64,000 nt of DNA, taken from positions 12,462,001 to 12,526,000 of the forward strand of contig OU015566.1 in assembly GCA_907165135.1 (NCBI GenBank). Direction: 5' to 3'. Below, piece by piece: positions 1 through 64,000 of this stretch; positions within the stretch are counted from its first letter, which is position 1, and every line of letters starts with the position of its first letter. This stretch comes from Oikopleura dioica (Eukaryota; Animalia; Chordata). The position numbers and the translations under genes are program-made. Under the pieces are notes generated by a model that saw nothing but the letters and a program-made list of their open reading frames with translations, was not told where the DNA came from and did no database searches.

Positions 1-805
1 GATAGCTGTTGGGTCTGCTCAACTACCTTGGCGATGTTTGTGTTTGTATCGCTGACCTTGTCTAAAGAAAAATAAATAGAAAAAGTTCTTTAATTCGAAA
101 TCTCTTGACCTTCTAAATGATTTAACAAAAGTCTTTTGTCAAAAGACTTGCTAATTAGTAATCAACTTGCCTGTGAGCGAGGTCCCATATCTCTGCGAAG
201 CTCCGCCACGAGTACCCAAAATTCGAATGTACATTTTCTCTTCTTCTTTCGTAAAAATTTGACCAAGGATTCTCTTTCTATTTTCTATGCGGATGGATTT
301 TGAATGATGAAAACTTTCGGCACTTATAATGGTTCTCGAGAAAATTTACTCTCGACGCATGGCGGGGGCAACTTTGAGTCACTCTTGCATCACACAGAAC
401 CCGGGGTGTGTGCCTAACCTTTTGACCAAGTTGATTGAACAAACCCATCTAGGTAGGCCAACCCTTAATAAGAGTACTATCGTACACGACATAGTGCGTT
501 TTTCGAATTTGTAATGAACTTTGACAAAAAGTAACAGTATTTTCATTAATTCATTATTAATTACCAAGGTGATACTTCTGAGAACCATGCCAAAACGGCC
601 AAAAATTAGCCCAACGCACCTTTTTATGATCAATCAATTTGCCGATTTCACTCTCAAGCTACTCATTTTTCCAGCCGCTAGCATCATTAACGGCCTTTTT
701 AGCATCAGACTTGTCTCATTTCATAACACTAAAATAATTATAATTTGGTTAGTTAGCATAGCGCAAGGTTCATGGTTCCATTTCGAAAGTTGCAGCAAAC
801 TGAGC

Positions 806-3800
806 ATGGTAATATTTTTTTTCAAAGAGAGTTCAATACGTATTAACGATGAGTTTAGTTTCTCCTCAATTTTCTGCTCTTGTGGCAGAGAGGAGTTCTT
901 GCACTGGACTGCAATGCAGGCTCAGTGGACAAAACAAAAGTGCCGAAATCTTTTGGCCCGGATGTGACGGAATCAACTCTTCGGAAAGTCTGGCCAAACA
1001 TCCATAGCGCCTACCCCACTGTGAATTTCTGGGACTGGTACAAGTTCTTCACCACTTACGCGGCTTACTTTAATCATGGAAAGAGCATCGCGAATGATAT
1101 TTATCAAGTGTGGCCGATTTCGCTTGATAAATATGGAGACATCAGAGAGGTGGATAACTACGACTACACTGTTGCGGAGGAACTGGGTCTTTCTTGGAAT
1201 GAGATGGTCTTTGATCAACTCAATATTCCAATAGTTTCTCTTGTTGCAGCGAATATCTTCTATGACGGTAATTAAAAGAACTCTTAGCAAACACAAGTCA
1301 AGTATTCTAGTGGAGGTGGGATTGAATAATTACTTTCATGGCGGATGGAACACATTCTCGATCAATTTCGGAGGGGCGAATAAAACTCGTTGGGATGAAC
1401 TCGAAGCGAAGTTTGAGTTTCAAGAGCATCTCAATCACGATAATTTTGACCTTCTGGTTGTCGTTGATGATTCTTCCTTGATTGCAGACGATGATTTCCA
1501 AGAAATCAAGAGCTTCATTGAGAATATCGAAACTGTTGCTAATTCAGCTTCGCTTGATATTTCAGTTCATCCTCTAAACGGCGGAAGCTTTCACACGTGA
1601 GCATCTTCATCAGAGAAAATGATGTAAAGAACGTCTTTTAGATTTCAAGCTGGGCCGCTCGATCTGAGCTCTTTCTCAAAAAGCTCAAGCCAAGACCGCA
1701 ACGTTGAAGCAGTTTTTGACAATATTTATGGTGACTTTACATCGGCCAGGTAAGATCGCAAAATAAATCTTTCGTCCGCTATTTTCAGATCCGATGCCGC
1801 AAAATACGTCCTGTTGATAATAACTGGCACTCCCACAGATGATGTATCTCGAATTCAAAAAAAGTATGCTAAAGAATGTCACCTGCTCTAACTCTAGCTA
1901 AAGCCTCCCTGGACATACGCAACTCATTGTCCTGAATATCGGAGGACAACATGTGACTCTTGATGGAGACACGACAAAGAACATGTACGCGTCAACAGCA
2001 GCTGATCTGAATTCGGATAACCACAGAGTAGAGAATATCCTTTTTGAAGTCACACAGGGTGTAATTTATCTTTCAACTGTTAGTGGTGATAGCTGGTCTA
2101 CTCAAAATATCAGACTCCATGCAAACTGTAAGTCCAAGAAAGAATTTCAGGCTTCAAATTAATAATCTTTTCTAAGCAAATCGTCAGTTCTCGTTCCCGA
2201 CTGCGATGCTTGGTGAAATAACCACAGAAATCCGAACTGATGATGGTTCTTTTGCCGAAGCAACTATTTTGGCCGGCGTTAGTGGCTCGCCAAGCTATGC
2301 TTTTTATGAATTGGAACGAAATGTGAACAACACTTCGCCAACCATCATCAAAATTGGGCCAACATGGGATACCACTTATTTTTTTATACTAAACGAGAAT
2401 GATGAAGATCTCCTTGTTGACTTCACGTTGGATATGCGCACACCTGTTTTCGGGTTTTATACTCCTGATATTGACATCTCGAGGTATATTAATCTGACGA
2501 AAAATATGAACTGATACATTTGTAGGTGTAATATTCACGAATACTGCTCTGCTGATGGAACCTGCGACTGTATTTCGACTTACTACAGGACACGAAATGA
2601 CCAGTGCACTTTTTCTCAATTCATCAAGAGACCAGAACTCGATACATTTGTTTGCGACCTCAAAGATGGTGAGGTCGAGTTTTACATCAATCTTACTGAC
2701 TATATTCCGCCCGTTACGGATCCAAGATACGAGGAAACGGTTGAAATCTCTTCCTAGCTGGCTCTAGAATAGTTCATACTATAATTTCAACCCTTGTCAG
2801 AAAGACATCAGAGGATTCTGTTTCGTCGACAACTCCACAATTTCTGGCCTAATCACGAAGCTTGAGTTGGCTGGTAGCTCAAACAACACCTTCGGAAACT
2901 CATCTTGCGCCTGTTCTGCATGGCTCAAAGGAAATCCCGGCGAGTTGCAGAAGTATAATCCGAGCGACTGTCCATCGGTAATGACAAAAGAATTTGTTCA
3001 AGACGAAAATGGCTTGCTCAAAGAAGTCTACTCGTTTGGAGTCGGCTACGACGACGCGACGATCGAGACAGGATTTGGAAAGATAATGGTCCAGGTTGAT
3101 TTGAGAATTTAATCATTGCTTTTTAAATAATTATTTCAGCCTGGAGCGAGATGGAAACTCTCATGTGACGTCAAACGGGCGTCCGAGATGTCGCTGGGCG
3201 ACGACGGCGGGCCAGCGGAGATTACTTACGAAATCGAGTCAGTGGACGGCATCGATCTTGAAGACAACCTCGACGAGATCAATTTCGACTTTGCTTTCTT
3301 TGCCACCACGGATTTAGAAGGAAACAAAAGAATTGGAGAAGAACCTTTGGAAATCGACCAAGATGTTTACATCCAGGCACAAATACGAAACAATCCATTC
3401 TTTAAACTCTTCACGAGTTATTGTGAGATCACCGTCACGACGAATGGCACGGACAGCATCTTCCAAGACATTGTCGAGCTCGGATGCGTGAACCCTGATT
3501 ACGAAGACTCGTTCCTCCGACCAGATGGATTTTTACCTCGAGATTCGGGTGTAGACAAGTTCATCTTGCGTCCAATTGTTCCTTCGGGCTTCAAAACAGC
3601 TTCCGTCGATGTGGCTTGCACGGTTTTGGCGTGTCCAGACATTGGACCAGGCGAGCCATTCTGTGCGCCAGGGCCGACTTGCGGAGATATCTATTCAGCG
3701 CAGACCCTGCGATCGCTCAAAAGGGGAAGTAACAAGCCTCACGATAAGGACATGAGTCTACAACTCACATATGTTCCAAAAAACAAAGCTGACAATGATC

Positions 3801-3895
3801 CAGAAGATCCTGAAAATCCTGAAGATGATGACAACTCAGCAGGAACAACATTTTTTAGCACTTTTATCGTATTCTTCTTATCGTTTCTTTTATAA
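806..3895 (+). CDS. Multi-exon secreted/GPI-anchored vWA + ZP-domain protein
   Basis: ATG 806 plus a GT-AG intron (809-858) gives signal peptide MFLLNFLLLWQRGVLA. vWA-like motifs DLLVVVDDSS..FQEIKSFI and YVLLIITG. C-terminal ZP-C Cys pattern (SYC..GC..CTVLAC..C..C), furin-like RSLKR, hydrophobic tail SAGTTFFSTFIVFFLSFLL. Middle exons only partly resolved. Confidence 0.75.
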
Positions 3896-4861
3896 AAAGT
3901 AGGTTTCTCTAGTTACATTTATTTCTGCCTATAATCAAGCATCCCTGAATGGAACGGCCGTGAACTGCGCATATTATTCGAGCTAAATTTAAGAAAATTT
4001 AAGAACCCAAAACTGAGAAAAGTTCATTGTCGCTCCTTATTTTCTGTATCTGACCTACTGTTCTTCGTTTACTCATAATATTTTCATACCCTTCATACAT
4101 GGCAAACCTTGTATTCTCAATAAAATGCCTAAATCGAATCCGACGTTTGATATCAATATCATCAAATATTCAAACATAAACTCAGCTTGGCTATATAATC
4201 TAGTTCAGATTCACAACTGATTTCAGAGAATCAATTTTTCTATCGTTTCTTGTCGATTAAACTCTTGATCAGATGAATTAGAGCAAACTAAGTTTCAAAA
4301 GATTTATTAATAACGAAGAAAGGGCTTTTGATCGTTCTCCAAGAAATATCTTCAATCTAAAATTCATATAAGCATTAGTCGAAGAGAAACGCTTCTGAAA
4401 TTGACATACCAAAAGAAAATCTACCGCTATTAGCTTCTTAAAGGAGACAGATATCTACAGTTGTATTTTCCTCCCGCGCGCGACAGGTCCTCAAGTGACA
4501 GTGAGCCTGAACAACGAAAATATTCCTAATCCGTTTTTTTATCGCCGAGAGCTCTTATTGCATTAGCGACAACACGAGGAAAATAATCAGCAGAAACAAA
4601 CGGCGACTAGCAGCGAAATTCAATTATTTTGTCCGAGTTTTTGACGCAATTAGACGCTTAGCTGATCAGCTATAAAGTCGACCAGCGGCTACGTTTCTTC
4701 AGACGTAATTCATCGCTTTTTTCCTAATCTCTCACTGCGAAAAAAGTAAGGGGTTGAGAATAAATTAGAACAAGGCCTAATTAATGTCTCAAAAACACTC
4801 GTCCCTTTCTTGGCCTCGGACCAGAGTGTGAAACACATATTTCTCAACCCTTTTTGAAGAG

Positions 4862-5448
4862 ATGAAAGCTTTCGTGATATTCTTGGTCATTCAGAATGTT
4901 TTAGCGAGAGCGACGGGAAAAGATGAGAGAAATTTTGGGTAAGTGAAGATTTTCGAGGTTCTCCTCCTTGATTTCAGAAAGGAAATTCTAGCAGAAGAGG
5001 TCAGATCGTTGACAGTTTTTACATATTTTTCTTCAGAGGAAATTTGGACTACGATCCTAATTCATGCAACCTCCCGGAGAATCGACAAATGTGCGTTATT
5101 CTGAGCCGTATGATGAGACCCAGGTAACAGCTTCCATATTTACAAAAAGTCAACAAATCTTGTAGATCAGAAAACATGAACGAAGCGCCTCCGAAGCGCT
5201 CTGTAATGACGCCAGAAGCAGATATCTCCAGCGCAGATATACAAGCTCTCCTTGATCGACTCGCGCTAGAATTTTCCCCAAGCATGTCCGATAATCCGGG
5301 GCTTCGTCCTCCAGAGCTTTTGGAACGCTCAGTGCGAACGCCAGAAACAGACATTATCGGAAGTCTACGACTCCAAGCTCTTCGAGAAAGACTCGCACGA
5401 GAAAGAGCGATGATGAGGAATTTTGGTGGTGCCGATTTCGACTTCTGA
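4862..5448 (+). CDS. Small secreted protein, candidate neuropeptide/hormone precursor
   Basis: Signal peptide MKAFVIFLVIQNVLA. GT-AG introns join exon 1 to the ORF ending at 5448. Internally repeated segments follow basic sites. Confidence 0.65.
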
Positions 5449-6988
5449 AAATGGACGAGAAGGAAGTTCTTCAACGATTAATAAAGTAAACATACACAAA
5501 TGCTCCGAAACGATTTTCGACAAATTTTATTTGTTTTAAAACATGTTATTACGCTCATTCGCTCAAACAAAAGGGAAACTGTTCACGCTGTGCCAAGTAA
5601 TCAACTTGATTACTTATTTTTATGAAATAAATATTATGTAGTTGATAAATTCATACTCATATTTTTGCAAAAAACTTGCCGAAGGGAAAGTAGAAGCTCG
5701 CTTGGGGCCAGCGCCTGGTGGAGATTTACGACTCCAGCTCGTAGTGAACGAATCAGCGCGCTGTTTTCTAACGTTTTTCCCTTCTTGCCTTCAAACGAAC
5801 CCGGGGTTAACGAACCCGCTTATAAGCTGATCATACTTTAATTGACCGTCAATTTCTTGTTAATTAAGCCAATAACTTAATAAGTTATTGACGATAACTA
5901 AGAGAGAAGAATATGCCTAACTTTGTAGGAACGGTGAGAGACTTTTTATAAACTCAGTGTATGAAATCAGAATGATTTTTGGGAATGATGTCGAAAAAGT
6001 GGCCTTTTTGAAGGTTCTCTGCCGAAGAAGCCCTAACAACATTTCTAAAATTTCAAGCACTGACTTTGTAATTTGATAAAAAATAAAACAAAATTAGTAA
6101 AATAAATTTAAGAGCCAAGACACAGAGCAGCACATTCTCCTCATAGAAGAAAGACATGCAATTCAACGAGTCACCTGGATTCTTGATTTGCATGATAACT
6201 TCGAAAACACAAGCGGCTCTGGTCCTCCACAGTAGAGTTCTGCTTCATACATACTATGTTCCTACTAGGTAAATTTGAAGATAAAAATTATAACGAAGAG
6301 AATTTTAAAGAATAACTCATTGCCCAATACCGACACGAACTTCAGCTCTTTCTTCTTGATTTCATATACACTGTCCTGATTGACATTCCAATTTCTGTAT
6401 AATTTAATTCAATCAACTTTCTCTAATCTCATTTGTTGTATTTTGAAAAGACATTTTGTACGTTTCTCGGGAAATCGCGACTTTGCAGTCGCGACGATGG
6501 TCTTTAAACATTGTCCATTTGTTTCTCAATCTTGATTCAATGCAATGTAAATAGTAATTTTCCCTTTACGATTATGTTTTATTTGCCCAGTCACCAGATC
6601 TTTCCTTTTTATGGGGATTTTCATAATGGGACTTCAGTTCGTTATTACGCATAAATATGAATTCATGAGTTAGAACGTGTATTTTTGTTTTCCTACTTTT
6701 TCTTTTAGCGGAAATATTCAAAGAGTTGACATTTATTATCTTTGAAATCAAGGAAGAGAAGACTTTTTATCTAGCCGTTGATTCTTCCGTAAATCAGAGA
6801 ATACGTCACGCAGCATTCTATTAATGAGCATGTTTATATAAAGAAAAGTCCTTTGCTACTCACGTGACCACATAAACGGTCGTTGCATTCCTTGGTCAAG
6901 AATTTGGTAGGGCTCGAAGTTCTGGACACTGTTCGCGACAAAATGCTGGACACTTCGGGCTAGAAAAAAAAAACATTAATTAAAAACT

Positions 6989-7686
6989 TCATAGAGCCCT
7001 ACCGATCACGAGATCATCGTTAGATTTCTCAGAGTCGCAGACAGAAATGATGTAGTCGCTAATTGAAAGATCATTTTTCACCGATTCATCCCAAATTGCC
7101 ACGAGTTCCTCAGCCTTTTCGCACTTGTTGTTGTAGTCAAATTCGCCAGCTATCATGCTAAATTTTTGTAAATGCAATCATCATTAGCAAAAATGATTCT
7201 CTTACTGGAGATCAAAAAGAATGTGCGTCTTGGCTGGTCGTCTTCTTTGCTGCGTGTAATCATAACTAATTAATTAAACATTTTAGCAGTCGTCTAAGAA
7301 ACCTGAATTCAATTCCAATAGCTCTGTAGCAGCCCTTAGAATCGCAGCAGTTTCGACCGGCACAATCTGCTTCGCTCAAAGTTGCTTCAGTTGCCGAGTC
7401 TTTTTGGCCAATCTTCGCCGTTGAAAATTTCCGGGAAGGATCACTTCCATCTGGGACTTCGTAGACAAGCGTAATAAATATTTTTGACGGGTCAGCTTCA
7501 AATTTTTTAAATAAAATAGCTGTTAAAATAGAGACCTAGATTTTGAAAGACATCTTGTCGAATCTGCTCTGCTTTCTCGTCCAAGGTTGATTCATCTCTG
7601 AGACTCAAGACTGCCCAGAATTTGAAGTCAGAAACCCAACTTGCATTCGCAAGAGCAAAAATTAATACTAAGCTAAAATTTCTCAT
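6989..7686 (-). CDS. Uncharacterised secreted Cys-containing protein (multi-exon)
   Basis: MRNFSLVLIFALANA signal peptide at 7686; open exons including CAGRNCCDSKGC; last exon is ORF 6989-7177. Confidence 0.55.
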
Positions 7687-7851
7687 TGCATATTTTTTTA
7701 ATTGAAAAGGCTGATTTTGATGCTCGACAGTTGCTGGTGTTCTCACCGAAAAAACTGCAAAACAGAGTCAGATGAGTAAATATTTTATTATTGAGTAGAA
7801 TAAATGGCTAGAGAAGATGATAGATCAGTTTTTCGGAGCTCTCCAAGAAAT

Positions 7852-8305
7852 TTAAGCAACGATGGCAGGTTTGAAATTGACTGGGAGTTCTGGATGAATG
7901 TTTCGGACGCTCGCGACCAAATCAGCAATCACCTGAATGAAGAGCTTCTTAGTAAACGAAAAGGGTTGAGGAGTATAACCTCTTTCTGCTGCGCAGCAAC
8001 TCGTTTGTTCATCTCTTCGATTTCCTTTTTCGTTTTCGCGTTGATCAAGCTCTGAAGTTTGTCCGAGCCGCCCATAATTGAAGCTTCGATTTTCTTGAAT
8101 TCAGCATCTCGGTCGGCCTGGAATTTTTTGATTTCGTCCTTGGCTTCTTCTTTTGCTTGCTTCAATTTTCTTGCTTTTTCTAAAAGATTCTTTCACAAAA
8201 AGCTTTTTGAGGCTGAATTCAACCTTTTCTAGCAGCGTCAACCTCCTTTTGAGCAGCTTTTTCTGCTTCCAAAAGTTTCTGAATCCCTTCGCTTTGGCTC
8301 GCCAT
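7852..8305 (-). CDS. ATP6V1G: V-type ATPase subunit G
   Basis: MASQSEGIQKLLEAEK..KARKLKQAKEEAKDEI..VIADLVASVRNIHPELPVNF; three exons with GT-AG introns. Confidence 0.95.
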
Positions 8306-8617
8306 TATTTTTTCTCTTTGATTTCAACTGCGTTTATCTCAAAATCAGAAGGGCAATTATGTGTTTTTCACAGCTTGTTTCACTTTTGCGTAGAATCAAT
8401 GAATCATTTCCCTTGGGTCAAGCGATCCCAGAAGACGGTCAAAATAAATACTGTCCCCCGATCGATGTTGTCCTGTCTTCGAAGATGGCTAGCATCTAGA
8501 ATTCTGGTACAAATTACTACCAATTACAATAATGAACAGTCTTCTATGATTTCAATGAAATTCTAGCAGCAAAAAAAGACCAGGAAAATTTATTCATTTT
8601 TGCACAGAAAATGCGAG

Positions 8618-10173
8618 CTATTCTAGCTGAATTATCGGCATTCGGAGCCAAGCCGGTCTATGCCAATCGCTTCTTCTTTCTGCCTTTCTTTGAGACGCAG
8701 ATTTTATTTCTTCCTCAAGCTGTGACTGCTCCTTGAGAAGTAAATTTGTAAGCTGTTGAAACTCACTTTTTTTAAGTGAATGAACTTACATTTTGCGCGA
8801 TATTTTGACTCTTCGTTTGAATTTTTCTTGGATGAGGAGTTGCTTTGATCCTCGTTGTTTCCGATGGACTTTCTATTTTCAACGGAGGACCAAATATTTT
8901 CCGGACAGGAGTGACTTCGAGCTTTTTCAAATCGACTTCGAGCTGCTTAAAAAAGTTGGTATTAAAATCCATTTCATCTAAGACCACTTACTTTTGGTGT
9001 CATTAGTTGGGTCTTGGGTTGAATCTGTTTCGGATTCGGGGTGTTATGACTGTTCGCCGTTATTGATAGTCGTTCTGGAGTTCGAAAAGACGAGTTAGGC
9101 GGCTGATCAGGTGACTGGGTCAAATCGATGATGTCTTCTGTTTGAACTTTTGGAGGCTGTGGAGCTGGAGTCATCTTTGCTTCGGTTTTTATAATTTTCG
9201 TCCACGAGATAGCATTATTTATAAAAGAAGCTTAACCAATTCCTGAGTTGAAGAATCGACCTTCGTTACGATTTCATTTTCGGGAGTCATTTGGCGAGTA
9301 TTGACGATTTGTGATAAGCCTGGAGTCATCTGGGTCGCACTCTCCTTCATTTTGACCTGAAACTATTAACTTGCATGTTTTTCCTAGAATAAACCTACCG
9401 GGCTTCGCTTCGGAGTAATTTCTTTTTTGATCGATTCATCATCAGAAACTATCGTTTCGTCACTGTCATAGTCTTTCGCCTTGGGCTCTTCCTTCTCCGG
9501 CTCTTTCTTTGCTGGCTCTTCCATCTTTGGTTCATTCTTTTCGACACATCCTTTCATGAAATCCTCGTACGCCGACCCAATTTTCCCTTTCTTTTTCTGA
9601 AGCGAAGGCAGCAGTTGCATCTTTCTCGTTTTCTCCTGGGCTTCTGCGTTTTTCTGATCCATCAGACTTCGGCGCCACGCAGGTTGGCTGTTTTAGGGGT
9701 CAAAACAGTTCCTAAATTTAGCTAGTTTTGGGCTGAGCTAGCTCGGAAACGAGCTCGGATGGCAAAGTGCTTAGTTTTGAGCTAAGTTCGAAAAGTAAGA
9801 AAATATTTTTCGAGTCAAAATTTAAACCCAAGCCTTTGGTAATAACTTCGTTTGCCAGTTCTTTGAGGGGCAAAAGGATAGTACGGCTGTGGCTGAAGAT
9901 TGATAGCTTGAGGAGCAGGCATTTGGGACGGTCCTTGCTGAGAATTTGCGTTCCAAAGCGGCTAAAAATTTTGATAGAGCTGAAAATAGAAGGAAGTTTT
10001 ACCTGGGAATTGTTTGAGTACTGTGAGAACTGACAGCTCGAACCACTGTGCCTCTGACTGTATTGGTTGTATCTCTGCATCTGATTCTGTGAGCTCTGGT
10101 AAGTTTGAGAGTTCTGTGAAGACTGCGAATAATAGTTGTTGTTGTAATTTTGATAATTTGAATTTCTCCTCAT
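8618..10173 (-). CDS. Uncharacterised low-complexity (S/Q/N-rich N-terminus, K/E/P-rich middle) multi-exon protein
   Basis: Chain of minus-strand ORFs (9718-10173, 9384-9662, 8974-9174, 8772-8987) separated by short introns; no recognisable domain; some junctions unresolved. Confidence 0.5.
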
Positions 10174-10199
10174 TTTGCTCTTTTCTCAAATTCGAACAA

Positions 10200-11089
10200 A
10201 TGAGAGATGACAAGCTTGGGCGTCAACGAGGAGTTCTCGCGCAGTTTCGAGCGGAGGTGGCATTTCTCGAAGAAAAATCGAGGAGGTGGCTAACAGACCA
10301 ACCAGGGCTTCACGAGGGGCTCGAAAACCTTTCCACGTGGAAATTGCCGTATAAAAACGCGTGTACTAAGCACAATCACTCATTCTTAATCGTTGAAAAA
10401 TACGGAAAAGGACGATGTCTGCTCAGAGCTCTCAAGGAAAGGCGATGAAAACCATAAATGAGGTATAATTAACAATTTTAGCTACACGTTCAATTATTCT
10501 AAAAAGTATGAACTAATGATTTTCTTTAGTCAGCCGATGAGCTCCTCCGAAATGCGGAAGACTTCGTGAAAGATGTCGAGACATGGAGGACATACAAGGA
10601 GTGCAAAAAGCAGAGCGACGCATTCTGAATGCGGCATTCAACAGATTCATGGAACTAGATGAATCTGATGAAGAATACAAGGAGTTCAAAGAATGGTTGG
10701 CAAATCAATCTCCTCAACCAGCTGCTTCCTCTCAGCCAGCTTCTTCATCCCCAGCCGAGGTAAAATATTTTTCCGTCCATTATTTAACTCTTTTCTTTAG
10801 CAACACGAGGAAAAATGCGAGGAATTCGAAAAATTCCAGAGATTCCAAGGATGAAAAGAATTCTTGAATGAGTTCGAGGAATTCTGTGAATTTAAAAAGG
10901 TCGAAGAAGACTACAAGGAATTCCAAGATTTCAAGGATTGGCTAGAATCAGAGGAATCTTCCCAACAAGCCTCGTCTTCTCAACCATCTTCATCCGAAGT
11001 CGAGGTAAAATTCTTTTCTTTCTTTATGGAAATTTAATGCTTCATTTTAGCCGGAAGCTGAGGTCGACAAGAAGAATGCTCAGAATTGA
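10200..11089 (+). CDS. Uncharacterised acidic protein with duplicated YKEF..W-SSQP exon modules; contains an in-frame TGA (possible pseudogene or null allele)
   Basis: Exons joined by GT-AG introns read TWRTYKEFMELDESDEEYKEFKEWL..SSQPASSSPAE | ..FQG*KEFL..YKEFQDFKDWL..SSQPSSSEVE | PEAEVDKKNAQN*. 5' start uncertain. Confidence 0.45.
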
Positions 11090-12278
11090 ATATTTCTGCC
11101 TTTATCTCAGATAACAGTTACTGTATCCGTGATTCTGTAAGGGGGATATTTTTAAAAAATAAAGCAGCATATCTTTAATTTCGCTGTTGATTAATTAAAA
11201 ACTCCAATTTGCAATGAAAATATCGATTCACTGAATAAAGGGTTGACGAAATTTCCAAAATTTCAATCGCGCCGCATTTTCAAGTTTAGCGTGAGTTGAG
11301 CGCCGCTGGGCTCAGAAATTGAGCGCCATTGGCTAATTTTGCGCCTTTTTCATTTTTTTCTTCGTCTTTGAACCCAGACGTCGTGACTCATTCTTCTCGA
11401 CTCACGGGTTCGAAAAATTATCTTCTGCTCCTTTTGATCGAGAGAAAAGAAAATTGAAAAAAGCATCAAAGAAAAAAGAGGGATGAAAACGGAGAATACA
11501 TACAAGCCGATTATAAAAGCACGCGGTAGTCATGGTATGTACTGTCTCTGTCTGTATATAAGTGGAGGGCGAAGCAAATAGATTTTTGAAATTTTGGAAA
11601 TTGGAATTTTGAGGCTTTTATTGATTTTTTTCGCGAAGGAGTAATTAAATTTAGGAAAGAAAAAGAGAAAAAGAAATAAAAAGGGTAAGAAAAATGTGCG
11701 AAATTTAAAATTTTTCAAATTTGGATGTCTTTCAAAATAATTTAATTTTGAAAATTACTTGTTCTGATTTTTGCATGTTTCCGATTCTTCGCCTCAAATC
11801 GCCTTTGAAGCGAGTTTTTTTTCGCTACAAATTCATTTTGAGGCGAAGATTCGCTTCGTCCTTTTTGTGGTTTGCTTTGCAACAAAACCTATTTGCAGCA
11901 AACTAAGGGGGTCAAGCGTAAAAAACATCGAAAAAGGGACCGTCTGGAAATCAGCGATTTCTAGACCACTGGCCAAAATACCGTAGCTACCTCTTGTCTG
12001 AGTTTCATTCTTTTTCAAGGTCATTAAATTATTTCCCCGTCACTTTTTGTTGTTCATTTTTCGCGATGAAAATTGCTGATAAGGGGAGCGATAAGAATCA
12101 GTTCCATAAAATGACACATTTGGGGAATGGCGACGGAGTTGTATTTCACGGTATTGTAAACAAAAGTCGCCTCACCTTGCGTTTGCGTAATTTTGCGATT
12201 TCACCATTTTTCGCAATTTTGAAAAATTTAAATTCATTTCTAGCGAAAGAAAAACGCTGGGACTCGAAGAGCGAACTG

Positions 12279-14099
12279 ATGGGAAAAGAAAGAGTGAAGA
12301 GAGACAGAGAAGAAAGAGAGAATTTGGTGCTTTGGAAGGCGCCCGTTCAGACGATCACGAATTTTATTGCTGAAGTGTTCAGTATTTTATGTAAGTTTTA
12401 AAGAGAAATGAGCATGCTACACGCAGCACTCTCGATTCTTACTTACTTTTTTAGTAAACTTTCTTCAAAATCTTCAACGAAACTACCTCAAATGTCTTCT
12501 AGTCTTGTCAATTTGTGCCTTATTTGTAAGTAATTGCTGTTTGTGAATTGAAAGTATTGTCTTTTTTAGTCATTTGTGTATAAAAACGAAGGTCCAGATG
12601 GATTTTTGCATTATTACGAAAAGCCATTTCTTTGGGGCTTGTGGTGGGTCTGGCTTGGTGTTTTGTCTTCTGTCGGTCTTGGAACTGGCCTTCATACTTT
12701 CCTGCTTTTTCTCGGTTAAAAGTCGCAAACATGTATGCCTAGAAACAATTATTTTTAGGTCCTTTCATTGCAAAAGTCACGCTGGAGGCTTACAACTGCG
12801 GATCTACTGATTTCGTCGAGTCAGAATATCCCGAAAAGCTTATTTGTCAAGAAGGGGCTACTCCAGGTAAGGAGTTTAGATTCTGAGATATTTGTAAAAG
12901 TATATTTGACAATGAGAGGAACGCGTATTTTTGTCTGTTGATGGAGATTTAGAACATCATTTTAAATTTGGCGATCCGAAGGAATACTGACTCGATTTAT
13001 ATTTTGCTATTGAGTAAAATAGCGCCAAATATCACCTGTTTCTTGGCCCCGTTACTATAAAATTATCTTCCTTATCGCCGATAAGTTATCGGCCTTATCG
13101 CGCGCTGCAACAATCTGTTATTAATAGAGTATCTAAAGTAGTGACCGGAAAATTACCGAACTTATTTCTTTCTGAATTTGAAATAAAACGCTTTTTAGGA
13201 CACGTCTCGATTTTGGATATAATGGCAAAAGTGCGTTTCCCCGCGTTCTGCTGGGGCGCTGGAACTGCTCTTGGAGAACTGCCGCCTTACTTCATGGCTA
13301 GAACCGCCCGTCTCACTGGAGAAAAGGACGAAGATGACGAGGATCTCGAAGAATTTGAAGAGATCATGAAGCAAAAAGACGCCAAAGGTACCGTTACTGC
13401 CCGATAATTGGGATCTCTTGACGCTCTATTCAGCCGATTTGGATATGATGACTCGAGGAAAGATTTTCATGCATGATCTCGTCCAAAAAGTCGGCTTTTT
13501 CGGCATCTTGGCCGCTGCTTCCATCCCCAACCCTCTTTTCGACCTCGCTGGAATCACCTGTGGCCACTTTTTGGTCCCTTTTTGGACATTTTTCGGCGCT
13601 ACGTTGATCGGAAAAGCAATCATCAAGATGCACATTCAAAAAGTCTTCATCATCTTCGTCTTTTCTGAACAATACGTTCTCGCCTTCCTCTCTTTCATCA
13701 AGGTAAAACTGCTTTTCTAGCGCTGGAATTCATGCTTGTTTAGGTTCTTCCAGGCTTCGGGCCATCTTTGTACAATTTCTTGGAGGAAATGATCAAGAAA
13801 CAGCGAGCGAAACTCCAAACTGGACAATCTTCCGAAGAAGGCGGGAATCCTATCGGAAAGATTTTCGAGTACTTCGTCTTCGGTAAGCCTTTTTCGCTTA
13901 TCTTAGCGCTCAGTAGAACCTTCAATTGGGTCTGAAAGTAGGGGTTGCCTTTAGCTCTATCGACTTCATGGTTTTGCGGCACTAACGCTGAATTCTAGTG
14001 ATGGTGGCCTACTTCGTCGTGACAATCATCAACTCCTTGGCCCAAAGTCGTCTTGCTCGATCTCAAAAAGCCAAGCGTGACTGCAACAAAAACGACTAA
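12279..14099 (+). CDS. VMP1: Vacuole membrane protein 1 (TMEM49)
   Basis: [84 protein letters not shown]. Start may lie slightly upstream. Confidence 0.95.
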
Positions 14100-14496
14100 C
14101 TTTCTATCTTCACTTCAGCTGCTTCTTCTTTATATTCTGTATTATAGATACCTACTATTCTAGCGTTTCAAGTTCCATCTCGTGTTGAATACAAACATTG
14201 ACCTATTTTTCATATCAGCGTTCTTCTTTTCAAAAAAGCCTTTTGTTTGCCATTGAAAAATAAAAAAAAGTACAGGTCTTCTATCACAACAAGAATCACT
14301 GTAAAGTAATCGCACAGTGTATTTTTACCTACAGTTTTCTGTCGAGTTTTCCTTGTGAGTTATGATTTGAAATTTTTCTTTCGCAATTTTAAATTTTTGA
14401 ACTGTTAACTGGAAAAATATATTGAAAGAACAAGTAGAGCCGCCTAAGTTTCTTCCGACAGGAGTTGGCTCCTGGAGCGCTAGAAATTTGTTGCCA

Positions 14497-16623
14497 ATGA
14501 TGGTTGATGTTATAGATGCAGGTTTCGAAATGCTGGACGTTACGGTAGAGACAAAGCTAGAACACGACCAAATAGGTATTCATAAACTCAAGCGTTGTTG
14601 ATCGAGCAATTTCGCGTTCAGATGTCTCCTGGGAGTGGAAGGGTGATGGATGCGCCCCGACTGGCTATTTGATAAAATGGGCGGATCGGGAGGAGCAGCT
14701 TGCGGCTGATAAGAGAAGATATCAACTGCCCATCGAGGACCAGACAGCGCTCGTGGTCACACTCCAGACCATGGGCGAGTCAAGGTGAGTTCTAAATTTA
14801 GCCCTTTCTCTCTGTGGCCTAGTTACTGTCGGTTTCACATGATAAGCCATCGATTTCTCCTGCTAGAAAGACCAACACACCCGTAAATTCTCGATTCAGC
14901 GTCGAATACAACTCCTTTGTCAACATCCGCGGCCCCAAATTAGACAAGGCGAAAGAAGAAGCAATGACACTTATCATGGTAAAACGCTCCCACGAGCTTT
15001 TTGAATGCTTATCAGAACAACCTAACACAACCTACAGCGACGAAAAGCTGAGCTGCTAAGGGACATCGCCCGCGTTCGCCGAGATTTGGAAGAAAACGCC
15101 AGAGAAGTCGCCTTTTTTACCGACCCAGAGAGATTCAAGGAGCGCTCCGAGCAGAACAAATCCAGGTACATCCTTCAAAAATAGCCACAAGACTGGAAAT
15201 CCCGATTTAGAGAGCTCAAAACAGCTGTACGAAAGTTCAACCAAAAGCCAAAACGTGGCCTTGAGCAGTTCATCCAGCACAATTACGTGGATGAATCACC
15301 AAAATCAATCACAAAATTCCTTCTCAACCAAAAAGGACTTTCCAAATCCGCCATTGGCGAGTTGCTCGGCGAGCCGGATCAAAAATATCTTGATATTCTC
15401 GGTACTTCGTTTCTAGTGCATTATTATGTAACAAAATTGAAAAGAGCAATTTGTCGTGGCGATTGATTTCACTGGATTAGATCTTGTTGAAGCTCTGAGA
15501 AGATATCTATCGAAATTCAAGCTTCCTGGAGAAGCTCAGAAGATCGACAGGATTATTGAGACTTTTTCTAAAGGGTAAGTCCTTATTTGACATCTCTGTG
15601 TATCTAGATGCGCATTAATGTCTATGGATACCTTTAGATGTTTCTGAACACCTCTAAATTTCCCATAATATCTCATTTCTAAGAGGCCCCCTTTTTAGAT
15701 ACACAAATTGCAACCCCACCGTCTTTTCTTCATCGGACACCTGTTACGTCATTGCCTTTTCTATCATTCTGCTAAATACCTCGCTACACAACCCCAATGT
15801 CAAAGAAAAACCGACCGAAGACCGTTTCATTCGAATGTGCGCCGGAATCGATGGCGGAAACGATCTTCCCGCATCACAATTAGGAAGTTACTTCAAAAGT
15901 ATAAACAAGAATCCCTTCAAACTGCCGGAGGAAGAAGATCAAGCCTTTGGTAAGTCATCAGAGCTCGTTTAAAAGTGCTAAAATGAGTGTAGCTAATGTC
16001 TTGTACAATCCGGACAAAGAGGGTTTTCTCTACAAACTTGGAGGAAAGATAAAGGGATGGAAGCGGCGCTGGATTGTGCTTACGGAAAAGGTTTGCTCAA
16101 AAAACCTGTTTTAAGGGGGTAGACAACGATATTTCAGACGCTGTATTACTTCGAAGAAGCAAAAGATCGAGAGCCAAAAGGCATCATTCCTTTGAACAAC
16201 GTCCAAGTCCGCAAGTGCGACGAAAAAGGCAGGAACTTCTGCTTCGAGCTGTACAAAGAGCAAGAACTTCCAATGATGACTATCAAGGTACTTTTTAAAA
16301 AGTGCTTTTGATTGATTTATTCTCGATTCTAGGACGTGAAAATCAATCCAGACGGAAAAGTAATCGATGGAAATCTTGGTACGAAGAGTCCTATTATCCG
16401 CTTTTCCGCGCCGACAGAAGACGATCTCGACGACTGGGTTTCTACCATCAAAAAGTAAGGAGAAAGAGTTGTGTTCATGTCTTACGGACCCAATTTCAGA
16501 TGTTTGGGACGAGATCCGATGTACGACCTAATTGCGGATCGCCGCCGCCGCGCAGGTTCTATACGACAGCCGAACGCAATAAATCAAGCCAAATCAACCG
16601 ATATTCCTTCAACGAAAAATTAG
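14497..16623 (+). CDS. CYTH: Cytohesin/ARNO-family Arf-GEF (Sec7 + PH) with extended N-terminus
   Basis: Sec7 [35 protein letters not shown]; [29 protein letters not shown]; C-terminal [13 protein letters not shown]. 5' end uncertain. Confidence 0.9.
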
Positions 16624-16889
16624 AATAGTTCCTCTATGAATCGATAATACCATGGTCCTCGTTTTGTTTTCCTCGCTTGATGAGAGCAGCTCCTTATCAA
16701 CGAAAAATTATACATGTGTATTTTTTCATATTTTTCTCTTCCCTTCTCTTCCAACTCCCTCGACAAATCCACCAACTTCTGTAAATACGAATCAAAGTGC
16801 AAAAAAGAAATTACCTTTCTACTTTCGTTCGAAAAAATATGGTTCCAGATCATTATTTCCCCATTTTTAACTCTCTCTATTAGATCTCT

Positions 16890-18065
16890 ATGATTCGGAC
16901 AGGGAAGCTACTTCAACGCCAGAGTGTCCTCCAACTGGTCAGACCAAAATTGGAGCAAAAGAATGAAGTGGCAGACATCACCGAGGCGATTGCTGGACGA
17001 GAAGACAGGAAGCTTTTTGCGCCAGAGTACATCTCCCCAGAGCGGCAAGCGCCACACTCACTTTGGAAACGATTAGTGAGGCAAGATTGCTTGAGGAGGA
17101 GAAATGTTATTGAGATTCCTGAGTTTTATGTCGGCAGTCTTTTGAGGTTGGTGATCAGATATTTTTTGTCAAACTAATGCGAAGTTTAGAGTCACCTACA
17201 CGGATAAATACGCTCAAGACAAAAGCACGGTCTTCGCCGGCCGAGTCATTTTTCTCCACGGATTTGGAACGAATCACAAAGTCTTGCTAAGAAATTTTGT
17301 TAATGGAACTATGGTCAATTTAAAGGTGCTTATCCTCTCGATATTATTCGCTAAAAAGGGTTAAGATCGATTTATATTCGCCGATAATTCAAAAGATAGA
17401 AGTACTGCGGCTTGAAAAATGGAAGGACAGCAATCTTCAGTACCTTAAACTATGCGATCCTGCTTACTGCACCGTCCCGCTGGATATGATGCCCGAGCCG
17501 CCAACACCACTCAATCAGGAGCTCAAATACTTCGAAGGAAAAGTTATGTTCAAGAGACCCACACAAATGCCAGAACCACCCGTGACGCAGCAAGAGATGG
17601 TTGATGATCCCATCGGTACTGATGTAAGTATGCTCGATTGTACCTTGAGTTAATTCCATTTCTTCAGGGGAAGCATTTCAATGGCCATTGGCAAAACATC
17701 CACTATGGAGACAAGCGAATTTCTTTGAAACAAAACCAGAAGTGGCCGCAGTACCAGAATCTATTCGCAGATGAGTTTACGATCAAAGAAGATGACATTT
17801 ACGCGCAATATCGTCACCGTCTCGCCAACTGGGCAAAAGTCACTAGGAACCATTTAATTGCCTTTTTCATCAATCCATTCAGTACGATATCATGCGACAT
17901 CACAACTTTGTCGACGAGAAAGAAAATGTCATAAAAGAAATGTCACGGAATAAGAAAATCCTCGAGAAAAAGACTCGAGCTGTAGGAAGGCCGAAGGTCG
18001 ATTATTCCAAAATTTCAAAAGTCTGGATCGAAGACTATAATTTAAAAACCTGCGAACCAAAATAG
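16890..18065 (+). CDS. MRPL19: Mitochondrial ribosomal protein L19
   Basis: IEIPEFYVGSLLRVTYTDKYA, LLRNFVNG..IDLYSPIIQKIEVLRLEK, NWAKYDIMR. Confidence 0.92.
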
Positions 18066-18274
18066 AGTTCACTGAAATCATCACCTTTGATTAAAAGCTG
18101 TTATTTAGATTGAAAATTTTGGCGTTGGGCTACGAGTCTACGACCGTCTAAATTTTTAGGTTGATTAGGGCCGTGTACGAGAGTATTTACTGTACCAAGA
18201 TACAGTTATCGAATCGCACACGAGTTTTAGCATTTAAATTACCACCTTATTTGGCCTCTAAATTCTTCCAAATT

Positions 18275-21200
18275 ATGTCCCTTGCATCCAACGGTGTCCA
18301 AAAGTAAGTTTACTCAATCAACATGCATCTGACTGTGCGTTTTGCAGTCCCGAGGGATTGAAAATTGAGTCAAAAGAAAACGGATTTGATGAGAACGGTG
18401 ACAGGGATCAGTACAACAAGCTTCTCGACTTAGGACTCGTCGAACAAGTTGCCCAAAAGCTTGATGCCATCTACCAGGAAGGTACGTATCAACAAACCCG
18501 ATTAACGCATGAACGCACGAAATATTTTTCCTGCTGAACGCATATTGCGCAGATTTCCGCGCAGCACCTTTGGAGCGCTCTAGCGACGATTGTGGTCGAG
18601 ATTTGAAAAAACAAAACATATCAAAATGAAGCCCAGACTCTTGCAAACAAGTTTATTATTGTTTATAATCTTAACCCTAACCCTAAGCTCGCTGAAACAA
18701 GTAATTTCAAGTATTACCTAAAAAATGCCATTTTCTCAAGTTTTATCGATTGTTATACAAAAGAAGGTATTATTTTAACTATAAATCGTCATTCTAATTC
18801 ATCTAAGAGATTTATTATTAGTAAAATTGTTAGGTCGAGAAGTAGCCGTTAGATCTGATAAGGATCGAGGCGCCACGTTCCTATTCTGCACTGCTTCAGT
18901 CCGTATTCTACCAACCTTGAATACACAACAAAAACCAACTACCACTTTTCGTGTCGTTTATCTAGACCTATTCTACAGTAGAGAAGCAGGGCAAGACCTC
19001 GTGAAATAGAAGGCATTTCCGACCTATCAACTGGTGACGTACGAGCGCTCATTTTGCTTCTACGGACTACAACTACGAACTACTCATCTTACAGATAAGT
19101 AACACGACCTCATCGCCTGGCAAACCACTCGGCCACACGCGACCTAGGGAGAATTCTTGACTTCTTGGACCGCCGAATCTTCTGGTGCTTCTTCCGCCGC
19201 CGCAGATCGTTGAACTTCAGCTGCAAGTGACCTGAATTTGCTCATCAAAAACCCCTAAAAGCAGTTATATAGCTCACCAAGCTTATAACTCGGGGTCACC
19301 GCAGGTACACTTCGTTCTCTCTCCGATTCTGCCGCCAAGTTTAGCACGCAGTTTGCATCTTCATCGGCCCAGCTCTTGAATTCGACGACTTGTGACGCTC
19401 TCTGGATCGTTGACCTGCATTGCTCATCAAACACCCCTAGAAAGGATTTAAGTTAATTCCAGAAACTTAAATCTGGGGTCAACGCAGGTACAAACGCCAA
19501 CTTACAGTCGACTCGGTTTGAACTTTCAGCGCCAGATCGACGATTGTCCGTTACAGCCGCCGCCGTTCGATCGAAGCCGTTCGAGCAATCTCCTCCGCGC
19601 GATCGCAACGCTCTCCCGCCCAACCGAACTCAAACTTCTTGGAAACCGCAACTTCACCCGTGAAGATGGCGCCGCCGACGCATCTTTTGTACATGCCCGC
19701 CGACGACATCGAAACGGCCAGCCGCGCCAATCTACAAAAATGGAGTAACACTCTGATGGATTTCGTCGTGACTAACCTGAACGACTCTGACCAGAAGGAC
19801 AATGTTCAGCTAGCCGCGGCCCAGCAGAAGCTCATGGTTGCCCAGCTTGGCAAAGCGCCCGTGAAGTCGACCACATCCAGCATCACTCCCAGTCATCTTG
19901 TCGAAATTCGACAGGCCTTCGAGCTTGAGAAGGAAACGGATCTCTCCGACGCCGATGAGGTTGAGGTCTGGATTCGTAAGATCCGTCAAGCCAAGGCTGA
20001 TTTCGTGGATCATCTCTCCAAGGCTCAACAGCCAGAAGCCGAAGCTCTTCTCGCCAGAACTGCGCGCAAGTACTTCTCCAACGAAGTCCGCCAGTCCTTT
20101 TCCCGCCAGAACCTTCCGTTGTCGACTGTTGACCAGTTGGTGGAGGCCATGGAATCGATGTACTCTTCGAAACGCAGCATCTTCCAACACCTGAAACGTA
20201 CTCATGATGTCAAGTACACAAAAAGCAAAGGCCTTCAGGCTTACATCAGCGAACTTACCGAGGCACAGCGACAAGCTTTCCGCCAGGTTGAGCGATTGAA
20301 GCTTCGAGTTGCCAAGCCTGATGTGACAATCATCGATGAAGCCACAGCTGACTACACCACGAGTACCGACAGCGCTGTTAAGATGGAAGCTGGCTTGAAG
20401 AGACCTGAAAACTACGTCTGTAAATGTGCTGTAAAGGCGCACGAGTTTTCAGACTTGACTGCTGCATGTCTGGCTTACCTGAAGATCTCCGAGTTGTTTC
20501 CTGCTGTCGCACTCAAGCTCTGCGACCAAATCGACGATTGTAGAACTGCACAAGATGTCTACAACAAGGCGAAACTCCTGATCGACCGCCTTCCTTCCAA
20601 CATGACCAGCGAAGACGCAGCCGCCTTCGGTGTCAAAAACGGCACTTGGAACAAGAAAAGTTCCAAAGATGGTCAAACCGAGAAGAAAAAGCCGTCGCTT
20701 GAGGCCACCTTGCAGTCCATTTGTGATCGTCTCTCCAATCTCGAGGGAAAGAATCCAGCTCCGAAATCTGACGACGCTGATTCCAAGAACAAAAAGAAGC
20801 AAGGACGAAAGAACAAGACCACCAATGCTCGAGCAGCTGAAACTGAAGCAGCTCCAGCATCTCTTGCTCCCCAGTCCAACCATTTTCGGCTCTCAGATCA
20901 GGAGTAATGCCGTGCGCACCTGATCTGAGCGATTCCTTTTGCGCACACTCCAGCTTCCACCGCCCATCACTTCCATGGTTCGTAAACTTCAAGCTCACGC
21001 TCGGTGGGTCAACTTTTGCGGTCAAAGATGGTATCATCGACAACGGATCAGACGACCTTCTGATCCCGAAGCGGCTCATCCCAGCTGATCTTCTGGACAA
21101 CTTGGATGACTGCGACTACACCATCAACGGAGTGAACGGAGCCAGACAGGCTTTAGGGCAGTTCGTTTCTGCAGTGGACATCGACGGCGCTATCTTCAAG

Positions 21201-24200
21201 AACATCAGGGTCATCGTCACAGACCATGAAGCTACTCCCGCTCTCATCGGACGCACTGTGATCGATCATCCCTCAAATGTCTCTTTTGGACGGACGGGTA
21301 CAGAAATCATCGTCCAACGCCGCCTTGCCCCTGGTGACCCGATCTTCACTGAAAAGTTCAAGATCAACGGCTACCACAGCGACCCTTGGAATGTGGCGCA
21401 AGAAACTACAAAAGCTCACCTCAGCAGTCGACCAGCTCGGCACGTGATTGAGGTAATGAGCTCCGGTGCTCACAACTCCGCTGGTGATGCCAAAAGCAGC
21501 CCATCAGTCGAGCAGATGAGTTCCAGCCCTAGAAAAAGTACTGTAAGTACTGTACAACCGTCAAGTCGTGACAAACCTGATATAAACGCGAGCACAACTG
21601 AACTTCTTGATTGGCTTGAGACGAAGAAGAATCTGAAGCTCCCCAGGGATCACCAAAATGCTGAAGAACTTCGAACCGCTGCGCTGCTGATGGTCGAGTT
21701 CGACGACGTCTTCGGTGGTGATAACGAGCCCCTCGGCGAGTTTTGCAAGCCGGTACGCATCCCGACTACTGGAAAGTCCGCCAGCCGCAAGCAACACCAG
21801 ATTCCGTACAAGAACCAAGAAGCGGTCGATGCTGAAGTCGATCGTATGGAACGTATCACCGCCATCGAGCCATGCAAGAATCCTCAGGGCTTCAATACGC
21901 CACTCCACTGCGTGGACAAGAAGGACGGAAGCCCCAGAGTTGTCGCCAACTTTAAGAACACCTTAAATTTGGTGTTGAAGGATCCTGACCCGTACACGAT
22001 GCCAAACCTGCGCGAAATCTTCAACGAAGTCCGCCCAGGGATGATGTACATGGCGTCCGTGGATTACCGCTCAGGCTACTGGCAGATCCCGATCGACAAG
22101 CGCGACAGGCACAAGACGGCTTTTACCTGGAGAGGGAAGACCTGGCAATATACGCGATTGCCATTTGGCCTGTCGTGTGCAGGTCAAATCTTCAGCAGAT
22201 GCGTCGGAGAAGCTCTGGAGACCATCACCAACCGCGACGGCATCTATGTTTACATAGATGATGTTCTCATAGCGACTCCTACCTTTGGCGCGTATGTACA
22301 GCGACTTCGAAGCCTGTTTGAAGCATCGAGGCAGTTCGGACTTCGACTTCATCCCGGCAAGTGCAATTTCTTGGCGAAATCCTGCAAGTTTCTCGGGCGT
22401 GTCTTGAGCCCAGAAGGAATGAGCGTCGACCCAGATCACGCTTCAGGAGTTGACTCCCTTGCACCACCAACTTCAAGATCAGAACTGCGTACACTGCTCG
22501 GTCGATTGACGTTCATCCGCGAATTTCTGGAGACGCGCCTGTATGAGCGAATCGACACTAGTTGTTTCAGCCAGCTAGTCCACGAGTTGAACAAGCTGAA
22601 TCGTGACGGCGATTTCTACTGGCCGCCTGAAGCCCAAGCTGCATTTGAGCGAGTGAAGAAACGGCTCAAGTCCAGTCCCATGATCTCATATCCTGACCCA
22701 ACGCGCGATTTTCTACTCGTCACCGACGCTTCGGAAGTTGCAGTTGGAGCTGTGCTGATGCAGCTCGTAGATGGAAAGGACAAGATCGTCGGTGTTGCTT
22801 CCAGGACCTTCACTGCAGTAGAAACCCGTTGGAGCACGACTGAGAGGGAGGCCTACGGGATCCTTTTTGGCGTTCGGCGATTCGACTATTTCCTCCGTGG
22901 CCGGCCTTTCGTGGTCAAATGCGATCACGCCGCCTTGCAGTATATTGACAGCGTCGACCACAAAAACGCCAAGCTGAGCCGTTGGATGGACGAGCTCTCC
23001 AGCTACCGCTTTTGTGTTGAATACATCCCCGGCGAGCAGAATGTTTGGGCAGATATGTACAGTCGTCCATTTGGCATCAAGAAGCCTGTGCATTCGGACA
23101 TTCACACTCCAGCCGGAAAATTTGTAGACTTCGAGAATGGTCTACGTGCCTACATTCCATCTTGGTCCATGAAGGATCAGGTGCCAGCGCCAGTAGGTAC
23201 ATCGAAAAACCTCCTTCGTGAAGGGATCACCAGAGCTTTGATCGCCAGCAAGGACGAATTCATCCTCACCGATGCAGCAGAGGGCTATCTCCAACTCGCG
23301 TCCGATCAGCGCGCAGATTCAAGCATCGGGCCCCTGATTTCAGCTCTTGGCAAGTTCCAGAAAGATCCAACCGCAATTCGACTCGACCGGAATGACCACA
23401 ATTACGATGTGTTCCGAGTGAATTGGCCCTACTTCCGGATCTGCAAGCGGACTGATCTTCTTCTTCACGTCAAAGACGGCAAATATCGCCAAGTTCTAAC
23501 GCCAGAGCATGCGATCCGTCTCCTCCGAAATTCTCATGACGATTGTGCTCATCCAGGTACTAGTCGGGTTGCTGATTCGCTGCAATCATACTGGTGGCCA
23601 GCGATGGAAGAGGACATTCGCAACTACGTCGCATCATGCTTGATTTGTGCCAAGAAGAAGGGAAATCAAGGTCATCCGTCGTCGCCGAATATTGGTCACT
23701 GCAGACGCGGCGAGCGGCCATTTCAGGTGATCTTCATCGATTTCACCGTCTTCGACAAGGTCAATGGCAAGAAATTCTGCTGCACGATCCTTGACAGCTT
23801 CACCAAGTTCTTCATTGCCAAGCCTGTTCCGGGCGAGAGGGCAATCGACGCTGCCAGGACGATAGTAGAAGAAGTAGTGCTTCGACATCATGTGATTCCC
23901 AGTATTGTGTCTTCCGATCGTGGAACTGCGTTCATTTCTGCGACGATGGGGGAACTTTACAAGCAGCTCGGAATCGTGGCGGAGAAGCATACCGCTTTTC
24001 GACCCCAAGGTACAGGAAATCTCGAACGACAGCACCGCACTTTCAAGTCGATGATTTTCATGCTCGAGCACGAGCGGCACATGAACTGGATTGACGCTGC
24101 TCCATACGCCGTGGCATTTATGAACAGCCACAAGAACAGCAGCACTGGTCAGGCTCCACACACGCTGGTAACTGGTCGCCGATCACGTCTAACAATTCAG

Positions 24201-27200
24201 GCCACCATCCACGACAGAGATGTCAGCGCCGATTCGCCTTCCAAGTACGGCTCCATCGTCCGTGAGCGCTTGGAATTTCTCCACGATGTCGCCAAGATCG
24301 CCAACAAAAGCGCTGATCTTGAAATGGAGAAAAAGCTGGACAAGGCTCATCGCGCGCGCCCACTTCGCAAAGGAGACCAGGTGACTCTGTACCGACCTGT
24401 CTCCAAAGCCGCAAAGACCAACGGTTACGACTGGATTGGCCCGTTCACGGTCATCACTGCATCTGAAAAGGTCGTGAAAATCAGATGTAACAACGACAAA
24501 AATAGTGTTGACTGGGTGCACAGGGCACATCTACGCTACGTACCTGAGCGATTTGTGCATCTTCGAAATTCTGAGCTGATGCGCGAGCTCGATCTTCTTG
24601 AAACTTCAGCTGATCCGCTCATCTCGCCAGAAAATCGACCGGAGAATGCATCTGGAAGTTATCCTGTAGCTCCTGACGCGCTTCCAAAAGTTGGGAGGCC
24701 GGCTAAGGAAAATTTAACTTCTGGAAATTCGCGGAAATCTCCTGGACCTACCTCAAAACTACGAAGAACTCAACCAGCTTCGACAACTTCTTCATCAGAC
24801 CCAAGTTCTGCAGCTTCGACTTCTCTACCAGCTCTTCCGGCGATCGATTCTTCGTCAAGTTCTCTAGCTCCAGCTTCGACGACGTTTGCGCCCGATCCCC
24901 GACTCGTTGACCTCTTCTCTAAACTAGAATTGCGTCAAATGAGGAAAAGCAAGAGACAGAAGAAGAAGCCAGAAAAGTTGTCTCTCGATCCGAAGAAGAA
25001 AACTTACGCTGCTGATCGCTGATTGGCCGACGCGCGATGATTGACTCATCGGATTCTTCGCTCGACTTTCTGGGTAAAAGTTCTCACCCACTGGACTGCT
25101 CTGCTATTAGACCGCCGCTGCTGCTTTCCCTTCTGCCGCGTCGTTTTCCCTTCTGGACTGCTGCGCGACTCTCCTTTTCAACTCGACTGCTTTTGGATCT
25201 ATCATCTCAACTCTACTTCCTTCAAGAGAAATCCACTACCGTCACTACGCTAGAAGATTTAGAGGGCTGTTAGGTCGAGAAGTAGCCGTTAGATCTGATA
25301 AGGATCGAGGCGCCACGTTCCTATTCTGCACTGCTTCAGTCCGTATTCTACCAACCTTGAATACACAACAAAAACCAACTACCACTTTTCGTGTCGTTTA
25401 TCTAGACCTATTCTACAGTAGAGAAGCAGGGCAAGACCTCGTGAAATAGAAGGCATTTCCGACCTATCAAAAATAAAATTTAACCATGTTAAATTAGCAG
25501 ATTTCGTCAAAAGAAATCAGTTTATAAGGAAAATTTCGAGGATTTGGGCGGGACGGAAATTTTCACTCTGAAGCCAAATTTTTAACCCGAGGACAAAAAA
25601 ATTTTTTGATGATGGATTCGGATTCCTCATCGAAAAAGACCCCGAAAAGTGGGGGTTCATTCTAAATTTTGATGAAGTAGAGTTTGAGTTATCGAGCTTC
25701 GAAGGTGCTCTGCGCAGAAATCTGCGCAATATGCGTTCAAGCGTTAAGAAGTATTATTCAATAATCTCCTACAAATTCTCGTGAATACACATGAAATTCC
25801 CATAATCAAATTAATGTACCACCCGAAAAATATCCTGTTTTCTTTCTTCTGAAATATCAGTATGATTCAGCCGCATCTCAAAATTATCATGAATTGTGTG
25901 AAAATATCTCCCGATCTATATAAAGCCCTCATTTTTACTCATTTTCTAAAAAGAAAGATTTTCGTTTTGAGATGAATTATTACCCCTATTTGACAACCAA
26001 CATGTCCTACCCACAATTGATCCCAACCTATTGCAATATCACTGATAGCATCGTCTACACCACTCCTGCCCCAGCTAACAATCCAAATCCAGGACTTGTG
26101 AAGCACGAAGAACTCGACGATCGCGCCTTTGACGCATTGAAAGAGTTCGAATGTGAAGGAGCCTGCGCCGTGCTGCAGCAATTCAAGGATTCCAACCTGT
26201 CCCATGTCCAAAACAAAAGTGCCTTCCTCTGCGGAGTGATGAAGACTTATCGACAGGTAAGATTATTGCTCACTTACGACTTTGATTTCTAACTTGATTT
26301 GCTCACTTTAAATCTGCTTGATTTTAACGGCCGTTCTCTTCCTTGATTTCAAATCAAATTCAAATAATCAAAAGTAAGGGGGTAGAAGGCAAAGTTCAAC
26401 TCCCTTATAATACACAACCATAAATCCTAATGAGATGAACCGATAATCAATAACCAGAAAACGCGCTCTTGAAGTCTAGGTTGAAAGTTTTCATTCTACC
26501 CTAGCGCCAGAAGGCGATTGCCGAGGGTCGCCTCCAACCAACACCTCATGGGCACCCCGATGAAGCAAAAATCAAGGAGCTACTCAACCGCACCAAGTAC
26601 AACCTTGACGTCACCACCGGCCAGCGCAAGTACGGCGGCCCCCCACCCAAGACTGTTTCTGATAAAGAGCAGCCCGCCGTCGGCGCTGAAGTGTTTATCG
26701 GCAAAATTCCTCGAGATATGTTTGAGGGTAAGTTCTCGTCAATCCCTTTTCTTGCTGAATCAATCTTCAGATGAGCTTGTCCCCCTTTTTGAAAAATGCG
26801 GCCTCATCTGGGACTTCCGACTCATGATGGACCCAATGACTGGCCAAAACCGTGGCTACGCTTTCCTAAGGTGAGTGTACTCTCCCTCTATTTCAATCGA
26901 TCATTATTTCAATATAGCTTTGTTGAACTGTCCGCTGCGCGGAAGTGTGTCGAAATGTACGACAGATTCGAAATCCGCAACAAGCGCGAGCTTCATGTGA
27001 CTATCTCCCAGCCCAACAATCGCCTCTTCGTCGGATCGATCCCAAAAACAAAGACTAAGCGTAAGCCCACCTTCTTTACCCACTCCCTTATTCGCTTTTC
27101 AGAGGAGATTCTCGACGAGTTCTCCAAGCACACGAACGGATTGACAGACGTTATTCTGTATTATCAAGTTGAAGAAAAAAACAAGGGTTCTGGTCTCCAG

Positions 27201-28714
27201 AAGAACCGCGGATTCTGCTTCTTAGAATATGAAACCCATCAAGCTGCCTCACAAGCCCGACGAAGGCTTCTTTCCGGTAGGACTTACCACAATCCGAAAA
27301 AAACTAATGCTAGCGTTAAGAACATCAGCTTTTTAATTAAATATATGATTTAGATAAATTAAATTAATTATATATGCTTGTAGAATATTATAGTCTAAGG
27401 TATGTGCTGCAAACATTTGCACGAATATTGCACGAATTCAACTATACCATTGTACAATTGTTTTCTTTGACCTCAACCATATTCTAGGTCGCGTCAAGGC
27501 CTGGAACAACCTCATTGTCACTGTCGACTGGGCTGACCCTATCAACTCTCCAGGCGATGATATCATGGATAAAGTTAAAGGTAGCAGCATCGTTTCTTTC
27601 ATCCAAGTTTACCTTTGATTTCAGTTTTATACGTCAAGAATTTGGCTTCAATGGTCAGTGAAGATCTCGTCACCCAAACCTTTGCGGCCTTTGGCGATAT
27701 TGAAAAAGTCAAAAAGCTGAAAGGTGGGAGTTGGGGTAAGCAAACTTTTGTGACAATAAACAAAATGGTGATATAAAAGGCCGTGATTATATCCGAGTAA
27801 TCCGTTTGGTGATTTAAATCTGCATGTATTTATATAAGTTTGTGATTTGGGGGAACATTAGTTGCTAAAACCGATTGTTTGACTGTTCTTTTTAAGATTA
27901 CGCATTTGTCCACTTCAAGAACCGTGATGAAGCTCGCCGTGCGATGTCTGAACTCAACGGACTCAACTTGGAAGGTCAATGCATCGAGATTTGCCTCGCC
28001 AAACCACAGGACAAGAAACTCAAGGAAAAGAAACTCGAGCGTCAGATGCAGAAGCAGATGGCCATGTCAGGTTAGCGTCCCTCTTCTTCAATGTTTTATA
28101 AGAACCGATAATTTCATCAGATGAAGGTCGTTTTAACGACTGTCCTCTTCCTTGATGTCAATCGATCGAGTTGATACTGTCAGTTGATTAGGTTATATCA
28201 ATATTTAATATCAGTTAATTTCCTCGATAGTTTATCTAGTCGATTAATCACTGTTTCAGGCGGTTTTGGCTTCGGAAAAGGGCAGGGAATGATGCCTGGC
28301 ATGCCTCGCTTCCCAGGCCATCCGCCATCGTGGATGAACGGAACTGGATACCCGTACGGTGGACCTGGAGGCTACAGTGGCGGCCCGAGCAATGGATACG
28401 GAAATGGTGGAAACGATCAAGCGTGGAATGGCTACTCTGGTTACGCTGGCGGATACGGTGCTCCTATGGAGGTGACACAAGTTTATCTGGCCGTAAGGGA
28501 CTATCTTTTTCAGCAGTACATGAACGGTTACGGTGTCCGGAGTGGCCCAAGCGCCCGTGGCGGCTACTATAACCGCGGATCCAACCCCGGTCAGAACAGC
28601 GGCAATAACCGAAGCGGTGGACCCAAGCGCGGCTACAAAGGCGGCAAGTCTCGAAAATCGCAGAACCACAACGCCAACCAACAACAAAACAATCACCAGA
28701 GCAACCAACAGTAA
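18275..28714 (+). CDS. SYNCRIP: hnRNP Q/R (SYNCRIP-like), with a 7.6-kb intron 2 (18482-26092) that contains the retrotransposon
   Basis: Exons 18275-18303 and 18348-18481 ([25 protein letters not shown]) splice in phase to 26093 ([34 protein letters not shown]). Then three RRMs ([29 protein letters not shown]) and a G/Y/R-rich tail. Confidence 0.93.
18828..19029 (+). repeat. 5' LTR
   Basis: TGTTAGGTCG...CGACCTATCA with terminal inverted repeat; direct repeat of 25268-25469. Confidence 0.97.
19032..19049 (+). promoter_or_regulatory. Primer binding site
   Basis: TGGTGACGTACGAG begins 2 nt after the 5' LTR. TGGTGAC complements a tRNA ending GTCACCA, as animal tRNA-Trp does; primer identity unconfirmed. 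Confidence 0.7.
19666..20907 (+). CDS. gag: Gag-like protein without a CCHC knuckle; basic C-terminus
   Basis: 413-codon ORF from first ATG 19666, positioned between PBS and pol. Confidence 0.85.
   Translation: MAPPTHLLYMPADDIETASRANLQKWSNTLMDFVVTNLNDSDQKDNVQLAAAQQKLMVAQLGKAPVKSTTSSITPSHLVEIRQAFELEKETDLSDADEVEVWIRKIRQAKADFVDHLSKAQQPEAEALLARTARKYFSNEVRQSFSRQNLPLSTVDQLVEAMESMYSSKRSIFQHLKRTHDVKYTKSKGLQAYISELTEAQRQAFRQVERLKLRVAKPDVTIIDEATADYTTSTDSAVKMEAGLKRPENYVCKCAVKAHEFSDLTAACLAYLKISELFPAVALKLCDQIDDCRTAQDVYNKAKLLIDRLPSNMTSEDAAAFGVKNGTWNKKSSKDGQTEKKKPSLEATLQSICDRLSNLEGKNPAPKSDDADSKNKKKQGRKNKTTNARAAETEAAPASLAPQSNHFRLSDQE
20907..25022 (+). CDS. pol: Pol polyprotein (PR-RT-RNase H-IN)
   Basis: PR IIDNGSD; [20 protein letters not shown]; RNase [14 protein letters not shown]; [22 protein letters not shown]; S/P/T-rich and basic C-terminal tail. 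No stops. Confidence 0.97.
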   Translation: MPCAPDLSDSFCAHSSFHRPSLPWFVNFKLTLGGSTFAVKDGIIDNGSDDLLIPKRLIPADLLDNLDDCDYTINGVNGARQALGQFVSAVDIDGAIFKNIRVIVTDHEATPALIGRTVIDHPSNVSFGRTGTEIIVQRRLAPGDPIFTEKFKINGYHSDPWNVAQETTKAHLSSRPARHVIEVMSSGAHNSAGDAKSSPSVEQMSSSPRKSTVSTVQPSSRDKPDINASTTELLDWLETKKNLKLPRDHQNAEELRTAALLMVEFDDVFGGDNEPLGEFCKPVRIPTTGKSASRKQHQIPYKNQEAVDAEVDRMERITAIEPCKNPQGFNTPLHCVDKKDGSPRVVANFKNTLNLVLKDPDPYTMPNLREIFNEVRPGMMYMASVDYRSGYWQIPIDKRDRHKTAFTWRGKTWQYTRLPFGLSCAGQIFSRCVGEALETITNRDGIYVYIDDVLIATPTFGAYVQRLRSLFEASRQFGLRLHPGKCNFLAKSCKFLGRVLSPEGMSVDPDHASGVDSLAPPTSRSELRTLLGRLTFIREFLETRLYERIDTSCFSQLVHELNKLNRDGDFYWPPEAQAAFERVKKRLKSSPMISYPDPTRDFLLVTDASEVAVGAVLMQLVDGKDKIVGVASRTFTAVETRWSTTEREAYGILFGVRRFDYFLRGRPFVVKCDHAALQYIDSVDHKNAKLSRWMDELSSYRFCVEYIPGEQNVWADMYSRPFGIKKPVHSDIHTPAGKFVDFENGLRAYIPSWSMKDQVPAPVGTSKNLLREGITRALIASKDEFILTDAAEGYLQLASDQRADSSIGPLISALGKFQKDPTAIRLDRNDHNYDVFRVNWPYFRICKRTDLLLHVKDGKYRQVLTPEHAIRLLRNSHDDCAHPGTSRVADSLQSYWWPAMEEDIRNYVASCLICAKKKGNQGHPSSPNIGHCRRGERPFQVIFIDFTVFDKVNGKKFCCTILDSFTKFFIAKPVPGERAIDAARTIVEEVVLRHHVIPSIVSSDRGTAFISATMGELYKQLGIVAEKHTAFRPQGTGNLERQHRTFKSMIFMLEHERHMNWIDAAPYAVAFMNSHKNSSTGQAPHTLVTGRRSRLTIQATIHDRDVSADSPSKYGSIVRERLEFLHDVAKIANKSADLEMEKKLDKAHRARPLRKGDQVTLYRPVSKAAKTNGYDWIGPFTVITASEKVVKIRCNNDKNSVDWVHRAHLRYVPERFVHLRNSELMRELDLLETSADPLISPENRPENASGSYPVAPDALPKVGRPAKENLTSGNSRKSPGPTSKLRRTQPASTTSSSDPSSAASTSLPALPAIDSSSSSLAPASTTFAPDPRLVDLFSKLELRQMRKSKRQKKKPEKLSLDPKKKTYAADR
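25252..25267 (+). promoter_or_regulatory. Imperfect polypurine tract
   Basis: AGAAGATTTAGAGGGC abuts the 3' LTR. Confidence 0.6.
25268..25469 (+). repeat. 3' LTR
   Basis: Identical by eye to 18828-19029. Confidence 0.97.
25917..25924 (+). promoter_or_regulatory. TATA-like box of a putative internal SYNCRIP promoter
   Basis: TATATAAA about 50 nt upstream of ATG 25972, which reads in frame into exon 3. Confidence 0.4.
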
Positions 28715-29953
28715 CGAACAGTCACTGTTGAAAGTTCCTTCATCGTCCTGCGTGTGGCCTGCTCCATTCTCTTAGCAAATCTTAATTGATCTCTCTCCTC
28801 TCCCTCTCTTTTTTCCACTACAATGTTCTCCTGCAGCGGTTCAATTTGACTCCCACGTGACTGCCAATCTCTCCTTTTTTTAAATAGTTATAATAAGATC
28901 TGTTAGCCCTTCGTCTGGGTCCATTTTCCTTCAGTTGAGAAATCTTCCGTTCTTCAAATATAATAAAAAAACCTCCAAAAGACTTAGAATTTTGAAAGCT
29001 TTCGAAACAAACCCAGTAAGCCTAACTGTATGTGATACCCACAAGTAAGTCGTGTTCGCAAGATTTGTGGCTAATGCAACTTAACTCGTATTTATTTAAT
29101 TTCAATATTTCCTGACGTAGAATTTTTCTAATTTCCAATTGTCAGATATTACCTACACTCGAAAACATTACACGCGCCACGCCCTTATGGCCATTTCTAT
29201 CTTGCCTTGGGGCGAGCAATCGATCCACAAGGTCGATTCAATTCATCGTTAGGTTTTTGCTCATAGGTTTTTCCAAGAAATTGTTACTTTCTTACCATTC
29301 TAGTAATGATTTTTACTATACATTTTTGAAGTTCAAATAAAGAAACGCCCGTCATGTTCATCCCTTCGAGATTCAACCTAAAAACCAAGATGCCAAAAAA
29401 TGCTTGTAAAACTTCCTTAGAGAACAGTTTCCCCTTGCTTCAGTAACTTTTTCCGACTGCCGGAAAAACTAAAATTACTGAAGCAACGTCCTTAATTAAC
29501 AGCGCGTTGACTCTTCATACTTCAATACGAAACAAAAGAAAAAATAAAGTTGAACCCTTTTTGCCTCCCCGCAAGAATATGTGAGCGTGCATCGTCAAAA
29601 AAAAATACCGCGAGACTAAGACCCTCGCGGTAGTCAAATTTCTCGATCCATAAAAAACTGATCTACAAATTCTCTTCCTTGATTCCTGATCGAAATTCTC
29701 TCTAATTGTATACCTGTCTGAGTATTTGTCTCTTTCTCTTAAAATTACTCCTCCAAATTTATAACCTCTATCTATCCTAATGCTAGTGTGTACTATTTTT
29801 AATTCAGTAATATCATCGTATTTTACCCTCCTATTATCTATTTTCGGACGCACCAGACGATGCATCAAAATCAGCGGTTTTCCCTCTTGAATTTTACTTC
29901 ATCAGGAATATTTAATTCTTGTAAAGAGCTTTTCTTTCAATTCCGACACTAGA

Positions 29954-32900
29954 ATGGGGCAGAATGAGGGTCAATTTGGGGCCCTCACTGGCAGCGCACT
30001 CATTTTTAATACTGTTGTCGGAATGGGTATTTGGGCGCTCCCAAAGGTACGACTTTTCAACCCTTTTCCTCCATTCATCCACTTTTTAGATGATTTACGA
30101 AGCAGGGACAGTAGCAGCGTATTCAATTTTGATCTTCTGCGGTTTCATTTCTTTCGTCGTCGCTTCTTTCATCAACGAACTACAAGGGGCAGCAAATGCA
30201 GTCAAGAAAACCAACCTTTCGAAAAGCCCAAAGAAGGTATTGAAAGAAGACGAGGTCAATCTCATTACCCCGGATGATGAGGAGCCGGACAGAATAGGAA
30301 AGGTTGACGAACGCGAAATGCGAAGAACTAGGCACAAATAAGACACTGTCATGATCAAATCATTAGTAATTTTAAGATAAAATAAACCATAACTAGTCAA
30401 TTAAATGATTAATCTGGCCTTCATATAATCAGGATTATCAACAAAGCTGGAATTTCGCGATCAGTTCTTGGGAGTAAATCGGCGCAGTGGTGTAAGTCGC
30501 CAAGAAGAGAAAGTCGGGGTACTCTCACCCGCCGGGTTCAATTCCCGCTGCGAGTAAGAACCTTTCATTACTAGAAGAGGTAATTGGGAGGAACGCATCC
30601 TAAAAGGGGGTATGCTGGGACGAAATATGGCAAACGCCATATTTCCCCCCTTTTATTGTTCACAATAGTGAATCAACTTACGGGAAAAGCTTTTCATGCA
30701 TGGACGATGGGCCACGGAATCACTTAAATTTCCTTAGTCTCAACCTTTCTAAAGACCAAGCCACAATCTACTCCGTCACCGAGCGTTTTGAACTCACCTC
30801 CGCCGTCAAGCTCATACTCGGCGACTGGCCAGCAAAAATCAACAACATCCTCATTATCCTCTCCCTTCAAGTCGCAGTATGCGCATACATCGTCACATTC
30901 GCCGAGACGTTTAGAAACCTTTACTGCCGCCCGCTCACTTGTCAATCTGACAATTTCACTGAAGAAATGGATGACTCTGCGAAAGTCATGTGTGGCGAGA
31001 CGGAATACACCGAGAAATTTATTTATACAATGGCGGTGATTATCATTCTGGCAGTCACAGCACCTTTTTGCGCAATGGGTAGGTCTTTGGAAATGAATAA
31101 ATTAGTAGACATTTTATATAACTGCCATGTGTAATTCATCACGCCTGGCTTCGGAATCCTGTCAACAGGCAAATCATGACTTGATTTAGTAAATTTCGAT
31201 TCATAACTGCGCGTCTGTAAAACCAGGATCTCACTGTATCTTATAAGGTGTGGGGAACAACACATCCGTTCAAATGCTCGGAACGATTTTCCGCTGGATC
31301 ACCATCATCCTCGTTTTGATCATCTCAATCGCGCGCGTTGGCGACTCTGACGCAAAATTCTCGTCCTCGCCGACAAATTGGGTGCGGATGCCGCTGATGT
31401 TTGGCATGGCGAATTCCGCTTTTGGTTGCCACGAAGCGCTACCTTCACTGCTTTTTCCTATCAAGCAAAAACGCAACAATGTGAAAATTCTCGCCGTGAC
31501 ATTTTTGCTCATCGGCTTGCTTTTCATGCTCTTGACGACAACTGCCCTGACAGCTTTTGACGGACCCGATATTGCCGATTTATACCTTCTCAATTTTCAG
31601 GTGAGCTTTTTCAGTTTATTTACAGTTCTGTGGTGTCAATATTTATCACTTCTTCGTACGTCGGTGGCAAGTCGATCTCTTTGCCATCCTCTTTTGGTTC
31701 TATTATATCTCGCGGCAGTGGCGAAGTTGCGTTTCCATAATGAATATATGCACTATCTTCGGTTGCATTCGAAGCTGATCTCTCGATGCTTCCTACTGCC
31801 GTCGCATTTTCATAAGTATAAGCATCATTTACCGCATCATTCTCGGACTGTTGCGATTCGGCATCACTGATGTTTTTCTTCCCACAATTCGTAAGACAGT
31901 CAAACTGATGTGGAATATTTTGCAAATTCGTGTCACATATTTATTTCTTACCATTAGGGCAACAAACAGGAATCCGCCTATTAAAATTAGTAAAACTGAA
32001 ATAAAACCCTCTGCAGCTTCGTTTGTCATTTCTCAACAGTTGAAAACTTCAGTCGAGTCTGAACTTTAGCGCGATTCTTTGATAAATATAAACATGAAGA
32101 GTCGATTTGTGAATAGTAAATCACAAGATTCTGTTTTGCTGATAAAAAAACAGTGGTATCAGATCTTGATATCTACTTTATTTACAGTTCTATGGATTGC
32201 CCATTGATGACTTCTTCGTATGATGGTGGCTGGTCCTCTTTTGGTTGTATGATTTCCAGAGGTATATGACTGTCATAAGCATTGTTTTCTATCGCAATAT
32301 CAGGTTCTGCAGATTCCGGATCTCTATCACTGATTTTCTTTGTGCATTTCTCAGCAAAAAAGCACTTGATGGATGAGATTCTTAGAAACGTATTCATTTA
32401 TTATCAACTTACAAAGAGGACTACAGAACCAATAGCGACAAACAATAGAAGAAGCTTCAATAACAGGACTTTAGTTTCATCGTTCATTTTCTCTTCATTT
32501 GATCTATTAGTAGTGGGTACTCAGAATTTTGGTGCTTTTATTTGGTAAGTATAAACAGAGACGCTTTCAGACCAGTTGCAGTTTGCATTCGCAGATTTCA
32601 ATTTCAAAATCTTCATGTTCCTCGGTCGGTTTCGTTGATAACATCATCATAAGTCGGCGGTAAATCGATAACGGTCTCGTTTTTTACTTTTGCAACTTCT
32701 AAGATGTATTTTGAATAAAGATGTACAAACAGATTCGTTTACCTTCAGAGACAACGGATTCATTTGGAACATATGCATTATTTTCGTAAACAATCTCGAA
32801 CTCCTCTTCTCCGGGATCACAATTTATATGACAAGCTGGCTTGTCAATTATGCTACCGGTATTGTCGCAGACACCACAAAAATAGCACTTTGCGATAATT

Positions 32901-34201
32901 AGTTGAATCGCTCAAACAACTTACAAGTGTCCACACGATAGCGAACGTAGCAGTTACACCGATTATGAGAAAAATTTCTGTATCACTCAAAGAATCTCTA
33001 GTACTTTTTAGTTCTTCCATTTTATATTCAATTTCAGGCAGTCTGCAAAGTTCGATTTTTGGTGATCTTGTTTGCTAAATAGAAACATGGAATTTTCACG
33101 GGAAAAGTTCGTTTTTTTAGCGAAAGTCATGTTTGTTTACAGTAAATAATTTACTGATTAAAAGTCTTCATTCTGGTTTTCTTCCATAACTGCATCATAT
33201 GCCGGTGGTAGGTCATCAATGATTTGAGAGCCTTATTTTTCATCACTTTGTAAACTACGAATGGTACCTTCGGGGACATAAGACCGAGTTTCGGCAGCTG
33301 GTCACTTTGCTGAATATCTCCAGTTGATGTTCTTTGCGATGAATTCCCACTTACAGCCTCGCTGGAGGAAGAACAACCCTCTGACCGACAGAATAAATAC
33401 TTATTTTTTATGGAGTAGTTGAAGAATAAGGCGTTTGGAATCTACCATGAAAAGTAAAGCAAGTGATCCAAAAGTGACGAGCACTCCTATTGCCAATCCG
33501 TCCATCTTTTCTCTTCCAAGTTTCTAACTTTCTTTGGCCAGAATTTAGAGTACAATAGTTTGCCAGGAAGACGATTTACTATCCATAGTAAAGTTAGCAT
33601 TGCTAATTTGCATTTGCAAATTGCAGGAGAATACAGAAATGATTATGTACTTGTTATTACTCATGAGTCAATCATCAAAATACTGAAAATTAAAATGATT
33701 CTCTCAGAACGACTGCGATCTGGTGAAAAGCTCCTTTGTTCGGATGATCCTCACATTTTACCCTATCATTCCAGGTAAGCCAGTTCGCCATAATAATTGA
33801 CTAAAACTCGAACTTCAGCTGTTACGAATTTCATCATTTTCCACGTCGTTTGCCAGCGCAACTTGGAAGTGATGCTTCCCTTGCCAAAAGCTCTCTCCAA
33901 ATCGTCACTCGTGTACCAGAAGATCTTTCTGATGACTCTCTCCAGCATCACTCCTCTCATCATCTCCTTGACAATCACCAATGTCGGACTGATCTTCAGC
34001 GTCGGCGGTGCATTCACGACCATCTTCAGCTCTTTTTTCTTTCCAACGCTGATGGTAATGCGCTCGCGATCGATGCTCGCTGACGTCCCCGTTAAAAATC
34101 CACTTGCAAGTCCGATGCAAAGTAACTTTTGGATCTTTTTGGTATTCTTGACCATCGCAGGGACTGTCGCTGCCAATGCTATTGCCATCTTTTTTCTGTA
34201 G
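29954..34201 (+). CDS. TMEM104-like (Aa_trans / SLC38-related) amino-acid transporter
   Basis: IFNTVVGMGIWALPK..EAG..FISFVVASFINE; CHEALPSLLFPI. Exon ending LYLLNFQ at 31600 splices to 33708 (NDCDL..FYPIIP) and to the final exon ending at 34201. Confidence 0.85.
30464..30561 (+). ncRNA. tRNA-like/Pol III-box structured element in a transporter intron; not a canonical tRNA
   Basis: A-box-like GGCGCAGTGG (30481) and B-box GGTTCAATTCC (30535) with class II tRNA spacing; canonical acceptor and anticodon stems do not form. Confidence 0.4.
31620..32029 (-). CDS. Nested small single-TM protein with PPxY motif, copy 1
   Basis: MTNEAAEGFISVLLILIGGFLFVALM | FDCLTNCGKK..DLPPTYEEVINIDTTEL*. Confidence 0.8.
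32182..32487 (-). CDS. Nested small single-TM protein with PPxY motif, copy 2
   Basis: MNDETKVLLLKLLLLFVAIGSVVLF | CFFAEKC..DQPPSYEEVINGQSIEL*. Confidence 0.8.
32613..33020 (-). CDS. Nested small single-TM protein with PPxY motif, copy 3
   Basis: MEELK..IFLIIGVTATFAIVWTL | CYFCGVC..ENNAYVP.. | ..DLPPTYDDVINETDRGT*. Confidence 0.8.
33158..33505 (-). CDS. Nested small single-TM protein with PPxY motif, copy 4 (last splice unresolved)
   Basis: MDGLAIGVLVTFGSLALLFM | YLFCRSEGC.. | ..DDLPPAYDAVMEENQNEDF*. The most obvious donor is out of phase with the PPxY exon; an alternative phase-1 donor is needed. Confidence 0.6.
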
Positions 34202-34791
34202 TACTTTACCTATTTACATTTACTTCTTACCTTTCAAAATTCATTCAAAGTCTTATTTTTTATCAGAGCAAGATTGGTAAGCTTGGGTGGGGCATAAGTT
34301 TGGGGTTAATCGGGTTTACTCACATATTGGATTTTTCAGCCAATAAATGTTGATAATTTTAGCCTCTGATTGGCTGAAATTCCCCATAGCACACTTATCT
34401 TTCTTTATATATTCGAAAATGTGCCCACCCTAGTTTAAACTCAAGCTCTTTTTTGTTTATACATAAAACTTCTACCACTACTAGCGACTACTTGGGACTA
34501 TCACCAACCCTTTGGCAGTAAAACTCAACTTCTAGCCAATCAAAACTTGCCAGCAAAGGTTTTAGTCCTAGACAGTCACAAAAACAGCAAAGTTCATTCA
34601 ATCTTCAATCATATTTTCTGTTACCAAAAGCAATCAAAAGTCATCTGTATATCTCTTTGTATCCGAAATACGAAAAAACGCTCGCTCATCCTTCTTTTTT
34701 GTTTTATTTAATATTTAACTTCAACAAGAAAATAAACTTTTCAAATTTCGAAAACTTTATAATTTCTTTTTCCAACTGTTTCATTCAAGAG

Positions 34792-36113
34792 ATGAGGGGA
34801 TTCGATTACAGCTTCAGTACAGTAAGCAGTGCACCGATACAGCGCCAGAAAATCCGTCTCACAGCGAACTGTCCATTTCGTATTTCAAAAGTATCGCTGA
34901 TTCCGGATCCACATCCGGACCCGAATGAGGTTGAAATCGTTGTCGGATCGCTGGACGAAGATCTGGCTCAAGTGAGAATTTACAAAAGAACAGCTGATAA
35001 TCAACTCAAAAAAGAATATATTCATGAGCTCGACTCGCCAATTACCGATATCGGATGGGTAAGAATAGCAAAAGAGTCTTGATGTATAAATATGTGGATT
35101 AGATTCAACACAACGCGATGCTAACCGCTCAAGCTAATGGAAAAAGGAAGATGTGGCGTGTAATTGACTCGTACAACAACAGAATGAGTGAAATCTACGA
35201 GTGGGAAGCTGCTACTTCGAGAATTGCAGCGCTCTCGGTCTTTGGTTATGCCTCGATTGGGCAGGATGCGTTCGTTACTGCAACAGAGGTAGCATAATCA
35301 CTTTTTACGAATTTCGTCAATGCTTCTTAGTCTGGAAATATTTGCATTTTCTCGCCTAATGACAAGACTCCGTTGAGGACTTACAAAGATGAATGTGCCG
35401 TGAAAACTTGTGAAGGTATAATCAACCGATTACTGAACCCCTAATGCTTGTTTCTAGCGCTTTCTACCGGACAAATCTTGGCCGGGAACGAATTCGGACA
35501 GGCTAAGATCTTCGATCCTCGAGCAAATACAGTTGATCCAGTTTTGATCTTGGACGTTGGCGAGCCTGCCATAGCGGTGCTCTCGATCGCCCAGCATCCC
35601 GGTAGAACGCATTTGATCTTGGGTGGATGTTCTGATGGAAATTTGACGCTATGGGATGTACGAAAAGGCACTGATGAGCCTCTAGTCGTTGCTCGGCACG
35701 AGGGAGCGATTCTTGATGTAAGTATATACAGTATCTGTACTACAGATGGTTGTTACAGTAGCTTATACAACGCCGGAAGAGGCCTTATCATCAAAATAAC
35801 ATGTGAATTCCAATCTGAAAATTTGCATCCAAAATATAGATATCTTTCAGACCAAATTCCATCCTCATCATTCGATTGCGATGACAGCAGGCTCTGACTC
35901 AAAGATCCTCTTGCAAAACGGACAGTGGGAGCCAGAACAAATACAGCAAGCTGAAGCGAGAGACATGTCCGCAGAAAATACTCTAGAGTAAGTTTCCCCT
36001 TTTCAACTTCTTTCTAAACCTTTTCTAGGGCTATAAACTCGATCTCGATGCAAGGAGACCACTGGGCAGCAGGTGGTGATGATGCCATGTTGATAAGTGA
36101 TATTTTCCGATAA
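34792..36113 (+). CDS. NUP43: WD40 protein, Nup43-like
   Basis: SIAQHPGRTHLILGGCSDGNLTLWDVRKG..RHEGAILD..KFHP matches the Nup43 WD repeats. Confidence 0.75.
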
Positions 36114-36281
36114 GCTCAAACGAAAACAACACGCTTTCACTTTAGGTTAATTTTGAAATGAACCATTTCACTGTACACTTCACCCTTTTACAGTGCACTG
36201 CCAAACCTGCACTTTTTTCTACCATCAACGAAACGTATCATCCTTTTTCGTGTTCAGATCCATTCGAAATCGATAAATATC

Positions 36282-39183
36282 ATGAGCTGTACGTGCAATA
36301 GACTTTATAAACCGAAGCATCGGCGGCAAGTGGATCGTATTTATCCCAGCGATCCAAAGAATGACAAGCCCATCAGAGCGGAGATGGACAAACTCGTCTA
36401 TTATTCGATGGCGCATCCAGAGAAGCTCGACCGATTAGGGGTCTACCTTTCTGATATTCTGGAAGACGCGATTTATCGGAAACAACAGGGGTGGACGAAA
36501 ATCTCTATTGACGCTATTGAAGCTTTGCTTCGTGCCTGTCAGGCTCCGCAGATCAATCTCTTTGTACAGTCCTACATGGAAATGTGCAGAATGCTGCTAG
36601 AATCAGACTGCACTAAGGCTAGAAAATGGGGAGCGTCGGCTTTCGTTTCATTCTGCGATGTGGATGAAGAGGGCAATCATGAACGGAGCTACGAAGCGTT
36701 TATTGACATCTTTTGCAAGTTCTGCCACGAAGATGGGAAGAATAAGGAGGATGTGAAAACTTTGAGGATTTGTGGAATTCAAGGACTGCAAGGAGTCGTC
36801 AACAAAATGAGCAAGACGAAGATGGGAGAGAGGTTGATCGCGCAAAGTTCGAAAAAAATCATACCCAGCTTGCTTTACAATATGAACGATAGTTTAGGTA
36901 AGACACCCTTTTTATTTCCTTTCTATAAAGTTTATACATTTTAGACGCGGGTCAAACTGGCCCCGGATCCCTCCGATACAAAGCAGAAGAAGTCATTCGC
37001 GAGCTCCTCTCCATCGCTGTTTTGTCGCAAATCGACATCATTGTCAAGCCACTTTTGAAACACTGCGATCATCATCAACTTTGGGAGACTGAAAACTCGA
37101 TCGTTTGGGCGGAATTGTTCATGAAATCTGTCAGATTGAGCTACTCCCACTATATTGTAAAGCTGATCATGGAACATACGGAGCATAAAGACTTTGACTC
37201 TGAAAAAGGTAAACTAACAGCTCTTGTCGTATTTTTTATGATCATTTCAGGGTTGCTGAAAAAACGAGGAATTCTGAACTGCATCTCGCAGATCTCCAAA
37301 ATCCCAAAAGCCTCCACGATGAGTACCATTGCTGGCGAGCTATTACAGTACATTCTTCGCGGGATCGAGAAACACGGGGATCATGAGCAGCTCGTCGATC
37401 AATACACAAGTACCTGTGGCGCCATTATCGGTCATCTTGAAAGCGTCGTTCAAGTGGAGCTTATTCGTTCGATGATTCATGCTCTTCAGAAGGCAAAGAA
37501 GAGGGAAGCTCTTTTGGGAGCAATTCATTACGCGCTTTCCTTCTGCGATGTTTCGCGCCAAAACGAGTACAATATTCAATCGGACATTGTCAACCCGCTC
37601 ATCCACATTACCGCCCCTCTGATGGCCAAATCAACTCCTGAAGAGCGCAAAGCCCTCTCGAAGATCGTCATCTACTGCCTCGATTACAGCAAAAACGCGC
37701 CTGTTCTCAATAGATCTGGATCCTACCACAATCAAGAGGTCCATCTAGCAAAAATGGGAAGTATTCATTTACGTCAAGATGCAGGAGATATCACCGTTTG
37801 GCTACTGGAAAATCTAGCTCAGCCCAAAAACACAACGCAGAACTATCTTCTCTATTACCAGGTAAAATTTATTCTCTGTTCATTCAAGTTGAAAATCTAA
37901 TAAGAATCATTTCTTCGAGGAAAATTTAGTTATCGAATCTTATATAAACTTCAGAATATCCTTGTTTTTCGACATTTATTAATGTTTCATAATAAGATTC
38001 TTATTCAGTATTACTGTTTTCTCCTTTATTTTAACGACTGATTGACGCTGTTTTTAGCTGATGGGTGTCTTGGTATGCGAGCTTGGCGAAGAAATTTTGA
38101 CGCAGATCATCCGTCTCCTTCTAGCTTTCCAGGTAATTTCCGTGCCTAATATCTTATCATCACTTCGATAGTCATAATTTATGATCAGAAATATAATTTC
38201 TGCGCCACTGATCTATAAATATTTTTATATGATTACAATCATTCAATTTTATGGGAGTAGGCTTGTCATAAAAAAGAATCTGACGGTCCAATTAAGACTA
38301 TAAAATATATTTTTAGGATAAGATCACAAGTGCTGATACGCTGCGTCATCAAGCACACGCTTGTGTGGGTGCTACTTTTGCCCTTTTAGCTTCTCTTTTC
38401 GTCGATTTACAGGAGCGGGTTTCTTTTATTTCTCTTCAAAATCATCATGGAATCAAAAATGAACCCAGAGTCAGCCCTTAGTTCTCCCGATCCTTTCCGA
38501 ACGTCGAAATCACCGCCCTCAACTCGCTCCTGAAGCTCTTTTCTCAAGTTCTAGCGACGCATTGAGGCGCTCGACAGCGAATTTATTCGCAGAAGACAAC
38601 TCAGAAAAGTACCTCTTCCGAAGAGCCGATATTTGCTCAAAACTAAAGCATGCTGGTTTCGATACATCCTCGATCAGGTGAGAAAAAACTCAAAGAAGGG
38701 TCCCACTAATGTCTCATTTTCTAGCGACCCTCTTGGCAAAGTCGACCAATTGTCTGTTGATTCATCTGGTCTTTCAGTTTCAAGATCACGCGACCTTGAT
38801 ACTGAATCCATTCATTTAACAGTACAAGATGGTGCTGATGACACACCATTACTGACAGATGGCAACGAAAACACACCTTCTATCAAGGGTCTTCTGGCGC
38901 TGCTAAAAGACGCGCCCAAGGGAAAAGAAGATCGAAAACTCATGCTTCAAAAGGTGACCCCCGTGCCCTTTTTCTTGATTTCACTGACGAGTTCTTTCAG
39001 AAACAAGCAGAGTTACAAAAACTCGACTTCAATCAAGTGGTCGCGCGACTTGAAAAAACGCGGAAACGCGACTCGGAACTCATGCAGCGAATCATGGAGC
39101 ATTCAGAAGCTGCCTCCGAGCGTGGATTCATGCACGATTACAAACCAGCCGACATTGGCTCGCCTCCTTTCTTCATTTACTAG
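36282..39183 (+). CDS. EFR3: EFR3 (PI4KA plasma-membrane scaffold)
   Basis: N-terminal Cys cluster MSCTC; RQVDRIYP; MDKLVYYSMAHPEKLDRLGVYL; LLRACQAPQINLFVQSY; last exon ends ..PPFFIY* at 39183. Confidence 0.93.
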
Positions 39184-39358
39184 AAACAAATTGCTACAAA
39201 CTCCAATATGTTGCCTACAGATTCAATTCACGTACATATCATACTGTCTTTAATCGCTTTCTGTTCATCAAAAAAATTGTATATTTTCTTTAGCCAAAAT
39301 TCAAATTTTCAATAAAAATTCATTCATAAAAAATTTTGTTCTCATCTATGTAATCTAG

Positions 39359-40390
39359 ATGGAAAGATTAGAGGAGGAAGTGTCCCCTGAAGCGTTTTGG
39401 AAGGATTACATACAGAAGCTGAAGCCCTGTTTAATTGGAAATTGGCTGACAGATTCATGGTCGTCCAGGAAAGACTGGGTCAAAGAGGAAAGGATAGACG
39501 TCGATTTCTTGATGGAAAAATATGGCCATCTTCAAGTCCCGGTCACAAACTGTTCGACTGAGGACTTCAAATGTTCCTCGATGCTTTTTAGAGAGTATCT
39601 CCGCTATCTGCAGGAGAGGAGGAGAAATGCGTCAGAAGATATTCTTTATTGCAAAGATTGGCATTTGGCCTTGATAGATAAGACGTTTTATGAGTGGCCC
39701 GAGTTTTTTCGCAAAGACTGGCTGAATGAATACTGTTTGAAGACAGATTTCTCCGACTCTGATTATCGCTTCGTTTACATCGGCGTGAAAGACACTAAAA
39801 CGCCGCTGCATAGAGATGTCTTGGCGAGTCATAGTTGGAGTTCAAACGTAGGTAAGGGGTTCAGTTTCTTTCGGAAGAAAAATGCGGATTTTAGTTGGCA
39901 AGAAACTTTGGCACTTTTGGAAAGACCCTTTGCCCGAGAGACTGCTTGGAACATACTCTACTGACGGGGAATTTCTAAAGACGGCAGATTTGGTTGTTGT
40001 TCAAAACTCTGGCGAGACGATTTTCGTCCCTTCTGGCTGGTTTCATCAAGTAAAGAACTTAGAGGACACGATTTCGATCAATCATAATTGGATAAACGAG
40101 GCGAGCATACAAAATACCTGGAAGCATCTTCTTGTAAATACATTTTTTGAATCTACTGTAATGAGATTTATATAAAGGAAGAATTGAAAGCGGTGGAAGA
40201 AGAGTTAGAATATCTCCACAGGAAAGGACTAGCAGATCTTTCTAGAGCTTATTGTCCCTGTTTTCCAAAAACGCTTAAAACATTTCAAATCGAAAACAGA
40301 GATAGATTTAGGTAACCCTGTGTAATCCTCAAAAGCGGGATGGAGGACGCAGAATGGACGGAGACATGTCAGGCTAGGGCTATTTATCGC
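39359..40390 (+). CDS. JMJD4: JmjC 2-oxoglutarate oxygenase JMJD4 (3' end unresolved)
   Basis: LYCKDWH, DWLNEY, DYRFVYIG..TPLHRDV..SHSWSSNVVGKKLW, IFVPSGWFHQVKNLEDTISINHNW. Confidence 0.9.
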
Positions 40391-40801
40391 TGATAAATAA
40401 TTTATATTCTCCGCGAAAGATAATTCTATTTTTTCCATCTGGCAAAAGGAGTTCACAACTTGAACTCTGCGTTCGATTAACGCTACACAAAAGGGTACAT
40501 TTTCGGAAACATAGAAGAAAAGATTCCTCTCCGAATAATGTCGTAAAAGAATATGCTTTTCCCTTATTGTAAATACAAAATATCGGTCATATTTTCCAGC
40601 TTCAAATATTATACAATCAGCTTTGCGTAAGGCAAGAATTCGAACATGATTTATGATGATATAATAATGATAATCAAGACCATTCAAGCAGAAGAGAAGC
40701 TCAATTTTCGTGTCAACAATGGAGCAATTATCATTTCCCAATTCGGGTGTTATGTAAAGTGATTTTATAATACTTTCTCGGGTGGAAAATAAGACCCTCA
40801 T
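40229..40801 (-). CDS. Possible uncharacterised protein (190-aa ORF)
   Basis: Long ORF in AT-rich DNA; no recognised domain; 3' part overlaps putative JMJD4 exons. Confidence 0.3.
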   Translation of the reverse strand: MRVLFSTRESIIKSLYITPELGNDNCSIVDTKIELLFCLNGLDYHYYIIINHVRILALRKADCIIFEAGKYDRYFVFTIREKHILLRHYSERNLFFYVSENVPFCVALIERRVQVVNSFCQMEKIELSFAENINYLSAINSPSLTCLRPFCVLHPAFEDYTGLPKSISVFDLKCFKRFWKTGTISSRKIC

Positions 40802-42097
40802 CTAGTATTCAGAATCATGGAAAACATATTTTTCAAGGCTTCATTCGGAGAGGGATATTTTCTTCTAAGTCTCCGAAAAAATTGACTTATTGGTAATTCA
40901 ATTTGCAAAAAATATTATTGAAAAGACAGGTTGATCGAAGCCGCAAAGGAGAACGGCAAGAAAATCGATAGATTGTTACATTGGCTCAAGTTTGCCGTTC
41001 AACCCTCTTTGTCATCGGATAATTTATCGATCTCGCTGCGAAAAAAATTGTTTGTTCCCGCATCTCGCCGCCTGAATTTACATTTCGATAATTTACAAAA
41101 AAAGCCCAGAGAAACAGAAGATCCTCAAGGCTCAAACGAGCATGGATTTTGAAGATTTTCGCAAATTTTTGCAATTTTTCGAAGGAAAAGGAGGTTACTT
41201 GTATCAGTATAAGCATTTTAAAATCTTATTTTCTGCAGGACTACCATAATTTTACCCTCTTTCAGACCGCTAATCAAATTCTTATCAGTTCTAGTTGATT
41301 TTAAGGGTATACACGTCGATAAAAACTCAAAAATACGCAAATTTTCGCTGAAAAAGAATAGTTCTAGATGTTCATCCCTTCATTCTTATCAACTCATGAA
41401 TCATCATTTCTAGATATGAAAGCCACCCACGCAATAGAATAAAATTCTTTTCCAGATTTGTTTTTCATTTGCAAAAATCAGAGATCAAGAAAACAGATAA
41501 CGAAAAAGGCTTTTTACGCGTGACTTTTTCCGCGAATCAGAACAGAGTTTAGGCCCCATTATTTTTCATTTTTTGAAAGCCTTTGCATAAAATAATTGTT
41601 AAAGAGAATAATAATAATTTCCGAATTGTCGATGACGTCATTCGCCACCGAGACGAGGATCTTTCTTTTTGAAAAAAGACGGGGTTTTCGACCACTCAGA
41701 GGCCGCGATATTTTTTCTTTCTTTCAAAAAGAGAATCTTTACTTGATGATTTTTTCTTTGTTGATTTTAGCACGTAATTACCCACTCACGCCGCTTCCTC
41801 GTTTTTCCTTCATTTTCCTAAAGGGATCAATATCGAGAAAGCCGCAAGCGGCTTTCTGGGCAACTTTTTTGTCGCGGCTTTCTTTTTTTCTTGAAAATCG
41901 CTGTTAACGCCCTTAATTTACGAATTCTAGAAAATCTCCTTCAGATAGAGCTCAAATTGCAAAAGATCTTCTTATTGAAGTTCAAAAATCCATTTCTGCT
42001 TCGAAATCTGAAGAATAGATACTCAAGCTTGTTCTTTATATTCCCTGTTTTCAGATTGTTTATGTGTAAATAATTGTACTAAACGAAACTCGGAAGA

Positions 42098-45000
42098 ATG
42101 CAGACAATGGAACCAACAGCAGACCAACTCCGCATCGCCACGATGTTCGAAGGCGACGGCGGAAACGACAAAGATCTTGAGCGCAAGATCAAGCAAGTCA
42201 CAGAATTTACAGGCTGCTCTAACGATCAGGTCACTTTCTTTTCTTGTTTGTGTTTTAAAATGCTCTTCAGGCCGCCGTGGCGTTGTACGACTGCGACAAT
42301 GACATCCAAATGGCCTGTTTGAAGGTGATGGACGCTGGCGGAGACTCTGCGAAAGAGGCTGACAATTGGACTGCAGTCGAGAAACCAGTCAAGAAAGAAA
42401 GAGACCCTTCGGTAAGTTGAAAGCTCAAATGGGGCTCTCTCGAATTTCTCTTGCGGAAATTGATGTTTATTAAATTTTTAGGCGGACAAATGGGCAAGCG
42501 AAAGAGCAGTGGACAACTTCACTGGTCGTGGTCGAGGACGTGGACGCGGCTACTTCGACGGCGGCCGCGGTGGTCGAGGAGGACGAGGACGCAGCTTCGC
42601 CAATGGCGAGCGCCGCGAATTCAGAGACTACGAAGATCGCGGCAATCGAGGCTCTTTCGGCGAGCGTGGACGGGGACGAGGCCGTGGTCGGGGAGACCGG
42701 GGCGGATTCCGAGGCCGCAGCGAACCGTTCCGTGGCTCTGGCGGAAGAGGAGCTCCACAGAATGAGAGCCGAAGTCGAAACAGGTAAACAAATCTTTTAA
42801 ATTGAAATGCGTATTTTCCGTTATTGGTTTATTTTCGAGAAGAGCCTCTCAGAAGGCGCGAAAAATTCCTAGACTGTTATTAATTCACCGGCACTTTAGT
42901 AATATATTCCGAGGTGAATTCGATTAGAAATTTGTTTTTGAGTTTCTATTTGGAAATAACCCAGTTCCAGCGGGTGTTATTTTTGAGTCTGAAGGACAAA
43001 ACAATTTGTAAACATAAATCCTTATTTTTCAAGACGACAACACAGCCCATCTGGATCGGATATTGGCAGTGATGGCGGCTGGGGCAAAGAAGAGGAGAAA
43101 ATCACTGTAAGTTTAAATTCTCGATTCAAACTCTTGATGACTTGTTTTTCGATAGAACTGGAGCAATAAGGAATTCACCCGCGACGGCTGGAACGAACCC
43201 GATTCTTCGGAAAGATTCAATCACAAGCAGCAAGGTCAAGAGCAGCCCTTGCCTGATTGGAGTGACTCGCCTAAAGTTGGTGCCCCAGTTCCAGGAAAAG
43301 TCGAGCAGTGGCAGAACAACCAGACGAGCAGCCAGAGCAACGCGTGGGATCAAGAGGACAGCTGGAGCACAGAGCAGAAGCCTGTTGTCCAGGAAAGCCA
43401 GCCCAAGAAACAGCACAATGTGGAAGCTAACCAATGGGCCGCCGAGCCTGCTGAACCCGTTTCGTGGGACAGCGCGCCGCAGATGCAGAGCTGGAGCCAG
43501 CCACAGCAGCCGGAACCTGTTCAGCAAGCGCCACCACCTCAGCAAAAGTGAGTTCAAGTCAACCATTCTTTCTCTAACCCTACTTTAGCCATTGGCATTC
43601 GGAACCTGCTCAGGTCAGACAGCCAGTAGTTCAGCCCGAAGATACCCAACGACAGGAGCGTTTGGCGAAGATCTTCAACCAACAGGCGCAGATTTCTGAA
43701 CAGGAACCCAGAAAGGTACTCGTCAATCATTTTTATATCGCTATTCAATTGCGTGTTAGGTGGTACCGGCTCCACAGAAGGCTCCTCAGCCAAAGCCCGT
43801 GGCGCAGCAGAAGCAGTCGAGCATCGGTCCACCTGGCCTCCACAAATCGTCAGTTGCTGATCCAGTTCTTAGTTTTGGTAGATCTCCTGAAGACGCAGGA
43901 CGGTAAGTTTGACAGTCTGTTGCGAATATTCTCGTACAATCATTGTTTTGATTCAAACCTTTTTTGATTCAAACCTTTTTTGATTCAAAAAGGGAATCCA
44001 CGTAAAAATATCCACTCTAATAACGAATCAGTTGTCTGCTGGTGAATCGACATTCGAACATTCAAGTGAAGAATCCAACTTGTATAAACACGTTTTGTTT
44101 TTAGACGTCTTCCACCACCAACTCGAAGAACGATCAAAAAAGGCGTCCTCCAGATGCCAGAGGATCGAGACGACATGCCCAAGGCCAGCCAGTTTGTTTT
44201 CGGCAACATTGAAAGCACTGATGATGTTGACTACTCCCGCGCTCAGGTACGACGAGCCATCCTCATTTTCTGTCTAATCCCCGCTCTAGAAATACTCGGA
44301 AAAGCCCTCGCCCCCATTAAAACAGCCCTCTGCCCCTGGTTATGCACCTCAATCTCTTCACCAACCAGCACAGACGCGAAAACCCACTGCCACCACTCAA
44401 TCAGATCAACCGAAAGAGCAAAACAAACCTGAGCCCCAACAAGTCGCAGATCCAGGTACAGCCCCTGCTCGAGCTTTCGCCAATTCCACCTCTGCGAATG
44501 CGCAAACACGCACCTTCCAAAGTCAAGCACGTCCCGTACAGAATTACGCTCGCAATCAAAATACACAGCCAAGCACACACAGACAGCCTCGTGTTCAGTT
44601 ACGGCTTCAAATAATTAAATAAAAATGATATCTTGATTGAGGGATGAGCATGAACTGAGCGTGTTAGTGGGTGGTCGATTCGGAAAAACCGAAACGCTAG
44701 AATCTATTAGTCGTTGTTGGAAATAAACGAAAGAATAATCAACTGTCTATCGACTTGATTCTCTGATTTGTTTCTAGTCGTCGTTGTACTAATCGTTCTT
44801 TCATACTAACCAATTTCATCAATCATCATTCTGTTAAATCCAAATCGACTGCCCTGCTAACAGTTCAATTCTAGGCCTCTCGTATCACAGATATGCGCGG
44901 GAAAAGGAACGCGCCGAGTCCGACCTAAGAAACTTACTGAAGCCGAATCCTCAGAGCTCGACGGCCAAGCCCGCCCAGCAACAGAGCAGAGAGCAGGGTG

Positions 45001-46279
45001 GACCCGTTTCGTCCACTGGAGTCGTTCCTGGACTTTCTGTTCCAGCCAGGACCTCGCCCAACAATCCTCAAAGTACTGGTGAGTACAGGGAGAAAGTAGA
45101 CAGCTGATAAAGATCCAAGTCATTTCATTAGCTTATGAATTGAATTTTAATTTCCTTGGTGTTTTTTTAATCGCAATTGTTGATTAAGAGTTATTATTCA
45201 AGAGAACTGCTCCTTATGCTAATTTGGGGAATATTTTCTGAATAAAAGAATCCAAATTCTATAAACGTTTCAATTTATATTTGATTGACGAAGATATCCG
45301 TTCAATAATAACCGTGACAATTATTTTAATTTATGCTTCAGGACAAATGGGCTCCATCTCTGCGCCAGGTCAAGGTCGATCCGGCTCAATTGGCAACGTC
45401 CGCACTGCTGGACTCGGGCATCAGCCTTACTCCCAGCATGAAAATATCATGGTAAGAATAGCTCACAGTCGCACGCGTTCTGTCTAATCGTCTAAATGTT
45501 TTCATTTTTGTAGTTCGAGGACTCGTATCATCCTAAGTCCTATCCGTCCTATTTGGAGGTAAAGGAGCATTTGATTGATCATTTTACTTTTGTTTCTTCT
45601 TTTCCTTTCAATTTTAATCTAACAAAAAATTAATACCCGCGTCGCCAGAATCAAACAAAAATCAACGAAAAAGTTCATCTTTTTGTCGATGGGTTTTCAA
45701 AAGTATTGTTTTAGTATCAGCCATCGATGAATCAAGGATACGACATGATCCAAATTCAACGACCGAATGTGTCGAGACATTCTGACGATGGTCTTCGAAG
45801 TCAGGGACTTGGCGGATTCCAGGCTTTCACTGGTTCCATTCAGGAATGTGGGTTGAAATAAACGAAGAAACTCTTCATATAGTCATGGCTTTGAATCTCT
45901 TTTCAACCCATTTTGAAGCCACAACAATACTACGCGCCTATCCCACAGTACTACCCAATGACTGTGCAGCGTTCAAGTAAGCCTCAGCACCCCAAATTCA
46001 CCAGTCTTACCCTTTTCTTCCATTTTAGGTTCCGCTTATGCTCCAATGTACTCGTCCGCTCAGGCGGGTAACACGACAGACTCAATGCGAAGCATGAGAA
46101 CTCAGCAACAAGAGACGCCCCCACCATTTCTGTCGACAAATGCCTACGGCCAGGTATGCCGATCCTTGCGGCGCGAGTAACTCTTTCTTTAGGGCTTTCC
46201 AAACATCCTGATTCCTCCAGGAGCGAGTGCCCAGCTCGGGCCTCATGGCCAGCACCCAGACAACCGAGGACCTCGTTAG
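42098..46279 (+). CDS. UBAP2: UBAP2/UBAP2L (lingerer) homologue
   Basis: PTADQLRIATM..LERKIKQVTEFTG..ALYDCDNDI UBA-like domain; RGG box; FVFGN motif; long Q/P/S-rich tail over many exons. End approximate. Confidence 0.85.
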
Positions 46280-47515
46280 TCTTCTTTTTGGATATGTAAT
46301 TATGTTTTACATATGTAAATTGACCAAGGCTACGCTCCTCTCTCGCTGGATTAAAAACTGGTCGGGAAGAATCTCCTCAAAAATAAAATAAAAAATAATA
46401 TTGTTTTCTCCTGTTTCCGTCTCTGTCTGCCCCCTCCCCCCAAAAATCTCGTGTTCCTTTCGGTACACTTTCAAAATGCTAAGAATCTAAAATTGGATGA
46501 TCCACCAAAAACTCAAAAATCTGGTGTTGATCTCCACGCTCAAACCAAAAAAAAAAGAATAATTCCCTGTTCGTCTGTTCATTCCCACTAGGCCAATTTT
46601 ATTCGTTAGGTTCATTTTTCCTCAAGACTTCATTAAATTTTCACTCTCTAAAACTACATGTAGCTGCCTGTACTCAATTCAAGTCTAAATTTTTGTCGCA
46701 CAGGGCGGCTTTTACATCTTCTACTCTTCTTCTTTTTTCACGGTCTCAGTAAAGAGATTGCGGATTTCTTCCTGACAAGATAATAAACCAACAGAATATT
46801 CATCCCTCCTGTGTTACGCCCTTGTTTAAAGTAAACTTGCTTATCAAAAGACACTAGAAAAGCTAGAAAAGAGCAGCAGCCTAACTCAACTCAACCTATC
46901 CATTCAAAAACCTCAAGAAAACGAAAACGAGGCAGAAATATACTTGAGATTATGCACTCTTTGAACTCCCACAGACGCCCCGTAACTGCCACCTGAGGTC
47001 GCCATGTGCAACACATTTTTTATCGTGAGTACTCATTTTACAGTAAACAAAAATACAGTCGTACTAAAGTCAAATCCAACTTGTTCAAATTTCCCCTACT
47101 ATTACTTCTTTGAGACACTTTACCGTTCGAATCCCCCCAAAGATACTGTATCGTGAGTGTACTTTGTGTTAAAAGTTAAAGAGCTTCAGTTACATCACGC
47201 TGCGATAAAAAATAATAAAATATCGGAATTATGTGAGACTCGATTGAAAGAAAAACTCCAAAAAGCAAGCTTTTCTTTGTGGAGAGTATACTCTCTGTCG
47301 TCAATGAGTTCTAAAGAAGCATCACAAGAGAATAAAATTGGTATAATTGCAATGTATCTCGCAAATAATTTGATGGAGTATGTTGTGTAACTACATTTTA
47401 CATAAAGAAGGTTCTTTGATATACGCGCGTGTTGTAAAATATTCTACTTATATTATCAGCTCGTTTCATAATTTCAATCGACTTGATTTCACGCAAGAAT
47501 AATCGCAGTTTATTC

Positions 47516-49906
47516 TCAGGCCAGGAGACTATTTTCAGCAATTCTTTCCAGCAAAAGCTTCGATTTAGTCCAAATATAGCTCCTTTCATCCTCAGTTCTG
47601 AGGTTTTCCTCCAAGATCTTGTCAATTCCTTCATCCACAAACTGCTTACAATACTGAAAGCAGGCTAAATTAGTTGTTACGCAGAAGTTTGTGTACTTTG
47701 TCGACGGATTTCGCAGAAAATTCTTCTTCAAATGGGTGGGTAAGCTGAGACCATCGCCAACAAAAGAACCATCGAATCGGCTTTGATCCATTTTCAATGA
47801 GTTTGAGGAGGTCTTTGAATGTCCTGTAGCTCATACGAGCTGGTAGGCTCTCCGGAAGGAGTTCGATCAGGAAGCAGAATTTATTCTCAAGCTCCGATCG
47901 TTCTATAAAATTGGGAAGCTCGATGTCTTCATGAGCCAGAATCGTGGACATTACTTCGAGTCCATTCGTAAACCCATCCATTTTTTCATTTTCAACGGAA
48001 ATCTCATGGTCTTCGACGGAATTGATCGACGCCATAAGCATCAACATTAAATCTGTATGTTATGTTTTATTATATAAGATTGAATGTAATTACCAGCCGA
48101 CATGATTTCGCGCGTCATATCCTTGTCCGAAACAATATTTCCAATGAAGCCCGTGATATTGTAACGAAAAGCGTCGTGCTTTTCAGACATGGGGAGAATC
48201 TTTTCAATGAAGTTAGAAGCGACCAGTTTCTTCTTGTCCTTCTTATCTTCAGGTTCAAAGAGAATCAAAGGCAAGCAAAGCTTATCATCTGAACCTTCCC
48301 TGATTTGTATCAATATAGTTCCAGAAGATTGAGAGAATTCGGAGGAACAAGTTCCAATCATTCGCCATCGCTTTGTCCGAAAGCACCATTAATCTATCCA
48401 CAAAATTTGTATCCTCTGGTAGTTCGTTTGCTAATTCCACTGAAAGTTGAGAGGAGAAACAATTGCTGATGATCACTGCGGCCATAACTTTAAACCCTGG
48501 GTCCTCATCATATTCTTCCAGAACTTGGAGACACGCTTCAACGACTTCTGAGCCGAAGCTATTGCCGTACTTATCCACAGGTACGTGAGTGAGAGCCTTG
48601 ATTATGTTATAAATAAACTGATTCGCGATGGGTTTTCCTTTATGCTGTAAAATTGCTTTGCAAAAAGAAGCAGCCATTCGTTCAATTTGATCATCCGAGA
48701 TTTCGTCACTATTTGCAACGATGAAAAACATCGATGCAGACAAGTTTAGTGCCAAAGAAATATCATCCAAAGAGTAGAAGCGTTCAAAGGCTGATAGGGC
48801 GTCTTCCATAAATTTTGATGGATAGGGCGATAGAGGAATAACCTCGTACAAATCATTCCAATATTTGTTAAGCTTTTCTGGATCGTTGGCCGGCTACACG
48901 ACGTTTTGACTAAAGCGACGTTCTCGCTAACCGACGTTTTCGCTAAACCGACGTTCTCACTAAAAGTCAAAACGTCGGTTTAGTCAAAACGTCGGTTTAG
49001 TCAGAACGTCGGTTTTCCTTAAATATGCGGGGGCAATCAGAGCGAATGAGAATTGGCTCTTCCTGGATTAAAAATTCTGTCTAAAGCCCGCCGTCTTTCT
49101 CAAACCGAAACTTTCCTTAAATTGTTAACTTGGAAAAACAAAATATATATTTTTGAATTAATTATTATAAAATTATTATTTGAATAACAAAATCAATAAT
49201 TTTAAAAAATATTAAGTCTGCATAATTTACTGATCTTTTTACATTTTATCGGTCTTGAGATCATTTTTAAAAGATTTATTTTAGTTATATTCGTTAATTT
49301 AATGAAGATATTCATTATTCTTATACTTTTACTCTTCACAAAGATTTTTCGAAAGAAAATGAAAACGTCGGTTTGACGAAAACATCGGTTTCCAAACTGA
49401 GTCTTAACCAAATTCAAGGCGCCCACGCATTTTTAAGGAAAACCGACGTTTTGACTAAACCGACGTTTTGACTAAACCGACGTTTTGACTTTTGGTGAGA
49501 ACGTCGGTTTAGCGAAAACGTCGGTTAGCGAGAACGTCGGTTTAGTCAAAACGTCGTGTAGCCTCGTTGGCCGCTTCTCTGACGGGTGCAAGAATCTCGT
49601 CAATAGACGACAGTCTTCCTTGACAATTGATTCGATGTTCTTCGTAGTTTGAGTACTGAAGGATGGCTTCAGAACAATCTTCGCATTTGATTGTGAGCTC
49701 GTTTGTTTTCTCGAACCATTCTTTTGGAGGCGATTTCAAGTAAGAAACATTGTCATAGTTGATGTGGATTTTGCAGTTCGGGCATTTGTTGTCGTTGTTA
49801 GCAACTTCGATTCGGAAGCAGGGTAGACAAAAGACTTTGGGGCAGCTTTGGCAGACTTTTGGTTTTTCCGATATTTTGTCGCATAACAAACAGGTGAGAT
49901 CAGGAT
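47516..49906 (-). CDS. RING + TRAF-like zinc finger fused to a ZYG11/ZER1-like ARM domain; interrupted by a 672-bp foldback element (5' start unresolved)
   Basis: CLLC..CQSC..FCLPC..CPNC, CEDC..EEHRINC; then MAAVIIS, IFWNYID, FIGNIV, YCKQFVDEG, which match the ZYG11 ARM. Removing the insert makes one continuous frame. Confidence 0.75.
48892..49563. mobile_element. Non-autonomous foldback/Mutator-like element, 143-bp TIRs, 9-bp TSD; candidate introner
   Basis: TIRs 48892-49034 and 49421-49563 (about 5 mismatches by eye) built from AAACCGACGTTTTGACT-type subrepeats; TSD TCGTTGGCC at 48883-48891 and 49564-49572; AT-rich core. Confidence 0.95.
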
Positions 49907-50364
49907 CTACAAAGGGATAAGTAGAGGCTTTTATATTTGAAAAACTGAGGCTGAGCCTTTAATCAATAAAAGAGATTTATATATTTTCGTGAATAAGTAC
50001 CAATTTGATCTTTTGGTTCAATATTTTCTAGAGAAATTCCCATTCTCTCGAAGTTTTAATAAGGAACTGCAAATAGGATACTGGTTTTGAGCCTGTGAAA
50101 AGCAAATAACCTGACATTTGATATGAGCTTCGCAAATATTTACAACGCTTAGATTTTACCAAGATTCTTTTTTCCAATTACCAGTCTTATTTTGATCAAA
50201 ACAGCACTTGGAAAATGTATCAATCTATTCTTCTCTTGAAGCTCTCGAGCCCCACCAGCCGTCAAAAAAATCTCCATAAATATGCGACGAGCGGGTGCTT
50301 AGATATCATAAGCTTCTAGACAAGCATAACATAAAGCAAAACCCACCAATCTTCAACAATAAAG

Positions 50365-50574
50365 ATGAACGTTCTTTCCATCTTCTTCCTCTTTTTCTCT
50401 TCCACCAACGCCTTCGACCACAGAAGCCAGGCTCAAGCCTCAGCTCAACACATTCGAGCCATGCTAAGACGCAACACCCCCTTCATCAAAATCCAGGACA
50501 AATCTCCAAGGCGAAAAAACCAACGTCTCATCAGCAGACTTGAAAAACTCTACTCAAAACACTTGTTTCGATGA
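50365..50574 (+). CDS. Small basic secreted peptide (69 aa, single exon)
   Basis: Signal peptide MNVLSIFFLFFSSTNA; RR and RRK sites. Confidence 0.5.
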   Translation: MNVLSIFFLFFSSTNAFDHRSQAQASAQHIRAMLRRNTPFIKIQDKSPRRKNQRLISRLEKLYSKHLFR

Positions 50575-50691
50575 ACCATAGTTTCTGCTTCACAAAATAA
50601 AAAGCATGGAAAAAAAATTATATATATTTATTAGATATCTTTGAAAATTGAGTATGAATATCATCACGATGTTCATCATGATTTATGATTG

Positions 50692-52044
50692 TCAGGAGGT
50701 ACAGACATTTGAAGTTGAAACAAATAGGGTCGGATACCAATTTTTTGATCCATGGTCAGCAAAAATATCAGTCGAGAGAACATTTTCATTTTTATCTTAG
50801 TGAAGGTTGTAAAGACATTTCTATGAAAAAGTTAATGCGAAACCAAGAATATACTATGAATCTTTATAAGTTTGAGACCTTCACCTAGAAAAGCACGCTG
50901 AATCGAAACTTTAGGGGAAACAGATGAGCCGGGGAATACGAAAATAACATTGTCGATAAATATAACGGATGAATAGTGAATTTTCTTTAAAAAATGAGTT
51001 AATTTTTTCCGTCAAAGATAATTAACTAGATTGATATAATATTTGTATGTTTACCTCCGGCAAGTTCCCGACTAAAGACCAATTGTCATTCTTTAATCGC
51101 CAAATGTCATTCAATCGGTCCCAAATCTGATCATCAAATCCTCCAACAGTCAGAAGGTCTCCTGAAGGTAGTCCGATAGCAGGAGCATTCCGTATCCCTC
51201 TTAAATATCTCATACAATAAATATTTCTATCTTGACTACTTTGGATGGCTGGAAAGCGATTTCCATCCATCATTTTCCAGGGTTTCAGTAGCCCCGTATG
51301 AATACCATCCTCCAACAGCAGTTGGCCGACCATTGTAGCTTCCCAACGCACCATACTGGTGCTTAATTTTCGTTCCTGATGCGTGAACAACGCTGGAGCC
51401 GTCAAAACGCTCGCATGCTTTGTAAGATTTCTCTTCAAAGCAAATTATAGCTCAAAAATAAACTTCTATAAATCCGAGTCTTAAATTACGCAGTACCTTC
51501 ACTACCTCCCTCAAAACTGAGGGCGTCATGTTTAAGCATATATTCATTATTGAGGCGCGATGATAGTTCTGTGAATGCACATTCGTCCAAGCGATAAATC
51601 TTCAAGAAATTATTATGACTTTTTTAATTTAGGTTATCTCATTACGCTTTGCATGTTTCTTTGGCCTCCGAAAGTGTGTAAAAGACCATTGATTAAAGCG
51701 TGTTTCGATTGGTACAAAAAGCCATAATCGGTGTCTTTTCATAGGATTTTTACAGCTTTTTTTCTATTAAATTATCGATTTAAAACAATAAGTAAAAATC
51801 CCTGGTCTGAAGATGGAGGATTAATCATTAAATTTTTGGTAATTGATCCATCACTCTTCAATGCATAAGGCAAAAAGTCTGAAGATAGAACATTAATCTG
51901 GGTTGATTGCTCCGCTGAATAAATGAAGTTTTTGATTTCGGTCCGCCGATCAAATTTTAAAAGCCGGACCCTCATGTTTTTCTCCTTATCGAATTCAAAC
52001 AATTCTAATGCAAAGGTTTTTGTTTGCATCTGATCTATTTTCAA
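50692..52044 (-). CDS. Kelch-like beta-propeller protein (multi-exon; 5' end unresolved)
   Basis: Spliced reading LINGLLHTFGG..RLDECAF..IICF..CERFDG..HQYGALGSYNGRPTAVGG..GWKSLSSHP..GLPSGDLLTVGG..WYPTLFVSTSNVCTS*. Confidence 0.65.
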
Positions 52045-53114
52045 CTGCGAATGTCAAAAGCGCGTTCTTTGTTAAAAAGTAGAAAATAAAACTCAAAATG
52101 GAAAAATGAAAATATTTCCTGAATGCTTAAAATCGTGGAATTGAAGGCATTCTGAGCGAGATGCATCTCGAATTTTGTCCATTGAAATAAATCTCCTTCC
52201 AAGATCAATTTATCGCTAAAGTAATCAGAAGCTATCCAAAAAGATCCATTTGTTAAAAATCCCAGATTAAAGAATGATTTTCTGTTAAATAACTGACAGT
52301 CTAGCTGAGTTTGATTGTCGATTTTAAATCCAGTTTCTCGCTAAAAGTTTTTGATAGATATAATATTTAATTGACTTTTAAAGTTACTTTTAAATAAAAC
52401 CGCAACGTCCATATTTGAGAATCTTTGTTAGCTGCATAATTCAATTCAAAAGTCGAAACATGCTTGAACTCCTCAAGCGAAGTGAATGGCTTGTCTTCGA
52501 AAGAACCTGGTATGATTGTTTTTGGATATGGTTTCAAGCTCGACCTTGCCGACTCAGGAAACCGCGGCTGGGAGGCGGCATTTTTCGCAAAGGCGGGAAA
52601 GACATCGTCGTGAAAGGCAAACAAGGGGTTGCTTGTCACGTACATTTTCTCCTTTACATCCTGCTGTACGTAATTTATCTCAATTAGATCTTGTATTTCG
52701 GATTTGCTTTTTTCCCATTACTAGGCATAGAGTCTGCTGCATTCTGCTTTATCATTAACAAGATATTAGTTATTTAATTGATAGTCAATCCTTTCCAAAG
52801 TTAAATTCAATTTCGAGAGTTGCGTCAAAAACATAATTTTGGATATAAAATTTCTCGTTGCTTATGATTCCGTTTGTGAAATAGTCGCATTCATCGTTGT
52901 TGAGCCCACTCTGATCTGTATAGTTCGGGTCATCAGAAGCGAACAATTTTGAAACGCAGAAAGATCTTTCGTCGTATTTAACCAGAGAACCAATCCATTC
53001 GCTGCCAAGATTCAAAAATTTTCCTTCGGCTTCGAGAAGCAACGAGTACTGAGTATTTGAGAGAGCGATACTTCTTGTCACCAGAATAAGAAACAGCCGA
53101 TTTAAGTCAATCTG

Positions 53115-54638
53115 TTACGGGTTGAAAAAACAAAAACATTTGTATTGAAATATCCGAAGTTCAGCCCTTTTCAAAGGTATAACATGAACTGGGTCCAAAT
53201 CTCTAAATTCAACAGGTAATGCTATTTCATTCTTCCGCCACCCTTTCTCCACTTCCTCACTTTTTCGGATTCTGTTGAGAGCAACTGCTGTTGATAGCTT
53301 GATCCAACGTTCACCCATCCTGACACTCATCAGATAGAAGACCCCTTTAAAGCTGACTGAATTTGTCTTTGCGTTGAAATGATTGCTCGCAATAAAACCC
53401 TGCGCCTCTTCAAAGCGATTTAAATTGTAGTCCGGAGCATAGTAGTAGCACTTGTCTGATCTTCCGGTCGGAGAACAAATGACAACGACGTGGAAAATCT
53501 TTACATCATTTTCTTTTCGGCGAATCTCGATATGATGAGTTCCGATAGACGCGCCAAAGTGAAATACAAAGAAACCCCTTATTAAAATATTTCATTTAAC
53601 GAAAATAAAATAACCTTACAGTCCATGATTACGATTGGCAAATTGCCAATGGCAATAAAGACCGGAGAGTCATCACTTTCGCTTATTTTCATCATATTTC
53701 CCAGTGCATCGACAAGATAATGCTGTCCTTTGAGAAAAGTAGCGCCTGTTGACTTGCAAAGTTTTTAACAATAATTTTTTAGTCCGTAGAGAGGCGTTAT
53801 CATTCGAGCCTATGATTCGAGCCATACTACTCCTAGGCTCCGGGGGGCGAAGCCCCCTGGTTTAGGCCTTAGGTTGGGGGGGTCCTGGGGGGGGGAGCGT
53901 AGCCCCCTGGGTAAAGTTTAGGGTTAGCTAACACTAAATGAAAACTACAGTTTTAATTGTCGATTAATAATAGAAATAAAAACTTTCATAAGGATAAAGA
54001 GACTTCTGAGCCTTGACCGGAATCTCTTGACCGCGATCGTTGAAATCCGAAAGAATGATAGTAAAAAATTTCCTTTGAATTTCACGATCTTCCCATCGAC
54101 CAGTTATCAAGCTAATACCAAAGTAATCGCGTGTTACATTGCCGAATTTGACATGTTCCCACTTCTTCAGGTCAAATAAAGGAACAAGTTTTTGAGCTGA
54201 TTCTAATTTTTCACACTTGTAATGGGGACAAGGACAGCCTTTCGGACAGTATTTCTGAGTCGGGCAAACTTCTCCGGCAGAATCAAACGATCGAGTCAGT
54301 TGAAAACAAATTGACTCGCAGGGCGAAACCGGGCTAATACTTGTCGATTCCAAAACGAGCGTTTTTGAGCAAAGATGGCGGCATATCTTCTGATCATAGA
54401 ATTGTTTCTTCCTGCATCGGATGGAATTGACTTTATTCTCTTCCTCTGAGAAAACAATCGGCTGACTTCTTTTCTGATCGATTTTAGAAATAGGCTTGGG
54501 AATGATGAATTTTTCTGTCACGTAGCATTTCTTCATTAGGTGCCCGCAGTAGTCCATTGTTTCAATTTGAACACATTTCTTGTAGTTTCGATGACAAGTT
54601 GAAGTCAGAAATGATGTGACGCCGCGGGATTTTTCCAA
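53115..54638 (-). CDS. Cys-rich (CPxxxYCPKGCPCPHYKC) plus degenerate propeller protein; boundaries uncertain
   Basis: ORF 53964-54638 plus downstream open exons (VVICSPTGRSDKCYYY). ORFs 52367-52645 and 52785-53081 may be further exons or a separate gene. Confidence 0.45.
53803..53930. repeat. GC-rich intronic element with two GGGG-N4/5-CCCC hairpins and TTAGG-like units
   Basis: GGGGGCGAAGCCCCCTGG and GGGGAGCGTAGCCCCCTGG, G-runs, and a GATTCGAGCC-like duplication, in otherwise AT-rich sequence. Confidence 0.5.
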
Positions 54639-55210
54639 TGAACGTAGATTTGCTTTAAAATTATTTTTATTGACAAAGATTCTCCTATAACTTACTTAGA
54701 AGCATAATTGTTATCCAGAAAAGAGTTCCAATTACAAGGTACGAAGTCATCTGGCGCATTGTTGAGAATCCATGCTGCGCAAAATTTAGTTTTTCGGTTT
54801 TCTTCTTCCAGCTTTTTTCTTTTTTCAAATCTCGTTCTTGCGTGTAAATACTTCGAGTAGTAAGCACTTCTTCAGGAAACAAATAAACTTGACCTTGCTT
54901 TTGTTTAAGAATGCCAATGCAGTGGCAATCCAAGCACTATTATAAGCTTGCTTACATATAAAAATTAATTTACATACCCGGATTTTCGCCGGATGATTGG
55001 TTTCTTTTACAATCATTTACAGATTTTTCTCTTGAAAATATATTTATCTCCAGAAATCACGGTTCTAACTCCCATGCGCGTTCATTTTTTGGCATTTGAA
55101 CTTTGTCAGTTTAATCTCCAGTTTTCCTTTTTCTCCCAACCTAAACGTGAAATCTATCCCTAAGCGGGGGATCTCGTAAACTAAAACAGTTCAATGAACG
55201 AATTGAAAGT

Positions 55211-56682
55211 TTATTGAACAGTTGTAACTTGCGCAGTCTTTGGGCAAGACTCAGGACAAGCATCTTGAACAAAATCCATGTGGCAGATACTTTGCCAGGT
55301 CGTTTTGCACAGCTCGCTCATATCAACATCGGTCGTGAACGTGGATTTCCCTTCAGTCAGTGGAGCAGCTACTATTCCACCTGATTGAGTTCCGGAGTCT
55401 TAAGAGAAATAAAAAAACGGCTAATTTGTGCAAACTTTGGTACCTTTTTCAGTAGGATCAATGGGAATAGGCGCTTCAGGCTTGGGATCAACGATGAGAA
55501 CTGCGGGATTCATTGGTGTTGGGGCTGGTGGCCTTGGATCGACAATAAGGACTCCTGGATTAACTCGAGTGTGTGGCGGCGGGCTGGGATCAACGATGAG
55601 AACTGCTTGATCTACAGGCGCAAATGATCCAACAGATGCGACTTCAGCCACTGGCGGTTGCATTCGATACGACTGCATTGGGGCGCACATTTCGGTCTGT
55701 GCTTGGCAGGAGACTGGGCAAGCTTCGCGCACCCACTTTTCATCGAGGCACATTTGATGAATGTACTCCATCGAGCACATTGAATGCGTATCCACACATT
55801 TGTACTCCAAGTCCTTTACGAAAAACACATGATTATTCGGGCACATTGTTGATTCATCCTACCTTTGTCGCGCTGCACATTGAGCATGTTTTTCCACACT
55901 TCGCCCAGAACTCTTCCAGCTGGCAGTTTTCTCTTGAAAGGTGAGCTTTACAAAGCTCTGGGTAAAGATCCTCACATTCGGAATCATCTTTTTGGTCGAA
56001 GATACTCGGCGCAAAATGAGCACTCTTTGCCGGCTCGTTGTTGAAAATGTCACCATCACGGCCGAGCATGTTCATCCAGGGGTTGAAATCGGCGCCCATC
56101 GGGTCGTGACCCTGCTTGCCTGGAACATAGGGAGCCAGAGTTGTAAGTGGCAGGGGACGGCCGGTGCCAAAACCGTAGATCTTCGTCCAGTCGAACCAGG
56201 CTTGTTTGTTCCATTCTCGCATTCGTCGGATTTGGTCGCGATTTTGCCAGATCCTAGCTTCGTAGCTGTCATTGTACTGAATTTAAGCTCAATAAACGCG
56301 ATCAGAAAAAGAGTACCTGAGATACAAAGGGCTTGTACTTCGATTCGGTTCCTTGAGTTCTCTCTGAATGGTAGCCTCTGCTGTCGATGTTTCTAGAGCC
56401 GACCCGAGTTCCTCCTGGAAGAGCTCCAGCCGAGTGATTTGGCGCTGGAGGAAGAGTAGGAGTTGGCTGCTGTCCGCATTTGCCGCAAGTGGCTTGGCAA
56501 ACGTCGTAAGTGTACTTTCGATTCTCTTCGCCGCAGAAATACGACGTTTCCGCGCAGTTCGGAGCTTTATCTCGGCACTAAATTAAATTTTATTTACAAT
56601 TAACATCTCTCAATCTTACAGTTCTCCAAAGAAATGCTAGAGCTTCATTCGCAAGAAATGCATTGCAAATAAATAATTTCAT
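55211..56682 (-). CDS. Secreted multi-ShKT-domain protein with Pro-rich repeats
   Basis: Signal MKLFICNAFLANEALA; CRDKAPNC..CQATCGKC, CEDLYPELC..CGKTCSMC, CVDTHSMC..CPVSC, plus a partial fourth ShK-like unit; VLIVDP(S/R/K)P three times. Confidence 0.8.
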
Positions 56683-57107
56683 CTAAAACTTTCCCTCTCA
56701 ATCAATTGTATGATGGTTTTTTCTAGTATTCATGCTCATATAAGTACTTTCTGAACTGCTGGAGGCAATGACAGGAAGGGCGAAATCACGATTATTTGGA
56801 TAACGTTCTATTCACTTTTCGTTGTATTGCACAATAAGCGTTCCCCTCATGACTCAGACCTTTGATTACTTGCCCTAGAAACAGGAGTACTGCATCGATT
56901 TTGACATCTGAGAATTTACGGACAGTAGATATGAAAATAAAATTATTGAGGCTAGTAACGTTAGGGGGTCAAGTTCAGCAATATTGAAAACTTCGTGATA
57001 ACGTCGCATATTCGCAGGAAACACTTTTTTATCGACACGATCGCAAATATAGCTGCACGATCGCGTACTTAATCTTGCTTGACTATTTCTACATTTTGAG
57101 TTGCAAA

Positions 57108-58213
57108 ATGCGTCCTGTAGTTCGAGCATTTTTGATCTTGAGTTTCTCATTCAGCTCATTAATTACAGTTTTTCTGGCATCTTTATATCTTCACCAAGAA
57201 CCAGAGGCAGGAACAAGAGAGATTCTTACAACAGCTCTAAGAAAAACGACCGAAGCAGAAACACAAACGAGTTATGATCAGTTCTTCACGGTAGAATCCA
57301 CAGGCACGAGCACATCAGCATCACCAGCGACGACAAATCAAGAAACACAAACACAAAATGATGCTGAGGGTTATTCAACAACAGATATTCCTAGTCAAGG
57401 AACAAAATTTCAAACCACAACGGAATCATCAAAAACAACGGGATCAATAGAAGAAACAACATCTTCTAAGTCCACAAAAACAGAGTCAACAATTGTTACT
57501 TCGAAAACATCATCAACATTTTTGACAACGACCACAACAATTCAAGATCCATCAAATCCTTGTCCGTCAGAATGCCTTCAACCAGACAATTGTGTCGTCA
57601 TCGTCGGAGAAGAAGATCTTAAGCCAGAACGCAGTAATTGGCTAAAAGATATAATGGCGACAAAAGAATTTCGTCTCACTGTCGGAATAAATTTCCCAGA
57701 TTTGGCCACAAAGAGGGACTTATACAATGTCATTCATTTACGGGTTAAATTTAATTGTTCCAAGAAATTTTCAATAAATAGAACACGTTTGAACCCTCAA
57801 AAAAGATCCACACCCCGGAATCGAAGAATTTCACTGAATTTGGAGATGGTTTTTTCTCTGTCTTCAATCCACCCGGGCATCAAACTAATTTAATGGTAAC
57901 TGTTACAAATCGACCAAGGAAGCCTGTCCACGAGGTTACGATCGAAACAGTTCTTGGTCAATTTCAGTGTCTAACGGTATGTATAATCTCTCATTCTCCA
58001 AAAAAAAAACAATAATTCAAGGTCGAGCAAAAAAGAAACGACGAGACAGGGAGGCTTGACAAAAAACTTTTCTTCAATGGAAACATTATCGAAACCTGGT
58101 CTTATAAAGAAGAAGAGGTATTTACTGGTCGTCTTCAAGTCTGGATTGCTGATAAATGGAATCCATCGGGAGTAAGGTTTTCTGTTCTTAATTTTCTTTA
58201 TGAGAATCTTTAA
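57108..58213 (+). CDS. Type II membrane protein with T/S-rich mucin stalk and a probable beta-sandwich C-terminal domain
   Basis: N-terminal TM AFLILSFSFSSLITVFLASLYL; about 120-aa Thr-rich stalk; Cys hinge; spliced C-terminus FFNGNII..VWIADKW. Confidence 0.6.
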
Positions 58214-58371
58214 CAACTCAAAATAAATGCTTTCGTTCTCATTTTATTTGCACAAGACTTTTCAAATGATCAATAAAGACAGTGAAATTCTCGGGGCGCT
58301 TTGACCTCGGGGGACTAAAACGCAGTGTTATCAATCCCTTTTTTATTTTTTTTTCTCGCACATTTTTAAAG

Positions 58372-59954
58372 ATGAAGAAGATAGTGAGTTCGATAATTTA
58401 TTATTCGTGGCTTTTTATTTTGCTGTATTCTTGTCTGCTTCAATCGAGAAGAGCAAAGAATAGATATTCTTCGAGAGATTTTTTAACGAAAAGTGGAAGA
58501 GACAAATCCGACGAAGGGTTGAACTATTTCGTCTTCGAGAAATTCTATCTCCAGTTTCCGCTGATATGCTTTCAACTTCTCTGTCAATTTCTCTTTCCGA
58601 AAAGAATCCGCTTCAATGCAATGGCGATTGGGTCCATTTTGATCCTCTGCGTTTTGGTTCAATTTCGAACAGTGGTTCTCATCGCTAGCTGGAGCATGGT
58701 ATTCTTTCTTTTTCAAGCGGAGGAGAAGATGGTCAGATTCACAGCCGTGTTACTGTCGATTTCATTTACTGGATTCTTGAAGTATCGACTCGATGAGTTT
58801 CATTTGGATGTCACGGACTTACAGGTAGAGTGATGAAAAACTTGAGCCTCCAGAGGCCTCCCAGAATAAGGAGACCTCTGCAGAAATCAATCGTTATTCT
58901 CAACTTTATTTACAGTTATTACTCGCAGCTTCCTTCAAAAGCACTGCCTGCCTCTGGACGGACGAAACTACAGATGCCTCGAAAATGGACTTTCTTTCAT
59001 TTTTCTTCTATCCTTCAACTATCACTGGTCCCTGGATCAGCTTCTCAAATTTTCTTCAAACAAAAAGGGAAGAAGAAAATCTCCAAAAGCCGTCTCTATC
59101 AACCTTTTTCCTTGATTCCCTAAAATGGGTTTTTGTAACGATACTTCTCGAGGCAGCTGCGAGCTGGTTCTACACTTCCCTTCTCATCCGAGATGTCTCC
59201 TTGATAGAACACTGCCCTTGGCTTTCTTTGATCGCTTTGGTCAGCGTTATCACTTTTAAAACCTGGGCGGAACTGTACTTTTGCTACGGACTAAACTACG
59301 CAGTGATCAAACTCGACGGGATGGAATACAATCCCCCGCGACCTGTCTGGCTCAACGACGGTTTCAGACAAGTCTGGCGAACTTACGACCACGGACAGCA
59401 TCAAATTCTGAAAGAAAATGTCTACAAGCCGATTTTGAAGGAGGGAGGAAACGAGATTCTAGCTGCGTTTTGCTCCTTTATGCTCGTAGGCAAGGTTTCA
59501 CAGAAGACAGATCATTTCTTAAATACAACATTTTGGCGTTTTATTGCTCAAAAAAGGCTGTATGAAAACCTCTGAAAGCTTTCTGGCACAGTCCGTTGCC
59601 ATATTACAAAGATGGCCGTTCAAACTGGAACAGCATTCTCGCCTATTTTGTCTTCGGATTCGGCAACTTTTTCTTCACAGTCGCTGAAACTGCACTTGCC
59701 GACTTCAAAATTGCTGGCTTCAAAGGTACCGTCAATGATTTTTTCGCTATCTAACTGTAATTCTAGTTTGGAAAGCATTTGCCTTCATTGCCATCTACCC
59801 AGTGAACATTTACTTCATCTGTTCGAACTTCCAGCTTGCAAACATCATTATTTCACGACTCTTTTTCGACTGGAACATTATCGTCGGAGTCATAGTCGGA
59901 TACTGTGCAGTTATTGCCCTCGAAAAGAAGAAAATTTCAAAAGATTTAGTCTAA
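58372..59954 (+). CDS. MBOAT acyltransferase, HHAT/HHATL/GUP1-like
   Basis: KLDGMEYNPP..FRQVWRTYDHGQHQILKENVYKP matches the HHAT WRYFD..YVYIP region; MLVAFWHS active-site His after a GC-AG intron; multiple TMs. Confidence 0.82.
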
Positions 59955-59986
59955 TTTCCTGCCATTACTAATTCCCTGACAATATA

Positions 59987-60236
59987 CCATGAGATTTTTT
60001 TAGAGAGGGAGAAGGCCCCTGGCCTCGCTTTCCCGTTTCACTCTCGGGGAAATCTAGAAATTTCTTTCAGCTCCAGTTGGGCACCTCAGAATAAAGAATT
60101 TAGAGTGCGGTGCACTACGGAAAAATACAGTCATTTGATTGGCTAGCCGCGCTAGGCGCACGCGGCTAAACTGAGAGTCCCAGAGGGCTTAGGACCCTCA
60201 GATTCTCAGATCTCCCTTTAGAAAAAAATCTCATGG
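59987..60236. mobile_element. 250-bp MITE with ~26-bp TIRs and TA TSD (Tc1/mariner-type)
   Basis: TA|CCATGAGATTTTTTTAGAGAGGGAGA ... TCTCCCTTTAGAAAAAAATCTCATGG|TA. Confidence 0.8.
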
Positions 60237-61990
60237 TAGAATAAATTAGCAAATTTAATAAAATGTTAGATAAATTATGAATTTATTTTCTCCATCCTTT
60301 TTCCCAGATTAATTTTTCTTCATCATTTAGATAGGCACTCTCTCCTGCAGAAAATTGCTGTAGAAAATGAACACGTGAAATTTTTTTATTGAGTAAGGTG
60401 TCTTTATTAGGATGGGTGTCTATTGAGCGAGAATCACGGAAACATACAATGGTAGAAGGGGCTCAGGACTGGATTTACCGAGCTCGATCACCAAGCATTT
60501 CGTCAAGCATTTCGGATTCAGAAGGACTCTCGCTTTTCTTTCTCACCTCGCTCTTCCGATTCTCTCGTCAGTATAATCGGCCTGAAAATTAATTTATCAG
60601 AATGTCTTGAAAAGAACAAGCAAGTAACGTGGAAATTCAAGAGTTTACCTGAGAATATGTACGCGAGGACAGTGCATCTTCGGCAAGTACCAGTAACTGA
60701 TGTTATTGGCGCTAATTTTTCATATTTTATTCTGAAATGTAGGAGTTAGGGACGATTCTAGGGTTCTGATATGTAGTGTCAAGTTAAAGCCAGTGTAAGT
60801 AACAGTACAGTCAAATCTCAGAACATATTCCCGACTCGAAATTCCGAACATGTCAGAGACGCTGAGCGCTCATTGGCGGAACTCCCGTGATGAAGCGGTT
60901 TTCTGATTGGCGCGTGGGTGGCACGTGCGCCCCAGCAGCGCGAACGCTCATTCCAGTGGCTCATACACCCACCGGGGCGAGTCGCGGCAACACGCTTTTG
61001 ATCTTTTTTGAGCCGAAGAGTCCAACATTCAGAGAAAACTTTCGATGTTCAACTATTTTTTCCTATTTCTCCTTAGGCGTTAATGACAAAAGACCTGACC
61101 CTCTCTATTTCAGAACTGAGTAATGTGAAATGGGCGTGGAACTTGCCCTGTAAGTTCCGTCCTCGCTAGCATATCGTCAGGTAAGCTTGAATATTTCGAC
61201 TAACACGTAGAATTTGAATCGTTTTCTTTCAGCTATTGACTTTTAATTAAGGTTGCGAATACTGACGGGAGCATTTCATCGGACTCTGATGAAGAGCCCT
61301 TGAGCCGAAGAGCGAGGTGTGAGAGAAAGACACTCAAACGAGCTTTGAGTGTCATGAAGATCTTCCCAGTCGGGAGAAGTCTGCATGTTTAGAGTCTGGA
61401 AACAGATTTTAAACATGGATACCATGCAAAATGCCAGTAGGCATCTGCCAATCTGCTATTCCTAACAAAGTCACCTTACCATTATTGCCTTTCTTTCTAT
61501 TTGTTCTATTTCAATTATAGCCACAAAAACTTTTCTAACCGAAAATAACTTTCAGAATTGAGAAATACTCGGTAGCGACCATGATCGGTGGATTTCGTAT
61601 CCTGGTTCTCCCTGTCCTCGCTCAGCATTTGCCAGGTAGAATCAGCTTTTCTTTGCTAGTCGAAGAATAACTTTCTTTTTAGTTTCATCCGTCAATTGAA
61701 CCTTACTTGAGCGAGGTCGAGAAAAGCTTGCGGCATGGAACTGCCGTATTAATAAAGAGCGCCAGAGCTCCGGGAAATACCTACAGCTCCAAGCTTTCCT
61801 GAAGAGCGCATTCTACCACAGTACCGAGGAATCGGACAGTGATGAGGATTATGTCATCCGAAGCCATCCTTACCAACTGCAGAATGACTGTATCTGCTTT
61901 TTCTGTAAAAATAAGAAAAAGTTCAAAAATGAATCATCATGACGACCTAAAATCTATCTAATAAAGACACCTTACTTTCACCATCATTGT

Positions 61991-62753
61991 TTGCTTCTTT
62001 CTTTGCAGGATTCTAAGCCAAAGTTATCAGGAATGTTTTCAGAACTTGAGAAAATGGTCGACGGAGTGATTTCGTTCAAAAAAGTGCTCCAGAGCTCTGA
62101 CTCAGAACCGATTCTTGAGATGCCGTCTGTTCTCGAAGCGGTAGAAGCTTCAGTGAGTCTTGAAGCAAGAGCAGTTGTGCTGAACCAGCTGTGCAACAAT
62201 AAGGCCATTGAGGATGACATTGAAGGTAGTTTTTAGCGAGTTTCATGAAAAGATATTCATCTTTTAGAGCTCAAGAAAGAAAATGCGGAGACTCTTTCCA
62301 ACATCACTGCGGCTGAGAAAGAATACTTGGAGACCGTCAATTCCGGCGCTTTCGTTGAGAAAATGGAGAAAGCTATCGTTGCGCTAGAAAGCCTCGACGT
62401 CAAGGAGAAAAAAATTGATGAAAAGAAGATGAAGATCAAAACTCTTCAGGCGAGAAATGAAGATACCAAGAAGTCTTTGATTTCTTACGACTGTTAGTCT
62501 GTTTTAAGGAGATATTCATTATAATAGCTTCTTTCTAGCCGACCTGGCGGAAGAGAAGATCGCCGAATTGACGAAAAAGCGCGACGAATTGAAGCAAAAA
62601 CTGGCGAAACTCGTCGAATTGTCGAACAACCGCCAGTTCGAGTACCAACGGGAGCTGCAAGAAGCCAATTCCAACGGCACAAATTTCCAGCGCACCAACG
62701 ATGATGGCTACGACTCAGCAGAAGCAGAGACAAATTCGATGGAGACGATCTAA
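61991..62753 (+). CDS. Uncharacterised coiled-coil protein (3' exons; 5' part probably from about 61250, unresolved)
   Basis: Phase-compatible E/K-rich exons ending ..ETNSMETI* at 62753. Confidence 0.5.
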
Positions 62754-63173
62754 ATTTGACCTTTTCCAATTCACTTTCACCATTCCACGTATTTTTCCCT
62801 GCCCTCACTAAATTAGTTATTAAATGAACTCACTTTTTCAAAAAATTCGACACTGATTGAAAATTAACTCGTTTTGTCAAACTAGCCAATTGATTGGAAA
62901 CGCATAAATCTTTATTGGGTGACGAATCTGAGGGCTAACCAATTATTTGGCTGGATTTGCATTTAGGGGTTAATTTTCATTTCAATTCTATCTTATTCTT
63001 TTCACCGATTTCTACTTCAAATCTGGGCGTTATAGATTTCCCGGCAGTGAATTAGGCAATAAATCCGCAAATGTTGATCTTACGAGGAGGGTGTGTCATT
63101 CGATCGAGCTTGAGATATAAAGTGCGTATTTCTAATTATTGAATTCATTTTTGATTATCAAAAAATCCAGAGA

Positions 63174-63467
63174 ATGGCAGCTGTAGCGTTAGATTCAACC
63201 GGGCGAGATCAACTCGAAGCTTCTGGCTGGGCAAAGGTCGAAAATCGCGACGCCGTCGAGAAAAAATTCGCGTTTTCTGATTTCAGCGAGGCTTTTGGCT
63301 TCATGACTCGAGTCGCTTTGAAGGCGGAAGTCATGTGCCACCATCCCGAGTGGTTCAACGTCTACAACAGGGTGGAAATAACGCTTTCGACGCATGATAT
63401 TGGAGGATTGTCGGATAGAGATTTAAAGCTTGCTAAGTTCATTGATGATGCTGCGAAAAAGGAATAA
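63174..63467 (+). CDS. PCBD: Pterin-4-alpha-carbinolamine dehydratase (intronless)
   Basis: [44 protein letters not shown]. Confidence 0.97.
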
Positions 63468-63631
63468 ATAGTTTCTTTCTCCGGAGAGTTTTATGAAATA
63501 AAATTCTTGATACTGACATGAAAATCAATCGTCTGCATGAAAAATGCCTCGAAAAATGATGACAGTGGTCTATTTTCAATTTTATTCTCGACGATCTAAC
63601 TCGGAAAAAGCAGAAACAGGAAGAATCTCTT

Positions 63632-63943
63632 TCAGTAGAAGAGGCCAAAGTCCTTGATGAGAACAGCAACGTGGCCGCATTTCGGGCAGCTAGAAGTAAT
63701 CTTTTCGGCCTCAATATCGTGACATTCGAGCAGGAGGCAGTTGAAGCACCAGTTGTCGTGGCCGCACCAGAGAAGCTGCCGCGCGTACATTTCGTTTTCT
63801 TCAATTTTGTCGTGGTCTGGTGAGAAATATCGCTCGCAGGAGTGGCAGACGTTCTCTGAGTATCCTTCGATCTCGTCATCATCATCTTCAGCTTCATTCT
63901 CTTGCTTTTCCTCCTGCTCAGAGTTATTATTTCGCGTAACCAG
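63632..63943 (-). CDS. Last exon of a C-terminal RING-finger protein (gene runs off the window)
   Basis: After AG at 63944: acidic stretch, then CHSC..CGHDNWCFNC..CPKC, stop TGA at 63632. Confidence 0.75.
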   Translation of the reverse strand: MVTRNNNSEQEEKQENEAEDDDDEIEGYSENVCHSCERYFSPDHDKIEENEMYARQLLWCGHDNWCFNCLLLECHDIEAEKITSSCPKCGHVAVLIKDFGLFY

Positions 63944-64000
63944 CTTAGAAAGGAGAAAAGTACTGATTTGACTTCACCCTTGTTCTGCTGAAAAATCTGA

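Follow-up and report, generated by a model that had tools for sequence, protein, structure and literature searches.

Melan-A, known to our knowledge only from vertebrate pigment cells, carries near its C-terminus a PPxY motif with a hydrophobic residue at Y+3, as do the four small genes (g1–g4) described here. Its ubiquitylation is carried out by NEDD4 and ITCH, and the protein is sorted to lysosomes. WBP1L (OPAL1) is a palmitoylated transmembrane (TM) adaptor of which very little is extracellular, and whose cytoplasmic [L/P]PxY motifs bind and activate NEDD4-family ligases. In IFITM3 a single tyrosine is common to a NEDD4-binding PPNY and an AP-2-binding YEML, under the control of phosphorylation by Fyn. 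The locus analysed here lies on chromosome 1 of the tunicate Oikopleura dioica (OKI2018_I69), in a window of 64,000 nucleotides, by which we mean the whole stretch of DNA under analysis and whose numbering is used in Table 1. Judged from their gene models, g1–g4 are four real, old tandem paralogous genes predicted to encode small single-pass proteins.

Gene structure and genomic context

All four coding sequences are placed antisense within the one long intron (2.1 kb) of a host gene of the Aa_trans transporter family, which may resemble TMEM104. This nested arrangement, proposed in the sequence-only reading, was upheld: the host junction 31600>33708 is plausible given its good GTGAGC and CTCTCAG sites, phase 0 on both sides and colinearity with the Aa_trans profile, the 22-codon exon 33708-33774 filling the gap between the flanking Aa_trans matches, the second of which (profile 323-406, Pfam) falls within 33819-34201. 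An Rfam scan of 29000-36000 returned no match. The AATAAA of g4 is at 31620-31615, which takes the 3′ end of g4 as far as the boundary of the host exon. With a stop no more than 19 nt away from the donor of the host, g4 must either adjoin that exon at its 3′ end or run into it.

Table 1. Window positions of the host gene segments, the four nested genes and the codons of their tail motifs
Feature	Position	Strand	Description
Host exon 5′ of long intron	31250..31600	+	Aa_trans E 2.8e-5, profile 154-266; phase 0 end ...LYLLNFQ
Host long intron	31601..33707	+	Aa_trans-family transporter gene; donor GTGAGC, acceptor CTCTCAG; all four small CDSs on opposite strand
Host mini-exon 3′ of long intron	33708..33774	+	Starts NDCDLV...; then 44-nt intron, exon 33819-34201
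g1, 82 aa	33505-33446 / 33399-33285 / 33231-33158	-	Introns 46, 53 nt; TM in exon 1; Cys24, Cys29; tail motif DLPPAYDAVMEE
g2, 108 aa	33020-32925 / 32887-32743 / 32698-32613	-	Introns 37, 44 nt; five Cys after TM; ENNAY; tail motif DLPPTYDDVINE
g3, 85 aa	32487-32413 / 32364-32182	-	Intron 48 nt; Cys26, Cys32; ENNAY; tail motif DQPPSYEEVING
g4, 120 aa	32029-31952 / 31904-31620	-	Intron 47 nt; Cys29, Cys33; tail motif DLPPTYEEVINI
PPxY[ED]xV codons, g4	31647..31667	-	
PPxY[ED]xV codons, g3	32209-32229	-	
PPxY[ED]xV codons, g2	32640-32660	-	
PPxY[ED]xV codons, g1	33188-33208	-	

The genes are arranged head-to-tail with stop-to-ATG spacers of 137, 125 and 152 nt, and none of the four lacks an ATG, a TM exon or a stop of its own. 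Exon 1, which measures 60, 96, 75 and 78 nt in g1–g4 and is in each case a multiple of three, encodes an N-terminal segment of 3, 15, 6 and 8 residues, respectively, free of cysteine, and then the single hydrophobic helix of each gene (best 19-residue Kyte-Doolittle mean 2.16-2.85). A GT-AG first intron in phase 0 follows directly after the helix, its size in all four genes in keeping with the genome median of 49 nt, and every copy has two to five cysteines located at +1 to +9 behind the helix. The tails are acidic, with 2-5 tyrosines per protein, and g4 carries an internally duplicated xxAYxxYxNAT unit. The short N-terminus, the one TM, the phase-0 intron behind it and the juxtamembrane cysteines, which had been reported before for four tandem antisense genes, were all re-derived from the sequence. 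The further statement that the four genes have the same architecture applies to the TM exon, its intron, the cysteines and the tail motif, but g1 and g2 each contain a second intron. A canonical AATAAA is present for g2, g3 and g4, that of g3 overlapping the stop codon, and none is found 3′ of the stop of g1. The second donor of g1 is weak (exonic TCG, intronic gtctta) and is the sole GT donor in the required phase; the predicted g1 tail hangs on this site.

Conservation of tail motifs

The four proteins end in closely similar motifs (LPPAYDAV, LPPTYDDV, QPPSYEEV and LPPTYEEV), which follow the consensus [LQ]PPxY[ED]xV[IM] and stand 11-12 residues before the stop. The paralogue alignment bears out the earlier observation of a C-terminal PPxY in all four copies, with the remaining sequence highly diverged. 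A second tyrosine motif, the centrally placed xxAY, is found in three copies as previously noted: once each in g2 and g3, twice in g4 (NDAY and DSAY) and not in g1. A degenerate DNA pattern for PPxY[DE]xV[IM] matched six times in the whole 64.3-Mb genome, and four of these six matches fall within the 2.1 kb of this intron; the reversed control pattern had no match in the same 64.3 Mb.

Between paralogues, pS ranges from 0.69 to 0.82 and pN from 0.35 to 0.58 (for lengths, hydropathy, paralogue alignment and substitution counts, exons were joined by window coordinates). Where D, P, P, Y and V are invariant in the alignment, g1–g4 encode them with differing synonymous codons, and a 59-nt 3′ block shows 76% identity between g3 and g4. 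Synonymous sites between the copies are saturated and the motifs have nonetheless been kept. PPxY, by which Nedd4-type ubiquitin ligases are typically recruited, is a four-residue motif, and its presence alone is no proof of ligase binding. Furthermore, WW binding does not need the conserved [ED]xV[IM] after the tyrosine, which fits recognition by AP-2 or SH2 domains at least equally.

Public annotation and distribution of relatives

The g3 model is identical to the public protein P0004 (OKI2018_I69.chr1.g3407), an independent model built with RNA-seq hints. The public model g3408 joins g1 exon 1, encoding the TM, to g2 exons 2-3, encoding the tail; these g2 exons correspond to residues 21-96 of the public protein P0001. 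Neither a word search nor a tail-profile search of the public protein sets found g4 or the remaining exons outside g3407 and g3408. The family had been called unannotated, which is correct for g4 and these remaining exons but not for g3 or for the g1 TM exon and g2 tail. The public annotation of the locus therefore needs correcting, having two models in place of four genes, one of them chimeric, and lacking g4. Intron-nested and tightly packed genes are a known annotation difficulty in the O. dioica genome, and the mis-annotation found here fits that difficulty.

Searched exon by exon and with the two full-length public proteins, the family had no Pfam match above cut-off, consistent with the earlier view that it belongs to no named family. 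Full-length searches used P0004 and P0001, and the others used single exons or the tail profile. The search for more members that had been suggested earlier found none: a profile search of the own genome matched this locus alone, and single-exon and profile searches yielded no paralogue elsewhere in it. The remaining two of the six pattern matches in the genome were set aside. One (L005) belongs to another gene, of larger size, in which PPSYEDVM stands at the N-terminus; an assignment to CD225 was not confirmed, its only match being a weak one to DUF4190 (15.5 bits). The other (L010), a small TM gene with PPSYDEVM, has no cysteines, a phase 1 intron 10 residues after the helix and no profile match.

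A search of the tail profile against 1.84 billion protein representatives recovered only P0001, the ENA fragment P0002 and a bacterial repeat protein (P0003), the last rejected as a false positive because its score adds up over repeats and no one stretch of it matches. A word search with g3 exon 2 found only g3's own public model and one ENA fragment, one with g4 exon 2 found no match, and a JGI metagenome scan with P0004 gave 597 pattern matches, none of which was confirmed. P0002 is 85% identical to g3, with an in-frame 3-codon insertion and eight substitutions, seven of them in the linker beside the insertion, and with the cysteine region and the last 17 residues unchanged. By these comparisons the four genes are species-restricted, with no homologue outside the O. 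dioica species complex in the searched sets.

Inferred function and alternative explanations

We posit, with about even confidence, that g1–g4 encode orphan PY-motif adaptors or cargo of Nedd4-type ligases, of type III and with no cleaved signal peptide. The helix from exon 1 would most likely be oriented with an external N-terminus and a cytosolic tail, and the remainder of the protein would be an acidic, probably disordered tail bearing short linear motifs. The membrane-proximal cysteine pair is a candidate site of S-acylation, and the tail motif may combine a class-I WW-domain ligand (PPxY) and a YxxPhi sorting signal on one tyrosine. The tail would then bind WW domains of a Nedd4-type HECT ligase at the membrane, and ubiquitination, whether of the protein or of membrane proteins close to it, would lead to endosomes and lysosomes; phosphorylation of the common tyrosine could switch this route off. 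Suitable partners are encoded in the genome, in which at least two loci have three to four WW domains followed by HECT (four at C2:4536692-4538756 and three at C1:10729231-10731799).

The gene structures, the paralogy, the retention of the motifs and the WW-HECT loci are shown by the analysis, and we infer palmitoylation, WW binding, the cytosolic orientation of the tail, any cargo and expression. The speculation that g1–g4 might regulate the host transporter found no support, as nothing ties them to it functionally. With regard to orientation, the acidic N-flanks contain hardly any K/R (MDG in g1, MTNEAAEG in g4), and within 15 residues of the helix three K/R lie on the N side versus eight on the C side. 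These flank charges favour a cytosolic tail, the charge rule being clear only for g3 and g4 and ambiguous for g1 and g2; the excess of N-x-S/T sequons given below points the other way. If the proposed function is true, minimal membrane adaptors that serve Nedd4-type ligases have evolved fast in O. dioica as a set of its own.

Compatible with a role as ligase adaptors, and in our judgement unlikely though of some weight, is the alternative that g1–g4 are palmitoylated scaffolds of the LAT, PAG or PRR7 type, in which phosphorylated tyrosines bind SH2 or PTB domains and PPxY is secondary. The very small ectodomain, the single TM with its juxtamembrane cysteine pair and the probably disordered tail with several tyrosines are features that g1–g4 share with LAT, NTAL, PAG, LIME and PRR7, and PRR7 and Myc-target-like clusters are among the neighbours of the family in ESM feature space. 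Y[ED][ED]V, with its invariant V at Y+3 and acidic Y+1 and Y+2, is similar to pYEEI, the optimum for SH2 domains of the Src family. Additional docking could take place at xxAY and YxN, and SH2-domain matches in the genome number at least 28. However, this specificity argument leans on SH2 preferences familiar from vertebrates, and the two prolines before the tyrosine, which SH2 binding does not need, are invariant in all four copies despite divergence elsewhere. Moreover, Pfam gave no LAT, PAG, LIME, SIT or NTAL match at E <= 10, and with the exception of PRR7 the LAT-type adaptors, which are vertebrate immune or neuronal genes, rely on SH2 docking and not on PPxY.

It is fairly improbable that the locus forms one transcription unit, either an operon with SL trans-splicing or a site of cross-splicing from a TM exon to a downstream tail exon. 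The genes share a strand with spacers of only 125-152 nt, and operons are widespread in O. dioica, about 9% of long-read operons containing four genes. The TM-exon junctions are all in phase 0, so that any exon 1 could be joined in frame to any later exon 2, which is the kind of mixing seen in g3408, and g1 has no canonical AATAAA. The separate start, TM exon and stop of every unit, and the AATAAA of g2, g3 and g4, argue for independent genes. Chimeric predictions are moreover a known fault of O. dioica annotations, and a gene predictor could have arrived at the chimera on account of the 37-nt first intron in g2 and the weak second donor in g1. A stronger form of the idea, in which splicing of read-through transcripts could pair each TM exon with whichever tail follows further downstream and so produce combinatorial adaptors, is very unlikely.

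Were the hydrophobic N-terminus instead a signal peptide or type-II anchor, the tail would be extracellular and N-glycosylated, the proteins would be small secreted or surface glycopeptides with an extracellular epitope at the C-terminus, and PPxY could not meet WW domains. This explanation, which we regard as distinctly unlikely, is kept alive by an enrichment of N-x-S/T sequons in the tails, with eight observed versus 2.8 expected in composition-matched shuffles (P about 0.003). The sequons are unevenly distributed (four in g4 and three in g2), and g3, which has none, speaks against it. The hydrophobic segment begins at residue 4-16 and the cysteine pairs could form disulfides, as this explanation would have it; yet the stretches of about 19-23 residues have the length of a helix and not of a signal-peptide h-region, acidic N-flanks nearly devoid of K/R are atypical of signal peptides and type-II anchors, and the one element to show strong conservation is a classic motif of the cytosolic side.

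Finally, that these are decaying or non-functional frames with no selected protein product, as the very fast divergence among copies, the weak donor in g1 and the failure to find homologues beyond the species complex in the searched sets might suggest, is highly improbable in view of four start-to-stop frames and splice sites that remain intact despite saturated synonymous divergence, motif columns held with differing codons and the in-frame indel of P0002.

Comparison with known membrane adaptors

Melan-A resembles g1–g4 in being about 100-120 aa long, without a signal peptide, and in having one N-proximal TM with cysteines by the helix. Consistent with this, g1–g4 display a MLANA-like architecture (small, single-pass, no signal peptide, cysteines at the predicted cytosolic end of the helix, PPxY near the C-terminus), which does not show descent. 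The MLANA model (PF14991), which among named Pfam families matched P0001 best, aligned colinearly with it (26-109 of 117) at 15.6 bits (E 0.02), below its gathering cut-off of 27 bits, and in Pfam it had no match at E <= 10 for P0004, the g4 exon or the g1 exon. A scan of the own genome with the same model did not match this locus, and it gave a better score to L012 (18.6 bits), an unrelated tail rich in PY at another place in the genome, which indicates that the MLANA signal is largely the motif itself. ESM feature neighbours comprised MLANA (0.87-0.89), TMEM52/207, Myc target 1, PRR7/WBP-1 and Comm, that is, small single-pass PY proteins; MLANA ranked second for both proteins tested, with a score below 0.9 that makes it a lead only. 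Kinship with Melan-A, with the family as its pre-vertebrate relative, is a separate and remote possibility. The ESM Atlas, whose models of the proteins are of low confidence (pLDDT 0.41-0.50), also flags an unnamed arthropod cluster of proteins of about 100 aa (0.90-0.91). Commissureless (PF15957) gave no Pfam match and an ESM score of only 0.78.

WBP-1 (PF11669) matched P0004 colinearly at 14.7 bits (E 0.051), below its gathering cut-off of 28.1 bits, and a true WBP-1 gene is located elsewhere in the genome (C1:11171483-11171728, 49.3 bits). The mechanism described for WBP1L is exactly that proposed for g1–g4 in the sequence-only reading. WBP1L differs in its conserved extracellular C*C*CC*CC and three PY motifs, g1–g4 having no extracellular cysteines in the predicted orientation and one PY motif. 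The PPNY and YEML layout of IFITM3 is that of PPxY[ED]xV in g1–g4; IFITM3 belongs to the CD225 family, with a different topology and an N-terminal motif, and no homology is implied. PY-bearing or palmitoylated single-pass adaptors such as WBP1L and Melan-A have thus already been described, so the kind of protein is not a new one, and with PY-motif single-pass adaptors and nested genes both well known, current understanding is not overturned. If the proposed function is true, g1–g4 would be a natural example in which a TM helix and two or three short linear motifs make up a working trafficking device.

Structure and genomic setting of the four genes

The sequence-only reading had proposed four head-to-tail genes of one architecture, nested antisense in a single host intron, and coordinates and exon structure re-derived by script from the minus-strand reading bear this out for genes g1–g4, which lie inside plus-strand intron 31601–33707 of an Aa_trans-family transporter gene. 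In all four, exon 1 encodes an acidic N-terminus of 3–15 residues and a single hydrophobic helix (Kyte–Doolittle 19-mer mean 2.16–2.85), and closes just past the helix with a phase-0 GT donor, as described earlier. Each protein has 2–5 cysteines no more than 9 residues past the helix, and each tail carries [LQ]PPxY[ED]xV[IM] 11–12 residues ahead of the stop. The NxAY-like motifs ascribed to three copies were found as ENNAY in g2 and g3 and as an internally duplicated xxAYxxYxNAT unit in g4, while inspection of the four copies revealed no xxAY-type motif in g1.

Coordinates of the nested genes, host exons, neighbouring features and other loci elsewhere in the window's own genome (G000; contigs C1, C2 and C5)
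Feature	Coordinates	Strand	Remarks
g1	33505-33446 / 33399-33285 / 33231-33158	-	82 aa; first intron 46 nt
g2	33020-32925 / 32887-32743 / 32698-32613	-	108 aa; first intron 37 nt
g3	32487-32413 / 32364-32182	-	85 aa; first intron 48 nt
g4	32029-31952 / 31904-31620	-	120 aa; first intron 47 nt
Upstream ORF at g3	32465-32487	-	four codons
Host exon before long intron	31250-31600	+	Aa_trans positions 154-266 (Pfam)
Host mini-exon	33708-33774	+	22 codons; fills Aa_trans profile gap
Host exon after mini-exon	33819-34201	+	Aa_trans positions 323-406, from exon residue 41 on
Neighbouring WD40-repeat exon	35448-35897	+	weak Pfam matches
Neighbouring EFR3 homologue, N-terminus	36282-36944	+	EFR3_ARM, E 1e-28
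L005	L005:1254-1550 = G000:C2:4776578-4776874	-
L010	L010:1232-1569 = G000:C5:8312807-8313144	+	~96 aa
L012	L012:1507-1650 = G000:C5:4035334-4035477 (about C5:4035328)	+
L013	G000:C1:11171483-11171728	-

Spacers between a stop and the next ATG measure 137, 125 and 152 nt. AATAAA overlaps the stop in g3 and g4 and lies ~70 nt past it in g2; none follows g1. In g4, both the stop and the AATAAA overlapping it sit 19 nt from the host donor (window 31600–31622), so the 3′ end of g4 mRNA must abut or overlap the host exon end on the opposite strand. The only GT donor in the phase needed to reach the g1 PPAY exon is weak (TCG/gtctta) and gives a 53-nt intron. An upstream ORF (ATG AAG AGA AAA TGA) overlaps the g3 ATG with its end.

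Nested genes are common in the compact O. dioica genome, whose OKI2018_I69 assembly comprises 64.3 Mbp in 19 scaffolds with a median intron of 49 bp and 11% non-canonical introns. The host junction 31600>33708, without which the genes would not be nested, is well supported on the reasoning that both halves are needed for a working transporter. Its donor (CAG/GTGAGC at 31600/31601) and acceptor (CTCTCAG/AAC at 33707/33708) are good and in phase 0 on both sides, and the Aa_trans match continues across it: the mini-exon, together with residues 1–40 of the following exon, supplies 62 residues for 56 uncovered profile positions, so the host protein has no missing or surplus segment. The host protein may resemble TMEM104. 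Nothing in the data ties the four genes functionally to their host, as had been suggested in the form of regulation. Two neighbouring genes encode WD40 repeats and an EFR3 homologue.

Divergence, annotation and relatives

A degenerate DNA pattern for PPxY[DE]xV[IM] has six matches genome-wide (64,281,565 bases, 19 contigs), four of them at g1–g4, compared with none for the reversed control pattern. The remaining sequence is highly diverged, as first noted: pairwise synonymous-difference proportions are saturated (0.69–0.82) and non-synonymous ones reach 0.35–0.58, the latter somewhat flattered because the alignment was built at the protein level. The D, P, P, Y and V columns are invariant yet coded by differing codons between copies. 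The closest pair, g3/g4, shares 37 of 85 residues and a 59-nt 3′ block 76% identical.

The family, initially taken as unannotated, is half-annotated as unnamed hypothetical proteins. The g3 product is identical residue for residue to Oidioi.mRNA.OKI2018_I69.chr1.g3407, whereas g4 was absent from public proteins in both a word search and an exhaustive search with a tail profile against which g4 itself scores 79 bits. Oidioi.mRNA.OKI2018_I69.chr1.g3408 (CAG5107608.1) joins g1 exon 1 to g2 exons 2–3, skipping the g1 tail and g2 TM exon. Annotations of O. dioica are known to struggle with chimeric models and intron-nested genes, and we suspect that the 37-nt g2 intron and weak g1 donor drove this chimera; alternatively, g3408 may reflect real cross-splicing of the g1 TM exon to the g2 tail.

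Searches for further members detected no paralogue in the rest of the genome and no relative in JGI metagenomes, and the tail profile matched only g3408 and an ENA fragment among 1.84 billion representative proteins, apart from a bacterial repeat protein rejected as a false positive. The fragment, a 74-aa ORF on a short contig, starts within the intron and is thus genomic DNA rather than expression evidence. It is 85% identical to the corresponding g3 ORF, differing by three codons inserted in frame within NN-AY and by eight substitutions, seven of which lie in the linker adjoining the insertion; neither the Cys region nor the final 17 residues differ. Such a pattern is what one expects when short motifs are constrained within a disordered tail.

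Comparison with protein families and other PPxY loci

Neither g3408 nor g3407 matched any Pfam family above cut-off; g3408 reached 15.6 bits against MLANA (cut-off 27), colinear from helix through PY motif, and g3407 14.7 bits against WBP-1 (cut-off 28.1). Their first ESM Atlas neighbour is an unnamed arthropod cluster of ~100-aa proteins (0.90–0.91; 172–179 shared features), followed by MLANA (0.87–0.89), then TMEM52/207, Myc target 1, PRR7/WBP-1 and Comm. The low pLDDT of the Atlas models (0.41–0.50) is consistent with disorder outside the helix. These Pfam and ESM results mark the g1–g4 products as small single-pass proteins of the PY-motif class, and show no family membership. An unrelated PY-rich exon (L012), ending ...EPPKYDELARAETPPPEYSS... 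with two PY-like motifs and no confidently identified upstream TM exon, scores higher against the MLANA C-terminus (18.6 bits, E 0.0024) than the g1–g4 locus, which indicates that the MLANA signal is mostly the motif itself. Among O. dioica genes, the true equivalent of the WBP1/WBP1L/VOPP1 type is the genuine WBP-1 family gene at L013 (49.3 bits, over cut-off).

Two other loci carry PPxY motifs. The small gene L010 is laid out generally like g1–g4, with an acidic 6-residue N-terminus, one TM, a basic RIKK past the helix, a phase-1 intron of 59 nt, and PPSYDEVM located 16 residues ahead of the stop. Cysteines are lacking and the g1–g4 profile gives no match; the gene probably codes for an independent PY-motif membrane protein. 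The larger gene L005 starts MSGAYPDVSPPSYEDVM... with an N-terminal PPxY and YxxPhi, followed by a hydrophobic two-helix exon weakly matching DUF4190 (15.5 bits); its motif layout seems to recall IFITM3.

Inferred function

By analogy, we give about an even chance that g1–g4 proteins would work with Nedd4-type ligases in endosomal sorting, whether as their adaptors or as their cargo. Potential partners are present, as the genome has at least two WW-HECT ligase loci, each with three or four WW domains and a HECT domain. A live rival, compatible with adaptor function, is that they may be phosphotyrosine scaffolds: recognition by AP-2 or SH2 fits equally with an invariant V at position Y+3 and acidic residues at Y+1 and Y+2, and the genome is rich in SH2 domains. 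An extracellular tail would suit the excess of N-x-S/T sequons in the tails (8 versus 2.8 expected in composition-matched shuffles, P about 0.003; four in g4, 31620–31904, three of them NAT in or beside the duplicated unit, and three in g2, 32613–32887), an excess that cytosolic tails would not account for, but the N-flanks are acidic and K/R-poor, K/R residues are in excess on the C side of the helix (8 versus 3) and the hydrophobic segments are of helix length.

The adaptor or cargo reading also draws on three precedents. WBP1L is a palmitoylated TM adaptor with a short ectodomain whose [L/P]PxY motifs bind and activate NEDD4-family ligases, lowering a receptor. The original proposal of palmitoylated ubiquitin-ligase adaptors supposes for g1–g4 the mechanism that WBP1L exemplifies. 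Melan-A is a ubiquitylation substrate of NEDD4 and ITCH, and is delivered to lysosomes. Finally, the PPxY[ED]xV of g1–g4 is laid out like the PPxY/YxxPhi composite of IFITM3, in which one tyrosine is common to both motifs and under Src-family kinase control.

Follow-up and report, generated by a model that had tools for sequence, protein, structure and literature searches.

A 672-nt foldback-type DNA transposon in a coding exon of Oikopleura dioica, with candidate splice sites in its inverted repeats

Transposon-derived introns and the Oikopleura locus

The introner elements of Micromonas and Aureococcus were reportedly described by Huff, Zilberman and Roy in 2016. Such elements are short non-autonomous DNA transposons that lie in genes, carry terminal inverted repeats (TIRs) and target site duplications (TSDs), and offer potential splice sites at their ends; they occur as many near-identical copies and are demonstrably spliced. 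Introner families have been surveyed (PMC9860276), and for other lineages, in which introns were gained in bursts, the leading explanation is transposon insertion (PMC9860276, PMC11282704). In Micromonas, as summarised in PMC11282704, the introner contributes one of the two splice sites and the other comes from the TSD, which makes its removal scarless. Another system is found in Fritillaria borealis, where non-canonical introns derive from MITEs (Henriet et al. 2019, as summarised in PMC11282704; PMC13326754); these introns are numerous, mostly have AG-AC or AG-AT borders and are supported by RNA. The birth of introns from transposons is already established (Huff 2016; PMC9860276), larvaceans included (Henriet 2019, as summarised in PMC11282704; PMC13326754).

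Genomes of the Oikopleura type show massive intron turnover (PMC8008620). The median intron of Oikopleura dioica measures 49 nt (PMC8008620), introns with borders other than GT-AG make up 11-12% (PMC8008620, PMC7072748), and GA-AG introns are especially frequent (PMC7072748).

We analysed a stretch of 64,000 nucleotides of O. dioica (assembly GCA_907165135.1, contig OU015566.1, positions 12,462,001 to 12,526,000 of the forward strand), here called the window, in which positions are counted from the first letter. A sequence-only reading of this stretch had proposed that a 672-bp element interrupts a coding exon and behaves as an introner, with splice sites in its TIR ends. All coordinates, lengths and sequence statements of that reading are correct. 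Its assignment of introner status is unsupported, as no second copy was found where we searched, the proposed donor matches only four of nine consensus positions, and about fifty further in-frame splice site pairs surround the element.

With introners, the insertion shares its nature as a short non-autonomous DNA transposon with TIRs and a TSD in a gene and with ends that offer potential splice sites, but it is present as a single copy in the window and represents a candidate intron only. Unlike in Micromonas, the element itself contains the two candidate sites, and a scar of 12 nt would remain. The Fritillaria introns have in common with this locus the larvacean type of genome, the terminal inverted repeats, the non-GT borders and a tolerant spliceosome, whereas here we have one young element of 672 nt with a putative GC-AG intron.

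Anatomy of the element and its family

The insertion and its anatomy are directly demonstrated: a DNA transposon lies within a coding exon. Based on its TIRs, TSD and subrepeats, it is a non-autonomous element of the foldback type, 672 nt long (48892 to 49563; this feature and its parts are unstranded). Its two TIR arms of 143 nt each are located at 48892 to 49034 (the 3' arm in the host transcript) and 49421 to 49563 (the 5' arm), and they enclose an AT-rich spacer of 386 nt (49035 to 49420) that holds two further subrepeat copies at 49356-49391. The inverted-repeat tool reported 97% complementarity between the arms; counted directly, there are five mismatches (arm positions 24, 70, 113, 133 and 139), so that none falls within the outermost 23 nt. 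The terminal 19-mer GGCTACACGACGTTTTGAC was detected in two exact copies in the 64-kb window, one at each end of the element and inverted with respect to each other, where 0.04 would be expected by chance.

At the two borders of the element lie the copies of a perfect direct repeat, TCGTTGGCCG, at 48883-48892 and 49564-49573, which spans 10 bp when the last base of the TIR is included. Because the inverted repeat extends through the tenth base, we read the TSD as 9 bp rather than 10 (GGCCAACGA on the gene strand), with its copies at 48883 to 48891 (downstream in the gene) and 49564 to 49572 (upstream). A 17-nt subrepeat, AAACCGACGTTTTGACT, has together with its variants eight matches in the window, all of them within the element (0 expected). 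The subrepeats follow one another with a period of 17 nt in blocks of three to four copies, and each arm is composed of one direct and one inverted block, so that each arm is in itself a hairpin or palindrome. This anatomy of TIRs, TSD and subrepeats is far beyond chance. The open reading frames of the element are all short (the longest has 74 amino acids), and the AT-rich core shows no sign of a transposase gene.

The combination of a 9-bp TSD, long TIRs with tandem subrepeats and no coding capacity fits the hallmarks of Foldback and Mutator-like non-autonomous elements, in agreement with the Mutator-like family first suggested for this element from its TSD and TIRs. Shared with Foldback (FB) and Mutator-like (MULE) elements are the 9-bp TSD, the 143-nt TIRs built from short tandem subrepeats, the absence of coding sequence and the ability to snap back into a hairpin; one departure from them is that the arms are palindromic in themselves, being composed of direct and inverted subrepeats. 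The TSDs of hAT elements are 8 bp long, those of Tc1, PIF and piggyBac elements 2-4 bp, and Merlin elements make TSDs of 8-9 bp. A TSD of 9 bp thus excludes hAT and the superfamilies with 2-4-bp TSDs and is still compatible with Merlin. This superfamily assignment draws only on TSD length and TIR architecture; neither an autonomous partner nor a transposase was found in the window.

Scans of the 64-kb window with the subrepeat and with the terminal 19-mer revealed no second copy of the element. A GCTACAC...GTGTAGC pair at 15783-15993 was considered as an old copy and dismissed as a chance match, since neither an extended inverted repeat nor a TSD accompanies it. Metagenome contigs scanned for a doubled-subrepeat pattern yielded 0 loci. 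A triple-core subrepeat pattern gave 58 loci in the metagenome contigs and 0 in viral contigs, and when the element was compared by BLAST with the 58 loci, only matches of 46-59 nt with 76-85% identity were obtained, none of which represents a family copy.

The host gene and the age of the insertion

The element interrupts a five-exon gene on the minus strand, whose structure we derived with an orthologue as guide and which encodes a RING/TRAF-like zinc finger followed by a ZER1-like ARM domain. Exon 1 (50001 to 50043, minus strand, as are all exons and introns given here) starts with ATG GGA ATT, a start conserved in the orthologue. It is followed by a GT-AG intron of 94 nt (49907 to 50000), at the place of which the orthologous contig L002 has an intron of 38 nt. 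Exon 2 (48299 to 49906) encodes the zinc finger, the linker and the start of the ARM domain, and is the exon interrupted by the element. Intron 2 (48247 to 48298, 52 nt) has the non-canonical borders GA-AG; here the orthologue likewise has an intron, which can be read as GA-AG or GG-AG. Exon 3 (48094 to 48246) shares 73% amino acid identity with the orthologue, and the GT-AG intron 3 behind it (48053 to 48093, 41 nt) is again placed as in the orthologue. Exon 4 (47697 to 48052), a further GT-AG intron (47654 to 47696, 43 nt) and exon 5 with the stop codon (47516 to 47653) complete the gene. Introns of 41-94 nt, one of them GA-AG, and orthologous DNA in marine metagenomes are what a larvacean tunicate would show. 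The N-terminal cysteine-rich RING/TRAF-like zinc finger has a weak Pfam match, and in the orthologue the downstream part scores 27.3 bits with the Pfam model ZER1-like_2nd, slightly above the cut-off of 27. The host is a RING/TRAF-like gene of the E3-ligase type.

As protein query we used the 202-amino-acid piece encoded downstream of the element. Compared exhaustively with 1.84 billion representative proteins, it retrieved a single relative, the cluster P0001 at 59% identity, and a word-index search retrieved the same one. An exact protein look-up with one open reading frame from the later exons gave no match, and apart from this 59% orthologue cluster the protein collections searched contained nothing of the same lineage that could represent an empty-site allele, a carrier allele or a transcript. 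Clustered at 90%, P0001 comprises seven proteins, all of which come from marine metagenome assemblies (Logan, ENA and JGI). The corresponding contigs, L001-L004, carry genomic sequence and remain collinear with the window for about 5 kb, a span that takes in neighbouring genes, and we therefore regard P0001 as the syntenic orthologue from a related lineage.

The orthologue also shows the site in its uninterrupted form. Window positions 49563 and 48887 align to the adjacent bases 1604 and 1605 of contig L002, from which the element is absent, and all seven orthologous protein variants run continuously through the site (...SKKAR[Y/F/T]ENDPEKLN...). The orthologous exon is uninterrupted in L001-L004, hence the site is intron-less in the relatives, which fits a recent gain. 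Placement of the 672-bp element in a coding exon, as read from the letters of the window, is thus borne out by its 143-nt TIRs, its perfect TSD and an orthologue that is uninterrupted at exactly this codon.

Deletion of the element together with one TSD joins ...REAANDPEKLNKYW... and restores the frame, as had been claimed, to a complete open reading frame of 538 amino acids, which we take as the empty site. An error of assembly, such as a chimera or the collapse of a repeat, is hardly credible as the origin of the interruption. Long hairpins can trouble assemblers, but nothing specific points to such an error, and true transposition has the signature observed here, a 9-bp TSD without mismatch and a conserved reading frame that is exactly restored upon removal.

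Judged by its reading frame, the host gene is intact apart from the element. At first sight the frame seems to change twice downstream, as it would if the host were already a decaying pseudogene and the insertion a further neutral lesion, and the gene carries no RNA reads. This view is highly improbable: the two changes are tiny introns, one with GA-AG borders (52 nt) and one with GT-AG borders (41 nt), that are placed as in the orthologue, so that the notion of two frameshifts is rejected, and the open reading frame is complete from ATG to stop. The RNA runs are equally devoid of reads on the neighbouring sequence and are hence uninformative on expression. A perfect TSD, two ends that agree over their first 23 nt and a host open reading frame free of other lesions lead us to infer that the allele is young.

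The insertion site falls in the least conserved stretch of the protein, the linker between the zinc-finger and ARM domains. Relative to the orthologue, the empty-site protein is two residues shorter and the product of the proposed GC-AG intron two residues longer, and both fit equally well. The linker already varies in length between orthologues, so that it would tolerate the gain or loss of a few residues.

Candidate splicing of the element

In unspliced RNA, translation would end at a premature TAA (49542 to 49544, minus strand, codon 136), and the product of 135 amino acids, ending in ...EAANEATRRFD, would contain the zinc finger only. The stop at 49542 and the loss of everything behind the RING part had already been recognised from the sequence. 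The hypothetical GC-AG intron of 669 nt (48894 to 49562, minus strand; GAG/GCTACA ... GTGTAG/CC) would remove this stop. The arithmetic put forward for it is correct: 3 nt of the element and the 9-nt TSD are left, a gain of 12 nt, and the predicted RNA junction GCCAACGAG/CCGGCCAACGAT gives ...EAANEPANDPEK..., which encodes four extra residues (EAANE-PANDPEK) in a complete open reading frame of 542 amino acids. It was further argued that the symmetry of the TIRs creates the same sites in either orientation, and this holds as arithmetic, because both sites lie within identical termini, so that 3 + 9 = 12 nt remain whatever the orientation or phase of the insertion.

The signals at these sites are poor, as the sequence-only reading conceded. 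The donor GAG/GCTACA matches the U1 consensus CAG/GTAAGT at four of nine positions (-2, -1, +1 and +4 only), and the acceptor GTCGTGTAG is not preceded by a pyrimidine tract, of which intron 3 of the host also has little. An intron of 669 nt would exceed the median of O. dioica more than tenfold. The organism does splice non-GT introns, as seen in the GA-AG intron of 52 nt in the host gene; the donor of this intron (G/GAAGGT) partly retains the consensus at +3 to +6, which the proposed donor does not. Around the element we counted about fifty other in-frame, stop-free G[T/C/A/G]-AG pairs, among them the pairs of the GT donors at 49583 and 49552. Given this number, and as being in frame is a property of about one pair in three, an in-frame pair is to be expected and is not a signature.

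The predicted folds of the element RNA allow both outcomes. The fold of the whole element is a hairpin (-329 kcal/mol, z -25) whose stem, about 160 bp long, pairs the donor with the acceptor. When folded by itself, the arm at 48892-49034 reaches -68.5 kcal/mol (z -9.1) and the arm at 49421-49563 reaches -65.9 kcal/mol (z -10.3), the latter with its first 12 nt, including the proposed donor, unpaired. Taken separately, the arm folds are predicted to leave both candidate splice sites unpaired and near each other. The stem of about 160 bp could mask both sites, or it could feed the RNA into double-strand RNA pathways. As the fold of the whole element could hide the sites and the folds of single arms would expose them, structure argues neither for nor against splicing. 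Matches of the element in Rfam are to hairpin models of miRNA precursors and score 20-40 bits against cut-offs of 49-117, far below threshold, and we do not regard them as meaningful.

We aligned four RNA runs with the same species label to positions 46500-52400, three of them oligo-dT bulk runs (about 1.5-1.8 Gb read each) and one a single-cell run. In total, 15 reads were found, all within 46500-46893 and almost all 90-95% alike, and there were 0 reads on 46894-52400, the runs having been selected by species label only. They probably come from a diverged lineage under this label. The 5.5 kb with 0 reads include both the gene and its upstream neighbour, and the absence of reads is therefore uninformative on splicing or expression.

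Against this background, a nascent intron with exactly the GC-AG borders of the proposed 669-nt intron is quite unlikely. Its sites are present and in frame, its product is complete and only two residues longer than the orthologue within a variable linker, and its position in symmetric termini would cost 12 nt in any orientation or phase. The host gene already has a GA-AG intron, and local hairpins of the arms would keep the sites single-stranded and bring them close. These points are set against a donor with four of nine consensus positions, an acceptor that has no pyrimidine tract, the presence of about fifty other in-frame pairs, 0 reads on the locus in the four RNA runs, and no second family copy in the window, the metagenome contigs or the viral contigs that could reveal a pattern.

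Removal through other cryptic sites, or by skipping of exon 2, each with a variant protein as the outcome, is also unlikely. A GT donor is normally preferred over a GC donor, and two of the in-frame pairs use GT: one joins the donor at 49583 (CCC/GTCAGA) to the TAG acceptor at 48894 and would give ...SIDEILAP-PANDPEK, and the other joins the donor at 49552 to an AG at 48878. Exon 2 starts and ends in phase 1, and skipping it therefore keeps the frame. However, these GT donors are weak as well (three to four of nine consensus positions), the four RNA runs have 0 reads on the locus for these routes too, and without exon 2 the protein would lack the zinc finger and the greater part of the ARM domain.

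In weighing whether the allele is disrupting, we counted on the one side the weak donor, the lack of a pyrimidine tract, the size of the intron, the stem between donor and acceptor and the stop at codon 136. On the other side, we counted the splicing of non-GT introns in this organism, the tolerant linker, the arm folds that expose the sites and the MITE-derived introns of larvaceans.

The allele and its meaning for intron gain

We consider an ordinary young exonic insertion, which makes a disrupting allele and is probably still polymorphic, to be the best explanation of the locus, with a probability of about 60%. On this reading, a cut-and-paste element of the Foldback/Mutator type inserted recently into the poorly conserved, linker-coding part of exon 2, and its 17-nt subrepeats are presumably binding sites of the transposase. 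The element is probably not cleanly removed from most transcripts. The main product would then be the zinc-finger-only protein of 135 amino acids, or the mRNA would be lost to nonsense-mediated decay, and since the product is truncated or the mRNA degraded, the allele would be one of loss of function or a hypomorph. Some in-frame removal by a permissive spliceosome is possible.

Ordinary exonic transposon alleles of the null or hypomorphic kind share with this locus the young insertion, the intact TSD, the premature stop and an otherwise intact host gene. We observed no departure from them; only the permissive splicing of the host leaves room for more. A wider proposal would have the element belong to an active chordate Foldback/Mutator-like family whose symmetric termini contribute one half each of a GC-AG intron, so that any exonic insertion, whatever its orientation or phase, would be spliced out at the cost of four codons; this is very unlikely.

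The locus is one more well-defined candidate among transposon-derived introns, neither a new kind nor a demonstration of intron birth. Alleles of this type, in which a recent insertion still has its intact TSD and the host gene is otherwise undamaged, are those on which the birth of an intron could be watched directly. If the wider proposal were true, an introner that works in either orientation would have been caught here at its birth, and the fast intron gain in Oikopleura would have a concrete source.

Nested structure of the inserted element

The terminal inverted repeat (TIR) arms of the 672-nt foldback-type element (48892-49034 and 49421-49563) are both palindromic, each built of 17-nt subrepeats, four in direct and then three in inverted orientation. 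Folded singly, each arm yields about -66 to -68 kcal/mol. Since each arm is itself a self-folding palindrome, the element is a nested foldback. Rfam returned only sub-threshold matches to it, to hairpins resembling miRNA precursors.

A non-canonical intron and RNA reads near the host gene

Intron 2 of the host gene (48247-48298, minus strand) is 52 nt long and has non-canonical GA-AG borders (CAGG|GAAGGT...CCTGAAG|AT); no other G*-AG solution for this intron keeps the frame. The orthologue on marine-metagenome contig L001 carries an intron at the same position (about 1012-1084). As GAAG recurs at its two borders, this intron allows either a GA-AG or a GG-AG reading.

Across the mapped region 46500-52400, the RNA runs labelled as the same species gave 15 reads, all within 46500-46893 and almost all 90-95% alike to the window. 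A recurrent joint in the reads omits 46676-46752 and has non-canonical AA..AA ends; it probably stems from a repeat or from reads of a diverged lineage that cross-map here.

Host gene and its neighbours

Microsynteny between 45500-50641 and metagenome contig L002 (542-4985) spans the host gene and neighbours on both sides; the marine-metagenome contigs compared came from ENA ERZ27250226, Logan SRR7620404 and JGI 3300024255. Amino acid identity to these contigs is 80-100% for the downstream neighbour (about 46340-45500) versus about 56% for the host gene, and by this measure the neighbour is much more conserved. Upstream of the host gene, an ORF on the minus strand (51022-51438) that includes ...TVGGFDD... 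looks kelch/beta-propeller-like.

The host protein (47516-50043, minus strand; about 538 aa) combines a RING/TRAF-like zinc finger with a ZER1/ZYG11-like ARM domain. A search of 1.84 billion representative proteins found a single cluster of relatives, so the host gene is fast-evolving and lineage-restricted.
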